64,000 bases of DNA from an uncultured Candidatus Binatia bacterium (GTDB lineage Bacteria > Desulfobacterota > Binatia > UBA9968 > CAXXLF01), in contig OZ244621.1 in the NCBI GenBank assembly GCA_965218425.1, forward strand, positions 3,296,001-3,360,000, read 5' to 3'. A program made the position numbers and the translations under genes. The notes under the pieces were generated by a model, which did no database searches, was not told where the DNA came from, and saw only the letters and a list, made by a program, of their open reading frames with translations. Positions 1-64,000 of the stretch are shown piece by piece; position 1 is the first letter of the stretch, and each line of letters starts with the position of its first letter.

Positions 1-1205
1 TAAACCACTGTTTCCCCTCATGGCGGCTTTCCCTCATACTCAAGCCACCAACCTCCGGGATACCTACCCTCGCTATACCGGCCTTGCCCAACTTCCCGAC
101 GTTATCGGCGCCTTAGTATCCTCGGTCCGCTGCCACCTCCTTAGGCTTGACCCCCAGACGCTTTTCACTTTGGCTCACCACACAAAGCAGTTGAGTGCTG
201 TCGTTAGGATTACCACCATGGACCTCATCGTGAACGATGACTCCACAACTGTCGTGCACCAGTTGCAACGTGCGCCCGAACTCCACGGGCCTGTTGAGCT
301 TGCCCTTGCAGGTGGCTCGTGCCTCGGCATCGTGGAACGAAACGATCCTATCGGGTATCGACTTCTTGCCCTGAAGCTTGTGCTCGGTCTGGCTCACAAT
401 CCTCTCGGCCACCTCAATTTGTTCCAAATACTTCTCCTTGTCCTTACTTGGCTCCGACACCGTAGCACAAAGTCGTTCAAAGACCTTGCCGCTCTCGTGT
501 ACCGTATGCTTGGCCAGCTTGCCCCATGCTTAACAATCTTCCCTCCCTTTTCCTTGCCCCCCTTGGGCTTCTCCCTTCCAGCCCCACTACAAGCAAACAG
601 GGCTCGCTTGGTGCCACGTACATGCTGCCGTGCGGGTAAGCGTGTTGACCGCCCGGTCAACAACACCGACATCGTTGGGATAACTGATGTGAACTTGCAG
701 CGTGGCCGAGTCGATACGAATGCGCCGGGCCTTGATCGATCGGCTCTTAACCAACGATCTGACCAGCTCCTGATTGAGCTTGGCCACCCGCTGTCGGCCA
801 AATCCGTGGTTGAGCTTGATCAAGGTGGTGGCCTCCGCTACGGCATCCATGAGCGACCAATGGCAGAAATAACGCCACGGAACTCTCTCTCACTCACTTC
901 CCTCTCAACCTCTTCGTAGCTCAAACCCCAGCGAAACTTCAGATACATCATTCGAAGGTAAATCCCTACAGGAGTGCCACGACGACCCGGCTCTCATGGA
1001 AAACCTTCTCGAAAGGCTTAAGCAATCGGGGATTATTCAAAAGCTTCTCAGCCTTGTTAACCTCCTCATCCAGTGCATAAAGAGAGGGGTGGATAAAGCC
1101 GTCGCCAGAACTGAACTGCTGAGATATGGGTGTACGCATGGTCTTATTTGTACCACGAGTCGCTAGAGATGACCCAGAAAAAATGACTTTTTCAGTGAGA
1201 ATTAG
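1..1205 (-). mobile_element. Degenerate IS5/ISNCY-like insertion sequence, transposase frameshifted; continues beyond the window start
   Basis: Minus-strand fragments from ATG at 1139 read ...GIYLRMMYLKFRWG..., RIRIDSATLQVHISYPND, DRIVSFHDAEAR, KPKEVAADRGY in different frames. Likely terminal repeat CTAATTCTCACTGAAAAAGTC ends near 1205. Confidence 0.8.
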
Positions 1206-1217
1206 TTAAGATGATTG

Positions 1218-1868
1218 TCAAGGGAGTTTTTGTCCGAAGAAGGGTACGTGCAGGCTAATATGCTCTTTCACAAGGAACTGCCCCTTGGGACCCACCCCGT
1301 GGATGTGGACCAACTTTGCGCCGTAATGGCCGGCAAGACCGACCATCACGACCGATAGCAGCAATAGAACCGTGGTAGAAGCCTGCAAGCTGAACCGCGA
1401 AAAGCGACGTGTGCAAGTCAACGTCCCTAATGGCACAGCAATTGCCATGAGATATAGAGTTAGGCTGGCAAAGAGGTCATGGCTCCACAACGCGTTTTGT
1501 GAGGCGGCAGTCAATCCAACTGTGTGAGGGTGGAAAACGTAACCGGCCAATAAGGCCCCTAGAAAGCCAAAAAAAGCCAAAACTATACCGGATCGTCTCA
1601 GGATCATTTGCCGGCGCAGCATTCCCAATAAGTAAAAGGGAAAAGCAGCAACGGTAAGTACAATGGGGAAATGTACGATCAAGGGATGAAAAGTGGGAAA
1701 ACCCTCCCTTGCTAAGTTTTCTTCCGTATGCCCTAGTTCTTTTTGGTCGACTACCTTAAGTTTCGTTGACGGTTGGTTCTCTTGATTATGTGTACCATCG
1801 CTTGGGTGAAGGACGGAGGCGGAGAGAAAAAAAGCAAAGATCAAGACAAAGAACGGAGTGCTGAGCAT
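1218..1868 (-). CDS. DUF2231-like membrane protein
   Basis: HPLIVHFPI motif, about four hydrophobic helices, C-terminal GHYGAKLV. Confidence 0.75.
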   Translation of the reverse strand: MLSTPFFVLIFAFFLSASVLHPSDGTHNQENQPSTKLKVVDQKELGHTEENLAREGFPTFHPLIVHFPIVLTVAAFPFYLLGMLRRQMILRRSGIVLAFFGFLGALLAGYVFHPHTVGLTAASQNALWSHDLFASLTLYLMAIAVPLGTLTCTRRFSRFSLQASTTVLLLLSVVMVGLAGHYGAKLVHIHGVGPKGQFLVKEHISLHVPFFGQKLP

Positions 1869-1873
1869 AGTGC

Positions 1874-2578
1874 TTAAAATTTCTCCGACCAGGGTCGCAG
1901 CTCGATGTAGGATGCCCAGGTGCTACGGTGTTGGCGGTGAAGGTGAAGATAGGTTTGAGCGATGGAATCCGGCTGGAGCATCCCGTCCGGGCCGCGTGCT
2001 TTGATCCGCTCTTGATCGCCGGCAGGATTGTAGATTCCGCCGTCGATTACAACTTGTGCCACATGGATATTCTTCGGCTGGAGTTCACGTGCCATGCTCT
2101 GTACCAGGCCGCTGAGACCAAACTTACCCATGGCATACATGGAAGAATTGGCAAAGCCCTTGATGCCTGCAGAGGCACCGGTATAGAGGATGGTTCCCCT
2201 CCCCGCTGGGATCATTCGTTTGGCTGCCTCCCGGCCGATCAAAAATCCCCCGTAACAAGTTACTAAAATGGCCTTTTGTACCTCGTCAGGATCAAGTTCC
2301 GTAATGGGCCCTCGGACTCTACGGCTCGCGTTGTAAACCACAAGGTTGGGTTCTCCGAGATCCTTGGTCACAGATCCAAACAAGCTCTCCACATCCTTAG
2401 GAACAATTGCATCACAAGGATAGGCTCGGCCACCGATCTCCTTGATCAGGCCGTCCAATTTGCCGGGATTGCGGGCCGCCACGGCCACCTTCATCCCTTC
2501 TTTGCTGAACAGTCTGGCAAGTGAGGCGCTGAGTCCCAGACCGGTTCCGACAACTAGTGCGATTTCTTGGTTGGCCAT
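1874..2578 (-). CDS. Short-chain dehydrogenase/reductase
   Basis: VGTGLGLS Rossmann motif, YNA, YAMGK (YxxxK), RBS GGAGG. Confidence 0.9.
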   Translation of the reverse strand: MANQEIALVVGTGLGLSASLARLFSKEGMKVAVAARNPGKLDGLIKEIGGRAYPCDAIVPKDVESLFGSVTKDLGEPNLVVYNASRRVRGPITELDPDEVQKAILVTCYGGFLIGREAAKRMIPAGRGTILYTGASAGIKGFANSSMYAMGKFGLSGLVQSMARELQPKNIHVAQVVIDGGIYNPAGDQERIKARGPDGMLQPDSIAQTYLHLHRQHRSTWASYIELRPWSEKF

Positions 2579-2629
2579 ATTAATCCTCCCAGGGATAACG
2601 ATCCATTTTCTATTAGTTCAACTAAGGTT

Positions 2630-2946
2630 GGAATACAAAGAATGCCTTAGCGGCAGTTCTCGTACTGGTCGTCACCTCAAATTACGCAGAAATCCGGCTG
2701 GAACTCATCGAGTGCTTTCCGAGCCAGGCGAAAGCGGTCAATCATTGCCTGGCGATGCTCAATGGAAGGGGCCTCTCCTTCACCGTCCCCCCACTGTTGA
2801 CGCATGCCGTCTGGCCAATTATCAAGGGACCGCATCCGTTCAGGAAGGGCCGGGTCTGCCAGAAGTAACTTGATGCGATCGGTCATGTTCCCCTGTACGG
2901 AGAGGGCCGGATAATGAGTGATGCCAAGCCCAAATATCTGTCCCAT
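2630..2946 (-). pseudogene. Truncated class III (LigB/MhpB-like) extradiol ring-cleavage dioxygenase
   Basis: GLGITHYP N-terminus, then LDEFQPDFCVI*GDDQYEN with TGA at the usual Trp position; a second stop follows and the rest of the gene is absent. Confidence 0.75.
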
Positions 2947-3170
2947 TGGTTCCTCCTAGACTAATGTTACACAGCAACCTTGTCCTAGAGATCTATGCGG
3001 TCCGCACCAAGGGAGCCGAGTTTGGTCCCGTAAGACAAACGATGAAGTTATATTGCGGATCCCAAATAGTGCATTAAAAATCTCCAAATGGGGCATCATT
3101 GAGAACCATGATTAACAGCCTCCTCGCCTTTTGGCAAGATATCTGAGCCAGCCGTCACCCACGTTGCTGC

Positions 3171-4143
3171 GAGCTATCATCAAAGAGTGTGGAAATAGGA
3201 GACAGGTAGGCGTACCCATTGGTAAATTCCAAACGAAAAGCTGCCTGGAGCAACAGGCAGAGAAAGGATACGCCGGTGATAGGAAAGCACAGCGGGCTGG
3301 TAGAGTCAAAGGGAGTTTTTTACGAATGCATGGAGGCATTTGCCCGGGAGAAGATTGGGGAGAAAGGGTACAGGATGTGGTGGAGCAGGAAGGAGTGGAG
3401 CGGTTGGGGAGGAACAAGAGCGAGGGGAAAGCAAGTGAAGTGGGACAGCCTGGGAATCGCAACGGCTACGGTAAGCCGCGCCGGTTCACGTTGAGCATGG
3501 GGAGCGTAGAGGTAAGAGGGGCTGGGGTAAGGAATGTGCAGGAGAGATTTAGCTTCCAGGTATTGCCGTTATTTAAGCGGCAGAGCCGCCAGGTCAGGGA
3601 GTTATTGCCGGAGCTTTATTGGCACGGTGTGGGCAGTGGGGATTTTGAGCTGGGGCTGAGGGGGCTAGTGGGAGCAGGGGCACCGCTATCGGCGTTTTGG
3701 CTTTTACGGTTCAAGGAGAAGTGGGAGGCGGACTACGAGCAGTGGGAGGCACAGGGTATGGAGGAAGAGGAGGCAGCATATCTTTGGGCAGATGGGATTG
3801 ATGTAAAGGCTGGGATAGGCAAGGAGAAGGCGGCGCTAGTATTGGTAGTGATGGGGGCGATGAGGGATGGGAGCAAGAGGTTGTTAGCATTGGAAGTGGG
3901 CTAGCGGGAGAGCAAGCAATGGTGGGCAGAGGTACTCAGGGGAGTGAAGGGGCGGGGGCTTAAGAGTGCGCGTTTTATTGTTGGGGAGGGGCATCTGGGG
4001 TTGTGGGGGGGTGCAGGAGAGATTTTTCCTGAAGCTGGGGAGCAGATCTGCTCGAATCACAAGATTCTCACGGGGTGGATGCTGTGAGTAAAAAGGATCA
4101 GGCCAAGGCCAAGGGTTATCTCAAAGCCATGATGTATGCGGAC
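3171..4143 (+). mobile_element. IS256-family relic, copy 1 (pseudogenised, truncated by an IS3 element)
   Basis: RNGYGKPRRFTL, YLWADGIDVK motifs; left IR GAGCTATCATCAAAGAGTGTGGAAA; internal TAG at 3902-3904. Confidence 0.85.
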
Positions 4144-5343
4144 TGACCTGCTCCCCTTTTTGTCCTCACGTATAAGTTAGCCGTGTTTCGTTATGGTCCG
4201 ATCCGGACCGGATTGCAAACTCCATCGGTGTGAGTCCGTCGAGGCTCGTGTGTGGTCTCTTGGCGTTGTAGTCGGCTCTCCAGTCTTCGATGATCTCGCG
4301 GGCATGGCGGTAGCTGGTGAACAGGTGTTCGTTGAGGCATTCGTCACGCAGAGGCCCGATGAAGCTCTCGACTAGCCCGTTCTGCATAGGCTTGCCTGGA
4401 GCGATGTAGTGCCACTCTACCCGGCGACCCTGCTGCCATCGCAGCATCACGTTGGAGGTGAACTCGGTGCCGTTGTCGGAAACCACCAACAAGGGATAAC
4501 CACGCTGTTGAGCGATGTTGTCCAGCTCTGTGGCGACCCGCTCGCCGGTGATGGAGTTGCTGAGGACGGTGGCCAGGCACTCCCGTGTGAAGTCGTCGAT
4601 CACGCAGAAAAGGCGCAAGCGCTGGCTGTCGCTCAGGGCGTCGGATGCGAAGTCCACCGACCAGCGCTGATTGGCCCCCTGCGGGATCGTCATCGGCACC
4701 CGGCTCCCAACAGCCCGCTTGCGGCCGCCTCGTTTGCGCACCGTCAACTTCTCCTCCTTGTAGAGCCGGTACAGCTTCTTGCGGTTCACCACCACGCCCT
4801 CCCGCAAAAGCAACAGGTGCACACGCCGATACCCAAACCGACGACGTTCCGCCACCAACTCCCGCAGCCTTTACCGTAACTCCCCGTCATCGGGTCTCAT
4901 CGACCGATACCGCTTACACCCGCGGCTCCATGCCCACCAGAGCGCAAGCCCGCCGCTGCCAGTGCCCTCTTTCCTTCATCGCCCGGTCCACCGCTCCTCT
5001 CCTGGTCCTGGGCGTCAGAAGTTTTTTCCCACCATCTCCTTAAGCGTCGATACGTCCAGCATCGCTTCCGCCAATAGACGCTTCAGCTTGGCGTTCTGCG
5101 CCTCAAGGTTCCCAAGCCGTTTCGCTTCCGACACCTCCAACCCACCATACTTCGAACGCCACTTGTACAACGTCGCGTCGCTGATGCCGTACTTGCGACA
5201 CAACTCCGCCACCCCACGCCCAGCCTGGTGCTCCTTCAGTATCCCGATGATCTGTTGTTCGCTGAATCGGCTCTTGCGCATGTGTCCTCTCCTCCTGGGT
5301 CAATCACTAACCTCGAGGTGAGGACATTCAAGGGGGCAGGTCA
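4144..5343 (-). mobile_element. IS3-family (IS407-group-like) element, orfB disrupted
   Basis: IRs TGACCTGC(T/C)CCC...TGTCCTCAC; orfA 5015-5281 (MRKSRFSEQQII), AAAAAAC slippery site, orfB with WSVDF/DNGTEF/ES motifs; stops and a frameshift near 4870-4915; no TSD. Confidence 0.92.
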
Positions 5344-5466
5344 CTTCCTTACTCTTTTGCAAATAATGGATATTCTAAAGTTTGTAGTTCGAGCTTGACG
5401 GAACTTCGGTTTTGACTATAGTGAATGGAATAACCACAATAAAGCTAGCTTTGCCCACACAAAGTA

Positions 5467-5791
5467 ATGGAAATTTCCTCAAATAATAGAGCTCTGGACA
5501 AAATATATAAGCGTCGGCACCGCTATGAGATCCCTGATTGGCAACGCGAAGAAGTCTGGGGATACTGCTAAAAAACAAAAACTCATAGACAGTATATTAA
5601 GAGGGTGGAAATTACCAAAATTTTATTTCTTGAAAACATCTGATAATCCAGAAGAATTCGAAGTTGTTGATGGTCAGCAGCGTCTTGCAACGATTTTAGA
5701 ATTTTTTAATAACGCTCTTTCGTTGTCTGCGGAATCTTCAAAGAACTTTAAAGCGCAGTATTATCGTGATTTGGCTCCTGACGTATCCGAC
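5467..5791 (+). pseudogene. DUF262 (GmrS/ParB-like) domain protein, frameshifted and IS-truncated
   Basis: MEISSNNRALDKIYKRRHRYEIPDWQREEVW, frameshift in a G run near 5557-5561, then KLIDSILRGWKLPKFYF...VVDGQQRL; AT-rich. Confidence 0.85.
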
Positions 5792-7059
5792 TGACCTTGC
5801 CCCCTAAAACGAGTCCAGGTGAAATGTTAGGGATTTTGATTTTAGGAAGGAGGCAAGGATGGCAAGAAAGCGATTTACGGCCGAGTAGATTATCCTCAAG
5901 CTGCGTGAGGCGGAGGTGAGCTTGGCCCAAGGGAAGGCGGTGGGCCAGGTGTGCAAGCAGGTGGGGGTAACCGTGCAGACCTACTACCGGTGGAGGAAGG
6001 AATATGGAGGCCTGAAGATGGATCAGGCCAAGAGGCTCAAGGCCTTGGACAAGGAGAATGCGCGGTTGAAGAAGCTGGTGGCGGATCTATCGCTGGACAA
6101 CCAGATCCTGAAGGAAGTGTCCTCGGGAAACTTCTAGGCCCGGCGAAGAGGAGACGAGCGGTGATATGGGCCAGAGAAAGATTGGGACCTGATCGAGTCT
6201 CCGAACGCCGGGCTTGCCAAGTGTTGGGACAGCCGCGATCGACGCAACGAAGAGTCCGAGAGATCCCGGAAGAGGAAGCAAGACTAGTGGCTCGGATGAT
6301 GGAGCTGGCCAGCGAATACGGGCGATACGGCTACCGGAGGATTACGGCCATGCTGCGTGGGGAGGGGTGGAAGGTCAACCACAAGCGAGTGGAGAGGCTC
6401 TGGAGGCAGGAAGGGCTGAAAGTCCTCAGCCGTCAGCCTAAGCGAGGGAGGCTCCGGTTGACTGATGGCTCCTGCATTCGCCTGAGACCGGCGCATCGAA
6501 ACCATGTGTGGAGTTATGACTTCGTGCACGAGCGAACCGAAGACGGTCGGGCCTTTCGGCTGTTGAGCAGCCTGGATGAATACACCCGGGAGTGCTTGGC
6601 GATTGATGTGGCCAGACGGATGAATCACCGGGATGTGCTGGAACGGTTAGCGGAGCTATTCGTGGAACGGGGCGTGCCGCAGTCCCTTCGGTCCGACAAT
6701 GGCCCCGAGTTTACGGCTCAGGCTATCCGGGACTGGCTCAAGGCCATTGGTGTCAGGACACTCTACATCGAGCCTGGCAGTCCTTGGGAGAATGGCTACG
6801 TGGAGAGTTTTAACGGAAAACTCAGGGATGAGCTGCTCAACCGGGAGGTGTTTGAAACCCTGAGGGAAGCTCAGGTGCTGATCGAAAGATGGAGAAGAGA
6901 GTATAACCAGCGGCGGCCTCACAGCGCCCTGGGCTATCGTTCTCCGGCACCGGAGGCCTTTCTGCCCAGAGCGCAGGCTGGGAATTCATCCCCATGGGCT
7001 GGACTCCAGATAATTCCGGCTCTAACTTAAAGGGTGGTACCACTCCTGGGGGCAGGTCA
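5792..7059 (+). mobile_element. IS3-family element, copy 1 (orfA has a nonsense mutation)
   Basis: TGA...TCA ends with imperfect IRs; orfA ATG 5859 with TAG at codon 10 (5886-5888); GGGAAAC frameshift heptamer at 6125-6131; orfB integrase core to 7030; near-identical to 57770-59037. Confidence 0.95.
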
Positions 7060-7178
7060 CATGAAGATAAAAGGAATTTTATATTGACATGCCATGGTTT
7101 TTATAATAAGTATTATAATGCTTCTACAAGGAGCAACAAGAAAGGAATATAAACCATAGGCCTCTGAAATCCAAGCAA

Positions 7179-8201
7179 ATGGCCATTTACACCCGTCTGA
7201 GCGAAAAGGATTGTTTACAGATCGCTGAAGAATTTGGACTTGGCGATCTCATTTCCTCAACAGGCATTCGCAACGGCTCCGTTAATACTCACTATCTTCT
7301 AGAAACCAAAAAAGGCCGCTTCTTCGTAAAGATCGACGAAATTAAAAGCGAGATGGAAGCGAAACAGGAAATCGATCTTATCCTGTTTCTGAAGCGGCAG
7401 GGGTTTCCTTGCCTCCAGCCCCTTCGAAGCAAGAAGGGGAAATACTATCACGAAATCCAATCCAAACAATTGTCCGTAAGCAAGTACGTGGAAGGAACAG
7501 AGTTGTCGGTGGATGCGTTAACTCCCGCTCAGTTAGAGATAATGGGCCATGCCCTGGCGGATCTACATCTTATTGGGAGAGGCTACAAAAAAGGCATCGA
7601 CAATCGATTCGCTTTCCCGAAAATCGTGATGATGTATCGGGAGTTCAGGAAGGATCTCCCCACCCATCTAAGAAACATTATTCGAGTCATGGACGATGAG
7701 GTCTCGTATCTGGAGAATTATCTAGATAATAATTTACCGAAAGGCGTTATCCACGGAGATTTTTTTGCCGATAACGTGAAGTTCAAAGGGTCACGGTTGG
7801 TTGGGATCGTTGACTTTGAAGCCACATGTCGGGGAAAGCTGATTTATGACCTCGCCACCGCGGTTAACGCGCTTTGTTTCCTGGATGGGCGTTACCGCAT
7901 CGATCGTTTCGAAGCCTTGATAACTGGATACGAAAATTTACGCCCGCTTTCATTGCCGGAGTGGGACTCTTTTCCCAACGAACTCCGTTTTTCAGCGATC
8001 CGGTTTACGATCACTCGAATTAAGGATTTTTATTTACGCAAGGTCGATGAAAGTCAAAGAAACTATAAAGATTTTAAAGAATTCTTTGATCGGCTCATGA
8101 TTCTTCGCAGAGAAAAAGACGGTGGAATGGAAGATCTCCTACTGGCCATGGCCACTGGCTACGATTACCGTAAATACCAGAAATCAAAACCCTCCAAATA
8201 G
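7179..8201 (+). CDS. thrB: Homoserine kinase type II (APH-family phosphotransferase)
   Basis: MAIYTRLS start, GSVNTHY, GVIHGDFFADN, VDFE motifs. Confidence 0.8.
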   Translation: MAIYTRLSEKDCLQIAEEFGLGDLISSTGIRNGSVNTHYLLETKKGRFFVKIDEIKSEMEAKQEIDLILFLKRQGFPCLQPLRSKKGKYYHEIQSKQLSVSKYVEGTELSVDALTPAQLEIMGHALADLHLIGRGYKKGIDNRFAFPKIVMMYREFRKDLPTHLRNIIRVMDDEVSYLENYLDNNLPKGVIHGDFFADNVKFKGSRLVGIVDFEATCRGKLIYDLATAVNALCFLDGRYRIDRFEALITGYENLRPLSLPEWDSFPNELRFSAIRFTITRIKDFYLRKVDESQRNYKDFKEFFDRLMILRREKDGGMEDLLLAMATGYDYRKYQKSKPSK

Positions 8202-8225
8202 CCCTTTTCCTAGCGACTTCTAACT

Positions 8226-8630
8226 TCAAGAGTGGTTCTTTAGGAGTCTCGAGTTGAGCCTCTTGATCTTAGATAGCGTATCCTGACGACTCAGACGGAT
8301 AAAAGCAAGGAACGTCGAAAACAGACCCAGAAAAAATAGGAGACGCCCCCCTCCCGACACCACGTAATAGAAATCCATTTTGACTCGTGACGTGTTGTAT
8401 TTTGCTCTATCCTCATTAATTCTTCTCAGTACCTCTTTGTTTTTTCGATGGTCCAGCTCTTGAAAGCTTCGATAGTTTTCCTCGAGCCCCGTTTTGGAAA
8501 TAGTTCGCATCATATTTTGATATTTGGTTACCTGCACCGCTCCCACGATCCAATTTCCAATACCCATGATTAACAGGGTCGCCGCCGTTACCAGGAGATA
8601 ATTAGAATAGAAATCCTTGGGCTTCATCAT
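8226..8630 (-). CDS. Hypothetical two-TM membrane protein
   Basis: 134-aa ORF with two hydrophobic segments flanking a polar helical loop. Confidence 0.65.
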   Translation of the reverse strand: MMKPKDFYSNYLLVTAATLLIMGIGNWIVGAVQVTKYQNMMRTISKTGLEENYRSFQELDHRKNKEVLRRINEDRAKYNTSRVKMDFYYVVSGGGRLLFFLGLFSTFLAFIRLSRQDTLSKIKRLNSRLLKNHS

Positions 8631-8857
8631 TAAGGCTCTCTGCTAGCGACTATCAAGCTCAAGGTTGAATGTCAAATCATTTCAGGAGCTGATCAATATG
8701 ATAGTGTTCATGGCATGGGAATGAAAAATGGCCTAATTCATCGATACAATGACCTTCCACTTCGCCCAATTCTTAGCCATGATCTTCTCTCAGCTCGTGG
8801 CTTTACCTTTTAAAACGAGGCCACCTCATTCTCACTTCACAAATTACCATAATTATT

Positions 8858-9846
8858 GAGCTATCATCAAAGAGTGTGGAAATAGGAGACAGGTAGGCGT
8901 ACCCATTGGTAAATTCCAAACGAAAAGCTGCCTGGAGCAACAGGCAGAGAAAGGATACGCCGGTGATAGGAAAGCACAGCGGGCTGGTAGAGTCAAAGGG
9001 AGTTTTTTACGAATGCATGGAGGCATTTGCCCGGGAGAAGATTGGGGAGAAAGGGTACAGGATGTGGTGGAGCAGGAAGGAGTGGAGCGGTTGGGGAGGA
9101 ACAAGAGCGAGGGGAAAGCAAGTGAAGTGGGACAGCCTGGGAATCGCAACGGCTACGGTAAGCCGCGCCGGTTCACGTTGAGCATGGGGAGCGTAGAGGT
9201 AAGAGGGGCTGGGGTAAGGAATGTGCAGGAGAGATTTAGCTTCCAGGTATTGCCGTTATTTAAGCGGCAGAGCCGCCAGGTCAGGGAGTTATTGCCGGAG
9301 CTTTATTGGCACGGTGTGGGCAGTGGGGATTTTGAGCTGGGGCTGAGGGGGCTAGTGGGAGCAGGGGCACCGCTATCGGCGTTTTGGCTTTTACGGTTCA
9401 AGGAGAAGTGGGAGGCGGACTACGAGCAGTGGGAGGCACAGGGTATGGAGGAAGAGGAGGCAGCATATCTTTGGGCAGATGGGATTGATGTAAAGGCTGG
9501 GATAGGCAAGGAGAAGGCGGCGCTAGTATTGGTAGTGATGGGGGCGATGAGGGATGGGAGCAAGAGGTTGTTAGCATTGGAAGTGGGCTAGCGGGAGAGC
9601 AAGCAATGAGTCGCCCTTCTCGAGGGTGAGGCTGAGAACAGCTGCCTCCAGACGGTTTAAATCTCAGGTCAATGCCGCCTGTTTGATCTGGAAGACAATG
9701 ATGATTGCGGAAATGAGTTTTAGGAAGCTGGACGCACCGCACTGGGTGGAGAAGGTAGCTGAAGGAAGAAAATACGGAGACGGGATTGGAATCGAAAAAA
9801 CCAGGGTCGCCGCCTAGATCTTTTACCCGCTATTTGACAACAGATC
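8858..9846 (+). mobile_element. IS256-family relic, copy 2 (internally deleted, both IRs present)
   Basis: 8858-9608 appears identical to 3171-3921, then jumps to the C-terminal part (ESPFSRVRLRT...RVAA); right IR TTTACCCGCTATTTGACAACAGATC. Confidence 0.85.
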
Positions 9847-10061
9847 TGTCCCTTCAGCTTTATTGCTAGGTAAATAGACCTATTAGGGGCTCCGCCACGG
9901 CCATGGGGCCGCGTAAATGCCTTCCCGAACGGCATTTATGGGTGAACGATTATGGAGGTTGACTTGGAGTATGATTCTCGGATAGTTTCTGGAACGGATT
10001 CGATTCCGGGGCGGATTTTCGCTGCCCCGGGTTGACCGTAAATCATGAGGAGGTCAAAAGC

Positions 10062-11141
10062 GTGCAGATCATAGATGCGGATACTCATATCGACGAAACC
10101 GATGCTACTTGGGAATACATGCGTACAGAGGAGATGGAGTTCAAGCCCACCACTGCCTATCCGGCGAAGTTAGACCCGTCGCGGCCTCCCATCCGTTACT
10201 GGATGATCGACGGACAGCGGCATCTACGGTTCACCAGGGACGACAAAAGGACACGCACAACCGTTGAGACTCGGGAGCTCCTGGACATACAGGCGCGTTT
10301 ACGGGCCATGGATGAGATGGGGACACATGTGCAGGTCATCTACCCCACCCTGTTTATCGTGGAAGTAACCCAGCGCCCCGAGGTTTCCGTAGCAATAAGG
10401 CATTCTTACAACCGGTGGCTGGCAAGCCGTTGCGCTGAGTCGGGGGGCCGCTTGCGTTGGGTGTGTATGCCGCCGCTTTTGAGCATGGATGAGGCCCTCA
10501 AGGAATTACGGTTTGCGAAAGACCACGGTGCCTGCGGTGTAATGAAGAAAGGGGACGTGGAGGCGGGAAAGTGGCCGGCCGACCCATACTTCTTTCCACT
10601 CTATGAGGAGGCGCAGCGCCTCGATATGCCCATTTGCATCCACACCGGCACTGGAACCCCTGACCGTCCTTCCATGAAGGACGTGTCCTTGGGGCAGTTC
10701 ATGCGCTCGCAGCTTTCCGCCATCCACGCCTTTCACACCCTGATACGCCACGACGTTCCCGGCAAATTTCCAAAGCTTCGCTTCGGTATCGTTGAAGCGA
10801 ACTCTTCATGGATCCCCTATGTTGCCTATGAGTTAAGGAGGCGTTTGAAGAGGTTTAGCGGCGGCTCCACGTTTGGTACGCTCCAATACAAGTTCCAAGC
10901 CGATTTGCTCAAGGCCAACCGGATGTATGTGACCTGTCAGGTGGATGAGGACCTGCCTGCAATCATGAAGATCGCCGGCGAGGATAATTTGATGATCGGC
11001 TCCGACTACACGCACGCTGATCAATCCATGGAGCATGACTTTCCTCGCTTGCTGCAGGAGCGTGCCGATCAAGGGGATCTTCCACCGAGCGCGGTTAAAA
11101 AAATTCTCTACGAAAACGCAAAGGCGTTTTACGGACTGTGA
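10062..11141 (+). CDS. Amidohydrolase family protein (Amidohydro_2)
   Basis: IIDADTH, ICIHTG, IGSDYTH; RBS GAGGAGG before GTG 10062. Confidence 0.9.
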   Translation: MQIIDADTHIDETDATWEYMRTEEMEFKPTTAYPAKLDPSRPPIRYWMIDGQRHLRFTRDDKRTRTTVETRELLDIQARLRAMDEMGTHVQVIYPTLFIVEVTQRPEVSVAIRHSYNRWLASRCAESGGRLRWVCMPPLLSMDEALKELRFAKDHGACGVMKKGDVEAGKWPADPYFFPLYEEAQRLDMPICIHTGTGTPDRPSMKDVSLGQFMRSQLSAIHAFHTLIRHDVPGKFPKLRFGIVEANSSWIPYVAYELRRRLKRFSGGSTFGTLQYKFQADLLKANRMYVTCQVDEDLPAIMKIAGEDNLMIGSDYTHADQSMEHDFPRLLQERADQGDLPPSAVKKILYENAKAFYGL

Positions 11142-11153
11142 TGCCGATCCGTC

Positions 11154-13283
11154 CTACTTGGCGACGGCCAGGATGTCCACAGCGGTAGCCCCCTCACCGG
11201 CTGGTGAGATGACGAGCGGGTTGATTTCGAACTGATCGATCTCGTCTTCGAAGTCCACGGACAGACGGGACAGCTGCCAGATGACATTGGCCAATGCGTC
11301 GATATCGGACTTTGGCATGCCACGGGCGCCCTGGAGGATCTCTTTCCCCCGGATCTCGTTGATCATGTCATAGGCCACTTCGAGCCCAAACGGCGGCCGC
11401 CGAAACGAGACGTCTTTCAAAACCTCAACAAAAACGCCTCCCAGACCAAACATAACCACCGGACCGAGCCCCCGCTCCGTGGTGATCCCCACGATGGCCT
11501 CCGCCGTCCCACGGATCATCTTCTGCACCACCACCCCCTCTACCGTAGCGTTTGGGACCTGCCTCTTTGTTGAGTCAACGATCCGTTGAAAGCCCTGCTT
11601 TAAACCGTCGAGGGATTGGATGTTGAGAATCACACCTCCCACATCGGTTTTATGAGGCACATCCGGCGAGGCAACTTTCAGCGCAATCGGAAAACCGGTC
11701 TTAGCCGCTATGGTTTCGGCGGCGTCGGGAGTTGTGGCAAGGCCACCCTGGGCCACCGGCACTTGGTATAGCGATAGCAGCTCCATCCCCAGTTGGTAGG
11801 GCAGGGACTTTTGGTGATGCTTCGCTATGGTCGCCCTCAATGAGGAGAGACGATGGTCCGACTTGGGAAGATTATTATTTTCACTGGCGCTGCGCCGGCA
11901 AAGCTCTTGGTAGCGTAACCACGCCTTGATCGCCTTCAACCCCTTTTCGTATTCCTGCACGAAGGGGATCCCCAGCTCGGCGAAATACTCAAGCCAATTG
12001 AGATCGATCCCTTCTGACGCTCGCGTCATGAAAATCACGAGCTTTTGATTGGCCGTGGCGAACTGGGCGATGCGACGGCAGTCCTGTTTCGATTCGTCAG
12101 TGGGGTTGGAGGGTAGGTTCAACCGGCAGCAAATAATTTCGAGGGGAGGTTCGGTGATGAATAGTTCGATGGAATCGTAGAATCCCGCTTCGTTCTGGCG
12201 CCTTAGGTTTTCAATGTCCAGAGGATTGCCCAGGAGAGTGGTCTTACCCAGATACTCGCCGATCTTTTGGCGTTTGTGAGGTGAAAGCTCCGGTAGCCGG
12301 ACGTCTAATCGCTCGCAGAGGTCGGACAGAAACGAACAGTCCCCTCCTGAAATGCTGATGAGTCCAACCCCTCCTTGCACCATGGGCCGGGGTGCTTTCA
12401 GTCCAGAGAAGAGGACGATGGTTTCCAGGAATTCGTCGAAGTTGGCAACGAGGGTCACGCCCATTTGCTGCAATATGGAATCCCAAGCCCTACCCGTCGC
12501 CGCAAGGTTACCCGTGTGGGCGGCAACGTTGCGGCGGGAGCGGTCGGTTTTACCCACGCGCATGGCGATCACCGGCTTTCCCAGCTCCAGGGCCCGGGCC
12601 AACGCCTTGAGGAGGTCACGAGGTCTAGTGATGGCTTCGATGTAAAGCATGATCACATGGGTCCCCGAGTCCTCAACGATATTGGCTAGATAGTCTTCCA
12701 GAGCGAGAGATGCCTGGTTACCCGTGGATACGGCGATGCGAAAACCTAGGTTGCGTAAGGGTATCTGTTTGAGAAATAGGGACAACGCGCCGCTGCTTTG
12801 GAAAACGGCACTGATGTTACCCGCGGGAAAGAAGACGGGGAGATCGGCGGACCAAAGACCTAGGTTGTGTCCCGGCACCACGTAGCCCATGCAGTTTGGG
12901 CCGCATATGAGAAAGCCGTGGGCTTCCGAGATCTCGGTAATTTGTTGCTGAAGTCGGTCTCCCTCCTCTCCCGCCTCGGCGAAACCATCCGCAAAGATAA
13001 GGGCCCCTTTGACGTTTTTCTCGATGCACTGCTGAACGGACGGAAGGACGTTGTCTCGGTTGGTGGCAATGACTGCTATGTCCACTGGTTCGGGCAGTTC
13101 GAAAATATTTTTAAAGCACGGTAACCCGAACACGTGACTCCGGTTGGGATTGATTGGAAAGAGGCGGTCGTGGGGAAAACCGAAGCGCTCCAGGTTTCTG
13201 AACACCCCGGCCGCTCTGCTTCGTTCCGATGCGCCGATGACTGCAACGGTGTTACCATTGAGCAAGGGAGTTGGATCCTTCAT
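11154..13283 (-). CDS. Acetate/acyl-CoA ligase (ADP-forming) family, fused alpha-beta
   Basis: AVIGAS CoA-binding start, GPNCMG, AAHTG phospho-His, HKTDVGGV ATP-grasp, EINPL. Confidence 0.9.
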   Translation of the reverse strand: MKDPTPLLNGNTVAVIGASERSRAAGVFRNLERFGFPHDRLFPINPNRSHVFGLPCFKNIFELPEPVDIAVIATNRDNVLPSVQQCIEKNVKGALIFADGFAEAGEEGDRLQQQITEISEAHGFLICGPNCMGYVVPGHNLGLWSADLPVFFPAGNISAVFQSSGALSLFLKQIPLRNLGFRIAVSTGNQASLALEDYLANIVEDSGTHVIMLYIEAITRPRDLLKALARALELGKPVIAMRVGKTDRSRRNVAAHTGNLAATGRAWDSILQQMGVTLVANFDEFLETIVLFSGLKAPRPMVQGGVGLISISGGDCSFLSDLCERLDVRLPELSPHKRQKIGEYLGKTTLLGNPLDIENLRRQNEAGFYDSIELFITEPPLEIICCRLNLPSNPTDESKQDCRRIAQFATANQKLVIFMTRASEGIDLNWLEYFAELGIPFVQEYEKGLKAIKAWLRYQELCRRSASENNNLPKSDHRLSSLRATIAKHHQKSLPYQLGMELLSLYQVPVAQGGLATTPDAAETIAAKTGFPIALKVASPDVPHKTDVGGVILNIQSLDGLKQGFQRIVDSTKRQVPNATVEGVVVQKMIRGTAEAIVGITTERGLGPVVMFGLGGVFVEVLKDVSFRRPPFGLEVAYDMINEIRGKEILQGARGMPKSDIDALANVIWQLSRLSVDFEDEIDQFEINPLVISPAGEGATAVDILAVAK

Positions 13284-13350
13284 TGCTTTCCCGTTCCCGG
13301 GCCTTTACCAAAGAGACCCATTAGCAACTTTACAGTAAAATTTATTGCGT

Positions 13351-14082
13351 TTATTGAGGCAAGGGCCATTCCCGGAGTAGCCGCCCTCCACCCTCAATGT
13401 GAAATTTCAGATCTAGTTTAGTCAGAATATGCCATAGCATTGCCGGGTTGCTTGCAACCGTTGTGGTCTTTAGGTCGTGCTCGATGCGTTCCAAGACGGG
13501 CAGCGGGTCGAGGCGACCCCCCTGAAAGTAGATCCCATCTGCCCCTGAGTTGGCGGTGAGCTCACGCTTTGCGAGTGCGAAGACCTCGTCTGGAGCCGCC
13601 GCGGCAGCGGCTTCGATGCTGGTAAAGTATCTTGTGGGTAATAGCGGCTGTATGCCGGACTGGCTGAGATAAGCTGCCAGGCGTTCGTTCAATGGTGCAT
13701 CGAATGGTGTTAAGAGCAGGGGCCTTCGAATGAGCAGGGCGCGCATTGCCGCGATACTCGCCTCCAAAGCGGTGGTTACGGGAATTCCTATGGCATCCCG
13801 GATCCGCAGGATCGCCTCGGGGTAAAGGAGCTCATTTGGAGCCACGGGCAGCGCAATGGCGTCCCACTTTCGTTCCCCCACTAGGGTTGCGGCCCTTTGG
13901 ACGTACTCATGGACTATCTGCAGTTGGGGGCGATGTGATTCATGCCACAAGCTGAGTCCCTCCACTTGCAGTTCAACTCCCCTCGGCACCAGGGCGAGCA
14001 GGCCTTCGTAGTGACGTGCTCGGGTACCGCCGGTTCCACGACCGCTGAGAAATGCGATGGTTGTCTGGTGTTGCCGCGTCAT
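13351..14082 (-). CDS. Maleate isomerase/arylmalonate decarboxylase-like protein (Asp/Glu racemase superfamily), Cys-less
   Basis: GIPVTT, LLTPF, ADGIYF, VASNPAMLW, GGGRLL family pattern. Confidence 0.75.
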   Translation of the reverse strand: MTRQHQTTIAFLSGRGTGGTRARHYEGLLALVPRGVELQVEGLSLWHESHRPQLQIVHEYVQRAATLVGERKWDAIALPVAPNELLYPEAILRIRDAIGIPVTTALEASIAAMRALLIRRPLLLTPFDAPLNERLAAYLSQSGIQPLLPTRYFTSIEAAAAAAPDEVFALAKRELTANSGADGIYFQGGRLDPLPVLERIEHDLKTTTVASNPAMLWHILTKLDLKFHIEGGGRLLREWPLPQ

Positions 14083-14183
14083 GACAATTCCCTCAGGTGA
14101 AGGCGGGAAACCAACCCTGACCGGTCTCCGTAATTCGCACGCAGATTACTCTTGGGCGATCGATATTGTCAACCACCACTCAT

Positions 14184-14434
14184 CGCTCCTCGGGGAGCGA
14201 TCCTCCGGCCGCGGGCAATAGGCCGGTGATTATCCGAAGCGGAACGTTCGATGCCCACGGCCTTACGTCTCGCTCCCCTGCGTCGCCTTCCGGATTGGGG
14301 CGCAGGGGACCTGCCTCGAAAAAAGGAAGACGTCCGATACTGGAGGCTCCAATCACATTAGCATGCCGGATGAAATGACGAAGCCTCGAGGCAGAGGCCC
14401 ATCGGCTCCCGTTGAGGGGCGGGCCCCCAGCCCC
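14184..14434 (+). repeat. Structured intergenic repeat, copy A (full length)
   Basis: Aligns over ~250 bp with 57421-57672; multiple hairpins. Confidence 0.85.
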
Positions 14435-14553
14435 TTTTATTATTAATGATCTGCTTCTCAGGCGTTGAAACCTTCGCTGTCTTCACATACCAGCAATCAT
14501 CCTATATAAAGGGTCATTCGTCGGTAATGATTACTTGAGGAGGATATAGAAAA

Positions 14554-15654
14554 GTGATGAAATTTATTGATGCTGACGCCCACGTGGAAGAGTCTGATGA
14601 GATGTGGAAGCTGCTGGATCCGGCCTTTTCCTCACGACGCCCTATCCCCGTGAGCCTTCCCGAGGACACAACCTTCGGTAGATTCAACGCCTTCTGGCTT
14701 ATCGACGGGGAGGTCTTCCCCAAAATGTACGGTAGGGTTTATTTTACCTTCGGTTCGCCGCCCATCTCCGATGTCGCAAAAGCAAAGGCCGTTACGATTC
14801 CTTCCCAAACCCTGGCGGATGTACCCGCGCGTATCAAAGACCTCGATGCCATGGGGATCGAAACACAGGTGGTTTTCCCAACTTTGTTCCTCGCCCCCGT
14901 GTGTGAAGATGTGGAATATGAGGCGGCTCTGTGCCGGGCCTACAATGATTTCATGGGTGCGGCTTCCCAGAAGAGTGGAGGAAGGATCCGGTGGGCGGCG
15001 GTGCTGCCCGTTCGAGATGCCCGCAGAGCGGCTGACGAAATAAGCCGGGTGAAATCTCAGGGTGCGGTGACCACGATCCTTCTGAGTTTCGTATGGGATT
15101 TGCCACTGGATAGCCGGCAGTTTTATCCATTTTATGAGGCATGTGCGGCAGAGAACTTTCCGGTTTCCATCCACCTTGGATGGGGGTCGCCATCCATAAA
15201 CCGGCTCTTCGACACCAGGACCCAGACGCGCTACACCTCATCGGCCAATTCCGTTCCCCTGCTCATGGCGTTCAATTCCATGACGGCGGGTGGTGTTCTG
15301 GATGACGTGCCGGGGCTCAGAGTGTCGTTCCTCGAGATTGGCGTCGAGTGGGTGTCCTATGCCACCAGATTTGGCAACCGTCGGCGGCGGGCGGGAGAGG
15401 GGCGCGCCCAAAAGCCCCTTGAAGACTATTTCCGGGACGGGCAGGTTTATATCAGTTGCGAGCCCGACGAGGATATTCCCTACGTCATGCAGCGCATTGG
15501 GGCGGATGGACTGATGCTGGCTTCGGATTATCCCCACGAAGATCCCATGGCCGAGGGGAATCTTCTCGCGGAATTGACTAGGCGGGAGGATCTATCTGAC
15601 GAGATAAAGAATAAGATTCTAATGGAGAATCCCGCCCGATTTTACGGCCTCTAG
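14554..15654 (+). CDS. Amidohydrolase family protein (Amidohydro_2)
   Basis: FIDADAH, VSIHLG, LASDYPH; paralogue of 10062-11141. Confidence 0.9.
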   Translation: MMKFIDADAHVEESDEMWKLLDPAFSSRRPIPVSLPEDTTFGRFNAFWLIDGEVFPKMYGRVYFTFGSPPISDVAKAKAVTIPSQTLADVPARIKDLDAMGIETQVVFPTLFLAPVCEDVEYEAALCRAYNDFMGAASQKSGGRIRWAAVLPVRDARRAADEISRVKSQGAVTTILLSFVWDLPLDSRQFYPFYEACAAENFPVSIHLGWGSPSINRLFDTRTQTRYTSSANSVPLLMAFNSMTAGGVLDDVPGLRVSFLEIGVEWVSYATRFGNRRRRAGEGRAQKPLEDYFRDGQVYISCEPDEDIPYVMQRIGADGLMLASDYPHEDPMAEGNLLAELTRREDLSDEIKNKILMENPARFYGL

Positions 15655-15668
15655 ATCTTTTTACTTAT

Positions 15669-16340
15669 ATGTGCGGTCGCTATACACAGACGGCAAGTCC
15701 TGAGGACCTGATCTTCCGCTTTGGTTTTAGCATGCAGGAGGTCGTCCTAAAGCCGCGCTACAACCTGGCGCCGGGGCAGCTCGCCCCAGTCATTGTAAAT
15801 GAAGGACCCAAGATGCTGGTTATGATGCAGTGGGGATTGGTGCCTTCCTGGGCCAAGGAACCCTCCATCGGCTATAAGATGATCAACGCCCGTGCCGAAA
15901 CACTGGCTGAAAAGACCAGTTTCAAGAGACTGCTGCCGAGCAGGAGATGTCTGATCCTCGCCGATGGCTTTTACGAGTGGGCCAAGCTGAAAGGGGGCAA
16001 GGCGCCCGTGCGATTTTTTCTGAAGGGCGGTGCACCCTTCGCCTTCGCTGGTCTGTGGGATCGGTGGAAAAAACCCGATGGAAATGAGCTCAGGACCTAT
16101 ACCGTTATCACCACCCAGGCCAATGAGTTGCTTAAGCCGGTTCATGACAGGATGCCGGTCATCCTCACTCAAGAGAACGAGGAGAAATGGCTGGATCTGG
16201 AATGGAAAGATTCGCAAAAGCTGGGGGAGCTGTTGAAACCTTACGAAGCAGTCGAGATGGAGTCCCATTATGTCTCGCCCATGGTAAACTCGCCGAAGAA
16301 TGATCTGGCCCAGTGCATCCAGCCGGTGGACGGTCCCTGA
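15669..16340 (+). CDS. SOS response-associated peptidase (SRAP/YedK)
   Basis: MCGRY N-terminus, INARAET, GFYEW, HDRMPVIL. Confidence 0.95.
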   Translation: MCGRYTQTASPEDLIFRFGFSMQEVVLKPRYNLAPGQLAPVIVNEGPKMLVMMQWGLVPSWAKEPSIGYKMINARAETLAEKTSFKRLLPSRRCLILADGFYEWAKLKGGKAPVRFFLKGGAPFAFAGLWDRWKKPDGNELRTYTVITTQANELLKPVHDRMPVILTQENEEKWLDLEWKDSQKLGELLKPYEAVEMESHYVSPMVNSPKNDLAQCIQPVDGP

Positions 16341-16509
16341 TGGCACTTCCCGAATCCTCGAGTTGAATCCAGAGTTACAGCTAAAGAATCTCCCCTAGAA
16401 ATCTAGTCCTACGGCTTAGCCTTGGGGCGGCGTTCAATCTCAAGGACTCTGGCTCGCCGTTCGACCGACACTAGGTCATGGTTTTTCCCCGGACCACGAG
16501 CAGAGCAGG

Positions 16510-17514
16510 TTAAGCTGCGAGAAGCCGGTCCACCGCGCGGTTTTCGATGACCTCCAAGCCACACTTCTCGAGGAGCTCACGGAGCTTTCGGACCTCCTCC
16601 GGCCTGGGCTTCGGCATGGGAGGGCGCATGAAAGGCTCGGGGATGAGACCGCGTAACCAGCAGGCGATTTTGTAGCGGGTGTGCAGTCGATAATCTTCGC
16701 CGAAACCGTAGACGTACTCGTGCAACTCAGCCATTCCCGAATTCCAGATTTTGCGCGCCTTTTCTATGTCGCCTCTCCGCCACGCCTCGATGTGATCGAT
16801 CATGGGTTCCATGGCGTAATTGAAAGAGCCGGTGACGGTGCCGTCCACTTGTCCCGTGGCCCAGAACTCATGAAAGCACACAGCCGAGGCGGCCAGAATG
16901 GCCACGCGTCGGGGGAGTTGGCGCAGGCCGCGGGCGATGACCCGATAACCGTTGTAAGGATAAGTCATCTTCCAGCCGATGATCTGCGGAATATCAGTGC
17001 ACATCTTTATCGTTGCCGACAGAGGCAGCCCGTGCCCGAACTTGGGAGTGGTGGAGGAGACGGGGTGGGTGATGGCCGGGAGGTCCACGGCATCACAGAC
17101 TTCCTTGGCCATATCTACCCAAACGTCCGGATATCGTTCCGCGTTCCAAGAACCGGTCACATCCATGGCTCCCATGGGTGGAATCAAGAAGACCCCATTG
17201 GCCCCCGCCGCCTTGGCGTCACGGGCATCCTGAACGGTGTCTTTGGTGGTGGGTGCGATTACACCAGCAAATACGGGTACCTTTCCGCCACACTCTTCGA
17301 TGGCGATTTCCACGTTGCGTCGTTTTTCCTCCCGCGATAGGTAGAAAACCTCACCGGCTTCGGGGTTAATCACGATTCCCCCGCCCGCATTCACAAACTT
17401 TGGCTGCATGAAATAGCGTAGGAATTCACGCAGCCCAGCCTCATCGATGTCGGTGGTTCCCGGCTTATAGGGCAAACATACCGCGACGTATAGACGTTCA
17501 AGGTCATTGGCCAT
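16510..17514 (-). CDS. Dihydrodipicolinate synthase/class I aldolase family protein
   Basis: AGEVFYLSREEK, VPVFAGV, Schiff-base Lys in IIGWKMT. Confidence 0.85.
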   Translation of the reverse strand: MANDLERLYVAVCLPYKPGTTDIDEAGLREFLRYFMQPKFVNAGGGIVINPEAGEVFYLSREEKRRNVEIAIEECGGKVPVFAGVIAPTTKDTVQDARDAKAAGANGVFLIPPMGAMDVTGSWNAERYPDVWVDMAKEVCDAVDLPAITHPVSSTTPKFGHGLPLSATIKMCTDIPQIIGWKMTYPYNGYRVIARGLRQLPRRVAILAASAVCFHEFWATGQVDGTVTGSFNYAMEPMIDHIEAWRRGDIEKARKIWNSGMAELHEYVYGFGEDYRLHTRYKIACWLRGLIPEPFMRPPMPKPRPEEVRKLRELLEKCGLEVIENRAVDRLLAA

Positions 17515-17547
17515 GGCAATACCTCCGTTGAATGATGCTCGGAGAAA

Positions 17548-17578
17548 GTTAAAACGTTTTTTAGTCGAAACGTTTATT
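17548..17578. promoter_or_regulatory. Candidate operator: two AAACGTTT palindromes upstream of the DapA-family gene
   Basis: AAAACGTTTT and AAACGTTT about 17 bp apart, 35-60 bp upstream of the start codon. Confidence 0.3.
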
Positions 17579-17654
17579 TAGGAGCTATCTTGACCCGAAA
17601 GTACCCAATTAAAGAAAATCTGTCAACTTATGGCGGGGTGTGGTACGGCGAATT

Positions 17655-18020
17655 CGGTTCCGTGAGCCGAGAGCTTCAGCCCTGGTAAAAGTGTGGGAAT
17701 GTTCTTACAGGAACTGGCGTCCCTTCGCTACAGTGGCCCCTCGGCGGGAAGCCTTAGTTGCTCGCTTCGGGCAGCCTCAAAATTCGTTGCGCTCAAACAG
17801 TCGATGCGGCTTTTCCTCAGCTTCGCAGAGGCTTCCAACGCCTCAGGACCAATCTTTCGCTTAGGGACGCCAGCTTCCATTGGGTCGAAAGTGTCCCTAC
17901 CTTTGGACTTGGCCTCCTTCGCACGAGTCCGGCACGCGACGAAGGGGAGTGAGGGGGAAGGCCGTGGACATCGAACGTGTAGCTTCAGATATCCACTGGC
18001 CTATTGCCCGCGGCGTGAAC
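17655..18020 (-). repeat. Structured intergenic repeat, copy B (divergent, interrupted by a palindromic insert)
   Basis: Reverse complement has GCCGCGGGCAATAGGCC...ATATCTGAAGC..ACGTTCGATGTCCACG...CCCCTTCGTCGC; homology resumes (GGCTGAAGCTCTCGGCTCACG) beyond the insert. Confidence 0.75.
17710..17878. repeat. Palindromic MITE/REP-like insert
   Basis: Terminal IR CTGGCGTCCCT (17714-17724) / AGGGACGCCAG (17863-17873); nested GGAAGCCT/AGGCTTCC. Confidence 0.65.
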
Positions 18021-18067
18021 GAAGTTCAAACGGCAATAATGGAGAATGTGTGTTCTCCGACAATTGA

Positions 18068-19021
18068 TTAGGTATGTGAACCGTGACCAAAAGTGCTTTC
18101 GTAGTCCGGTCGGCGCTCCTCTGTCAAATATTGCTTTTCCAATTCTTTGATCTTGTCCATTTCAAGAAGCGGTGAGCTGTGGCGGGGAACCGCACCCCAG
18201 CGACTTGCCCTGCCTCGTTCAGCCCACTCCTGTAAGGCAACCGGTCCTCGTTCCTTGAACTCGTTCAGGAAATCCCACGTGGCCTGGAGACCAATGGAAG
18301 TGGTGAGGGCAGGGTAGAGGATGCCCGCTGCTCCCATGGCCTGGTACTCTTCATGGGTGGGGGACGGGGGTGGTCCGTAATAGGGAGCCAGCACTGGTGC
18401 GGGGATGCGCCGGCAGGCTTCTTTGATCTCTTCCCGGGTTCGTAGGGTGTTGACCCATACGGCGTCCACCTTTGCCTCCTTGACGTAGGCGATGCACCGT
18501 TCAATGGTTTCCCCAAAGGTTCCTCCCACGGTGCCAATGAGGTCGCATCGAGCAATGATGACAAAATCAGGGTCCAGTTCATTCCTTGCGGCTACGGCGG
18601 CCTTATACTTACCAATAGCTTCTTGCTTCGAGATACAACTACGACCTGCGGAGGTTCCGGATTTTTTAGGGGCCTCCTGATCTTCGATGTGAATTGCTGC
18701 GACTCCTGCCCGTATGAATTGCTGTACGGTGTAGTAAACGTTCACCGCGTTTCCATATCCGGTGTCGGCATCGGCAAAAATGGGAATACTGCAGCTTGAG
18801 GCTAGACGTCGACTGTTGTCCACCATGTCGTTGAGGGTGATGATTCCCACATCGGGAAGCCCGTGGACGAAGGCAGCGGTCTGGGACCCTGCCATAAAAA
18901 AGGCCTCAAAGCCGATCATTTGTGCCATCCTGGCATGCAGGGGACTAAATCCACCGGGAATAATGAGAAGTTCTTTTCCTCCGAGTCGTTCGCGAAATCG
19001 ACGGGCCATTTTTTCAGCCAT
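18068..19021 (-). CDS. Isocitrate lyase/PEP mutase family protein (alternative start 19039)
   Basis: GLPDVG, DADTGYG, HIEDQ, IIARCD. Confidence 0.9.
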   Translation of the reverse strand: MAEKMARRFRERLGGKELLIIPGGFSPLHARMAQMIGFEAFFMAGSQTAAFVHGLPDVGIITLNDMVDNSRRLASSCSIPIFADADTGYGNAVNVYYTVQQFIRAGVAAIHIEDQEAPKKSGTSAGRSCISKQEAIGKYKAAVAARNELDPDFVIIARCDLIGTVGGTFGETIERCIAYVKEAKVDAVWVNTLRTREEIKEACRRIPAPVLAPYYGPPPSPTHEEYQAMGAAGILYPALTTSIGLQATWDFLNEFKERGPVALQEWAERGRASRWGAVPRHSSPLLEMDKIKELEKQYLTEERRPDYESTFGHGSHT

Positions 19022-19347
19022 GGGGACCTCACTTTCCATCTGATATCATGGGTTGCTTGAACTGAAGGGGAGGGTATCCGATATCGCTTTACTCTGTCAA
19101 CGAAACAGGGACTTTTGTGGTTCAAATCAGTTCCTGAGCCCCCAATTTTGAGCTTGGGAACAGATGACTCGGATCCCCCTTGCCAGGTTCACTCTAACAT
19201 ATTGGCTATTCCAAATATCTCGTTGTCTCTTCCGGTTGACATCTCAATGAGACTTTACTAAGTAGAAATTCTTCCTTGGCCCCACTCGGGGCAAAGGAAT
19301 CCCATCAGCTGGTATGCGAGACCGGCCATACATCGTTAGGAGGAACC

Positions 19348-20343
19348 ATGATCATCGATGCGCACAATCACGTTGTGGCGGGCAGGGAGTTGGGCGCCTA
19401 TCAGTCAGGGTTGTTGAACGGGCGCGGGTTTCACGGCAAAGGGAATCCGGGGATTACTGAGGATAGTATTGCACGAGCAAAATGGCAGGGTTACAAGCAT
19501 TCTGAAGTTTTGGATGAAGTGGGGACGGATATGGCTTTCATATCACCTCGGCCGTACACCATGATGCATTCCGAGAAACCAGAAAAGATCGTTCACTGGT
19601 ACTGTGAGGCGACCAATGACGCCATCGCCATCGCGGTGAAGCTGGAGCCTAAGCGGTTTAAAGGCATCGGAGGGCTTCCGCAGTGCGTGGGAGTGAGCCC
19701 CAGCAATACTTTTGACGAACTGAATCGTTGCGTTAAGGAGATGGGTTTCGTCGGAGTCATGATCAATCCGGATCCAGGAGAAGGAGATGGTTTGACGCCA
19801 GGGATGGGTGATGAATACTGGTATTCTCTCTATGAAAAGATGGTGGAGCTCGACGTGGCGGGACTGGTGCACCCGGCCAGTTGTCGCAACCCTCGTGAGT
19901 CCTTTCATGGTCACTTCATTACCGAGGAGTCCATCGCAATCCTGTCCCTCGCTCATTCGAAGGTGTTTGAAGATTTTCCTGAGCTCAAGCTAGTGATTTG
20001 TCACGGTGGAGGGTCCATACCCTACCAAGTAGGACGTTGGCGCTCACAGCTCCGGGGCCCCAACAACACCGAGACTTTCGACGAGCACCTCAAGAAACTC
20101 TATTTTGATACCGCACTTTACAACACTGAATCATTGGATTTGCTCTTCAAAATTGTTGGCCCGGATCGTTGCCTTTTTGGCACCGAGCGGCCGGGGGCAG
20201 GTTCAAAAATCAATCCGCGTACGGGGAAATGGTACGATGACGTGAAGCCTTTGATTGAAGGCATTTCGTTTTTAACTGCTGAGGATAGGGAGAAAATCTT
20301 TCATAAGAACGCAGAACAGGTGTTTGCGAAAGTAGGACTGTAA
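19348..20343 (+). CDS. Amidohydrolase, 4-oxalomesaconate hydratase (LigJ)-like
   Basis: MIIDAHNH, ISPRP, NPDPG, HGGGSIPYQ, YFDT, FGTE; RBS AGGAGG. Confidence 0.8.
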   Translation: MIIDAHNHVVAGRELGAYQSGLLNGRGFHGKGNPGITEDSIARAKWQGYKHSEVLDEVGTDMAFISPRPYTMMHSEKPEKIVHWYCEATNDAIAIAVKLEPKRFKGIGGLPQCVGVSPSNTFDELNRCVKEMGFVGVMINPDPGEGDGLTPGMGDEYWYSLYEKMVELDVAGLVHPASCRNPRESFHGHFITEESIAILSLAHSKVFEDFPELKLVICHGGGSIPYQVGRWRSQLRGPNNTETFDEHLKKLYFDTALYNTESLDLLFKIVGPDRCLFGTERPGAGSKINPRTGKWYDDVKPLIEGISFLTAEDREKIFHKNAEQVFAKVGL

Positions 20344-21123
20344 CCACAGAATCGTCGCGGACCTGGCCCTCCCATTGAATCAAGATTGGGGAGAGGAGAT
20401 AGCCTGACACCTTCAGCGATGAACCTGGTCCATTGGTGCAATCCCATACGGGACGAGTTGGCGATTCCTCCGTGCTTGCAGCCTTCGGAGAAATGGACTT
20501 ACGCCTCGCCTGTCGCCATGTAGATAGCCTTAAGGGCAATCTAGGGATCGGCTGAGCCGCTTTCTCCGGTTCACGCGCGATCTCAGCGCAGGCCTCGCAT
20601 GCCTTTATATCCAGTACTTCGCTCAATACGTGGAAGCGGACCTACCTTTTGCTCCACAACTGTCCACGAAATAACTCCACCAGTGGCCAGCAGCCTTCTT
20701 TATATTTCTCAGTGGGGGTTATGAATGGGGCAGCAACGATTGGCGAGGATCCGAATGGACCCACATAAGACTTTGAAATTGAGGCTAACGCAGAGGGGAT
20801 GTCAGACGATTTTCTCAATCTGATTTCCCAGCCGCCGGTCAAGATCTCCCTCTGGTTGCTGTCAACTGCAGCAGCATTCGTTCCCGGAATGGCATTTTGC
20901 CGTTAGTCGACCCAGAAGAGCTTCGCTAGGCATAGATATTGCCTCATCAGGCAACCTATAAATTATTACTAAGGCTTCGCCGTTTTTTATGTCGTTTGGA
21001 TTCCACGGAGACTTTTGTGTCCAGAGGCCTCCAAGCAAAAGTCCTTCAATTCCAGCACACGGTGTGGCACGCTAGTTATTGTATACTTGTATCCATAGAG
21101 ATTGTTCGCTCGAGGAAGCAATT

Positions 21124-22155
21124 ATGGCTAATCGTAGGGGCATGAACCTTGGGAACCTGGAAAAAAAGATGGTTGAATGGCTGCAGTGGGGCAAGGGTGC
21201 TCCGAATGAGGACCTCTTGGCAGAAATAGCCCAGAGCGTCCTGAAGTTGGCGAAGGATGAAGCCAGTCGAGGTGATCTAAAGATTCTCAGTCGTTCACTC
21301 AAGGAACTCCGGTATGCCTTCAAAATCTTTGCACCTTACCGGTCGGTACGGAAAGTGAGCATATTCGGCTCCACCCGAGTCAAGGAAGATGATCCCTATT
21401 ATCATGCTGCCACAATTCTGGGTCACAGGCTGGCCGAAGAGGGTTTAATGGTGATCACGGGTGCAGGAGCGGGGATCATGCAAGCGGGTCATGAGGGAGC
21501 AGGAAGGGCGCAGAGTTTCGGGGTCAATATACTTCTTCCCTTCGGTCAGGAGGCGAACCGTTTTATCCGGGACGACCGCAAGTTGGTCACCTTCCACTTT
21601 TTCTTCACTCGAAAGTTGATCTTTGTAAAAGAGACGGACGCCGTAGTCTTTTTTCCCGGCGGTTTCGGCACCCAGGACGAGGCTTGGGAAACCCTCACAC
21701 TCGCGCAGACCGGCAAGAGCCAGATCGTTCCATTCCTTTTTGTGGACCTGCCAGGTCAAGGATACTGGCGGGAATGGGAAAATTTTGTCCGCAAGCGGAT
21801 GTTGCATCAAGGTTTTATTTCCGAACAGGACATGAGTCTCTATAAAATCGTTGAAGATGTTGAAATGGCGGTTCAGGAGATCAAAAACTTTTATCGGAAT
21901 TATCATTCCTACCGTTATGTGAATGGAAATTTGGTGCTCCGCATGGTTCATCCTCCCACGGATGAGCTCATTCAACGATTGAACAGCAATTTTAAAGACA
22001 TCCTCACCGAGGGTGAAATTAAAAGGACTGACTCCCTATCCGAGGAGTCAGATGACCCCGATACCCTACCGCTCCCTCGTCTGCTGGTCCCCTTTAGCCG
22101 CGTTGATTATGGTCGATTACGTCAAATGATCGACGTCATCAACGCCCAGTCTTGA
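21124..22155 (+). CDS. LOG family (Rossmann-fold nucleotide phosphoribohydrolase) protein, long type
   Basis: VSIFGS, ITGAGAGIM, FFTRK, PGGFGTQDE. Confidence 0.9.
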   Translation: MANRRGMNLGNLEKKMVEWLQWGKGAPNEDLLAEIAQSVLKLAKDEASRGDLKILSRSLKELRYAFKIFAPYRSVRKVSIFGSTRVKEDDPYYHAATILGHRLAEEGLMVITGAGAGIMQAGHEGAGRAQSFGVNILLPFGQEANRFIRDDRKLVTFHFFFTRKLIFVKETDAVVFFPGGFGTQDEAWETLTLAQTGKSQIVPFLFVDLPGQGYWREWENFVRKRMLHQGFISEQDMSLYKIVEDVEMAVQEIKNFYRNYHSYRYVNGNLVLRMVHPPTDELIQRLNSNFKDILTEGEIKRTDSLSEESDDPDTLPLPRLLVPFSRVDYGRLRQMIDVINAQS

Positions 22156-22266
22156 CACAGACCCAGGGTACAGTTATTGAGTGCGTTGGCGCTTAGAGCG
22201 TCCAGGGGATGGATTTGTCCTGAATGTCGGTGTAACCCGTCAGTATGGCAATGAAGGGAGAGGAAA

Positions 22267-24048
22267 ATGGCCAAGCCGGATCCCAGGAGCGAGAAGAAGC
22301 AAGCAGAATTCGGGTCGGATGTTGTTGTGGATTTGATGAAGTCGTTCGATATCGAGTATGCAGCGTTTATTCCAGGAGCGAGCTTCCGTGGAATTCATGA
22401 CTCCATCGTCAACTACGGTGGAAACTATAAGCCCGAGATTATCTTTTGTCACCACGAGGAAATTTCGGTGGCCGTTGCCCACGGATACGCCAAGGCCAAG
22501 GGAAAACCCATGGTGGCCATCGTTCACAATATCGTCGGCCTACAGCATGCAACCATGGCAATCTTCAACGCCTGGTGTGACAGGGTGCCGGTCATCGTAC
22601 TCGGCGGGGCGGGTCCAATGGCCGCAAATCGACGACGCCCCTGGATCGACTGGATTCACACGGCCCAGGTTCAGGGGACGCAGATTCGCGAATACGTGAA
22701 ATGGGATGATCAGCCTACGAATTTGGCTAGCGTCCCGGAATCCTTCATTCGTGGTTACCGGATTGCAACCACGGAACCCATGGCGCCGGTTTACATCAGC
22801 TACGATGCGGATCTACAGGAGGATAAAATTCGAGAAAGCATCGAGGTCCCAGACGTTACCCGGTTTGCTCCCTCGGCACCCATCCAGGCGGGTCACGAAC
22901 CCCTGGATCGGGCGGCGGGGCTTCTGGTTGATGCCCAATCACCCCTGATCGTGGCAGACGCCCTTGGGCGTAATCCCAATACCGTCAACCATTTGGTGGA
23001 ATTGGCCGAACTTCTGGCCATTCCCGTCATCGATAAGGGGCGCCGATTCAATTTTCCGAACAATAATCCCTTGGATGTGACGGGTGCGGCGCAGGAACTC
23101 ATCAAAAAGGCGGACGTGGTGCTGGGGCTGGATGTATTGGACTTTTATGGTTCCCTAACCACCATCGATCGAACCACCCGTGTGAGCTCTCCGGTGACCT
23201 CGCCTTCCGTCAAGGTCATTGATATTTCCTTGAGGGATATGCTGGTGCGTAGCTGGGCCGCCGATTACCAGCCTTTACAGGAGGTGGATGTCCCCGTAAG
23301 CGCGGATACCTCGGTGGCGGTGCCGGAGTTGACGAAGCTATGCCGCGAGAGGATGGCAAATGGAGGTAACGTTAAGGAACGAGTAGAAGCTCGGTTCAAC
23401 GAGATCAAAAAGATTCACGATCAATCCAGGGCAAGGTGGTTGGAACAGGCGCGTGCCACAGCCAGTCAAAACGAGATTGCCGTTGCTTTCCTCGCCCACG
23501 AGCTTGGCGAGGTGATCAAGAACGAAGACTGGATCTTGGTCAACGGCAATCTCAACGGATGGGCGCGTAGGCTTTGGGACTGGACCAAACCTAACCAGTA
23601 TCTGGGACCCAGTGGTGGGGCGGGACTGGGTTATGGCATGGGGGCTGCTGTTGGGGCCGCTTTAGCGCACCTTGGTAGTGGAAGGATTTGCGTGAACGTC
23701 CAGGCCGATGGTGACCTCATGATGACACCGAGTGCCCTTTGGACTGCAGCTCATCATAAGATCCCGCTGTTAACGGTCATGTACAATAACCAGTCCTATT
23801 ACAACTCTGAAGATCATGCCATCAGTATGGCGAAGTCTCGGGGCCGGGCGCTGGAAAATGCGGGCATTGGAACCCACGTGGACAATCCGCCAGTTGGATT
23901 TGCGAAGATGGCAGAGTCTTTTGGCGTCCATGGTGAGGGTCCAGTGTTGCGACCGGGGGATCTCCGGCCGGCGCTGGAGAGGGTCCTCAAGGTTGTGAAG
24001 GAGAGAAAACTCCCAGCTTTGCTGGACGTAATATCAGAGGCTCGATGA
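22267..24048 (+). CDS. Thiamine pyrophosphate-binding enzyme (benzoylformate decarboxylase/AHAS-like)
   Basis: PGASFRG, HHEE, DGD...NN TPP motif. Confidence 0.9.
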   Translation: MAKPDPRSEKKQAEFGSDVVVDLMKSFDIEYAAFIPGASFRGIHDSIVNYGGNYKPEIIFCHHEEISVAVAHGYAKAKGKPMVAIVHNIVGLQHATMAIFNAWCDRVPVIVLGGAGPMAANRRRPWIDWIHTAQVQGTQIREYVKWDDQPTNLASVPESFIRGYRIATTEPMAPVYISYDADLQEDKIRESIEVPDVTRFAPSAPIQAGHEPLDRAAGLLVDAQSPLIVADALGRNPNTVNHLVELAELLAIPVIDKGRRFNFPNNNPLDVTGAAQELIKKADVVLGLDVLDFYGSLTTIDRTTRVSSPVTSPSVKVIDISLRDMLVRSWAADYQPLQEVDVPVSADTSVAVPELTKLCRERMANGGNVKERVEARFNEIKKIHDQSRARWLEQARATASQNEIAVAFLAHELGEVIKNEDWILVNGNLNGWARRLWDWTKPNQYLGPSGGAGLGYGMGAAVGAALAHLGSGRICVNVQADGDLMMTPSALWTAAHHKIPLLTVMYNNQSYYNSEDHAISMAKSRGRALENAGIGTHVDNPPVGFAKMAESFGVHGEGPVLRPGDLRPALERVLKVVKERKLPALLDVISEAR

Positions 24049-24090
24049 TATCACCCCTAAAGCTGGCTGAATCAGTGTGCGGGGGGTGGG

Positions 24091-26340
24091 CTACGCCTTG
24101 ATACTAGGGGATCGAGTTGCCGCTCTGAAGTTGAAGGCAAAGGACATGGTCAACCTCAAATCCTTCCAAAGGGCGGTACAGAGCAAACCTGGGCGAATCT
24201 GCCAAAATCTGAGTTTCCTTACGTTCTGCACTGTTTTTCCCCAAAACCTCTGTACGTCTTGCCTGGAATAGAAGGCTTGATTGCTTAAGGCATCAAAGCT
24301 CACATGGGGAAGCCGTAATTTAGAGGGGAAACCGCGCTTGAGGCGAGAATAGTGCTCCTGCCATTCACGTATTCGGTTTCCCGGTTTGATGCTCTCGTGA
24401 AGCCGGCTCAGCTCGTCTAACCACCTCTGGACCGACTCTCCCTCTACGCCGAGGCCGTGACGGAGTTCCCGAACCTTCACCTGGACCTTTCCCCATTGCT
24501 TGAGAAAGCGGTTCAGGTCTTTTCGGGTCAGCAGGATTTTGGTGGATAACTCTTCAAAGGGGTCCAGTAGGGCCTTGGCCTTGGCGGGAAGTGCTTCCTT
24601 GGCGTTGCCGTAGGTTTTGCGCCATTCATGGATCCTTAGGGTTTGCCAAATCTCCCCCTGGATCTTTTGTATCTCTTCCAGCCATCTCTCTTCCACCTCG
24701 CTCTTCCTACGGGTCTGGAGCCAGATGTCCTCCATCTCCTTGAGGAGGCGTGCCCAGGCCACGAAGAGACGGTAGATCTCTTTCGTCCGTTTCCATAAAT
24801 GGACCGGCAACGGGTCGATGGCAAAACCGGGTCTGCGAGTGGTACGGTCCTTCATAATGAAGAAACCGGCGATCATGGGGTGCTGCTTTTCGATGAGGGC
24901 GGCATTTTTGTACCAGAATAGATTGGACATGGTGGCCCAGTAAACATGCGGGTTGTGGCTCCAGCGGGAGAGAATGCGGATGAGATTTTCCTTGCCATAG
25001 AAAGCCTTCCAAGCATCCTGGTACGCCTGAGTCCATTCTTCCGCCGACATTCGCGGATGTTTTATGGTGGCGTGGAAGGAGTCTCGCTTGTTAAAGTCAG
25101 GATCCATCCAATCTCCGCGTTTTTTCATCTCCTTATGGTCTTGGGAACCGGGCAGAGGCGTCATCATAAAAAATGATGCCATATCCGGCTGGAGGGTCTC
25201 GGTGAGGTACTGGATGTCCTTAGTGGTTTGCTCTCTCGTGTCATGGGGTAGGCCGATGATGTAGCCCGTATGGACCGAGACGTCCACGTCGTGCCACTCC
25301 TTGACGATGTCAGCGTATTGTCGGACATCGTTCTGGGCCTTGCCCTCGGCCTTCAAATTCTCGGGATTGACGCTCTCCATCCCGATGAATACATGGGAAC
25401 AGCCCGCCTCGGCGGCCAGTCGAACAAAGTCCTTTGGCTTGCGCGCCAGGTCCACCTGCATGAGAAAGTCAATTTCGATGCCTTCCTCTTCGCGGAGCCG
25501 AATCAGGGCCTCAAAGGTCTCGCGCCAATATCTCTTTCGGGCGAAATTGTCATCTGTGAAAAAGTAAAAATGGACCTTATGCTCGAGGTAGTTTCTACGC
25601 ACAATTTCAGCGACGCTTTCGGGACTCCGCTCTCGCATCTTGCGACCCTGGACATTGATAATGGTGCAAAAGCTACAGGCAAAAGGGCAGCCGCGGGAGG
25701 TATCCATGGTGCCGAAGGTAGAGTAGGCAAAGTGCTTCATGGTCTTATGGCTTATCACTGGTGCGGGCGCATCCCCCAGGTCCACGAGGTTTTGCAGGTC
25801 CTGGGCATAGGAATAAATCGGTTTCAGTTCTCCCCTTAGAGCGTCCGCTAGAATATCCTCCCATCTCCCTTCCACCTCACCGGATACTATGGAAATGGAT
25901 TCGCCAATCACTTCTTGAATGTCCGGCTCCTGCTCGCTGAGCATGTTGATGGTTCCGCTGGTATGGAAACCACCCATGATAACATCGATCCCCGCCCCCC
26001 GGAGTTGCCGGCCCAATTCCAATGCCCTGGGGAACTGGTTGGTTTGAACCCCCACCAATCCCACCACTAGTTTGGTTTCAGGCTCTCGGCTCCAGCGAAT
26101 GATTTTCTTTAAGGGAATCTTTTGAGTAGTTTCGTCGAAGGTGGCTATCTCAATCTTGAGATCGCCAAAGATGCGTCTACTCTTCACGTCTTCGGTGAGA
26201 CCGTTGAGGACGCTCAGGGTGTTGCTAGGAAGGACTCCCTTCCAAAATCGAATGATGTAACCCTCGTCGTCGTACTTCGATGGTTTAATGAGGACGACTC
26301 TTAATTTTTTGTAATGGTTTTGTATCATGGAATTAACCAC
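24091..26340 (-). CDS. Radical SAM protein with a B12-binding-like N-terminus and a duplicated helical C-terminal extension
   Basis: SRGCPFACSFC (CxxxCxxC), FTDDNF, FIGMES, TPLPGS. Confidence 0.9.
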   Translation of the reverse strand: MVNSMIQNHYKKLRVVLIKPSKYDDEGYIIRFWKGVLPSNTLSVLNGLTEDVKSRRIFGDLKIEIATFDETTQKIPLKKIIRWSREPETKLVVGLVGVQTNQFPRALELGRQLRGAGIDVIMGGFHTSGTINMLSEQEPDIQEVIGESISIVSGEVEGRWEDILADALRGELKPIYSYAQDLQNLVDLGDAPAPVISHKTMKHFAYSTFGTMDTSRGCPFACSFCTIINVQGRKMRERSPESVAEIVRRNYLEHKVHFYFFTDDNFARKRYWRETFEALIRLREEEGIEIDFLMQVDLARKPKDFVRLAAEAGCSHVFIGMESVNPENLKAEGKAQNDVRQYADIVKEWHDVDVSVHTGYIIGLPHDTREQTTKDIQYLTETLQPDMASFFMMTPLPGSQDHKEMKKRGDWMDPDFNKRDSFHATIKHPRMSAEEWTQAYQDAWKAFYGKENLIRILSRWSHNPHVYWATMSNLFWYKNAALIEKQHPMIAGFFIMKDRTTRRPGFAIDPLPVHLWKRTKEIYRLFVAWARLLKEMEDIWLQTRRKSEVEERWLEEIQKIQGEIWQTLRIHEWRKTYGNAKEALPAKAKALLDPFEELSTKILLTRKDLNRFLKQWGKVQVKVRELRHGLGVEGESVQRWLDELSRLHESIKPGNRIREWQEHYSRLKRGFPSKLRLPHVSFDALSNQAFYSRQDVQRFWGKTVQNVRKLRFWQIRPGLLCTALWKDLRLTMSFAFNFRAATRSPSIKA

Positions 26341-26505
26341 AGCGGGTTCTTAACTGCACTTAATTCCCCGCTTGTAAGTTGTGACAACTTTCCTTATATA
26401 TACAGGTTGGACACAAAAGTAGAGCTTAAAAAAACAGTACCAATTCCCTACTTTCATGTCAAGCTCATTTCTGCAACGGACTCTCTCCCCTAGCAGCCCT
26501 GTTCA

Positions 26506-27192
26506 ATGATCCAACTCTTTCGTGTCTCCAAGGTCTATCCTCCCGACTATGCTGCCCTCACCGACATTCAGCTTCAGGTGGAAAAGGGGGAGTTTGTTTT
26601 CCTTAGCGGACCCAGTGGAGCGGGGAAAACTACTCTTTTAAAGCTTCTCTTTCGGGCGGAGGAGGCCGCCGGGGGGCAGATCATTGTTAGTGGCCGTAAT
26701 ATCACACGGCTAAAGGGAGCAGGTCTCGCCCGACTGAGACGAGAAATCGGGTTGGTCTTTCAAGATTTCAAGCTCATCCCTTATATGACTGCCCTGGAGA
26801 ACGTGGCGTTGGCCGCCGAGGTCATCGGGAAATCGAGACGGGAGAGCAGGAGTAAAGCATTCCATTTGCTTCGGGAGCTGGGGTTAAAGGACAGATACGA
26901 TACTTTCCCGCAGGCTCTTTCGGGCGGAGAACAGCAGAGGGTCGCCATCGCCCGCGCTCTGGTGAATGATCCGCCATTGGTCTTGGCCGATGAGCCCACC
27001 GGCAACCTGGACCCGGAAATGGCCGAGGAGATCATCCGCCTCTTTCTTAGGATTCAAGAAAAACAGACCACCATTTTAATTGCCACTCACGACACACGAT
27101 TGATGAAGCAGTTTAAGCAGCGGGTGGTTTTGCTCCAGCGGGGACGAATCATGGAGGATTCCGATTTGGTGGAGCCGGAGCACGCCCCGTGA
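26506..27192 (+). CDS. ftsE: Cell division ATP-binding protein FtsE
   Basis: [33 protein letters not shown]; precedes ftsX. Confidence 0.95.
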
Positions 27193-28106
27193 CGCTATCA
27201 CAGGCCTCTTTTGTATTGCGGCGAGTCTTCGGGAGCCTGAAAGATTTATTCTGGACCCATTTTTTGACATCCGGGACCATGGCCATGACTCTGTTCGTCT
27301 TTGGCGGCTTCCTCCTCCTGCAGGAAAATCTCTCACGGCTCTTTAGCGGGTGGAGTAATCAACTCCAGATATTCGCCTACCTGGAGGAAGGTGTTAAGGA
27401 TTCGGAACTGCAATCGGTTCGAAGGCGACTGAAGTCCTATCCGGAGGTGGAAAGTATACGGTACGTTTCAAAAAAGGAGGCTTGGGAAAACTTTAAAAGG
27501 GATCTAGGGGCTCAATCCGGTGTGCTGGAAGGATTGGAGGATGGGCTGCTGCCGTCCTCCATGGAAATCACCCTGCGAACCCAATACCGAGATCGGCCAC
27601 AGGTAGAATTTTTGGCCAATCGCCTCAGGGCAGAGAAGGGCATCGGCGCCGTGGAATATCCTGAGGAGTGGATTGAGAAGCTAAGCATCCTGTTACTGGC
27701 AGTTCAGTGGGCGAAATGGATCTTTGGGGGGTTTCTCTTTATGGCTTCTCTTTTGATTGTGGGGAGCACGGTGAAGCTGGCCATCATGGCACGCAAGGAG
27801 GAGATTGAAATTATGCAGCTAGTGGGAGCTTCACAGGGAATGATCAAGGCACCTTTCGTCATCGAAGGTATGATCCAGGGTATGGTGGGTGCCTCCTTCT
27901 CGATCCTCTTTCTCTGGTTGCTTCTTCTGGTTCTCGGAGCACGCCTTCCGTCCTCTTTGGGGATTTTCCTGCCAACGGGGCAGCTTCATTTCCTGGATCC
28001 GTGGCACGTGGTTTACCTCTTGTCGCTGGGGTGGGTATTGGGGGCCGTGGGAACTCTGTTTTCTCTGTGGAGGCTCCAAAAACATGAAAAGGCTCCGCCA
28101 AATTAG
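27189..28106 (+). CDS. ftsX: Cell division permease FtsX
   Basis: Four-TM layout, EIEIMQLVGA, PFVIEG; GTGA overlap with ftsE. Confidence 0.92.
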   Translation: MTLSQASFVLRRVFGSLKDLFWTHFLTSGTMAMTLFVFGGFLLLQENLSRLFSGWSNQLQIFAYLEEGVKDSELQSVRRRLKSYPEVESIRYVSKKEAWENFKRDLGAQSGVLEGLEDGLLPSSMEITLRTQYRDRPQVEFLANRLRAEKGIGAVEYPEEWIEKLSILLLAVQWAKWIFGGFLFMASLLIVGSTVKLAIMARKEEIEIMQLVGASQGMIKAPFVIEGMIQGMVGASFSILFLWLLLLVLGARLPSSLGIFLPTGQLHFLDPWHVVYLLSLGWVLGAVGTLFSLWRLQKHEKAPPN

Positions 28107-29244
28107 CCTAGTCTTGTTGTCAATTTTGTATCTCCTGATGGTTCCTCTGGTCCATGGGGCTGACGTGCGGCAGGAGTTAAAGGGGATCGAAAAAAAGATA
28201 AAAAAGGAAAAAGAGGGGATTGCAAAGGTTCGTCGAAAAGAAGGATCCGTGCTCAAAGCTATGGAAGCAATCGAACAAGACCTGAACCGCAAAAACCGAA
28301 AACTGGAGGGCATCAGTCGGAGAATGGATTCCATCCTTCAGGGACTTCAAAAAACAGAGAATGAGCTGAAATCAGCGGAACTTTCTCTCCAAGCGAGAAG
28401 GAGGCTGCTAAAAAAACGGGCAAAGGCCCTCTATAAATGGCAGAGGGGGGGAAGCCCGTTTATCCTTCTTAACGGTGGAGATTCCATTGGAGAATTGATG
28501 CGTCGGAGACGCTACCTGGAGTTGATGCTGGCTAAGGATCAGGACCTCCTGCATAATCTACTCAAAGATTCCGCCCGTCAGGAGGCCTTGAAAGAAGACC
28601 TGGCGGCCAGGAAAAAGCATCTCGACAGGGAGCGCAGGGCCCTGGTGAAAGCAAAAGAAGCCGTGCGCAGGGATAAGGAAAAAAAACGGAGGTTGCTTGC
28701 CAAATTAGGGGGAGAAAAAGAGATGCGTACCCAGGCCCTTAAGGAATTAGAGCAAGCGGCTCGCAGGCTTCAAAGGATGATCGATGAAATTGGTCGCAAC
28801 AGCAACGTGAAATCCATGGAGGCGTATCCTTGGAGAGGATTTGGGGCCCTCAGGGGCAAGCTTGACCATCCTATCAAGGGAAAGGTGGTGGTGGGCTTCG
28901 GGGCCGGCAGGCATCCGGAGTTTTCTGAGGACCTGTTTCGTAACGGGATTGACATTAAGGCTTCTGTGGGCGAACAAATCAGGACCGTGGAGAGGGGTAA
29001 GGTGATCTTTGCCGACCGGTTCTCAGGATACGGGAAGATGATGATTATTGACCATGGGAAAAGATACTATACAGTTTATGCTCACCTTTCCAAGCTTTTA
29101 AAAGAACCGGGAGAAACGGTCAAAAGGGGCGAGCCCATTGCCCTTGCGGGGGGAAGCGGGTCCCTCCAGGGCTCCGGACTTTACTTCGAAATCCGTAAAG
29201 ACGGCAAACCCCTAAACCCCCTCCCCTGGTTTCGGAAGCGATAG
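28084..29244 (+). CDS. envC: Murein hydrolase activator EnvC-like (coiled coil + M23)
   Basis: Signal peptide from ATG 28084, long coiled coil, NGIDI, YAHLS, LYFEIR. Confidence 0.85.
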   Translation: MKRLRQISLVLLSILYLLMVPLVHGADVRQELKGIEKKIKKEKEGIAKVRRKEGSVLKAMEAIEQDLNRKNRKLEGISRRMDSILQGLQKTENELKSAELSLQARRRLLKKRAKALYKWQRGGSPFILLNGGDSIGELMRRRRYLELMLAKDQDLLHNLLKDSARQEALKEDLAARKKHLDRERRALVKAKEAVRRDKEKKRRLLAKLGGEKEMRTQALKELEQAARRLQRMIDEIGRNSNVKSMEAYPWRGFGALRGKLDHPIKGKVVVGFGAGRHPEFSEDLFRNGIDIKASVGEQIRTVERGKVIFADRFSGYGKMMIIDHGKRYYTVYAHLSKLLKEPGETVKRGEPIALAGGSGSLQGSGLYFEIRKDGKPLNPLPWFRKR

Positions 29245-29299
29245 ATATTTGATAGGTTTTCAGATACACTAAGAGTCATTCAATCAGAGGGGAAATTGC

Positions 29300-30646
29300 A
29301 TGAGTTTTTTGAAGAAACATGTAGCTGTGGTCCTCCTTGTGTTGCTCTGCGTCGGAGTAGGCTTTTCCCTCAGCGGTCAGGCAGTGACCAATGTTTTGGC
29401 GCTTGCTAAGAGCGAATATGAGACCATAGAAACCTTCACAAATATATTGGCCATTGTCCGGAAAAATTATGTGGACAATGTGAAAACGAAGGATTTGATT
29501 CTGGGTGCCATTGAGGGGATGTTAAATTCCTTGGATCCTCATAGCGCCTATTTGACCCCGGACATCTACAAAGAGCTTCAAATGGAAACCCAGGGCAGGT
29601 TTGGCGGCTTGGGCATTGAGATCACGGTTCGGCAAGGGGTCCTGACCGTAGTCTCCCCCATTGAGGACACGCCTGCGTTCAACGTCGGGATCAAGGCTGG
29701 GGACATGATCATTAAGATTGAAGGTGAATTTACCAAGGATATGACCCTCATGCAGGCGGTGAAGAAGATGCGGGGTGAGAAGGGGACTAAAATTACCATC
29801 TCGGTCAAGCGAGAAGGGGAGTCCAAGCTTTTGGACTTTACCATCATGCGTGACACAATTCGGATCAGAAGCGTCCGTTACCGAGCACTGGAGGACCAGT
29901 ATGTCTACCTCCGCGTGGCCCAGTTCCAGCAGCAGACCAACCGAGACTTGCGCAAGGCGCTGCAGGATCTGAAGGACAAGGCGGGAGGAATCAAGGGGCT
30001 TGTGCTTGATCTGCGCAACAATCCAGGCGGGCTGCTTACTCAGGCCGTGGAAGTGTCCGATCTCTTCCTAGATTCCGGTTTGATTGTTTACACAGAAGGA
30101 CGTTTGGACCACCAGCGACAAAAGTTCTTTGCCCATAAGAGGGGATCCTGGACAGAATTCCCCATGGTGGTGTTGGTCAACAGCGGGAGTGCCAGTGCTT
30201 CCGAAATCGTGGCTGGTGCCATGCAGGACCACAAACGGGCTATTGTTTTAGGGACTCAAACCTTTGGGAAAGGGTCGGTGCAGACCATTCTTCCCTTGGA
30301 CGATCATTCAGCTTTACGATTGACCACGGCTCGATATTTCACCCCCAAGGGTCGTTCGATTCAAGCCAAGGGAATCGTACCAGATATTGTCATGGATAAT
30401 CCCTCCAGAGGGGAGGCCCGGGCGGAGAGGCCGGGGTCCAGGGCGAGGGAGGAGAACCTCCGCGGTCATCTAGAAAGTCAGGAGAACCCGAATGCTCCTG
30501 AGACCTCAAAGGAAACAAAAGAAAAAAAATCCAATCTGCAGCGGAAAGTTGGAGACATCGAGAATGATCCCCAACTCAGGCGCGCCCTGGAGCTATTAAA
30601 GGGCTGGGAAGTGTTCAAGCAGCTTGTGGAAAAGCGGTCTGCCTGA
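29300..30646 (+). CDS. ctpA: Carboxyl-terminal processing protease (S41)
   Basis: LDPHS, PDZ GGLGI, DLRNNPGG, SASASE, FGKGSVQ. Confidence 0.93.
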   Translation: MSFLKKHVAVVLLVLLCVGVGFSLSGQAVTNVLALAKSEYETIETFTNILAIVRKNYVDNVKTKDLILGAIEGMLNSLDPHSAYLTPDIYKELQMETQGRFGGLGIEITVRQGVLTVVSPIEDTPAFNVGIKAGDMIIKIEGEFTKDMTLMQAVKKMRGEKGTKITISVKREGESKLLDFTIMRDTIRIRSVRYRALEDQYVYLRVAQFQQQTNRDLRKALQDLKDKAGGIKGLVLDLRNNPGGLLTQAVEVSDLFLDSGLIVYTEGRLDHQRQKFFAHKRGSWTEFPMVVLVNSGSASASEIVAGAMQDHKRAIVLGTQTFGKGSVQTILPLDDHSALRLTTARYFTPKGRSIQAKGIVPDIVMDNPSRGEARAERPGSRAREENLRGHLESQENPNAPETSKETKEKKSNLQRKVGDIENDPQLRRALELLKGWEVFKQLVEKRSA

Positions 30647-30928
30647 TTTACCGAATCGCAGCAAAGTTCGCCCGATGGGCTTTCAGTATTGAAAGATAGC
30701 CGTCTGAGGGAATTCCTAACTTCATTTTGGCTTTGCAATTGAGGGTCCCTTCTCAGCGCAGGGGGTACCCCACATTCAATCCACCAACGCCAAGCAATCC
30801 AACACCACGTTGAAAGCCGGCGTTACTTTTTACAATGATCTCCGTTCTTACGCTTGTTGTTGGGCGGATGGTGTTTGGGATCGCTGTGGGCGTGTTCCTA
30901 AGGACCTATTTTGTTCCAGGAGAAACCA

Positions 30929-32152
30929 ATGAAAAAAGATTCTGGGCCACCACTCTTCGATGAAACACGCTCCATTCTGACCGTGAGCGAACTAAACGAA
31001 ATCGTCAAGGGAACTCTGGAAAGGGAGCTGGATTATTGTTGGGTCGCGGGAGAGATCTCCAACTTTCGAGTGCCACCTTCAGGTCACTGTTATTTCACCC
31101 TCAAGGACGATAATTGCCAGCTTTCCGGGGTCATGTTCCGTAGTTACGCTCAGGGCCTTGGCTTTCAACCTGAGAACGGGATAGAGGTGCTCTGTTTTGG
31201 GCGTGTGAGCCTCTATACGGTCCGAGGGGACCTGCAGCTCTATGTGGAAACCGTGGAGCCCAAGGGCAAAGGGGCCCTCTATTTGGCCTTCGAACAACTC
31301 AAGAAACGCCTCTTAGAAGAGGGCCTGTTCGACGAGGAAAGAAAAAGGCCGCTTCCCATTTTACCCCGCACCATCGGGATTGTGACCTCGGCCCGGGGGG
31401 CTGCACTTCGGGATATGCTCCGAATATTGGGGGATCGATTCCCGCAACGTCGGGTGGTCATTCGGCCGGTGAAGGTCCAGGGGGAGGGGGCTGCACAAGA
31501 GATTGCAGAGGGGATTCGAGATGTGGTTGAGTCTCGATTGGTTGAAGTGGTCATCGTTGGTCGAGGGGGGGGGGCTCTGGAGGATCTTTGGGCGTTTAAC
31601 GAGGAGGTGGTTGCCCGGGCCATCTTCGCTTCAACCGTTCCAGTGATCTCTGCGGTGGGTCATGAGATTGACTTTACCATTGCCGACTTTGTAGCCGATC
31701 ATCGTGCGCCCACCCCCACAGCAGCGGCTGAAATGGTGGTCCCACGCAAATCAGACCTCATGGCCCAGAACCAGATTTTCCAGGGGCGCGTCATCAGGGC
31801 ATGTCAGGGAGCGATTTCACTTCAACGGGATCGATGGGAGCGCTTGGCGCGTAGGCTGGTGGACCCCACACGACGCTTGAGAGAGAACCAGATTCACCTC
31901 GATGAGCTTTCCCTGAGCCTGTGGCGCCGATGTCAGAATACTCTGGGCCGTTTTAAAGATCGCTTGGCGCCCCTGGCTGGACGCCTAGGGAGTCTCAGCC
32001 CTCTGGCTGTCCTTGAGCGCGGCTATAGCATTACATACAAGATGCCTGAAGGTCGGATTGTAAAGGATAGCGGTTCGGTGAAGCCTGGAGACCTTCTCCG
32101 AATTACCTTTGCACGTGGAAATTCCCTCGCCAGAGTTGAAAAGAGCGAATGA
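30929..32152 (+). CDS. xseA: Exodeoxyribonuclease VII large subunit
   Basis: GEISN, SGHCYFTLKD, RGGG..EDLWAFN, GHEIDFT, APTPTAAAE. Confidence 0.97.
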   Translation: MKKDSGPPLFDETRSILTVSELNEIVKGTLERELDYCWVAGEISNFRVPPSGHCYFTLKDDNCQLSGVMFRSYAQGLGFQPENGIEVLCFGRVSLYTVRGDLQLYVETVEPKGKGALYLAFEQLKKRLLEEGLFDEERKRPLPILPRTIGIVTSARGAALRDMLRILGDRFPQRRVVIRPVKVQGEGAAQEIAEGIRDVVESRLVEVVIVGRGGGALEDLWAFNEEVVARAIFASTVPVISAVGHEIDFTIADFVADHRAPTPTAAAEMVVPRKSDLMAQNQIFQGRVIRACQGAISLQRDRWERLARRLVDPTRRLRENQIHLDELSLSLWRRCQNTLGRFKDRLAPLAGRLGSLSPLAVLERGYSITYKMPEGRIVKDSGSVKPGDLLRITFARGNSLARVEKSE

Positions 32153-32153
32153 A

Positions 32154-33032
32154 ATGAGGTGGCGGCGGTTTTTATCTCTTGCTGTGCTTGTTATTTTCGC
32201 TCTGGTTCCGCCTTCTCTTTCAGCGGAACAGTCGATTACGGTCTCTCCCAGCGCCTGGGAGGTCTACCAAGGCGGGGTGGTGTCCATTGCCGTGTCGGGG
32301 AAAGGCCTGCAGGGGGTAAAGCTGCTTCGCGGTACGCGGGAAATACCATTTTTCCCCACGGCAACAAGCGGTGTATTCGCAGCTCTGCTGGGGGCAGACC
32401 TCGAAGAAGCCGCCGGGTCCAAGAAGGTGGTCCTCAAAGCACGAGGAGGAACAGGCCCCGATGAAGTCCCCGTGCTTTTGCACGTGAGGAAAAAGGACTA
32501 TGGCACCGAACGTCTATCCCTTCCCGCCTCCTTCGATCGATTTGACAAGGCGGCCTTAAAGCGAATCCGACGGGAAAAGAAACGCATGACGCGGCTGTGG
32601 CCCATCTCCAGTGCCGAGCGGTGGTGGAAGCCGCCATTCGCGGCACCGGTCCCTGGGGCCGTAACTTCTCCCTTCGGTCTGCGCCGGGTTATCAACGGGT
32701 CACCCCGGTCTCCCCATAGTGGAGTGGATCTGAGGGCAGCCGAAGGTGCGAACATCGTTGCCACCAACCATGCCCAGGTGGTTCTAGTGGACGAATTTTA
32801 CTTCAATGGGAAGAGCGTTGTCCTGGATCATGGAGGAGGACTCTATACGATGTATTTTCACCTATCGGATTTCCGAGTGAAGGAGGGTTCCCAGGTGCGC
32901 AAAGGGGAAGTGATCGGTCGGGTGGGAATGACGGGGAGAGTTACGGGACCACACCTCCACTGGGGGGCCCGTGTGAATGGGGCGAGGGTGGACCCATTTG
33001 AGTTGTTAAACAAAGTCTGGGATAAACAATGA
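32154..33032 (+). CDS. M23 family metallopeptidase
   Basis: Signal peptide; HSGVD and HLH zinc motifs. Confidence 0.9.
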   Translation: MRWRRFLSLAVLVIFALVPPSLSAEQSITVSPSAWEVYQGGVVSIAVSGKGLQGVKLLRGTREIPFFPTATSGVFAALLGADLEEAAGSKKVVLKARGGTGPDEVPVLLHVRKKDYGTERLSLPASFDRFDKAALKRIRREKKRMTRLWPISSAERWWKPPFAAPVPGAVTSPFGLRRVINGSPRSPHSGVDLRAAEGANIVATNHAQVVLVDEFYFNGKSVVLDHGGGLYTMYFHLSDFRVKEGSQVRKGEVIGRVGMTGRVTGPHLHWGARVNGARVDPFELLNKVWDKQ

Positions 33033-33123
33033 CGGGGTAGAATTGGCTCTGAAAAAAGTGGATTTAGCCGGTGGAAGGTGGTTGTCTTTCGTTAACCTTC
33101 CCATGAGGGGTCAAGAGGTGGCC

Positions 33124-33387
33124 ATGGCTGCAAAGGAAAAAAAGAAGTTTGAAGAGGCAGTGGAAGAGCTGGAAAGGGTCGTGGAGCAACTGGAATCCGG
33201 AGAACTTTCCCTGGAGGACTCTTTGGCGGCCTTTGCGAACGGTGTCCGATTAGTAAAATTTTGTAACCAGAAGCTCACTGAAGTGGAACGCAAGATTGAG
33301 CTTTTGGTCAAGGACAAGGACGGTGAGCTTCAACTGAAGCCGTTTGAGGACCTGGGTGAAAAGGATGTCAATGAGAAAGAAAGTTAA
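33124..33387 (+). CDS. xseB: Exodeoxyribonuclease VII small subunit
   Basis: FEEAVEELERVVEQLESGELSLEDSL. Confidence 0.95.
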   Translation: MAAKEKKKFEEAVEELERVVEQLESGELSLEDSLAAFANGVRLVKFCNQKLTEVERKIELLVKDKDGELQLKPFEDLGEKDVNEKES

Positions 33388-33399
33388 TCCGCTTCCGTC

Positions 33400-33967
33400 A
33401 TGAACGTCCATGCCTATCTGAAAGCGCAACAGGGGCTCATAGACCGCACCCTCAACCGGTACCTTGGCGAGTGTGGACGCCATCCAGAAACGCTTTTTAA
33501 AGCGATGCAATACTAGTGTCTTTTCCGGCGGAAAAACAATCCGGCCCATCGTCACTCTGGCCGTGGGAGACCTGTTCAGGGCCAAGCGGAAACTCCTCCT
33601 CCCATTTGCTTGCGCCGTGGAAATGATTCACACCTATTCGTTAATCCATGACGACCTTCCTGCCCTTGATAATGATGATCTGCGGAGCGGGAAACCCACC
33701 AGCCATAAACTCTTTGGTGAAGGGATGGCGCTCTTGGCTGGGGATGCGCTCTTAACCGAGGCATTTGATTTAATTGCCCGGCTCAAAACCGTGCGTACCC
33801 TCAAGTCGGGAGTCGTGCTGGATCTGATTCATGAGTTGGCTCGTGCCGCTGCTAGAGGTCGAGCCAAAGAACTCTTGGAGAGATGTTTAAAGGAATTGAA
33901 GAACTTTGGTAAAGAGGCGGAACCCCTCAGGGAAATCGCGCGTTATGTGGTGGAACAGGCCTCCTAG
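33400..33967 (+). pseudogene. ispA: Farnesyl-diphosphate synthase pseudogene (frameshift plus internal deletion)
   Basis: ATG 33400, extra base giving TAG near 33514; [20 protein letters not shown] present; second Asp-rich region missing. Confidence 0.85.
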
Positions 33968-34038
33968 GGGACTATGAATTCCATGTCCCGACCGAAAGCA
34001 ATATGGAATCCTCTGACTCCAGAGGACTGAGGAGACAA

Positions 34039-34779
34039 ATGGGGAAGAGGGAACGATTGGATTCCCTTCTGCTCTTGCGTGGGTTGGTGTCGGCCCGGGA
34101 GGAAGGTCGCAGACGGATCCTGGCTGGTGAGGTGTTGGTAAAGGATCAGTCCGTTACCAAGGCTGGAGCCCTGGTGGATAGGGATGCCCCTATCCGACTA
34201 CAGGGTAAAGCCATTCCCTATGTCAGTCGCGGCGGGTTAAAGCTGGAGAAGGCTCTTGATGAGTTTGAAGTTATGACAGACGGAGTCATTGCCATGGACG
34301 TGGGAGCCTCCACGGGGGGATTCACTCATTGTCTTCTCGCTAGAGGCGCGCGCCGGGTGTATTCAGTAGACGTGGGCTATGGACAGTTCGATTGGGGGCT
34401 TCGCAACGACCCAAGGGTGGTGGTCATGGAGAAAAAAAACATCCGTTACCTCCAGCCTGAGGAGCTTCCAGAAAAGCCTCAATTGACCGTCGTCGATGTT
34501 TCCTTTATTTCGCTCCGTTTGGTATTACCCAAAGTCAGGGAGCTATCGGCTGACAGAGGAGAGATACTGGCCCTTATTAAACCCCAATTCGAAGTGGGTA
34601 AAGGCAAGGTGGGTAAAGGGGGTGTGGTTCGCTCACCAGAGGATCATGACCGAGTTCTCACTGAGGTCAAAGAGGCAGCTGTGGCCATGGAACTAAAAGT
34701 GAACGGCCTTACTGAGTCACCTCTATTTGGCCCCAAGGGGAACAGGGAGTTTTTTATTTATTTGAGGAAAAGGGGATAG
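34039..34779 (+). CDS. tlyA: TlyA family rRNA methyltransferase/hemolysin
   Basis: S4 domain, YVSRGGLKL, DVGASTGGF, IKPQFE, GNREF. Confidence 0.95.
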   Translation: MGKRERLDSLLLLRGLVSAREEGRRRILAGEVLVKDQSVTKAGALVDRDAPIRLQGKAIPYVSRGGLKLEKALDEFEVMTDGVIAMDVGASTGGFTHCLLARGARRVYSVDVGYGQFDWGLRNDPRVVVMEKKNIRYLQPEELPEKPQLTVVDVSFISLRLVLPKVRELSADRGEILALIKPQFEVGKGKVGKGGVVRSPEDHDRVLTEVKEAAVAMELKVNGLTESPLFGPKGNREFFIYLRKRG

Positions 34780-34911
34780 CCCATCTGCACTGGGAAGTGG
34801 GACCGGAGAAGGTCCAAAAGGGGAGGAATCGGTTAATTATGAGCAGCCATGGGCAAAGGAAATCCCCCGGGCAGGTTGAGTTTCCCGTGTGTAAAAGTGC
34901 GGTGCTTCAGC

Positions 34912-34939
34912 TTGACTTGATGGAATAATTCCATATATT
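34912..34939 (+). promoter_or_regulatory. Candidate sigma70 promoter of the rpsU operon
   Basis: TTGACT-16 bp-TATATT. Confidence 0.4.
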
Positions 34940-34995
34940 GAAGAGTTTAGGGTAGTAGTGTTGCCATTCTTAGTGAGCCAGTGGGGGAGTTACCA

Positions 34996-35196
34996 TTGAC
35001 CGGAGTTAGAATTAGAGACAACGAATCCATTGAGAGCGCCATCCGGCGATTCAAGAAGACCTGCGAGAAGGCCGGAATTCTGGCAGAATTGCGCAAGCGG
35101 GAGCATTTCGAGAAGCCTAGTATCAAGAAGAAAAAGAAGGCGATAGCGGCAAGGAAACGGGCTTTGAAGCGGGCCCGAAACTATCGTTTTTATTAG
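34996..35196 (+). CDS. rpsU: 30S ribosomal protein S21 (TTG start; alternative GTG 34981)
   Basis: [12 protein letters not shown]...[10 protein letters not shown]. Confidence 0.97.
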
Positions 35197-35299
35197 CTCA
35201 GCTTGAGTTCTAGAAGCTTTGTTCTTAATCTATAGTCGGAGGTGAGAAACGGTCAAGGGTTGTGGTTTTTGCCTCAAACCCAGCCCAACGTAATCCATT

Positions 35300-35845
35300 G
35301 TGAATATCGTTGATCTGACCTTGCTTCTACTCTTGGCGCTCTTTGCCGTTAGGGGATATTTCAAGGGGCTCTTTCTTGAAATCTTCTCCCTCCTTGGGAT
35401 ATTTTCTGGTATCCTCATCGCCGTTCGTTACAATGGACAGGCCTCCCACCTTCTTCACGGCTACTGGGAAATCTCCCCCATCATTCTTAAGGCCGTAGGC
35501 TTTGTTCTTATCTTCTTTGTGGTCTACTTTGTCTTCAACTTGCTTGGATGGCTGCTGCAACGCTCCAGCCGATACCTTTTCCTTGGGGGATTCAATCGCG
35601 CAGGCGGGGTCGTTTTTGGAACTGGAAAAGGCGCGGCGTTTTTGGCCCTTATTCTGTTCCTCGTGGGATCCTCCTCCTTCCTGCCACAGGACATTCGCAA
35701 GCAGGTTGATGATTCCGTGCTTGTACCGACCCTGAATCGTTTTGGCCAAGAGCTGGTTGAACTGGGGAAAGACACGCTCTTTTCCTATGAACTCGAGGAG
35801 CAAAGTGTAGAAGAAGTTTTGCTTTCCTTGAGGCGTTTGGGATGA
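35300..35845 (+). CDS. cvpA: CvpA family membrane protein
   Basis: NIVD...RGYFKG, NRAGGVVFG. Confidence 0.85.
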   Translation: MNIVDLTLLLLLALFAVRGYFKGLFLEIFSLLGIFSGILIAVRYNGQASHLLHGYWEISPIILKAVGFVLIFFVVYFVFNLLGWLLQRSSRYLFLGGFNRAGGVVFGTGKGAAFLALILFLVGSSSFLPQDIRKQVDDSVLVPTLNRFGQELVELGKDTLFSYELEEQSVEEVLLSLRRLG

Positions 35846-37635
35846 TTGGGGACGATAAGATCTCAGAAATTCGGGAGCGTGCCTCTATCGTGGAGGTGGT
35901 TTCCGATCATTTGACCCTGAAAAAGCTTGGCCGTAATCACATTGGACTTTGCCCATTCCATTCCGAAAAGACGCCCTCTTTTACCGTGAACGAGGAAAAA
36001 GGAATCTTTCATTGTTTTGGTTGTGGTGTGGGAGGAAATGTCTTTAACTTCTTGATGAACCATGAGCGTTTGACTTTTCCTGAAGCCGTGGAACGGGTAG
36101 CGAAGCGCTACGGGATTCGGGTTGACCCAGTGGAGCGCCCCTCGTTCATGAGAGAGCAAAAAGAAGGTCTCTCCAGGCTGAATGAGAAGGCAGCTAACTA
36201 TTTTTATAAGGCACTACGAAACCATCCCGAGGGGGCCCGAGCCCTTGGGTACCTCAGGCAGAGGGGGGTTGGGGATGAGGTGGCCCGAAAGTTCCATCTG
36301 GGTTATGCCCCAGCCAATGGTCAGGGGTTGGTGCAGTCCTTACGGAAAGACGGAGTTCCCATGAAAGATGCGGTCTCCGTTGGCCTTATAAGTGAAAAGG
36401 GCAGGGATCACTACGGGGAAAAGTTTTTTGGGCGTCTCATGTTTCCTATTGTTGACCCTAGTGGAAAGGTTGTGGGTTTTGGTGGCAGGGTCATTGGAGA
36501 AGGACTACCAAAGTATCTCAACTCGCAGGATACGCCACTTTTTCGCAAAGGGGCACAGCTCTATGGCCTCTACCAGGCGAAGGAGGCTGTCCGCTCCATG
36601 GATCAGGTGGTGGTAGTGGAGGGGTATCTGGATGTGCTCGCTTTGAGCCAAGCGGGTCTTCCCTGTGTGGTCGCCACTTTGGGAACCGCCCTCACCCCGG
36701 ATCACGTGCGAATTCTGAGACGCTATACAAAGAACGTTATCGCCCTTTTTGATGGGGATGGGGCCGGGAGAAAAGCGGCGGCCCGGAGTTTTGAAATTTT
36801 TCTGGAGGGAGGATTGTTGGGTCAGGGTGCCTTTCTCCCCCAGGGAGATGATCCCGACACCTTCGTACGCTCCAAAGGTAAAGACGCATTGGAGAAAGTT
36901 CTCCATCAGGCCATCCCCTTAGCGGATTTCTATTTTACATGGCTTCAGGGGCTATACGGCGGCAAACTGGAAGGTAAAAGCCAGATTGCTCAAGAGGTCA
37001 GTCGAGTCCTGACCAAGGTGAAGAATCCCTTTGAGTATGATTTACTGACTCGCCGGGCAGCAGAATCCTTGGGAATCAGAGAGGAACTGATACGCAAATC
37101 GCAGGCTCAGAACTCCCTGGTTCGGGGCCCACGCCCGGGTTCGCCAGAGCGGGAGTCAGCAACCCCAATGCCGGAGGACAAAGCAGAGTCTTCTCTCGTA
37201 ACCCTTATGCTCCGTTTCCCCAGCGCGATCCAGCGTCTGGAGAGAGAGACGGGGTTGGAGCAGATCTTTAGTCCAAGGTGGTGGGAGATCGTTGATAAGA
37301 TCCTCTGCATGTGGCGGGAGCATGGTGAGCTTGAACTAGCAAGGTTAACACAGGACCTTGCGCCGGACCTAGCATCCACCGTTACCGCCTTGATGATTCA
37401 GGGGGAGAGCATTGAGGAGAATGAATGTGGTCAGATGACAGAGGACTGCATTGTTCATCTGAAGGTAAAGCGATTGAAACAATTGGAACAGGAATTATGC
37501 AAAGCGATCCGCCTCGCGGAAGAAAAAAAAGATGACAAAGCCAGAAAAGAGAGGATTCTTGAATGGCAAGAGGTCGTACAAAGAGAGCGCAACTTAGAAC
37601 GGCAGAGATTCAGCCTCAGAACGGCGATGCATTAG
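35842..37635 (+). CDS. dnaG: DNA primase
   Basis: CPFH..KTPSF..CFGC zinc finger, PKYLNS, EGYLD, FDGD, DPD. Confidence 0.97.
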
Positions 37636-39425
37636 AAGCCGCCGAAGATCTCAACGGGGCTGGGGCCCGTAAGCAGAACATCAAAGAGGTCAAGAAGCTC
37701 ATCGATATAGGTAAGGAAAAAGGTTACCTTACCTATGATGAGCTCAATGACCTACTGCCTGCTGACATCGTGTCAGCGGATCAAATCGATGACGTCATGT
37801 CCATATTTGGCGAAATGGACATTGAAGTCATTGACTCCAGTCAGCGCGTTGTCATTGCAGGCCAGGGTGACGATGTTCCAGACGACGATGATGAAGAACG
37901 AGAGCTGGAAGTAGAAAGTGATGAGGATATTACCGGCAAGACCGGAGACCCCGTCCGGATGTACCTCCGGGAAATGGGTACTGTTTCTCTCCTCAGTCGG
38001 GAAGGCGAAGTGGTCATTGCCAAGGAGATCGAGGAGGGAGAAAAACAGGTGGTGGACGAAGTCCTCTCTTGTCCATTGGCCCTCCATTATGTCCTTGACC
38101 TAGCGGACAAGATCTCTCGTCACGAAATCAGAGTCCGTGAAGTCATTACGGATGCGGACGATGATCTGGACTACCTTGAGGAAGAAGAAATCTATGAGAA
38201 AAAACTCTTGGAGCAGACCGGCAAACTGCGTCGTCTGACCAAGGAGAAAGATGATATCGAAAAGAAACTAAACAAGGCGGGTTTGTCAGCTCGAAAGAAA
38301 CAGGACTTGCAGGAATCCCTCACTAAGCAGCGTGACAGGATTTTCAAACGGCTCAAGGGGCTCCAGCTCAATCGACGGCAGATCGACACCATCGTGGATC
38401 GGCTTAAAAAGGCACTGAATCACCTGCACCAACTGCAAAGGAGGGTAAATTACTTCGAAAATAAAACTGGCAAACCGGCGCCGGAATTACTCAAGCTGAT
38501 TCCCACTAGCAACGGGGCCAAGAAACATTGGCAGCGAGTCATCGGGACTTTTCGGATGAGTCACGAAGCCATCCGGCAAATGGCCGAGGGAATTCGCAGT
38601 GCACGCAGAGAAGTAAAATGGGTTGAAAAGCAGTTAGAAATTCCGGCGGGTGAGATTGAGCGTCGAGTTCGTTGCATTATTGAAGAGGAGACCAAGGCCA
38701 ATCTCGCCAAGAAACAGTTGATCGAGGCAAATTTACGCTTGGTGGTCAGTATTGCGAAAAAATACACGAACCGTGGCCTTCAGTTCCTGGACCTGATCCA
38801 GGAGGGAAATATCGGCCTTATGAAGGCGGTGGATAAATTCGAGTATCAACGAGGCTATAAGTTTTCCACCTATGCCACCTGGTGGATCCGTCAGGCCATC
38901 ACCCGAGCCATCGCAGACCAGGCTCGAACTATCCGTATCCCCGTCCACATGATTGAAACCATCAATAAGCTAATTCGTACCTCTCGCTACCTTGTCCAGG
39001 AAATCGGACGCGAGCCGACCCCTGAAGAGATTGCTGCGAAGATGGAAATCCCCCTGGATAAAGTAAGAAAAGTTTTAAAGATCGCCAAGGAGCCCATTTC
39101 CTTGGAGACCCCCGTGGGCGAGGAGGAGGACAGCCACTTGGGTGACTTCATCGAAGACAAGCGTGCGGTGGCCCCCGCCGACGCAGTCATTAACCTGAAC
39201 CTTCAAGAGCAGACCAAGAAGGTTCTGGCAACCTTGACGCCGCGTGAAGAGCAGGTGTTGAGAATGCGCTTTGGCATCGGGGAAAAATCTGATCATACCC
39301 TTGAGGAAGTGGGTCAAAAGTTTGCCGTAACCCGCGAGCGCATCCGACAGATTGAAGCCAAGGCGTTGCGCAAGCTAAGACACCCCAGCCGCAGTAAGAG
39401 GCTTAGGAGCTTCATGGACGGATAG
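37563..39425 (+). CDS. rpoD: RNA polymerase primary sigma factor (exact start uncertain)
   Basis: Region 1.1 [59 protein letters not shown]. Confidence 0.97.
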
Positions 39426-39465
39426 GCTCCCTCAATTCACACCATTCTGCCTCATCAACCCATCC

Positions 39466-39542
39466 GGGCCCATAGCTCAGTTGGTTAGAGCCACCGGCTC
39501 ATAACCGGTAGGTCCCTGGTTCGAATCCAGGTGGGCCCACCA
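39466..39542 (+). tRNA. tRNA with CAT anticodon, most likely tRNA-Ile2 (lysidine-modified)
   Basis: GGGCCCA acceptor stem, anticodon loop CTCATAA, TTCGAA T-loop, encoded CCA; G1-C72 pair argues against initiator tRNA. Confidence 0.92.
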
Positions 39543-39756
39543 AATTTTGCCCTGCAAAGAGAGCGATCCCGAGAAAAAGACAAGATTTGGGACAAATTGA
39601 GGAGGTCCAATTGTTGATTTTAAATGGACGAGGGGCAGCAAAGCAGTAATTCGAAAACCATCAGCATCTTTGATCCATCCTCTCCCAATGATCTTTTTGT
39701 GAGCTCATCCTGACGATGGGTCCCATCTTTGCCATGGATAGGGTATAATCCGTCCC

Positions 39757-40218
39757 ATGGCTGAGAGGGCAACTCGTGTCACAGAACAGAGTGTCGAGGT
39801 TCTTAAAACCGTCTATCCAATCTTTAAGCGTGAAGTCTACGGGAGAAGGCAGTCCATTATGTGGATTGCCACGGGAGGCAGCGCTACCCTTTTAGTTTTG
39901 CTCTTGGTGGCGAGTTCCGGGTGGTTTGCCATGGGAGGAGGATTGCGGTGGGCCATGATATTGGGTGCGGTGGTCTTTTCTTCCCTCCTCATTGGTCAAA
40001 TCCACCAACAGGATCTACGACACAAACAGGCAAAACACGGGCTCATTCAGATTGAAAAAGCCCTTGAATTTTTTGCAAAGGATTCTTACCTCCCGGGAAA
40101 GAGCCTTTACCCACAGACCTGGCAAGAGTTGCCCGAGAGGGATTGGCAATTTTGGATATCTGTTCTAAGCCTCGTCGCGCTGACGGCTCTGGCAGTTCTG
40201 GCCTTGCTTTTCACGTGA
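39757..40218 (+). CDS. Hypothetical membrane protein (about three TM)
   Basis: 153-aa ORF with TATAAT immediately upstream of the ATG. Confidence 0.7.
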   Translation: MAERATRVTEQSVEVLKTVYPIFKREVYGRRQSIMWIATGGSATLLVLLLVASSGWFAMGGGLRWAMILGAVVFSSLLIGQIHQQDLRHKQAKHGLIQIEKALEFFAKDSYLPGKSLYPQTWQELPERDWQFWISVLSLVALTALAVLALLFT

Positions 40219-40252
40219 TCAGTATTTATGGATGACACCACAACCCTAGGCG

Positions 40253-41716
40253 TTAGACGTTGACGATCACGACGCCTTTCGGCTCTAAATAATAGTCGAG
40301 GGCCTCCGGGCCGTGCTCTCGTCCCACACCGCTGGCCTTGACGCCACCAAAAGGGAGTTCGTCGTAGCCATAGTGGAGCGAGTTTACCCAAACGTTTCCA
40401 GCCTGAAGCTTGTCGATGGCCTTGTTTGCGTGGACCATGTTGCGGGTCCATATGGAAGAACCCAGGCCGAATATCGAGCTGTTGGCCTTTTCGATGGCCT
40501 CATCCAGGTCCTTGAACCTATAGACCGGCAGGGCAGGACCAAAACACTCTTCCGTAGTGATCCGGGCATCGTCGGGCACGTCAGTGAGTAGTGTGGGGAG
40601 GTAAAAGAACCCACCATCCAGCTCTTTCCCCTTTGGTCTTTCCCCTCCGACGATTGCCTTCGCGCCACGAGACTTGGCGTCCTCAACCTGCTCTTCCACC
40701 TCTTTCCTCTGGTAATCCATATGGAGCGGGCCCATACGGCTTTCTTTGCTCATGCCGTTTCCCACGGTCTTTTTCTTCAGCAGCTCAGCCAGGTTGTCGA
40801 TGAACTTGTCTGCAATGGATTCGTGCAGGAACAGACGCTTGACCCCGAGGCACATCTGGCCACAATTGAAGAACCGGCCCACGTCGGCCATCTTGACGGC
40901 CAGGTCGACATTGGCGTCATCCATGACGATCATGGGGTCGCTTCCCCCTAGCTCCAGGGTGACTCTCTTGATCTCCCTACCCGCCACCTCCATCACATGA
41001 CGTCCAATATCGGTGGAGCCGGTAAAGGCAATTCGCCGGACTCTAGGGTTGCTCAGCAGTTCTTCTCCAACGGTGCTCCCGGGTCCGGTCACCACATTGA
41101 CAGTCCCCTCGGGCAGGTTTTTCTGTTGCTTACCCTCACCGTACGTGGCCTTTTGTATCTGTTCGATACACAGAAGTGTTGCAAGGGGTGTGGTGCTGGC
41201 GGGCTTTACGATAGCGGTGTTGCCCGCGGCCAAAGCAGGACCAAGTTTCGTCCCCATAAGCGTCAAGGGAAAATTCCAGGGAATGATTCCAGCACACACC
41301 CCGATGGGTTGGCGGACTACCATGCCGTAGGCGTTCTTTTGGGGCAAGGGGACATGGGAACCCCGGACCTTTGAGGCCAGGCCGGCATAAAACTCGAGGC
41401 CGTGCAACAAATGATGGATCTCCAGGTTGGCCTCGAATAGGGTTTTCCCCTGTTCCTGGGTGAGCAGCTGGGCAATCTCCTTGCCCTTCTCCTTGATTAG
41501 CTCACAGGCATTGGTCAACATTTTGCCACGGTCTTCCGCCGTCACGTCTGACCACTCCTTGAATGCCGTTTCTGCGGCGTCAATGGCCTGCACGACGTCC
41601 TCGGCCGTGCCTTTGGCCGCATGGTCCACAACTTCGCCCGTGGCGGGGTTGCGCACTTCGTATGTTTCCTTACTCCCAGAGTCGACCTGCTCGCCTCCGA
41701 TTAACAACTTGGACAT
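40253..41716 (-). CDS. NAD(P)-dependent aldehyde dehydrogenase
   Basis: PWNFP, FTGST, LELGG, NCGQMC, EECFGP. Confidence 0.95.
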   Translation of the reverse strand: MSKLLIGGEQVDSGSKETYEVRNPATGEVVDHAAKGTAEDVVQAIDAAETAFKEWSDVTAEDRGKMLTNACELIKEKGKEIAQLLTQEQGKTLFEANLEIHHLLHGLEFYAGLASKVRGSHVPLPQKNAYGMVVRQPIGVCAGIIPWNFPLTLMGTKLGPALAAGNTAIVKPASTTPLATLLCIEQIQKATYGEGKQQKNLPEGTVNVVTGPGSTVGEELLSNPRVRRIAFTGSTDIGRHVMEVAGREIKRVTLELGGSDPMIVMDDANVDLAVKMADVGRFFNCGQMCLGVKRLFLHESIADKFIDNLAELLKKKTVGNGMSKESRMGPLHMDYQRKEVEEQVEDAKSRGAKAIVGGERPKGKELDGGFFYLPTLLTDVPDDARITTEECFGPALPVYRFKDLDEAIEKANSSIFGLGSSIWTRNMVHANKAIDKLQAGNVWVNSLHYGYDELPFGGVKASGVGREHGPEALDYYLEPKGVVIVNV

Positions 41717-41770
41717 TCATAACCTCCGGTTTTGTTTCAGTGCATAGTGCTTAGTTTGGCTTTTTAATCG

Positions 41771-42553
41771 TTATTTTCCTTGGAATTTAGCCGTTCGCTT
41801 TTCCAAGTATGCCTTGACTCCTTCGTTACCATCGTCGCTCCCAAAGGCCTGATAGAGGACCTCGTGTTCCAGGGCCAGTCCATCGGACAGGGAACCATCA
41901 AGGCCCGCTTGTATGGCGCGTTTAATTTTACCCACTGCAAGGCTTGCCTTGTTGGGTGGGACGAACTGGCCGGCATAGTCCATAACCTGATCCATGAAAT
42001 TATCCTTTTCATAAATATAGTGAATCAGGCCAAACTCCAGGGCCTCCTCATAGGCGATCTGCTTCCCCATGGCACACAGTTCCAATCCCCGACCCCTGCC
42101 TACCAGTCGAGGGAGACGCTGAGTTCCGCCCATACCCGGCATGACGCCGAGATTGACCTCAGCCAGACCAACTCTCCCTGCATCCTTTTTTGCAATACGA
42201 ATATCAGCTGCCATTGCGATCTCCAGTCCGCCGCCGATGGCGTGACCGTTGATGGCGGCAATGATGAGCTTGGGTGTCCGTTCCATGCGCAAGAGAACCT
42301 CGTTCCCGTGCACGGCAAAGTTATATTTGTACGCTAGGGATTGCTTGGCCAGCATGTTGATGTCGGCTCCGGCGGAGAAAAACTTCTCACCGGCTCCCGT
42401 AAGGACGATCACATGGGTGTTTTCATCGAAACGGGCCTGGAGAATACAATCATCGAGCTGACGCAACATCTCGTGGGTGTAAGGATTGGCCGGTGGACTG
42501 TTAATCTCCAACGTAAGGACCCCACCTTCCTTTTTCTGTTCAATGTTCCCCAT
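41771..42553 (-). CDS. Enoyl-CoA hydratase/isomerase
   Basis: FSAGADI, GGGLE, AEVNLGVMPG, GGTQRL. Confidence 0.93.
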   Translation of the reverse strand: MGNIEQKKEGGVLTLEINSPPANPYTHEMLRQLDDCILQARFDENTHVIVLTGAGEKFFSAGADINMLAKQSLAYKYNFAVHGNEVLLRMERTPKLIIAAINGHAIGGGLEIAMAADIRIAKKDAGRVGLAEVNLGVMPGMGGTQRLPRLVGRGRGLELCAMGKQIAYEEALEFGLIHYIYEKDNFMDQVMDYAGQFVPPNKASLAVGKIKRAIQAGLDGSLSDGLALEHEVLYQAFGSDDGNEGVKAYLEKRTAKFQGK

Positions 42554-42640
42554 GGATAGCCTCCTGTGTGAAATTGTCCCTCAATCAATTAACTGTCCTT
42601 GTCCGCTATGTCAAGTCGCCTTCCGTTTCCGGTAACTCGG

Positions 42641-42814
42641 CGCTCCTCGGGGAACGAGTCCTCAGGCCGTGGGCAACAGGCCTGTGAATATCTGAGGCGA
42701 AACGTTCGATGCCCACGCCCTTCATCCTCATTCCCCTCGTCGCTTTTCATTGTCTCCGACTCAGAACTTAGCACTCGTAGCTCAATACTCACTTCGCGGC
42801 AGGCCACCGAGCCC
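42641..42814 (+). repeat. Structured intergenic repeat, copy C (centre replaced by a heptamer array)
   Basis: First ~100 bp nearly identical to 57421-57523; shared 3' end GCAGGCC.CCGAGCCC. Confidence 0.85.
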
Positions 42815-43019
42815 TAATATTTTCTACGTAACTCCATTGCTCCGTTCATATCCCACTCAGTAAGCCCGGTAGACGAGAAGCGCCCCGAGTCGCCGGTGTA
42901 AGGGTTCGGTTCGGGGTTAGCAGTGTCCATGGACCCTTGGCAAGCCGTTGGAAATATGGCAAGAGTAAATCCCGTACCGTGGTCAAAAACCCGTTTTGCA
43001 ATGCCAACAGGAGGAACCA

Positions 43020-44183
43020 TTGGCTAAACAGGATGCCCGCCAAAAGTCTTTGCGAAAAGGCCTTGGGATTCTTCGATCGGCAGGGATTGCGGTTGAGGAT
43101 CCAACGCCTTCGACAGTGCAAATCCTAAAGGGCAAATTCGGAACGGGCAAAGAGGTCGACCTGGCCCTGGTCTATCTATTGGGTCGAATCACCGATCCTG
43201 CGGCGCTGGATGCGCTGATCTTAATGGAACCAGGGGCGACGAATAAAGAAGTGAAAAGAGAGGTGCGTCGCTCTCTATTCAAATTGGGCCAGCAGGGGTT
43301 ACTCCCGCCACGGCGCGAGCCTGCAGCCCAAGAGAGTGAGAAACCCGATTTCAGCCTCGGTCCGGGGCTCGAAGCCTATCTATCCTCGGTGGATTCGGGA
43401 GGCAACCGTTTAATTTGGCTTGCCAAGCCCCAGGCCGGAAGCGGGATACAGATTATCCAAGGATTCTTCAATGATCGCGAGGGCCTTGTTCAAGTGGGGG
43501 GATCATTGATTCGCCGAAAAGAACTTCGCCAGATGATGACGGAGATCAAGGAGAAACATGGAATCAACGTGATTTCCATACCGTGGAATTACGCCGATTT
43601 CATCCTTTACGAAGCCTTTGAAAAGGCAAAGGCTCAGGGGCGGAGTGGCTTGGAGCAATTCCACGCCCTGCGGGCCCATCTGAACCTGTCCAAACCCAGT
43701 GCAAGACCCCATCCCGTCTACGATCATCTCAATCCCGAGGAGGTTCGCTCCGGCTCCTGGCGTGAGACCTCGCAAAGACTCCTGGAGGAGCCAGAGTTCC
43801 AATCATGGGTCTTGGTTGAAGAATGGATTCGCCCCTGTATGGACAGGGTTCAGGAGGCACAGCAAAGCCGCTTGGTGTTAAACCCTCTGCAAAAGGAGGA
43901 GCGAATTTCGACCCTTATTCGAGAAATGGTTCAAGAGTTGTTTACCGGAGAGGTGGGACAGCTTTTTTCACGTAGAATGGAAGATATGGCGCTACATCTT
44001 TTCGTGGCCAACAAGGAGGATCGAGCAAAGTCCGCCCTTGCTGTAGCCCTGTGTCTACGGGACGGGGAGTTGGGTGGGCTGGGGGTGCCGTTTCTTCATG
44101 GATTAGTTCAAAAGAGCCTGGCAGTGTATATAACTCAGGATAAGAGGCGGCCGGAGGATTCGTCTCTAATTGTCAAACCGTAG
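43020..44183 (+). CDS. Hypothetical helical protein with a HEAT-like N-terminal segment (TTG start after AGGAGG)
   Basis: Long ORF; LLGRITDPAALDAL...KEVKREVRRSLFKL. Confidence 0.75.
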   Translation: MAKQDARQKSLRKGLGILRSAGIAVEDPTPSTVQILKGKFGTGKEVDLALVYLLGRITDPAALDALILMEPGATNKEVKREVRRSLFKLGQQGLLPPRREPAAQESEKPDFSLGPGLEAYLSSVDSGGNRLIWLAKPQAGSGIQIIQGFFNDREGLVQVGGSLIRRKELRQMMTEIKEKHGINVISIPWNYADFILYEAFEKAKAQGRSGLEQFHALRAHLNLSKPSARPHPVYDHLNPEEVRSGSWRETSQRLLEEPEFQSWVLVEEWIRPCMDRVQEAQQSRLVLNPLQKEERISTLIREMVQELFTGEVGQLFSRRMEDMALHLFVANKEDRAKSALAVALCLRDGELGGLGVPFLHGLVQKSLAVYITQDKRRPEDSSLIVKP

Positions 44184-44208
44184 ATTCTAAACGAAGGAAA
44201 CAAGTAAG

Positions 44209-45309
44209 ATGTCTAAAACGCCTGAAATTTTCGATGAATGGTATATCAAAAGCTCCTATCAGCAGTTTGTGCAACAGGAAGGCGTGCCCCTGTACGAAGG
44301 AAGCGCCCTGGAAGACCTGGTGGGGCTGCCCTTGGGCGATTGGGAAAGGAGAGGGGGGCAGTGCGCGTATACACGCTTAGGTAATCAGGAAACTTCCTAC
44401 AATCTTCAGATCATCGAGATCCCTCCTAAGGGAGAGCTGAAACCGGAACGGCACATGTATGAGGCTATCATGTATGTGATGAAAGGCCGGGGAGCCACCA
44501 CCCTATGGCAGGAGGGCGAATCCAAACACACAGTCGAATGGGAAGAGGGATCGTTACTCACGATACCCCTCAATGCATGGCATCAGGAGTTCAATGCCTC
44601 CAGCGACGAGCCATGCAGGATATTTTTCTGCACCAACATGGCCTACGTGATTAACTGGTACCACAATCTAGAATACGTCTTTAATAACCCATTTTGTTTC
44701 AAAGACCGCTATTCCTATGGGATGCAAAACTTTTTTAGCCAGCAGGGAAAGCACTGGCAGCATCGGACCTTTGAGACCAATTTTGTCCCCGACATACGAA
44801 AGGTTCCTTTGGATGATAATCCAGTCAGAGGTCATCGTCACAGGGTTCAAAGACTCTCCATGGCCGCCACATCCATTGGAATTCATATCGCTGAAGTTGA
44901 AGTGGGAACCTATATGACCGCCCATCGACACACCGCAGGGGCTCATGTGATTACCGTGGAAGGACAGGGCTACGAGGTGTTGTTTATGCCTGGGGAGGAA
45001 AAAAATAGGCAAAAAATCCCATTGAAACCCTATACGGTCATTTCACCGAAGCACAACGAGTTTCACCAGCACTTCAATGCGGGTAAAACCACCTTTAAGA
45101 TGTTGGCCTTCAGGGGATATGGGATCAGGTATGGTTGGGGAAAAGACTATACCCGAGTGTCGCCCACCGCCCAGACTACGGATTTCCATGCGGAATCATT
45201 GAATATCAGCTACGAACAAGAGGATCCTGTCATAAGGGCAGAGTATTATCGTGAGTTGGAAAAAATCGGCATTAATTCAAGATTACCCCCAGTCAATCAA
45301 AGGGGTTGA
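44209..45309 (+). CDS. Bicupin domain protein (gentisate dioxygenase-like fold)
   Basis: ERHMYE...WHQEFN and AHRH...FHQHFN cupin motifs. Confidence 0.85.
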   Translation: MSKTPEIFDEWYIKSSYQQFVQQEGVPLYEGSALEDLVGLPLGDWERRGGQCAYTRLGNQETSYNLQIIEIPPKGELKPERHMYEAIMYVMKGRGATTLWQEGESKHTVEWEEGSLLTIPLNAWHQEFNASSDEPCRIFFCTNMAYVINWYHNLEYVFNNPFCFKDRYSYGMQNFFSQQGKHWQHRTFETNFVPDIRKVPLDDNPVRGHRHRVQRLSMAATSIGIHIAEVEVGTYMTAHRHTAGAHVITVEGQGYEVLFMPGEEKNRQKIPLKPYTVISPKHNEFHQHFNAGKTTFKMLAFRGYGIRYGWGKDYTRVSPTAQTTDFHAESLNISYEQEDPVIRAEYYRELEKIGINSRLPPVNQRG

Positions 45310-45344
45310 TTGGATTGGGTTTTGTTCCAAGGAAGGGTCGCGCC

Positions 45345-45373
45345 TTGACAAGATCCATGGGGTATCCTATAGG
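45345..45373 (+). promoter_or_regulatory. Candidate sigma70 promoter for the SBP gene
   Basis: TTGACA-17 bp-TATAGG. Confidence 0.4.
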
Positions 45374-45410
45374 GCGTTAGTACGCAAAATCGGCCAAAGA
45401 GGAGATCCAT

Positions 45411-46538
45411 ATGAATTGGTTATTAACCCTTCGTAGGTTGCTGACCCTTAGTCTTTTAGCGACGTCCCTCGTTTTCTTCACAAAGCCAGGCACTGTTTGG
45501 GGAGAAGAAGGTTGGGCGGAAGTTGTCAAGAAGGGAGAAAAAGAGGGTCGGGTGATGATCTACGCTAGCGCCAACCTCGGTCACTTCCCGATCATCCGGG
45601 CAGCATTTAACAAAAAGTATCCTGATATAAAAGTGGTGACGGTCTTGGGTCGAAGTGTATACTATACCAGGCCTGTGCACGAGCACAGGGCAAATAAATA
45701 TTTGGTGGACCTCATCATTGGCTCACCCTCAAGGCTTTACCGAACCCTTTCCAGAGCGAAGAGCCCCAAAATGTTGGAACCCGTCCGACCTGCATTAATG
45801 CTCCCTGACGTCATCGACCAGTCCCTATGGTGGAGGGGCAAGCACACATACATAGACCCCCAGGGACAGGATGTTTTCATGTTTGAAAGCAGCATTTATG
45901 GAGCCCAACTTGCTTACAACACGAATCGCGTCGACCCGACACAATTCAATTCTGTCTGGGACATCTTGGAACCAAAGTGGAAAGGAAAGATTTTAGCGCC
46001 CGACATTGTGGGCATCGGGGGGTTAAATTCGGTCAATTTTATTTATCACCATCCTGAAATGGGGCCCCAATATCTTACCAAGCTATACACCGAATTGGAC
46101 CCCACACTATACCGGAATTTTTCGCGAGCGGTGGACCGCTTGGCCAGTGGTCCATTTTCCCTTTGCTTAGCCTGCCGTAGGGTACCTCTCGCCATGGAAC
46201 AGGGACTTCCGGTGAACGAAATTTCACCCTATCAGTTTAAAGAGAAACAGGGCGTTGGTGGCGGAAGCGGGGCCATCGTCAGAGTGACTCACGCCCCTCA
46301 TCCCAATGCGGCCAAGGTGTTTTTGAACTGGTGGTTGTCACGAGAAGGACAGATCACCTTCAGATTGGCGAACGAGATGAATCCTAGAAAATCATCACTG
46401 AGGGATGATATTCCAGAAAAGCTCTTACCCAAAGTTCGAAGAATCAAGGGCAAGGACTACATGTTTGTTAACCGCTGGGATCGGCTAGACTATAAGGCAC
46501 TGGTCAAGTTCGCTAAGGGGATTCAAAAACCAAGGTAA
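45411..46538 (+). CDS. Orphan ABC transporter substrate-binding protein (AfuA/FbpA-like fold)
   Basis: Signal peptide, KEGRVMIY, AYNT, WDILEPKWKGK, APHPNAAKVFLNW. Confidence 0.85.
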   Translation: MNWLLTLRRLLTLSLLATSLVFFTKPGTVWGEEGWAEVVKKGEKEGRVMIYASANLGHFPIIRAAFNKKYPDIKVVTVLGRSVYYTRPVHEHRANKYLVDLIIGSPSRLYRTLSRAKSPKMLEPVRPALMLPDVIDQSLWWRGKHTYIDPQGQDVFMFESSIYGAQLAYNTNRVDPTQFNSVWDILEPKWKGKILAPDIVGIGGLNSVNFIYHHPEMGPQYLTKLYTELDPTLYRNFSRAVDRLASGPFSLCLACRRVPLAMEQGLPVNEISPYQFKEKQGVGGGSGAIVRVTHAPHPNAAKVFLNWWLSREGQITFRLANEMNPRKSSLRDDIPEKLLPKVRRIKGKDYMFVNRWDRLDYKALVKFAKGIQKPR

Positions 46539-46568
46539 TGAAAAGCGTTTGGGCATCCATGGTCCTAC

Positions 46569-47567
46569 CTAGGGCGTAAGGTTTATGCCCAACCCTTGTT
46601 CCGTGGCCCTCTTATAAACGTAAGAGGAAATGGCCACGTCGTAGATGCCGGACCCGGAGTTCATGTAGGCAATAATTTGGCTGTCCGACGTCCTCCCCGG
46701 TTTCTTCCCTAGAATAATATCTCCCATCTCCACCGAGAGGTCAGCTTCAGTGAGTTCTCCCGAGTCCATGAGGTCCGCCACCGCCTGGTAGGGCGGCACG
46801 TGGGAAATTACCTCATTGATGATGGAGGCGATCAGTTTGGACTTTTTTGCCGTTGCCTTATCCATTTCCTCAGGGGTATTGGTAATGAAGGTGCTCCCGG
46901 GCTTGAGCCAGTCCCCATTGAGAACGGGGACAACCGTGCTGGTTGCCGCGGTTACGATATCTGAGTCTCGAACAACGGGTTGCGGATTATCGAAATCAAG
47001 GACTTCCACCTGCATCTCTTTGGTGAAAAGACTCACAAAGGACTTACGGTGGTCAGGATTGGGGCTATAGACCTTGATTTTTTTGATAGGTCTCACGGTA
47101 CAGACGGCACGGGTGGCCCACTGCGCAATGCGCCCTGAACCGATGACGCCCAGTGTCGATGAATTTGCCAGGGAGAGATGCTTTGCAGCCATTCCGTCCG
47201 GCACCGCGCTGCGAACCCCATGGATCAGGGAATCAGAAATCGCCGCTCTCCATTCCATGGTCCCCGAATCGAAAAAGATGAGAAGGAATCCACCGGTCCC
47301 CTGGCCGGGCTTGTCTCCTTTTTTCGTGGTACCGACTCTCAGTCCTGCACCGATTCCAGGAAGAATGGCGGGGAGAATTCTCATGTCGTGAGTCCACGGA
47401 CGTCCGCTCCCTAGGCCAGTCACCGTAGGGAATACCACCCGGAGCCGTTTTCCATAGGTCCCTTTGTTCTGGGCCAGCAGCCTGTGGGCCTGTTCAAATA
47501 GCTCGATGAGCTCATTCATGTCGAGTTTGAGCTTCAGGGTGTCTTCGTAGGAAACAAAAAGGGCCAT
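46569..47567 (-). CDS. Ornithine cyclodeaminase/mu-crystallin family protein
   Basis: GVIGSGRIA, DIVTAAT, WLKPG, GRTSDSQI, G.GIYD. Confidence 0.88.
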   Translation of the reverse strand: MALFVSYEDTLKLKLDMNELIELFEQAHRLLAQNKGTYGKRLRVVFPTVTGLGSGRPWTHDMRILPAILPGIGAGLRVGTTKKGDKPGQGTGGFLLIFFDSGTMEWRAAISDSLIHGVRSAVPDGMAAKHLSLANSSTLGVIGSGRIAQWATRAVCTVRPIKKIKVYSPNPDHRKSFVSLFTKEMQVEVLDFDNPQPVVRDSDIVTAATSTVVPVLNGDWLKPGSTFITNTPEEMDKATAKKSKLIASIINEVISHVPPYQAVADLMDSGELTEADLSVEMGDIILGKKPGRTSDSQIIAYMNSGSGIYDVAISSYVYKRATEQGLGINLTP

Positions 47568-47585
47568 CTTAGTTCCTCCAGTTGC

Positions 47586-48878
47586 TTAGCCTGTTCCAGT
47601 CCGCTCACGGTTGCAGATATCCAGGGCCAGCAGGGTGTAAACCTTTGCTGCTTTGACCATATCTTCGATCTGGATTTCCTCCCGCCGCGGGCCGATATTC
47701 TTTCCACGGGGGCCGAATTTGATGGTGGGGATCCCCAGTTCGTTGTAAACGTTTGTGTCCGTCCAGATACTCGCCCTTTCGGGTTTCTCCGGATTTGGCT
47801 TGGACCCAAAGAGATATTCGTGGACTTCTTCCAGAGACTGGACCAGAGGTTCCACTCCCTTACCTTCGTGCCCCATCAGGGAACGGTAAAATTCCAGGTC
47901 GTATTCGATGCCGAGGGAGGAGAGAATTTTCTCAACCTCGTACTTTATGGCGAGGGGTCTTAAGTGAGGCGGGGTACGTACATCCACGTAAATGTGACAG
48001 ACCCCCGGCAAATAATTCGGTTTATACGGCGCTCCCCCCTCAATGGCCCCTATATTGACCTTGGATAAAATGGGTCCCGTGGGAGAGTTATAGATGTTGC
48101 GCTCTTCAAAATCCTCCGCCCATTTTTCCAGGGCCTCGATGATCCTTGTCATTTTTATGATGGCGTTGATTTCCACCATGGGTTGACTGGCCCTCTTGGT
48201 CCCCCAGGCGGCGCGTGCCCTGCCGAAGGTGGAGACCTTGAAGTCCACCACTCCCACCTGGGTCCACACGACGTTCAGGTCCGATCCGTCTGCAACCACC
48301 GCATAATCTGACTGAATACCGTGAGTCAGCAGGTGCCTCGTCCCGATTCCTTCGCCTCTGTACTCCTGGCTTTGAAACGGTCCGATGGGGGTGCGAGAGA
48401 TTTCGCCCACGACACCGGCAAGGATTAAGTCGCCTTTCAGTTGAATACCACTCTTCTTGATTGCCTTGGCTGCCATTAAAAAGGCGGTCACTCCTCCCTT
48501 CATATTGGAAATTCCTAAACCCCGGACAACGTCGTCTTCGATGATGCCTTGAAGCTCTGATTCGGATTCCACGTTTGCGACGATTCGCCGATCCTCATCG
48601 GTGCCCGTAAAACTTGTGTCTAAATGGCCATTGAACATGAGGCTTAGGCCTTTACCCTGTCCCTTCAATATCCCCACCGCGTTGGGCCGGTCCACGTCCA
48701 CCTCCTGTCGGATGGGTTTGAGGCCGTTTGACTCGTACCATTGGAGGACGAAGCGGGCAACGGCATTTTCCTTGCCCGTGGGGCTGGGAATATTGACGAG
48801 ATCGCAGGCGAGGCGTGCCAACTCATCACGGTCCAGGTGGGCCAAAACCTTCTGGGCGAGTTTTTTGTCTAACGCCAT
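47586..48878 (-). CDS. M20 family metallohydrolase (ArgE/DapE-like) with atypical metal ligands
   Basis: IPSPTGKE, FNGHLDT, NMKGG, NIGAIEGG. Confidence 0.85.
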   Translation of the reverse strand: MALDKKLAQKVLAHLDRDELARLACDLVNIPSPTGKENAVARFVLQWYESNGLKPIRQEVDVDRPNAVGILKGQGKGLSLMFNGHLDTSFTGTDEDRRIVANVESESELQGIIEDDVVRGLGISNMKGGVTAFLMAAKAIKKSGIQLKGDLILAGVVGEISRTPIGPFQSQEYRGEGIGTRHLLTHGIQSDYAVVADGSDLNVVWTQVGVVDFKVSTFGRARAAWGTKRASQPMVEINAIIKMTRIIEALEKWAEDFEERNIYNSPTGPILSKVNIGAIEGGAPYKPNYLPGVCHIYVDVRTPPHLRPLAIKYEVEKILSSLGIEYDLEFYRSLMGHEGKGVEPLVQSLEEVHEYLFGSKPNPEKPERASIWTDTNVYNELGIPTIKFGPRGKNIGPRREEIQIEDMVKAAKVYTLLALDICNRERTGTG

Positions 48879-49018
48879 ACGGTTCTTTCTCCTCGAACGA
48901 AGATGGCTAGAAGTCAATCCAACAATCTTTGAAATGACGTGATCTATAGGAAAAGGAAGACCGGTAGAGCTTGGTCCAAGAAAAACATACGGGAGCCAAC
49001 CCGTGGTATTCGAAGGCG

Positions 49019-49870
49019 TTAGTTCTGAGACGAGATTTCCCAGCAGTTTAAGTCGGGATCTCGAAGCAGAAACGACGAAAGGCTCCCTCGCGTTTGAATT
49101 CCACCTACCTCTTTAGCTCCCAGTTCTGTACCGGCTTTCTTCAGCCATTCATGGGAGCGGAGCACCGCGTCTTGAGATTCCACCGATACCGTAAAGCGGA
49201 AATTGGCTGAATAATTCTTTTTCCCTTCTCGAGCGAGAGAGACAATATAGGATTTGTATTGAGGATATTTCAGGTAAACCACTTTCTCATAGGCCTTAAA
49301 GATGTCCAAACCCAATACCTCTGTATAAAAGCGTTTGGAAACCTCCAGGTTATCGGAGGCGAGGGTGCCATGGGTGAAGGCCTGAGGGACATAGCCTTTT
49401 CCTGGAAAATGATCAGAGGCAAGAGGTGTGTCCCAGTGTCGGCCCCGGACACCGCCGAGCCTGGTACCGCCCACTTCTTTACGCAGCACGTCCTCAAAGC
49501 ATTCGATCTCCCACCCGTTGGTGCCTGGCTCCAGGAAATAAAGGGAATAGGAGCCATGGGAAATGTCGGGCTTCCCGATCTGCTCCAATCCGTAATCCTT
49601 TTGATGGGCGGTCAAATACTCATAGGCCGCATCCACTTCTGCTTTCTTTTCCACACGCACTCCATAGTGGTTGTGCATCTGCTTTACCGCTGAGCTGGGT
49701 CCACCCTCATGAACGGTTAACCTCCAATGGCTATTGGGATGACTTAGGGTGGTTTCATGGGGGCCTTCGGAAATCACCTGGAATGCTAAAAGGTCCGTCA
49801 GCACGGGGACGGTTTCTTTCAAGAGGCAACATTCCATATGGGCAACGGTAAAAGCGGTGGGCTGATTCAT
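49019..49870 (-). CDS. VOC/glyoxalase family protein (two domains)
   Basis: HNHYGV, YFLEPGTNGWEI, THGTL, RDPDLNCWEI. Confidence 0.85.
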   Translation of the reverse strand: MNQPTAFTVAHMECCLLKETVPVLTDLLAFQVISEGPHETTLSHPNSHWRLTVHEGGPSSAVKQMHNHYGVRVEKKAEVDAAYEYLTAHQKDYGLEQIGKPDISHGSYSLYFLEPGTNGWEIECFEDVLRKEVGGTRLGGVRGRHWDTPLASDHFPGKGYVPQAFTHGTLASDNLEVSKRFYTEVLGLDIFKAYEKVVYLKYPQYKSYIVSLAREGKKNYSANFRFTVSVESQDAVLRSHEWLKKAGTELGAKEVGGIQTRGSLSSFLLRDPDLNCWEISSQN

Positions 49871-49906
49871 TTTTCTACTCCTCAGGAACTTTTACCTTTT
49901 TTTCGG

Positions 49907-52423
49907 TTAACGGTAAAGGGTCCTGTCCCCTTTAGTCTCGTATCTGTGGATTTGAGGAATGAAGGAGGGAAGTCCCGTGCTTCCCTGGATGAGGAAATTC
50001 ACCGGGATGAAGTCCTGCAGCAATGGAATGGGCAATTGTAGGCTTCCCATGGGGGTCGTTCCCTCTGTCCCAAGAGAGATCTTGTCTCCCCCCAGGTATT
50101 CCGGCAGTTTGCCGCTAATGTTAAATCCACCGGTGGATACGCTCCCCTGGAGCGGAGGGAGCTTGAATTTACCCCTACCATTTTTCTCATTCTCGGTGAC
50201 GAGTTTATAATCCAACACCTTTTGAAAGGTCGGCGGCTCATCTCCGCCCGCGCGTTTCACCAAGGTCAGGTTCGTATCGTCCAATTCCTTTGCCTTGGGA
50301 GCCCGCTTCTCCGTTAGGAATTCAGACGGGAGTTGCGTGATCCCTCCCGGGCTTCCTTTTGGTCGGATGTGGACATCCTCCATGGCAATCTCGTAATGCC
50401 TCTTTCTGAGGGCACGCTGAAACCGTTCGACGGTCTCCGTTTTTACGAGGTATGCCTTACTTTGACTTCCCCAGGGAGTTTCAAAGTGCAGTATGATCTC
50501 ACTTCGGTTCAATAGGTTGACCCCTCGATCAGCCAACTCGATATTGTTGGGATTGCCATCGAAGAGTATTGATTTTAACCCCAGACCCTCCAGATTGTAC
50601 AGTTCCGGGTACTCCATCAAGAACTCCTTGCTGATTCTGGTTCCTCGGTTCTCTAGTTTGACCAGTTCGGCTAATTTGCCAATGGCCTTCTTGGAGGCCG
50701 CAGTCTCTGGATACATGTCGAGGACCCACCGCAAGTACATTTCCTTGGTATAGTTGCTCTGGCTCTGTTCTGCACGCCGCAGCACGACACCGGCTGAAGT
50801 CTCTTTTAACTTTGAAATTTTTTCCTCGGAAGCGCTTCCCGACATCTGGTGGTAAGCAATAGACTTATGGTAGGCACCCACGTCCTCATAGGCCTTGGCG
50901 AGGATGCGGTATACATCGTTGGCATTTTCCGAGTTGGGGTGACTCCGGATATAGGCAACGCCTTTGTCAATGATGGGTTGGTTTGAGATTGGATCAGCGG
51001 TCAGGACTTGAAAGAGATTCGAGCTCATGAACATCAGGTTAGCGAAACCCATGGTACTGACCCCTCCAACGCCTTGATAGATGAAGGGCCTTGCACTCAT
51101 GAGTAGATTTTTTTCCAAAAAATTCTCTCCCAGCAGGATGTACCGTACGGTATTCAGTTGATGCTGTTTCTGGGCCTTATGGAGAAGGGTGAGTTTGTTG
51201 TATTCAGGACTCTCCAATAATGCCTTGGCCCTATTTCGCTGTTCGGGGGATTTGGAAGATCTTGCGATTTTTTTTAGCATTTTTTTTGCCGCATCGCGTT
51301 TCCCCTGGATTTCTAGGGCCACCACTCGAGCCTCTCGGGCCGACTCACCGATGGAACTCCCCGGATATCTCCTTTGTACGGCCTTGGCGTAAACCTCCAC
51401 GGATTTTGGATTTCTAAGGGCCAAAGCGTACAGAAGCTGGATAAGCTGTGCGTCATGGATTTGAATTCCGTTGGTTTTAATTGGTTTCTTTGGGGGCGAA
51501 AGAGATTGTAGCCTTTCATTATTTTTCTCTGTCAACCGCTCCTTCAACTTGTGGTAACCCTTTTTCGCTTTCTTCGATTCAGGGTTAATGAGAATGGCCA
51601 TTTCGTAATGGAGTTCAGCGCGCGTGAACTCGCCTTGATCCATGGCTTGTTCCGCTTCCTTAATATGCTGATGGGTCAAGTCCTTTCTTTTCTTGTTTTG
51701 CAGGTCTTCTACGATTTTTTCGACTTTTTTTCTGTGGGGATCGTTGGGATACCGTTGGAGGTATTGACGGTAAAGATCCAGTGCCTTTCTTTCCTCAAAG
51801 GGGATCTTTTTCGAGCGCAGGGCAGCCAGTTGTGAGACTGTGGCGTCAGCTGCTGCAGTGGCATAGGAACCCGATAAAATGTTGACGAGGTCCACCGATT
51901 TGAGAAATTGGTTTACAAAAAATGCCCATTTGTTGGTCTTGCTTCTCCTTAACATCTCACTGGCTTGCGCCATCTCATCGTTGCGAATCCTTGAGCGGAT
52001 GAGTTTCTTTTGTTCTTCAGAGGTGGCGGCGTCCAGCGCCTTTTTTTGCGCCTTCAAATATGCCTCGCGGTCAGTGATGGTATTGTTGTGGAGGTCCATG
52101 ACATGTTCCGTCAGACCCGTGACGGTCTTTCTCTCCTCCATGAGACGGGTGTCCTTTTCCATGAAGAAGTAAACATGATTCTGGAGGGACTTCTCCGGCT
52201 CAGTGAGGCTGTCGATGACCGCCTGGCGAATTCGTTTGTCCGTCTCATCGGGAAAATACTTGGGCTGATAACGGGCCTGTTCATCAAACGGATTAAAATC
52301 GGGCAATGGATCTAGGATTCTCTCCATGAGGCGGTCACCGCTTACTGAGTGTTCCTGGGCCCAACCCGTCATGGCAACCATGAAGGACAGAAACATGGGT
52401 AATAGGCGGATAGTCCACTTCAC
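49907..52423 (-). CDS. Large secreted TPR-like hypothetical protein
   Basis: Signal peptide; repeated YP-terminated helical hairpins (YLQRYPND, QRRYPGS, IRSHPNS, LDMYPET). Confidence 0.75.
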   Translation of the reverse strand: MKWTIRLLPMFLSFMVAMTGWAQEHSVSGDRLMERILDPLPDFNPFDEQARYQPKYFPDETDKRIRQAVIDSLTEPEKSLQNHVYFFMEKDTRLMEERKTVTGLTEHVMDLHNNTITDREAYLKAQKKALDAATSEEQKKLIRSRIRNDEMAQASEMLRRSKTNKWAFFVNQFLKSVDLVNILSGSYATAAADATVSQLAALRSKKIPFEERKALDLYRQYLQRYPNDPHRKKVEKIVEDLQNKKRKDLTHQHIKEAEQAMDQGEFTRAELHYEMAILINPESKKAKKGYHKLKERLTEKNNERLQSLSPPKKPIKTNGIQIHDAQLIQLLYALALRNPKSVEVYAKAVQRRYPGSSIGESAREARVVALEIQGKRDAAKKMLKKIARSSKSPEQRNRAKALLESPEYNKLTLLHKAQKQHQLNTVRYILLGENFLEKNLLMSARPFIYQGVGGVSTMGFANLMFMSSNLFQVLTADPISNQPIIDKGVAYIRSHPNSENANDVYRILAKAYEDVGAYHKSIAYHQMSGSASEEKISKLKETSAGVVLRRAEQSQSNYTKEMYLRWVLDMYPETAASKKAIGKLAELVKLENRGTRISKEFLMEYPELYNLEGLGLKSILFDGNPNNIELADRGVNLLNRSEIILHFETPWGSQSKAYLVKTETVERFQRALRKRHYEIAMEDVHIRPKGSPGGITQLPSEFLTEKRAPKAKELDDTNLTLVKRAGGDEPPTFQKVLDYKLVTENEKNGRGKFKLPPLQGSVSTGGFNISGKLPEYLGGDKISLGTEGTTPMGSLQLPIPLLQDFIPVNFLIQGSTGLPSFIPQIHRYETKGDRTLYR

Positions 52424-53328
52424 CGATTGAGCCTCCTTGTATTTTGCACCAGGGCTTGAAGGCTCTGTATCTTTCCCTGGGCCTCTAGCTTTTCTGTGAT
52501 GCCGTCTCGCTGGGAAACCTCTATGTAAAATTTCAGGGCCGACTTGGCCACGTGATCGAATGTGTCCGGATCAAAGTTGAGCCCCTCTGGATCGTTTTGT
52601 GCCGTGTATTCTTTTGCGATTTTGACATAGTAATCGCCGAAATCCAGCAGATACCGGTAAAGGTTCTTACTTTGTCGGTGCTTGGTGATGAGTTGGCTGT
52701 ATCCCAATATTACCAGTTGATTTCCATCCTTGAGCCGGTGCCGGTTGATTTCTGCGAAGGCCACTTTGGCTCGATCGATCTTTTCCTCTTCTACCCTTGC
52801 GAGGTACTCGTATGGGGAGCCCTGATATTGCACGGCGAGCCGATTCCAGGCGGCGACTCTTTCATCCAACGCTTTGATGTATTCGAAGGGGTCGCGGTCC
52901 GGCAGCGGTTGATTCAGGATTTCCTGGAATGCCTCGATAACTTCTATGTTCTGCTCGGCCTGGTCACCGAGCCGCCCGTCTGAATCCGCCACCTTGCGAT
53001 AGTGATTGACCGCCTGTTTGTAGTCTCTCAGCCTCTCATAGGCCATGGCCTTGCTGAAATTGACGAGATCGGAATATTGATCCGGGTGGGACTCTTCATA
53101 GCCATCCAGGCGTATCAAAGTTGCCTTCATGATATTTGTTCCGGTGACGTCCTTTGCAATGGAATATCGATACAGATCCTCGCGGGCGAGCCTCTGGAAG
53201 TCCTTGATGGTTTCAAGAAGATCGCCCGCGGCTTCATACCGAGGTTCCGGGGGGATCTTCTTTGAGGAACACCCTGACTCAGCAATAAGCGACAGTGCGA
53301 GAATGAGTGAAACGTTCAAAAGCTTCAT
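52420..53328 (-). CDS. Hypothetical lipoprotein, TPR-like
   Basis: Hydrophobic signal ending ESG-C20; KAMAYERLRDYKQAVNHY TPR-like segment; GTGA overlap with the downstream gene. Confidence 0.75.
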   Translation of the reverse strand: MKLLNVSLILALSLIAESGCSSKKIPPEPRYEAAGDLLETIKDFQRLAREDLYRYSIAKDVTGTNIMKATLIRLDGYEESHPDQYSDLVNFSKAMAYERLRDYKQAVNHYRKVADSDGRLGDQAEQNIEVIEAFQEILNQPLPDRDPFEYIKALDERVAAWNRLAVQYQGSPYEYLARVEEEKIDRAKVAFAEINRHRLKDGNQLVILGYSQLITKHRQSKNLYRYLLDFGDYYVKIAKEYTAQNDPEGLNFDPDTFDHVAKSALKFYIEVSQRDGITEKLEAQGKIQSLQALVQNTRRLNR

Positions 53329-53342
53329 AGGAATTTGGAGAT

Positions 53343-53693
53343 TTAAAGCGTCTCCGATCGGCCTTGCGTCCTGATTAAAGAGTAAAATAAGATCAGTTCT
53401 TCATCATGCTCCGCGGCAAAGTCATGGGGGGTTCCTTTTGGCAGGTGACAAAGGATTCCGGGCTCCAGGGGGATGATTTGGTCCACGAGCCGCAGCCTCC
53501 CGTGTCCACTCAAGACGTGACAAACAACATCCTTGTCTCGGTGATTAATCTGCTTTGGATCTTGAGCCCCGCCGGGCCTGAAGGCAATGAGCCCCACGCT
53601 GAATCCTTCCTCTTCAAGGAAGTTTTTGTGGCTGATTTCGTCGCTAATTTTTTCCAGTGCCGTTAAGGCATCTCCAATCTTGAGGACCTTCAT
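53343..53693 (-). CDS. Small cupin domain protein
   Basis: INHRDKDVVCHVLSGHG...PKGTPHDF. Confidence 0.8.
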   Translation of the reverse strand: MKVLKIGDALTALEKISDEISHKNFLEEEGFSVGLIAFRPGGAQDPKQINHRDKDVVCHVLSGHGRLRLVDQIIPLEPGILCHLPKGTPHDFAAEHDEELILFYSLIRTQGRSETL

Positions 53694-53757
53694 TTTCTGC
53701 TCTTCTAATCTGCGTCCTATCTCTATCTCTCCTCCCTCAATCCACAATCCTCACCCA

Positions 53758-53840
53758 TTTTTGATTTTAGAATTTAGATTGTCGGAGTTAAAATCCAAGA
53801 ATCAGATTCAAATCAATCCAAAATCGCAGATCTAAAATTC
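53758..53840. repeat. AT-rich imperfect inverted repeat built from heptamer units
   Basis: TTTTGATTTTAGAATTTAGATTG ... CAATCCAAAATCGCAGATCTAAAA. Confidence 0.55.
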
Positions 53841-53869
53841 TTCTGTCTCTGTCCCTATCTTTGTCTTCT

Positions 53870-54826
53870 TTACTCTTTTACCGCCTCGAGAATTTCCCTG
53901 AGGGCATTTTCAGCATGCTCGTTGGAAACCCGGCAAGATCCCACCACCCTATGGCCACCGCCCCCATACTTTTGCATCAGGGCCCCCACGTTCACCTTGG
54001 ATGTGGTGTTGAAGATATTGTAACCCACCGAGATGGCAGTCCGACCGGCACGCTGGGTGTCGGCGGCGATTTTAACGGATATATTTCCTGTGGGAAAGAG
54101 GGTGTATAGGAGGAATCGGTTTCCCTCCGTGATATCCTTTATGCCGCGGAGGTCAACGAATATCACGTTCCCCTTGAGGGTCCCTCGTTCCAGAAGCAGG
54201 TTTCTTAGCTCCTCTTGAATTCCCAGAATTCGTTGACAGTGCTGTTTTACGTCCTTGTCATTGAGCGCATCATCAAGTGAGTGGTCACGCAGGAGGCTGA
54301 TGAGCCTTAGCCAATAGGGTTCATCCTCTGTTCTCTTCCCGTCAATGGTCATGGAAATCAAGACATACCCTTCAGGGTGAAGCACTTCCTGGGGGCTGAG
54401 CTGCCCCGCGTCGATCTTGTCCGTTTCCGCCAACAGGTAATCGAATCGGTCGGCGGCGATGAGCTTTAGGGACTTTGCGAAGTGTGGTGGCGTTGGAATT
54501 CTGAGATCAGGGCCCTTGCTCCAGTAATCTGAGCAATAGTACTCGAACACGACTCTAGCCGCGCTAGGGGCAATGCGGTAGCCGCCTCTTCCTGGAACGA
54601 TGGGTGTCTCGAATCCCTCTACTTCATTGCTGATGTGGTGGTCAAACCACAGGGTACCCTTGGGATGATAGGGCAGGTTTGCAATGATGTCTCCCTCTCG
54701 GATGTCCACCTGTCCATCCTGCATCCATTTTGGTTCAACAAAGAGATAGGACTCAATGTCTTCCATGGCGGTGATGATAGCCCCACAAACCAGGCCATCA
54801 AAATCTGGCCTTGTCACCAGCCTCAT
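53870..54826 (-). CDS. DHH-family phosphoesterase (exopolyphosphatase/nanoRNase-like)
   Basis: TRPDFDG, WFDHH, SAARV, GGGGH. Confidence 0.88.
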   Translation of the reverse strand: MRLVTRPDFDGLVCGAIITAMEDIESYLFVEPKWMQDGQVDIREGDIIANLPYHPKGTLWFDHHISNEVEGFETPIVPGRGGYRIAPSAARVVFEYYCSDYWSKGPDLRIPTPPHFAKSLKLIAADRFDYLLAETDKIDAGQLSPQEVLHPEGYVLISMTIDGKRTEDEPYWLRLISLLRDHSLDDALNDKDVKQHCQRILGIQEELRNLLLERGTLKGNVIFVDLRGIKDITEGNRFLLYTLFPTGNISVKIAADTQRAGRTAISVGYNIFNTTSKVNVGALMQKYGGGGHRVVGSCRVSNEHAENALREILEAVKE

Positions 54827-55941
54827 CCGGCCAAAACCTCCTCCACTGGCATTGATCGAAGGCCGAAAGCATTGGCTACGCCTTCATGGGTGATCTTGCC
54901 TTGGTAGGTATTCAATCCCTTGGCCAGGGCCGGGGTTTCCTTTATGGCATTGACCACACCCTTATCCGCGATCTCCAGGCCATAGGCAAGGGTGGCATTG
55001 GTCAGGGCGTAAGTGGAAGTGTAGGGCACGATGGCGGGCATGTTTGTCACGCAGTAATGGACTACCTCCTCCTCCAGATATATGGGTTGAGCGTGGGTGG
55101 TCGGGTGGGACGTCTCACCGCATCCACCTTGATCAATAGAAATATCGACAATGGCTGCACCTGGCTTCATCATTCGGACCAGTGATCGGGTAATGAGTTT
55201 CGGGGTTTTTGCTCCGGGGATCAAAACCCCGCCCACCACCAAGTCTGCGTCCACCACTTCCTCTTCCAGATTGGCACGGTTGGACATCAATGTCGTGATG
55301 CGACCCCCGAGGATATCGTTAATATATCGTAATTTTGAGGGATTCACATCCAAAATACTTACATATGCCCCCATGCCTGCGGCTACATGACAGGCATTGG
55401 ATCCAGCAATACCCGCACCCAAAATGACCACTTTGCCAGGCCGTACGCCAGAGGCCCCGCCCAATAGTAGGCCTCTTCCCCCGTTCTCAGCCTGAAGGCA
55501 CCAGGCTCCCACTTGCAGGGACAGGCGTCCTGCCACCTCGCTCATGGGTGTCAGGAGGGGGAGGGACCTGTCTTCCAGCTGAATCGTCTCATAGGCAATG
55601 GATGTAACCTTTTTCTTGGCTAGAGACCGGGTCAGGTTCTCGTTGGCTGCCAGGTGGAGGTAGGCATAAAGGATCAAACCCGGACGCAGAAACTCTAGCT
55701 CGTCCCGCTCCGCCTCCTTGACCTTCATAACGAGATCCGACCGTTCCCAGATTTCTCGGGCAGTGGCAAGTAGGGTTGCCCCGGCCGCTTCATATGAATG
55801 ATCCTGAATCCCACTTCCAAGGCCAGCTCCCTTTTCAACAATGACTTGGTGGCCGTGGGAGACAAAGGCAGAAACCCCGGTGGAGGTGATGGCGACTCGG
55901 TTTTCCTCTTCTTTGATTTCTTTGGGGACACCGATAATCAT
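54823..55941 (-). CDS. ald: Alanine dehydrogenase
   Basis: IGVPKEIK..ENRV, YLHLAA, PMSEVAGR, IDQGGC, NMPA. Confidence 0.95.
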   Translation of the reverse strand: MIIGVPKEIKEEENRVAITSTGVSAFVSHGHQVIVEKGAGLGSGIQDHSYEAAGATLLATAREIWERSDLVMKVKEAERDELEFLRPGLILYAYLHLAANENLTRSLAKKKVTSIAYETIQLEDRSLPLLTPMSEVAGRLSLQVGAWCLQAENGGRGLLLGGASGVRPGKVVILGAGIAGSNACHVAAGMGAYVSILDVNPSKLRYINDILGGRITTLMSNRANLEEEVVDADLVVGGVLIPGAKTPKLITRSLVRMMKPGAAIVDISIDQGGCGETSHPTTHAQPIYLEEEVVHYCVTNMPAIVPYTSTYALTNATLAYGLEIADKGVVNAIKETPALAKGLNTYQGKITHEGVANAFGLRSMPVEEVLAG

Positions 55942-56074
55942 AAGAAGATCAATAAGTAGTTTAGTCTAAATCGGTAGTCAAGGAAAGCAATTTCGGAGTG
56001 CTAAAAGGGCAGGGGGCCACCTAAAAACACCTTGAGATGACAATGAGTTACGGTGCAATTTCTCCCAAATAGGT

Positions 56075-56449
56075 TTACCCACGCCATACCCCCCAGACGA
56101 GACTGAGCCATCCAATCAGGAAGGCTGCACCCCCAATGGGTGTTATGGCTCCGATCCAGCGTACACCAGTTATAGAGAGGAGATAGAGGCTGCCAGAAAA
56201 GATAACGGTTCCAGCAATAAATAACCAACCCGCCGCTGTGACTTCAGCCCGCGGCCATCGCGACAAAGCCCAGGTCACAGCCAGCAGAGCAAGGGCATGG
56301 TACATTTGGTAACGGACGCCCACTTCGAAGGCATTAAGCATTTCAGCGCTTAAACGACCCTTTAGCCCATGGGCGCCAAAAGCACCCAGGGCAACGGCCA
56401 TCAACCCCGAGACCGAGCCCGCAATGAAGAACACACGTTCCATACCCAA
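56075..56449 (-). CDS. DUF423 (YgdD-like) membrane protein
   Basis: LGAFGAH, YQMYHAL, FSGSLY, TPIGG. Confidence 0.92.
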   Translation of the reverse strand: MGMERVFFIAGSVSGLMAVALGAFGAHGLKGRLSAEMLNAFEVGVRYQMYHALALLAVTWALSRWPRAEVTAAGWLFIAGTVIFSGSLYLLSITGVRWIGAITPIGGAAFLIGWLSLVWGVWRG

Positions 56450-56475
56450 AATGTTGCTCCTCCTCGATGCGGCCT

Positions 56476-57204
56476 TTAGTCGGATTCGCGCGCTTTGTAC
56501 CGGTAAACACGGGCCCGACGGTTACTGCCGTTGAGCTCAGAAAAAAGAAGTCCCCGAAATATCATCAGGTAGGTAAGGAAAAGACCAATGATTGAGACGA
56601 TTGCGAATACTTGTATGGGAGTGGAAAGGACACCCGTCAATGGATATAAAGCTTCCGTCACAGCCCAACCCACGAAGGTGATAATAATATTTGGTGTGAA
56701 CCATTCCGGCCAGTTCTCAATAATGAAGTGATAGCTGGCTCCCAACAGTTCAACCCCCGATGCGCGGCTTTGGTAAATGAGTTCAGGGACGGCATTTAGG
56801 ATGATATACAGGGCGATTTGAACGAAGCGGTAAATAATGTCTCCCTTGGGTGTTTGGGCGAGCACCGATGAAACCAGCATCATCGGTATCCAGAGAATAA
56901 ATGAGATGCGCACGATCTCCCATAGGTAAACCGTAAAACCTTTGAAAAAATCGTTAACGTTGGCTTTTCTGGAGTTCAGAATGTTTTCCACAAGATAAAG
57001 CCCGGAACTCATGCAGGCGTTGCCGGCAAGGAGGAGCAGCATTCCTCCCACCAACCCCAAGGGAAGCAGAAAAGTACCGGCAACGGAAAGAAAAACGCCA
57101 TAGGCAAAGGGCGCAAAGACCACGGCCCAGTTCTCCCGAACCAGTTGGGCGGATCGTTTGAAGGCGATACGATAAATCCAAAGTGTTGCCTTGAGGGTTT
57201 CCAT
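56476..57204 (-). CDS. Hypothetical integral membrane protein
   Basis: Multiple TM segments, NAVPELIYQ, FRGLLF. Confidence 0.75.
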   Translation of the reverse strand: METLKATLWIYRIAFKRSAQLVRENWAVVFAPFAYGVFLSVAGTFLLPLGLVGGMLLLLAGNACMSSGLYLVENILNSRKANVNDFFKGFTVYLWEIVRISFILWIPMMLVSSVLAQTPKGDIIYRFVQIALYIILNAVPELIYQSRASGVELLGASYHFIIENWPEWFTPNIIITFVGWAVTEALYPLTGVLSTPIQVFAIVSIIGLFLTYLMIFRGLLFSELNGSNRRARVYRYKARESD

Positions 57205-57420
57205 GATAACGAATTATGGGCTACCAGATAATGAGTTCACAATTAATCGCTGATTATCAATCCTTTCCTTTTTAACATAAACCCTTCGAGGTTGGCCACT
57301 TGAAATCCGTGAGGGAGGACTCCCCAAGGCTGGCATAATGATTAATAATGTGGCTTTTGCCTGCCGGTGGCCTTTGTGGTTCTAGGGGGAACGGATGTTC
57401 AGGCGGTGGGTAACCCGCTG

Positions 57421-57672
57421 CTCTCCTCGGGGAACGAGTCTTCAGGCCGTGGGTAACAGGTCTGTGAATATCTGAAGCGAAACGTTCGATGCCCACGTCC
57501 CTCATCCTCATTCCCCTCGTCGCGCTGCGGGTTTAGGGCGCAGGGGGCCTGGTGCGAAGAAAGGGAGACGTCCGATACTGGAGGTTCATGCCAGCTTGGC
57601 GTGTCGAATTGGATGACGGTGCCTCGTGGCTGAGACCCATCGGCTCCCGCTGAGGGGCAGGCCCCCGAGCCC
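57421..57672 (+). repeat. Structured intergenic repeat, copy D (full length)
   Basis: Collinear with 14184-14434. Confidence 0.85.
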
Positions 57673-57695
57673 AACATGAGCTTTCTGGTTAAGGT

Positions 57696-59066
57696 TCTCC
57701 TCGGGGAACGCGTCCTCAGGCCGTGGGCAACAGGCCTGTGAATAATTGAAACTAAACGTTCGATGCCGATGACCTGCCCCCAGGAGTGGTACCACCCTTT
57801 AAGTTAGAGCCGGAATTATCTGGAGTCCAGCCCATGGGGATGAATTCCCAGCCTGCGCTCTGGGCAGAAAGGCCTCCGGTGCCGGAGAACGATAGCCCAG
57901 GGCGCTGTGAGGCCGCCGCTGGTTATACTCTCTTCTCCATCTTTCGATCAGCACCTGAGCTTCCCTCAGGGTTTCAAACACCTCCCGGTTGAGCAGCTCA
58001 TCCCTGAGTTTTCCGTTAAAACTCTCCACGTAGCCATTCTCCCAAGGACTGCCAGGCTCGATGTAGAGTGTCCTGACACCAATGGCCTTGAGCCAGTCCC
58101 GGATAGCCTGAGCCGTAAACTCGGGGCCATTGTCGGACCGAAGGGACTGCGGCACGCCCCGTTCCACGAATAGCTCCGCTAACCGTTCCAGCACATCCCG
58201 GTGATTCATCCGTCTGGCCACATCAATCGCCAAGCACTCCCGGGTGTATTCATCCAGGATGCTCAACAGCCGAAAGGCCCGACCGTCTTCGGTTCGCTCG
58301 TGCACGAAGTCATAACTCCACACATGGTTTCGATGCGCCGGTCTCAGGCGAATGCAGGAGCCATCAGTCAACCGGAGCCTCCCTCGCTTAGGCTGACGGC
58401 TGAGGACTTTCAGCCCTTCCTGCCTCCAGAGCCTCTCCACTCGCTTGTGGTTGACCTTCCACCCCTCCCCACGCAGCATGGCCGTAATCCTCCGGTAGCC
58501 GTATCGCCCGTATTCGCTGGCCAGCTCCATCATCCGAGCCACTAGTCTTGCTTCCTCTTCCGGGATCTCTCGGACTCTTCGTTGCGTCGATCGCGGCTGT
58601 CCCAACACTTGGCAAGCCCGGCGTTCGGAGACTCGATCAGGTCCCAATCTTTCTCTGGCCCATATCACCGCTCGTCTCCTCTTCGCCGGGCCTAGAAGTT
58701 TCCCGAGGACACTTCCTTCAGGATCTGGTTGTCCAGCGATAGATCCGCCACCAGCTTCTTCAACCGCGCATTCTCCTTGTCCAAGGCCTTGAGCCTCTTG
58801 GCCTGATCCATCTTCAGGCCTCCATATTCCTTCCTCCACCGGTAGTAGGTCTGCACGGTTACCCCCACCTGCTTGCACACCTGGCCCACCGCCTTCCCTT
58901 GGGCCAAGCTCACCTCCGCCTCACGCAGCTTGAGGATAATCTGCTCGGCCGTAAATCGCTTTCTTGCCATCCTTGCCTCCTTCCTAAAATCAAAATCCCT
59001 AACATTTCACCTGGACTCGTTTTAGGGGGCAAGGTCACCGACGCCCTTCATCCCCGCTCCCCTCGG
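57696..59066 (+). repeat. Structured intergenic repeat, copy E (partial, split by IS3: 57696-57769 and 59042-59066)
   Basis: CTCCTCGGGGAACG...ACGTTCGATGCCGA [IS] CGCCCTTCATCCCCGCTCCCCTCG. Confidence 0.8.
57770..59037 (-). mobile_element. IS3-family element, copy 2 (intact orfA 58692-58970 and orfB, -1 frameshift), 4-bp TSD CCGA
   Basis: Terminal IRs; CCGA at 57766-57769 and 59038-59041; DDE integrase core. Confidence 0.96.
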
Positions 59067-59261
59067 AGCCATTCTTGTGACGCCGTGATAATCGAAGGCT
59101 TTGGTTCGTGTTCGGGTGGATCTGGACATTTCACCCCGTTTGGGCTATTATTGAGGGTTATCCTGCCATGGTTAATGCCGTTGACGTGCTCCTAGCTCCA
59201 TGTTAAGGCGAATTGTCTTTGCAAAAAAGTTTTTTCCTGTATAAATTTTTCGTTTTACGCA

Positions 59262-60131
59262 TTGGGATTAATTGGAATGATTATTGACGGGAAGGTCATC
59301 TCTCGGGAGGTCCGTAACGAAGTTAAGGAGGAAGTCGAAAGACTCCATGGGGCTACGGGACTGGTGCCGGGGCTGGGTGTGGTGTTGGTGGGAAATGACC
59401 CCGGCTCGCAGATTTATGTCAGGAACAAGGAAAAGGCCTGTCAAGAAGCGGGCATCCGTTCGAAAGAACATTTGTTGCCTGATTCAGTCTCAGAGAGAGA
59501 GTTACTGTCCTTAGTTGACCGTTTGAATCAGGATAACGAAGTCCACGGGATTCTAGTCCAACTTCCGCTGCCGTCACACATCAATGCCGAGACCGTTCTT
59601 CGAGCCATTTCGCCTGCAAAGGATGTGGACGGATTCCATCCCGTCAACCAGGGCCTACTGCTTTTGGGCGCGGAGAGTTTTCAGCCCTGTACCCCCTTGG
59701 GTATCATCCGGCTTTTGGATTACATCGGGTACGACCCTAAGGGGAAGAGGGCGGTGATCGTGGGTCGGAGCAATATAGTGGGCAAGCCCGTCGCCCTGAT
59801 GCTCTTGGCACGGCACGCAACGGTGACCCTTTGCCATTCTCGTACGGCTGACCTGCAGGGTGAAGTGAATCACGCGGACATTTTGGTGGCTGCCATTGGG
59901 AAGGCCCATATGATTCGAGGCGAGTGGATCAAGCCTGGAGCCGTAGTCATCGATGTGGGAATCAACCGGCTCCCTAACGGCAAACTGGCAGGGGACGTGG
60001 AGTTCGAAGCGGCCAAGGAACGTGCCTCCTGGATCACTCCTGTGCCGGGAGGGGTCGGGCCCATGACCATATGTATGCTCCTCTTCAACACCTTAAAGGC
60101 GGCAAAGGTATCTCGGAAACAGGAAGGTTGA
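59262..60131 (+). CDS. folD: Bifunctional methylene-THF dehydrogenase/cyclohydrolase (start 59262 or 59277)
   Basis: [45 protein letters not shown]. Confidence 0.97.
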
Positions 60132-60141
60132 TTCAACTTCG

Positions 60142-61254
60142 GTGAAAGCTGCGGCCACAGAACCCACCCGTACCCTTTTGCGAACACCTCTCTATGCGGT
60201 TCATCGGGATCTGGGGGCAAAGCTGGTGGAATTTGCCGGGTGGAAGATGCCCGTTCAGTACGATGGGGTGATTCAAGAACACTTGGCGGTGCGTGCCCAG
60301 GCGGGCCTCTTTGACGTAAGCCATATGGGAGAAATCGAAATCAAGGGACCCGATTCCCTGGCGTTATGTCAGAAACTCACAGCCAACGACGTATCCCGTA
60401 TGAAAGTGTCGGATGCCCAGTACAACCTGTTGCTTTACGACAGCGGCGGCATCGTTGACGACCTCATGGTCTATCGCCTGGCGGAGGACTACTTTTTATT
60501 ATGCGTCAATGCTTCGAATACAACTAAAGATGTAAATTGGATCCTGGACCATTCGGAAGGGGATGTTGAGGTAAGAGACGTGAGCGATTCCTATGTGCTC
60601 CTGGCCCTCCAGGGACCGGTGGCCCACGAGATCTTGCAACGTGTTACCTCTGTTCGGTTGGATGAATTGAAGCCATTCCATTATGCCTGCGGTGACGTGT
60701 CCACGGTTGGCTGTTTGATCTCGCGCACGGGATATACCGGCGAGGACGGATTCGAGCTCTATTGTGAGCCCCCTGGGGGGGAGCATCTCTGGAATCTTCT
60801 CATGGAGGCCGGTAAGGATTTTGGACTGAAACCCGTGGGGCTAGGGGCACGGGATACACTTCGACTGGAAAGAGCCTTGCCCCTATATGGGCACGAGTTG
60901 GACGAGCAAACCACTCCGCTGGAGGCGAGATTGGAATGGGTGGTCAAGTTTTCAAAGGGGGAATTTTTGGGTCGAGATCCCTTACTCCAGCAAAAGAAGA
61001 GTAGAGTGAAGCGAAAGCTGGTGGGATTGGAATTGATCGGGTCGGGTATTCCCAGGAGCGGGTATGGCATTTTCAAGAATGGACGTCCCCTGGGAGCGGT
61101 TACCAGTGGAACCATGTCTCCGAGCCTTCGCAAACCCATTGCCATGGGGTACGTTTCCAGTGAGGAAGCCGGGTTGGACAATTTGCTGGAGATAGACGTC
61201 CGAGGTCGCACAGTTGAGGCCAAAGTTGTAGCGTTGCCCTTTTACCGTCGGTGA
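60142..61254 (+). CDS. gcvT: Glycine cleavage system aminomethyltransferase T
   Basis: FAGWKMPVQY, LFDVSHMG, RTGYTGEDGFE, GLGARDTLRLE. Confidence 0.97.
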   Translation: MKAAATEPTRTLLRTPLYAVHRDLGAKLVEFAGWKMPVQYDGVIQEHLAVRAQAGLFDVSHMGEIEIKGPDSLALCQKLTANDVSRMKVSDAQYNLLLYDSGGIVDDLMVYRLAEDYFLLCVNASNTTKDVNWILDHSEGDVEVRDVSDSYVLLALQGPVAHEILQRVTSVRLDELKPFHYACGDVSTVGCLISRTGYTGEDGFELYCEPPGGEHLWNLLMEAGKDFGLKPVGLGARDTLRLERALPLYGHELDEQTTPLEARLEWVVKFSKGEFLGRDPLLQQKKSRVKRKLVGLELIGSGIPRSGYGIFKNGRPLGAVTSGTMSPSLRKPIAMGYVSSEEAGLDNLLEIDVRGRTVEAKVVALPFYRR

Positions 61255-61298
61255 CACCGGTCATGATCAGAGCTTGCTAGAAGTGAAAGGAGGAGAGG

Positions 61299-61718
61299 AT
61301 GAGCTACCCTGATAACTTGAAATATTCTAAAGAGCATGAATGGGTTATGGTCGAGGACAATGTTGCATTGGTAGGAATCACCGATTACGCACAAAGCGAA
61401 CTGGGAGACGTGGTCTATGTGGAGCTTCCCGACGTGGGAGAGAAGATCACCAAGGACGATCCCTTTGGTTCTGTGGAATCGGTGAAGGCTGTCTCCGATC
61501 TCTTTGCTCCGGTGAGCGGCACGGTCATTGAAGTGAATGATTCCCTGCCGGACAGCCCTGAGCTGGTCAATGAGGATTCCTATGGAGACGGCTGGATGAT
61601 TAAAGTGCAAATGTCGGATAAAGACGAACTCAAGGATCTTCTAGCTCCGGATGAGTATGGAGAATATGTGGAGCGAGAGAAGGAAGAAGACGACGATGAT
61701 GAGGAAGAGGGAGGCTGA
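61299..61718 (+). CDS. gcvH: Glycine cleavage system H protein
   Basis: HEW, GITDYAQ, ESVKA lipoyl-Lys. Confidence 0.97.
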   Translation: MSYPDNLKYSKEHEWVMVEDNVALVGITDYAQSELGDVVYVELPDVGEKITKDDPFGSVESVKAVSDLFAPVSGTVIEVNDSLPDSPELVNEDSYGDGWMIKVQMSDKDELKDLLAPDEYGEYVEREKEEDDDDEEEGG

Positions 61719-61727
61719 TTCCATCCC

Positions 61728-63077
61728 ATGCGTTTCACCCCTCACACGGATTCAGACAAGGAGCATCTGCTCGAGGCCATTGGCCTAAGCGGGATTGAAG
61801 GACTGTTTAATCACATCCCGCAAAGCCTTAGAGAACAGGCGAGCATCTCTCTGCCTTCGGGCCTGAGCGAGGTGCAAGTAAAAAATAGGATGACCGCCCT
61901 CGCTGCTCGCAATAGCACACCCGGAGATTGGAGTTTTTTTCTTGGCGGCGGTATTTACCACCACGCGATTCCGAGCACGGTGGACGCTGTCATTTCACGG
62001 GGGGAATTCGCAACGGCCTACACCCCCTACCAGCCCGAGGTCAGTCAGGGGACCTTGCAGGCAACCTATGAGTATCAGACCATGATATGTCAACTCACCG
62101 GCATGGAGGTGTCCAACGCTGGATTGTACGACGGTGCCTCAGGGACAGCCGAAGCGGTTCTCATGGCACGGCGAAATCAAAAAAAACGAAATCGGGTTTT
62201 TGTTTCGCGGGCCCTCCATCCACAGTACCGTTTGGTAATCGATACCCACCTAAAGAACCTCGAGGATACTGAAGTGGTTGAAATTCCATTCACCGACACC
62301 GGTGAGACTGACATGGAGTTTTTAACCGAAGAATTGGACCACCGGGCCATCTGTGTGGTGGCGGGCTATCCCAACTTTTTTGGGGCCATCGAGGATCTTG
62401 CCACCATTCGTGAGGCCTGTACCCGACATGGAGTCTTTCTTATCTCGGTGACCACAGAAGCCCTTTCCCTGGCCTTGTTAAAGCCCCCCGGTTTCTGGGG
62501 CGCGGACATTGTGGTGGGTGAAGGGCAGAGCTTGGGACTTCCCATGGGCCTGGGGGGCCCTGGATTTGGTTTTTTTGCCTGTCAGAAAAAGTTCGTGCGC
62601 TCCATGCCAGGAAGGCTGGTGGGTGAAACCGGGGACGCCGATGGGACCCGGGGGTATGTGTTGACCTTGGCCACCAGAGAACAACATATTCGTCGCGAAA
62701 AGGCTACGTCGAACATCTGTACAACCCAGACCCTCTGTACCTTGGCATCAACGGTCTTTATGGCGACCCTGGGAAAAGGAGGGATGCGGCGTCTGGCAGA
62801 GTCTAACGTGGCCCGCGCCCACGAGACCAAAGATCGCTTGGTGAGAGAGGCAAAATTGGTCCTCACCTTCGAAGTTCCTTTCTTCAACGAATTCGTCGTG
62901 ACCGTAAAGGGGTTGACCGAAGTCCTCCAACGATTTGATTCCAAAGGAATCGTTCCCGGTATCCCATTGAAGCCATGGTACCCGGAACTGGAGGAAAGTC
63001 TTCTCGTCTGCGTCACTGAAATGAATGGGAGAGAGGAGATCGATCGACTTGTCGAAACCTTCACGGGAAACAAATAG
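61728..63077 (+). CDS. gcvPA: Glycine dehydrogenase subunit 1
   Basis: AYTPYQPEVSQG, REQHIRREKATSNIC. Confidence 0.97.
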   Translation: MRFTPHTDSDKEHLLEAIGLSGIEGLFNHIPQSLREQASISLPSGLSEVQVKNRMTALAARNSTPGDWSFFLGGGIYHHAIPSTVDAVISRGEFATAYTPYQPEVSQGTLQATYEYQTMICQLTGMEVSNAGLYDGASGTAEAVLMARRNQKKRNRVFVSRALHPQYRLVIDTHLKNLEDTEVVEIPFTDTGETDMEFLTEELDHRAICVVAGYPNFFGAIEDLATIREACTRHGVFLISVTTEALSLALLKPPGFWGADIVVGEGQSLGLPMGLGGPGFGFFACQKKFVRSMPGRLVGETGDADGTRGYVLTLATREQHIRREKATSNICTTQTLCTLASTVFMATLGKGGMRRLAESNVARAHETKDRLVREAKLVLTFEVPFFNEFVVTVKGLTEVLQRFDSKGIVPGIPLKPWYPELEESLLVCVTEMNGREEIDRLVETFTGNK

Positions 63078-64000
63078 CAGGCGCAGTGCGCCTCCCCTCA
63101 TCTTCGAGAGCGGATCTCCAGGGCGGAGCGGTTATTTTTGGCCCGACGAAAAGAAATCGGATTGGATCCCCTCCCAATTTGTGAGAGACGAGATCGCTGG
63201 GTTTCCTGAGTTGGGGGAGCTTGAAGTGTTGCGCCATTTCACTCGCCTGTCTCATCTCAACTACAGCATCGAGGGCCAGTTCTACCCCCTGGGCTCGTGC
63301 ACCATGAAGTATAATCCGAAAATCAATGAAGTGGTTGCACGCTTACCAGGCCTCTCTCTGTTGCACCCGCTGGCTCCGCCGGCCCTCATCCAAGGGGCCC
63401 TGGAGTTATTGTTTGAGCTGGAGCGAATGCTAGTGGAGATCTCGGGAATGGACCACGTTACCCTGCAGCCGGCGGCGGGGGCACAAGGGGAACTGACGGG
63501 GCTCATGATGATTCGTGCCTATCTCACGGCACAGGGCACGCCACGGAAGAAGATACTTGTGCCAGATACCGCACACGGGACCAACCCGGCAAGTTCCAGC
63601 CTCTGCGGTTACGACGTGGTTCAAATCCCGTCGAACGAACGGGGCATCATCGATGCGGAAAAGGTGAGGGCGGTGATGGACGAGGAAGTGGCGGCGTTGA
63701 TGATCACCAACCCCAACACCTTCGGCATCTTTGAGCAAGATATTCAGGTCATTGCCGAGGTGGTTCATCAGAAGGGCGGCCTGGTTTATATGGATGGGGC
63801 TAACCTCAACGCCATTATGGGTGTTGCAAAACCTGGCCATATGGGAGTGGACGCGCTTCATATGAATCTCCATAAGACCTTTTCCACTCCCCATGGTGGT
63901 GGGGGGCCTGGGGCTGGACCGGTGGGTATCAAGGGAATCCTTCGAGACTTTCTCCCCATTCCGCGAATCAGCAAACGCAGTGAGAGTTACGAGTTGAAGG
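63049..64000 (+). CDS. gcvPB: Glycine dehydrogenase subunit 2, partial (runs off the window; probable TTG start)
   Basis: LIFE, YPLGSCTMKYNP, QPAAGAQGE, NLHKTFSTPHGGGGPG. Confidence 0.95.
   Translation, partial: MSKPSRETNSRRSAPPLIFESGSPGRSGYFWPDEKKSDWIPSQFVRDEIAGFPELGELEVLRHFTRLSHLNYSIEGQFYPLGSCTMKYNPKINEVVARLPGLSLLHPLAPPALIQGALELLFELERMLVEISGMDHVTLQPAAGAQGELTGLMMIRAYLTAQGTPRKKILVPDTAHGTNPASSSLCGYDVVQIPSNERGIIDAEKVRAVMDEEVAALMITNPNTFGIFEQDIQVIAEVVHQKGGLVYMDGANLNAIMGVAKPGHMGVDALHMNLHKTFSTPHGGGGPGAGPVGIKGILRDFLPIPRISKRSESYELK

Follow-up and report, generated by a model that had tools for sequence, protein, structure and literature searches.

A dispersed intergenic repeat of Candidatus Binatia is probably an ISL3-derived MITE inserted beside promoters

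Bacterial MITEs include Chunjie of Geobacter, QMITE of Coxiella, and bcr1 of Bacillus; in the portions of text available from PMC3184786 and PMC10969869, loss of the ends is described for Chunjie and QMITE, Chunjie has 9-bp repeats, and bcr1 has two stem-loops with compensatory changes. The repeat analysed here comes from a 64,000-nt stretch (the window) of the genome of an uncultured Candidatus Binatia bacterium (G000; 4.46 Mb, closed, 97% complete). Like these MITEs, it is short, non-coding, and intergenic, with terminal inverted repeats (TIRs) and target duplications in intact copies and many truncated copies that lack them; it is also transposase-free, dispersed, and present or absent at given sites between relatives. 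It differs in that its two modules fold on opposite strands and in its fixed position relative to −35 boxes, which the available portions of PMC3184786 and PMC10969869 do not mention.

Fixed-distance insertion is known from TnGBS/ISLre2 and ISKra4, which insert 15–17 bp ahead of the −35 box, most often at 16 bp from the end, and ISKra4 members with symmetric ends do so in both orientations, according to the part of the report available (Guerillot et al. 2014, PMC3942029). The repeat resembles these elements in its fixed-distance insertion upstream of housekeeping −35 boxes and in using both orientations, but they have a Mutator-like transposase and a spacing of 15–17 bp, whereas the partner of the repeat is an ISL3 element and the peak lies at 9 bp. 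A search with PF06782 (ISLre2) gave no match in five relatives, and the controls were likewise blank. As dispersed intergenic hairpins that form mosaics and tandems, the copies also recall REP/REPIN/BIME sequences with RAYT; however, the repeat is much longer, has TIRs and duplications in intact copies, and none of its copies lies within 5 kb of a Y1 gene. Y1 transposases with a C-terminal extension are found in G000 at 1404080–1405048, 1971000–1971920, and 2583264–2584241, with ends of the GGGGTCAG..CTGACCCC type that are unrelated to the repeat.

ISL3 elements typically have a GGCTCT tip, and ordinary members make 8-bp duplications in AT-rich DNA. The autonomous partners that we found have the same tip, the DDE_Tnp_ISL3 and zinc-ribbon domains, and a size of 1.3 kb, but differ in a 9-bp duplication next to TTGACA rather than 8 bp in AT-rich DNA. 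As these duplications are of mixed composition and lie beside TTGACA, the partner appears to belong to a variant ISL3 clade; the ordinary ISL3 elements of the same order have mostly AT-rich flanks and fall outside it. PMC9208149 reports ISL3 elements within 50 bp of genes and gives no fixed position in the text available, and a term search found neither ISL3 nor Binatia in the main text of PMC11602168. The listings obtained from the literature contained no report of an ISL3 clade that targets −35 boxes.

Copies in the window and in related genomes

The complete unit of 253 nt comprises module A (positions 1–105), which forms a long and imperfect hairpin, and module B (about 120–253), joined by a short linker; both modules have sharp borders. 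The five homologous non-coding units listed in an initial annotation of the window were all confirmed, and the core that they share is present in the family consensus. Copy A (14185–14433, + strand; model positions 2–252) is a full unit. Its module A occupies 14185–14286, a hairpin that in the family folds better on the − strand, and its module B occupies 14302–14433 on the + strand, with a covarying outer stem, a GAAG/CUGA internal loop, an ACGU bulge, and a variable apex of ~60 nt. Copy B (17654–18019, − strand) is a hybrid of module A and the right half of another repeat, 'family 2', and copy C (42642–42749, + strand; model positions 2–111) contains only module A. Copy D (57422–57672, + strand) is again a full unit and is followed head to tail by copy E, of which the 5′ part of module A (57696–57769, + strand) and the 3′ part (59038–59066, + strand) are one copy split by a 1268-bp IS3-family element (57770–59037, − strand) with a 4-bp duplication, CCGA. 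An identical copy of this element lies at 5792–7059 in the opposite orientation; we rejected it as the transposase of the repeat. A different IS3-family element occupies ~4090–5300 of the window, and a tRNA gene at 39466–39539 is the sole Rfam match within it. In contigs from other public DNA runs, copies A and B were found without differences, and no empty allele of either was seen in the contigs of four DNA runs.

A profile built from 17 long copies gave 79 matches in G000 and none in the reversed genome; these group into 70 loci. Full-length copies (n = 21) have a mean pairwise identity of 78% (range 59–97%), and 49 of the 79 matches begin at model positions 1–5. Modules A and B occur singly, as head-to-tail tandems, and as mosaics with family 2; 35 matches in G000 retain module A with module B partly lost, and nine show the reverse. 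Loci between convergent genes are rare (8/70, against 16–19% of intergenic regions), another point of contrast with REP/REPIN/BIME sequences. Modules A and B harbour other small repeats at L015, L055, L063, L081, L139, and L164, and the element thus serves as a landing site for other repeats.

The repeat is confined to two families of one order, in relatives labelled Candidatus Binatia. A pattern search detected the element in 8 of 301 genomes of the class, and a covariance model matched 34 of 123 genomes of the order (f1, 4/4; f2, 29/90; f3, 0/28), with 1 to at least 25 matches per matched genome and none in the other 89. Viral contigs contained no match to the module-B motif. Sites filled in one genome and empty in the other were seen between G000 and its relative G001, and also for L151 and L122. 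Orthologous copies of G000 and G001 rank only 4–11 of 21 as each other's matches, which fits either an old burst or conversion, and 5 of 37 flanks from relatives map beside a G000 copy. In one intergenic region, the tandem copies of G000 (1774335–1774754) run opposite to those of G001 (L065), which suggests that a single promoter received separate insertions.

Element ends, −35 boxes, and an ISL3 partner

In relatives, the unit is enclosed in 22-bp TIRs, GGCTCT-N6-AAAAGTGTGG, with 9-bp target duplications. The intact order is TIR, module A, module B, TIR; the TIR adjoins module A and lies ~50 nt from module B, a fixed distance. Such elements measure 204–370 bp in relatives, ~370 bp when intact, and form longer mosaics in G000. 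At 34 loci outside G001 that were picked by the internal motif alone (L110, where the match lies inside a gene, was dropped, and 15 G001 loci were counted apart), the TIR was present at 12 and on both sides at 8, and 6 of these 8 had a duplication of at least 7/9; two genomes supply most of the TIR-bearing loci, which are not independent of one another. Among metagenome loci with a candidate second end, 14 of 28 had the duplication. In G001, one of 17 matches had a TIR and 16 had no scored end. Best-hit loci of the covariance model (23, that is 30 minus two from G000 or G001 and five without listed coordinates) had a TIR in five cases, two of these with a −35 box and none with a duplication.

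The clearest case in G000 is the copy at 3010685–3011104, where a TIR bounds the unit on either side and the 9-bp duplication is perfect, with TTGACT directly after it. Among seven other TIR pairs or candidate pairs tested in this genome, one has a clear duplication, five reach 4/9 or 5/9, and one more reaches 5/9. A TIR was found within 500 nt of 9 of the 70 loci, against 0.4% of intergenic controls, and flanks of the TIR element of family 2 at 22–24 of 70, against 0/700 controls; these flanks lead to the same TIRs as those of the A–B unit. No remnant of a TIR element was scored at 46 of the 70 loci, window copies A, C, and D/E included, and the flanks of copy A retain neither a TIR nor a duplication. 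Family 2 is itself a 527-bp element with the same TIRs and different long hairpins, has 49 profile matches, and recombines with modules A and B; its copies in G000 include 388940–389462, 951020–951547, 4003228–4003703, and 4405059–4405438.

The statement in the initial annotation that terminal inverted repeats and duplications are absent holds for the five window copies and for the unit's own ends, but not for the family, which has both. At the unit's own ends, an 8/9 repeat within 6 nt was seen in none of 21 full-length copies and within 15 nt in 3 of 21, against 2% of controls.

At one end of the element, the 9-bp duplication directly adjoins a sigma-70 −35 box, TTGACA. This box was located exactly 9 nt outside the TIR at 7 of the 12 TIR-bearing loci of the internal-motif set. 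In 30 flanks found by the TIR pattern alone, TGTCAA (TTGACA on the other strand) stood at exactly this distance in 7, against 4 matches over 48 other offsets (p 2e-10, with kin that are not independent). Next to the repeats of G000, the hexamer accompanied 10 of 19 TIR ends at no more than one mismatch, left and right ends alike; half of the ends is the ceiling expected if one end per element faces a promoter. The far ends of L247 and L273, which were unselected, adjoin TTGACC and TTGACA, respectively. At L082, G001 has the element before TTGACA and the same promoter in G000 is empty, with a degenerate end read by eye.

A metagenome scan for the hexamer together with the TIR returned 117 loci. 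The −10 box, which was absent from the search pattern, was present as TAnnnT 16–18 nt after the TIR-adjacent TTGACA in 75 of 111 cases; for comparison, it accompanied 17 of 91 TTGACA located elsewhere in these loci and 181 of 735 from the intergenic DNA of G000. This enrichment makes the targets look like real sigma-70 promoters, and we infer that guidance by RNA polymerase explains them better than the reading of six bases. Five TIR-pattern matches in viral contigs all lacked a −35 box and look like chance, and a scan of 401 genomes of the phylum gave one TIR-pattern match outside the order, also without the box.

The bias extends to copies without ends. Outward TTGAC[ACT] occurs in 47 of 140 repeat flanks in G000, against a background of 19% and 20 of 140 inward, and end-less copies, window copies A and C among them, still lean to outward −35 boxes. 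Copy A has an outward TTGACA (14167–14172, − strand) at 12 nt, upstream of the gene at 13351–14082 (− strand), which is likely the promoter that it targeted; a promoter and terminator scan of 14080–14560 returned one weak site and no terminator. Just outside copy B lies a promoter-like TTGACA-17 nt-TACTTT (17598–17626, − strand), upstream of the gene at 16510–17514 (− strand), and copy C has an outward TTGACA (42609–42614, − strand) at 27 nt, upstream of the gene at 41771–42553 (− strand). A second insertion sequence of G000 with a 429-aa ORF (six copies, at 1976626, 3722075, 4196514, 328198, 978713, and 2780933) has a 5-bp duplication in five copies and a TGTCAA-like hexamer directly outside in most, and may also target −35 boxes.

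Autonomous elements with the same TIRs were found in metagenomes using a pattern that requires TGTCAA. L218 (1328 bp) and L262 (1332 bp) have 9/9 duplications and encode 406-residue ISL3 transposases with DDE_Tnp_ISL3 and Zn_ribbon_ISL3 domains (E 5e-54 and 3e-53); their duplications are 9 bp long, of mixed composition, and lie beside TTGACA. L240 derives from an element of this kind by internal deletion. Altogether the metagenome scan gave 23 end-to-end elements, filtered by a duplication of 7/9, that measure 77 to 1332 bp; their interiors are unrelated and in many cases fold strongly, and L236 and L241 carry module B between the TIRs. MITEs with the same TIRs, unrelated interiors, and folding z of −5 to −13 were seen at L219, L226, L253, L257, L286, L290, L294, L325, and L326, and at L282 the TIRs enclose a membrane-protein-like ORF with its own TTGACA.

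Together with ten database homologues, five transposases of this type make up one clade (99/99) separate from the ordinary ISL3s of the order, in a tree with long branches; the named homologues belong to Bacillota and Acidobacteriota. Searches of the order's 123 genomes, many of them fragmented assemblies, yielded no transposase of this clade (best identity 30%), so the link between repeat and transposase rests on the shared ends. Because G000 is closed and no member of the clade was found in it, the repeat there is probably stranded without its transposase. Viral contigs contained no relative of the transposase, and plasmids only distant ISL3s (best 31.5%). The initial annotation had proposed looking near HUH/Y1, IS110, and reverse transcriptase genes. 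The 5-kb surroundings of the four Y1 and two IS110 genes of G000 contain no copy, and reverse transcriptase PF00078, which matched 3 of 14 controls, has no match in this genome, which also separates the repeat from retroelement-derived repeats. These enzymes and GIY-YIG were rejected as partners since no link to the copies was seen, as was the ordinary IS256 in L169, whose ends are unrelated.

Pairing in modules A and B

Compensatory changes had been proposed for two stems of the window copies, and both fare poorly in 97 copies from G000 and G001 (matches under 40 bits dropped). At CAGGCC/GGCCTG, the five commonest states of the varying column are AT15, AA12, AG9, CG5, and CT3, and this hairpin competes with a better kept long stem; at CCTGCG/CGCAGG, the states are GC13, TC10, GA8, TA6, and TT1. 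A mutual-information scan of the same copies recovered subfamily structure and not pairing. Both stems are recombining subfamily variants in which pairing is not kept. The whole of copy D folds no better than shuffles (z −0.17 on the + strand and −1.57 on the − strand).

Covariation does exist in the family, in the outer stem of module B. There, 11 of 22 pairs change on both sides, giving 46 two-sided change cells against 9.7 ± 2.6 in shuffles, which do not correct for relatedness (0 of 500 reach this value), and pairing is 95.9%, against 35–56% in slid controls. G-U exceeds A-C in module B by 25:6 in G000, by 35:8 in G001, and by 48:3 among 29 copies of other genomes, although part of this excess is inherited from founder copies. 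For module A on the + strand, the bias is reversed, with A-C favoured 55:21 and 58:27. The − strand gives the better fold for module A (58 of 63 copies), and the + strand for module B (43 of 58 copies). The apex of module B measures 57–64 nt within a search window of 52–72 nt, and its conserved motifs are partly imposed by the searches.

Within G000 and G001, substitutions are as common in conserved stem columns as in unpaired columns, and they are symmetric (in module B, C>T 4.4% and G>A 4.6%). With neither pairing nor strand bias visible in these columns, single copies there are decaying. The structural selection invoked in the initial annotation is thus supported for module B across genomes, but not for individual G000 copies nor for the stems that it named. 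Three sites, next to genes for a zinc-ribbon protein, a glyoxalase, and DciA, are common to different genomes, and module B keeps 13–16 of 16 pairs there; in these low-copy lineages, the arms and apex diverge while the pairs stay. Seven non-independent comparisons gave 18 two-sided and 19 one-sided changes that keep pairing and 9 that break it. The simplest reading is selection on a + strand RNA for module B at these sites, although a strong promoter could also have received the repeat more than once. Inverted repeats can become perfect through template-switch copying in the absence of selection, which is a possible cause of the kept pairing.

The element gave no Rfam match, at the gathering threshold or at an E-value of 5, and 12 repeat loci gave three weak matches, all below the gathering score. 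This agrees with the earlier remark that no named RNA family was recognised and lends no support to the suggestion of a new ncRNA or ribozyme. Likeness to HDV, twister, and hairpin ribozymes, group II D5, SRP, and 6S RNA was judged by eye and rejected; none fitted, and Rfam lent them no support either.

Competing explanations for the repeat

Taken together, the repeat is probably an ISL3-derived, promoter-targeting MITE, and the window copies its worn interior; module B may also act as a folded RNA. The kind of element is ordinary, whereas the landing rule is unusual and one well-kept hairpin is unexplained. Of the two origins offered initially, the non-autonomous mobile element is supported by the TIRs, the 9-bp duplication, and the matching autonomous ISL3 elements; the same features point to DDE transposition and away from an ssDNA or RNA hairpin intermediate. 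The transposase would be guided to real promoters, probably via the RNA polymerase holoenzyme, and such insertion would spare both promoters and genes. Following an old burst, deletion would have removed the ends of most copies in the G000 lineage, and the end-less copies would then have been reshuffled into tandem and mosaic forms. Founder copies and some of the old sites would have retained pairing, on the + strand for module B and on the − strand for module A, most simply as RNA hairpins in read-through transcripts.

What appeared as a new RNA family is better read as a mobile element whose landing rule is precise and for which a candidate enzyme can be named. Should the rule hold, ISL3 would have acquired promoter targeting independently of the Mutator-like transposases, contact between transposase and sigma factor would become testable in a compact 406-residue protein, and such insertions would identify genuine housekeeping promoters of uncultured bacteria. 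With module B, there is a concrete case in which to ask whether MITE hairpins are selected or merely copied. A broader proposal, which we regard as tentative, is that a new ISL3 clade docks on sigma-70 RNA polymerase and inserts 9 bp before −35 boxes across several phyla, and that the Binatia MITE delivers a structured module B RNA, needed for its spread or else domesticated next to promoters, where it would be a new RNA that acts in cis or is released by RNase III.

A plain MITE leaves unexplained why module B pairs persist in divergent sequence at the shared sites. Module B could instead be a functional RNA (protein-binding, RNase III-processed, or catalytic) that is carried by the MITE and kept at some promoters, as the outer-stem covariation (46 against 9.7 ± 2.6), the G-U to A-C ratio of 48:3, the 13–16 of 16 pairs at three shared sites, and the apex length of 57–64 nt suggest. 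We hold this to be possible but doubtful, since stem columns in G000 and G001 change as freely as unpaired ones, copy number varies from 1 to at least 25 with 89 of 123 genomes lacking a match, and Rfam has no counterpart; moreover, the shared sites could reflect repeat insertion, template switching can mimic selection, and the motifs are partly search-imposed. Such an RNA role supplements the MITE explanation and does not replace it. Another reading is that modules A and B are independent REP/BIME-like repeats that spread on their own, by an HUH nuclease, rolling-circle copying, or gene conversion, and are sometimes captured between ISL3 ends. Capture does happen, as other TIR pairs enclose unrelated hairpins and even a gene, and the sharp borders, the head-to-tail tandems, the 35 to 9 skew in partial loss, and the missing end remnant at two thirds of G000 loci would all be accounted for. 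Yet in relatives the TIR adjoins module A and lies a fixed ~50 nt from module B, end-less copies still lean to outward −35 boxes, no copy lies near a Y1, IS110, or reverse transcriptase gene, and other MITEs have lost TIRs and duplications according to the available part of PMC10969869, which makes independent modules unlikely. A second route of spread is possible for the roughly two thirds of G000 loci without an end remnant.

The ISL3-derived MITE would have a different enzyme if it were mobilised by the IS256-like (Mutator) transposase present in five broken copies in G000. The left end of that element has the inner part of the TIR in common with the repeat, and relatives at 62–67% identity are intact in the same order. 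Its tip, however, is GAGCT and not GGCTCT, L185 has an 8-bp duplication without a −35 box, and close relatives were not found in the repeat-rich genomes G001, G003, G004, G315, G325, and G356; we consider this assignment very improbable. The broken IS256-like copies, which contain stops, lie at ~3170–4150 and 8858–9800 of the window and at 1279, 3414304, and 4449327 of G000, and two of them are interrupted by an IS3-family element.
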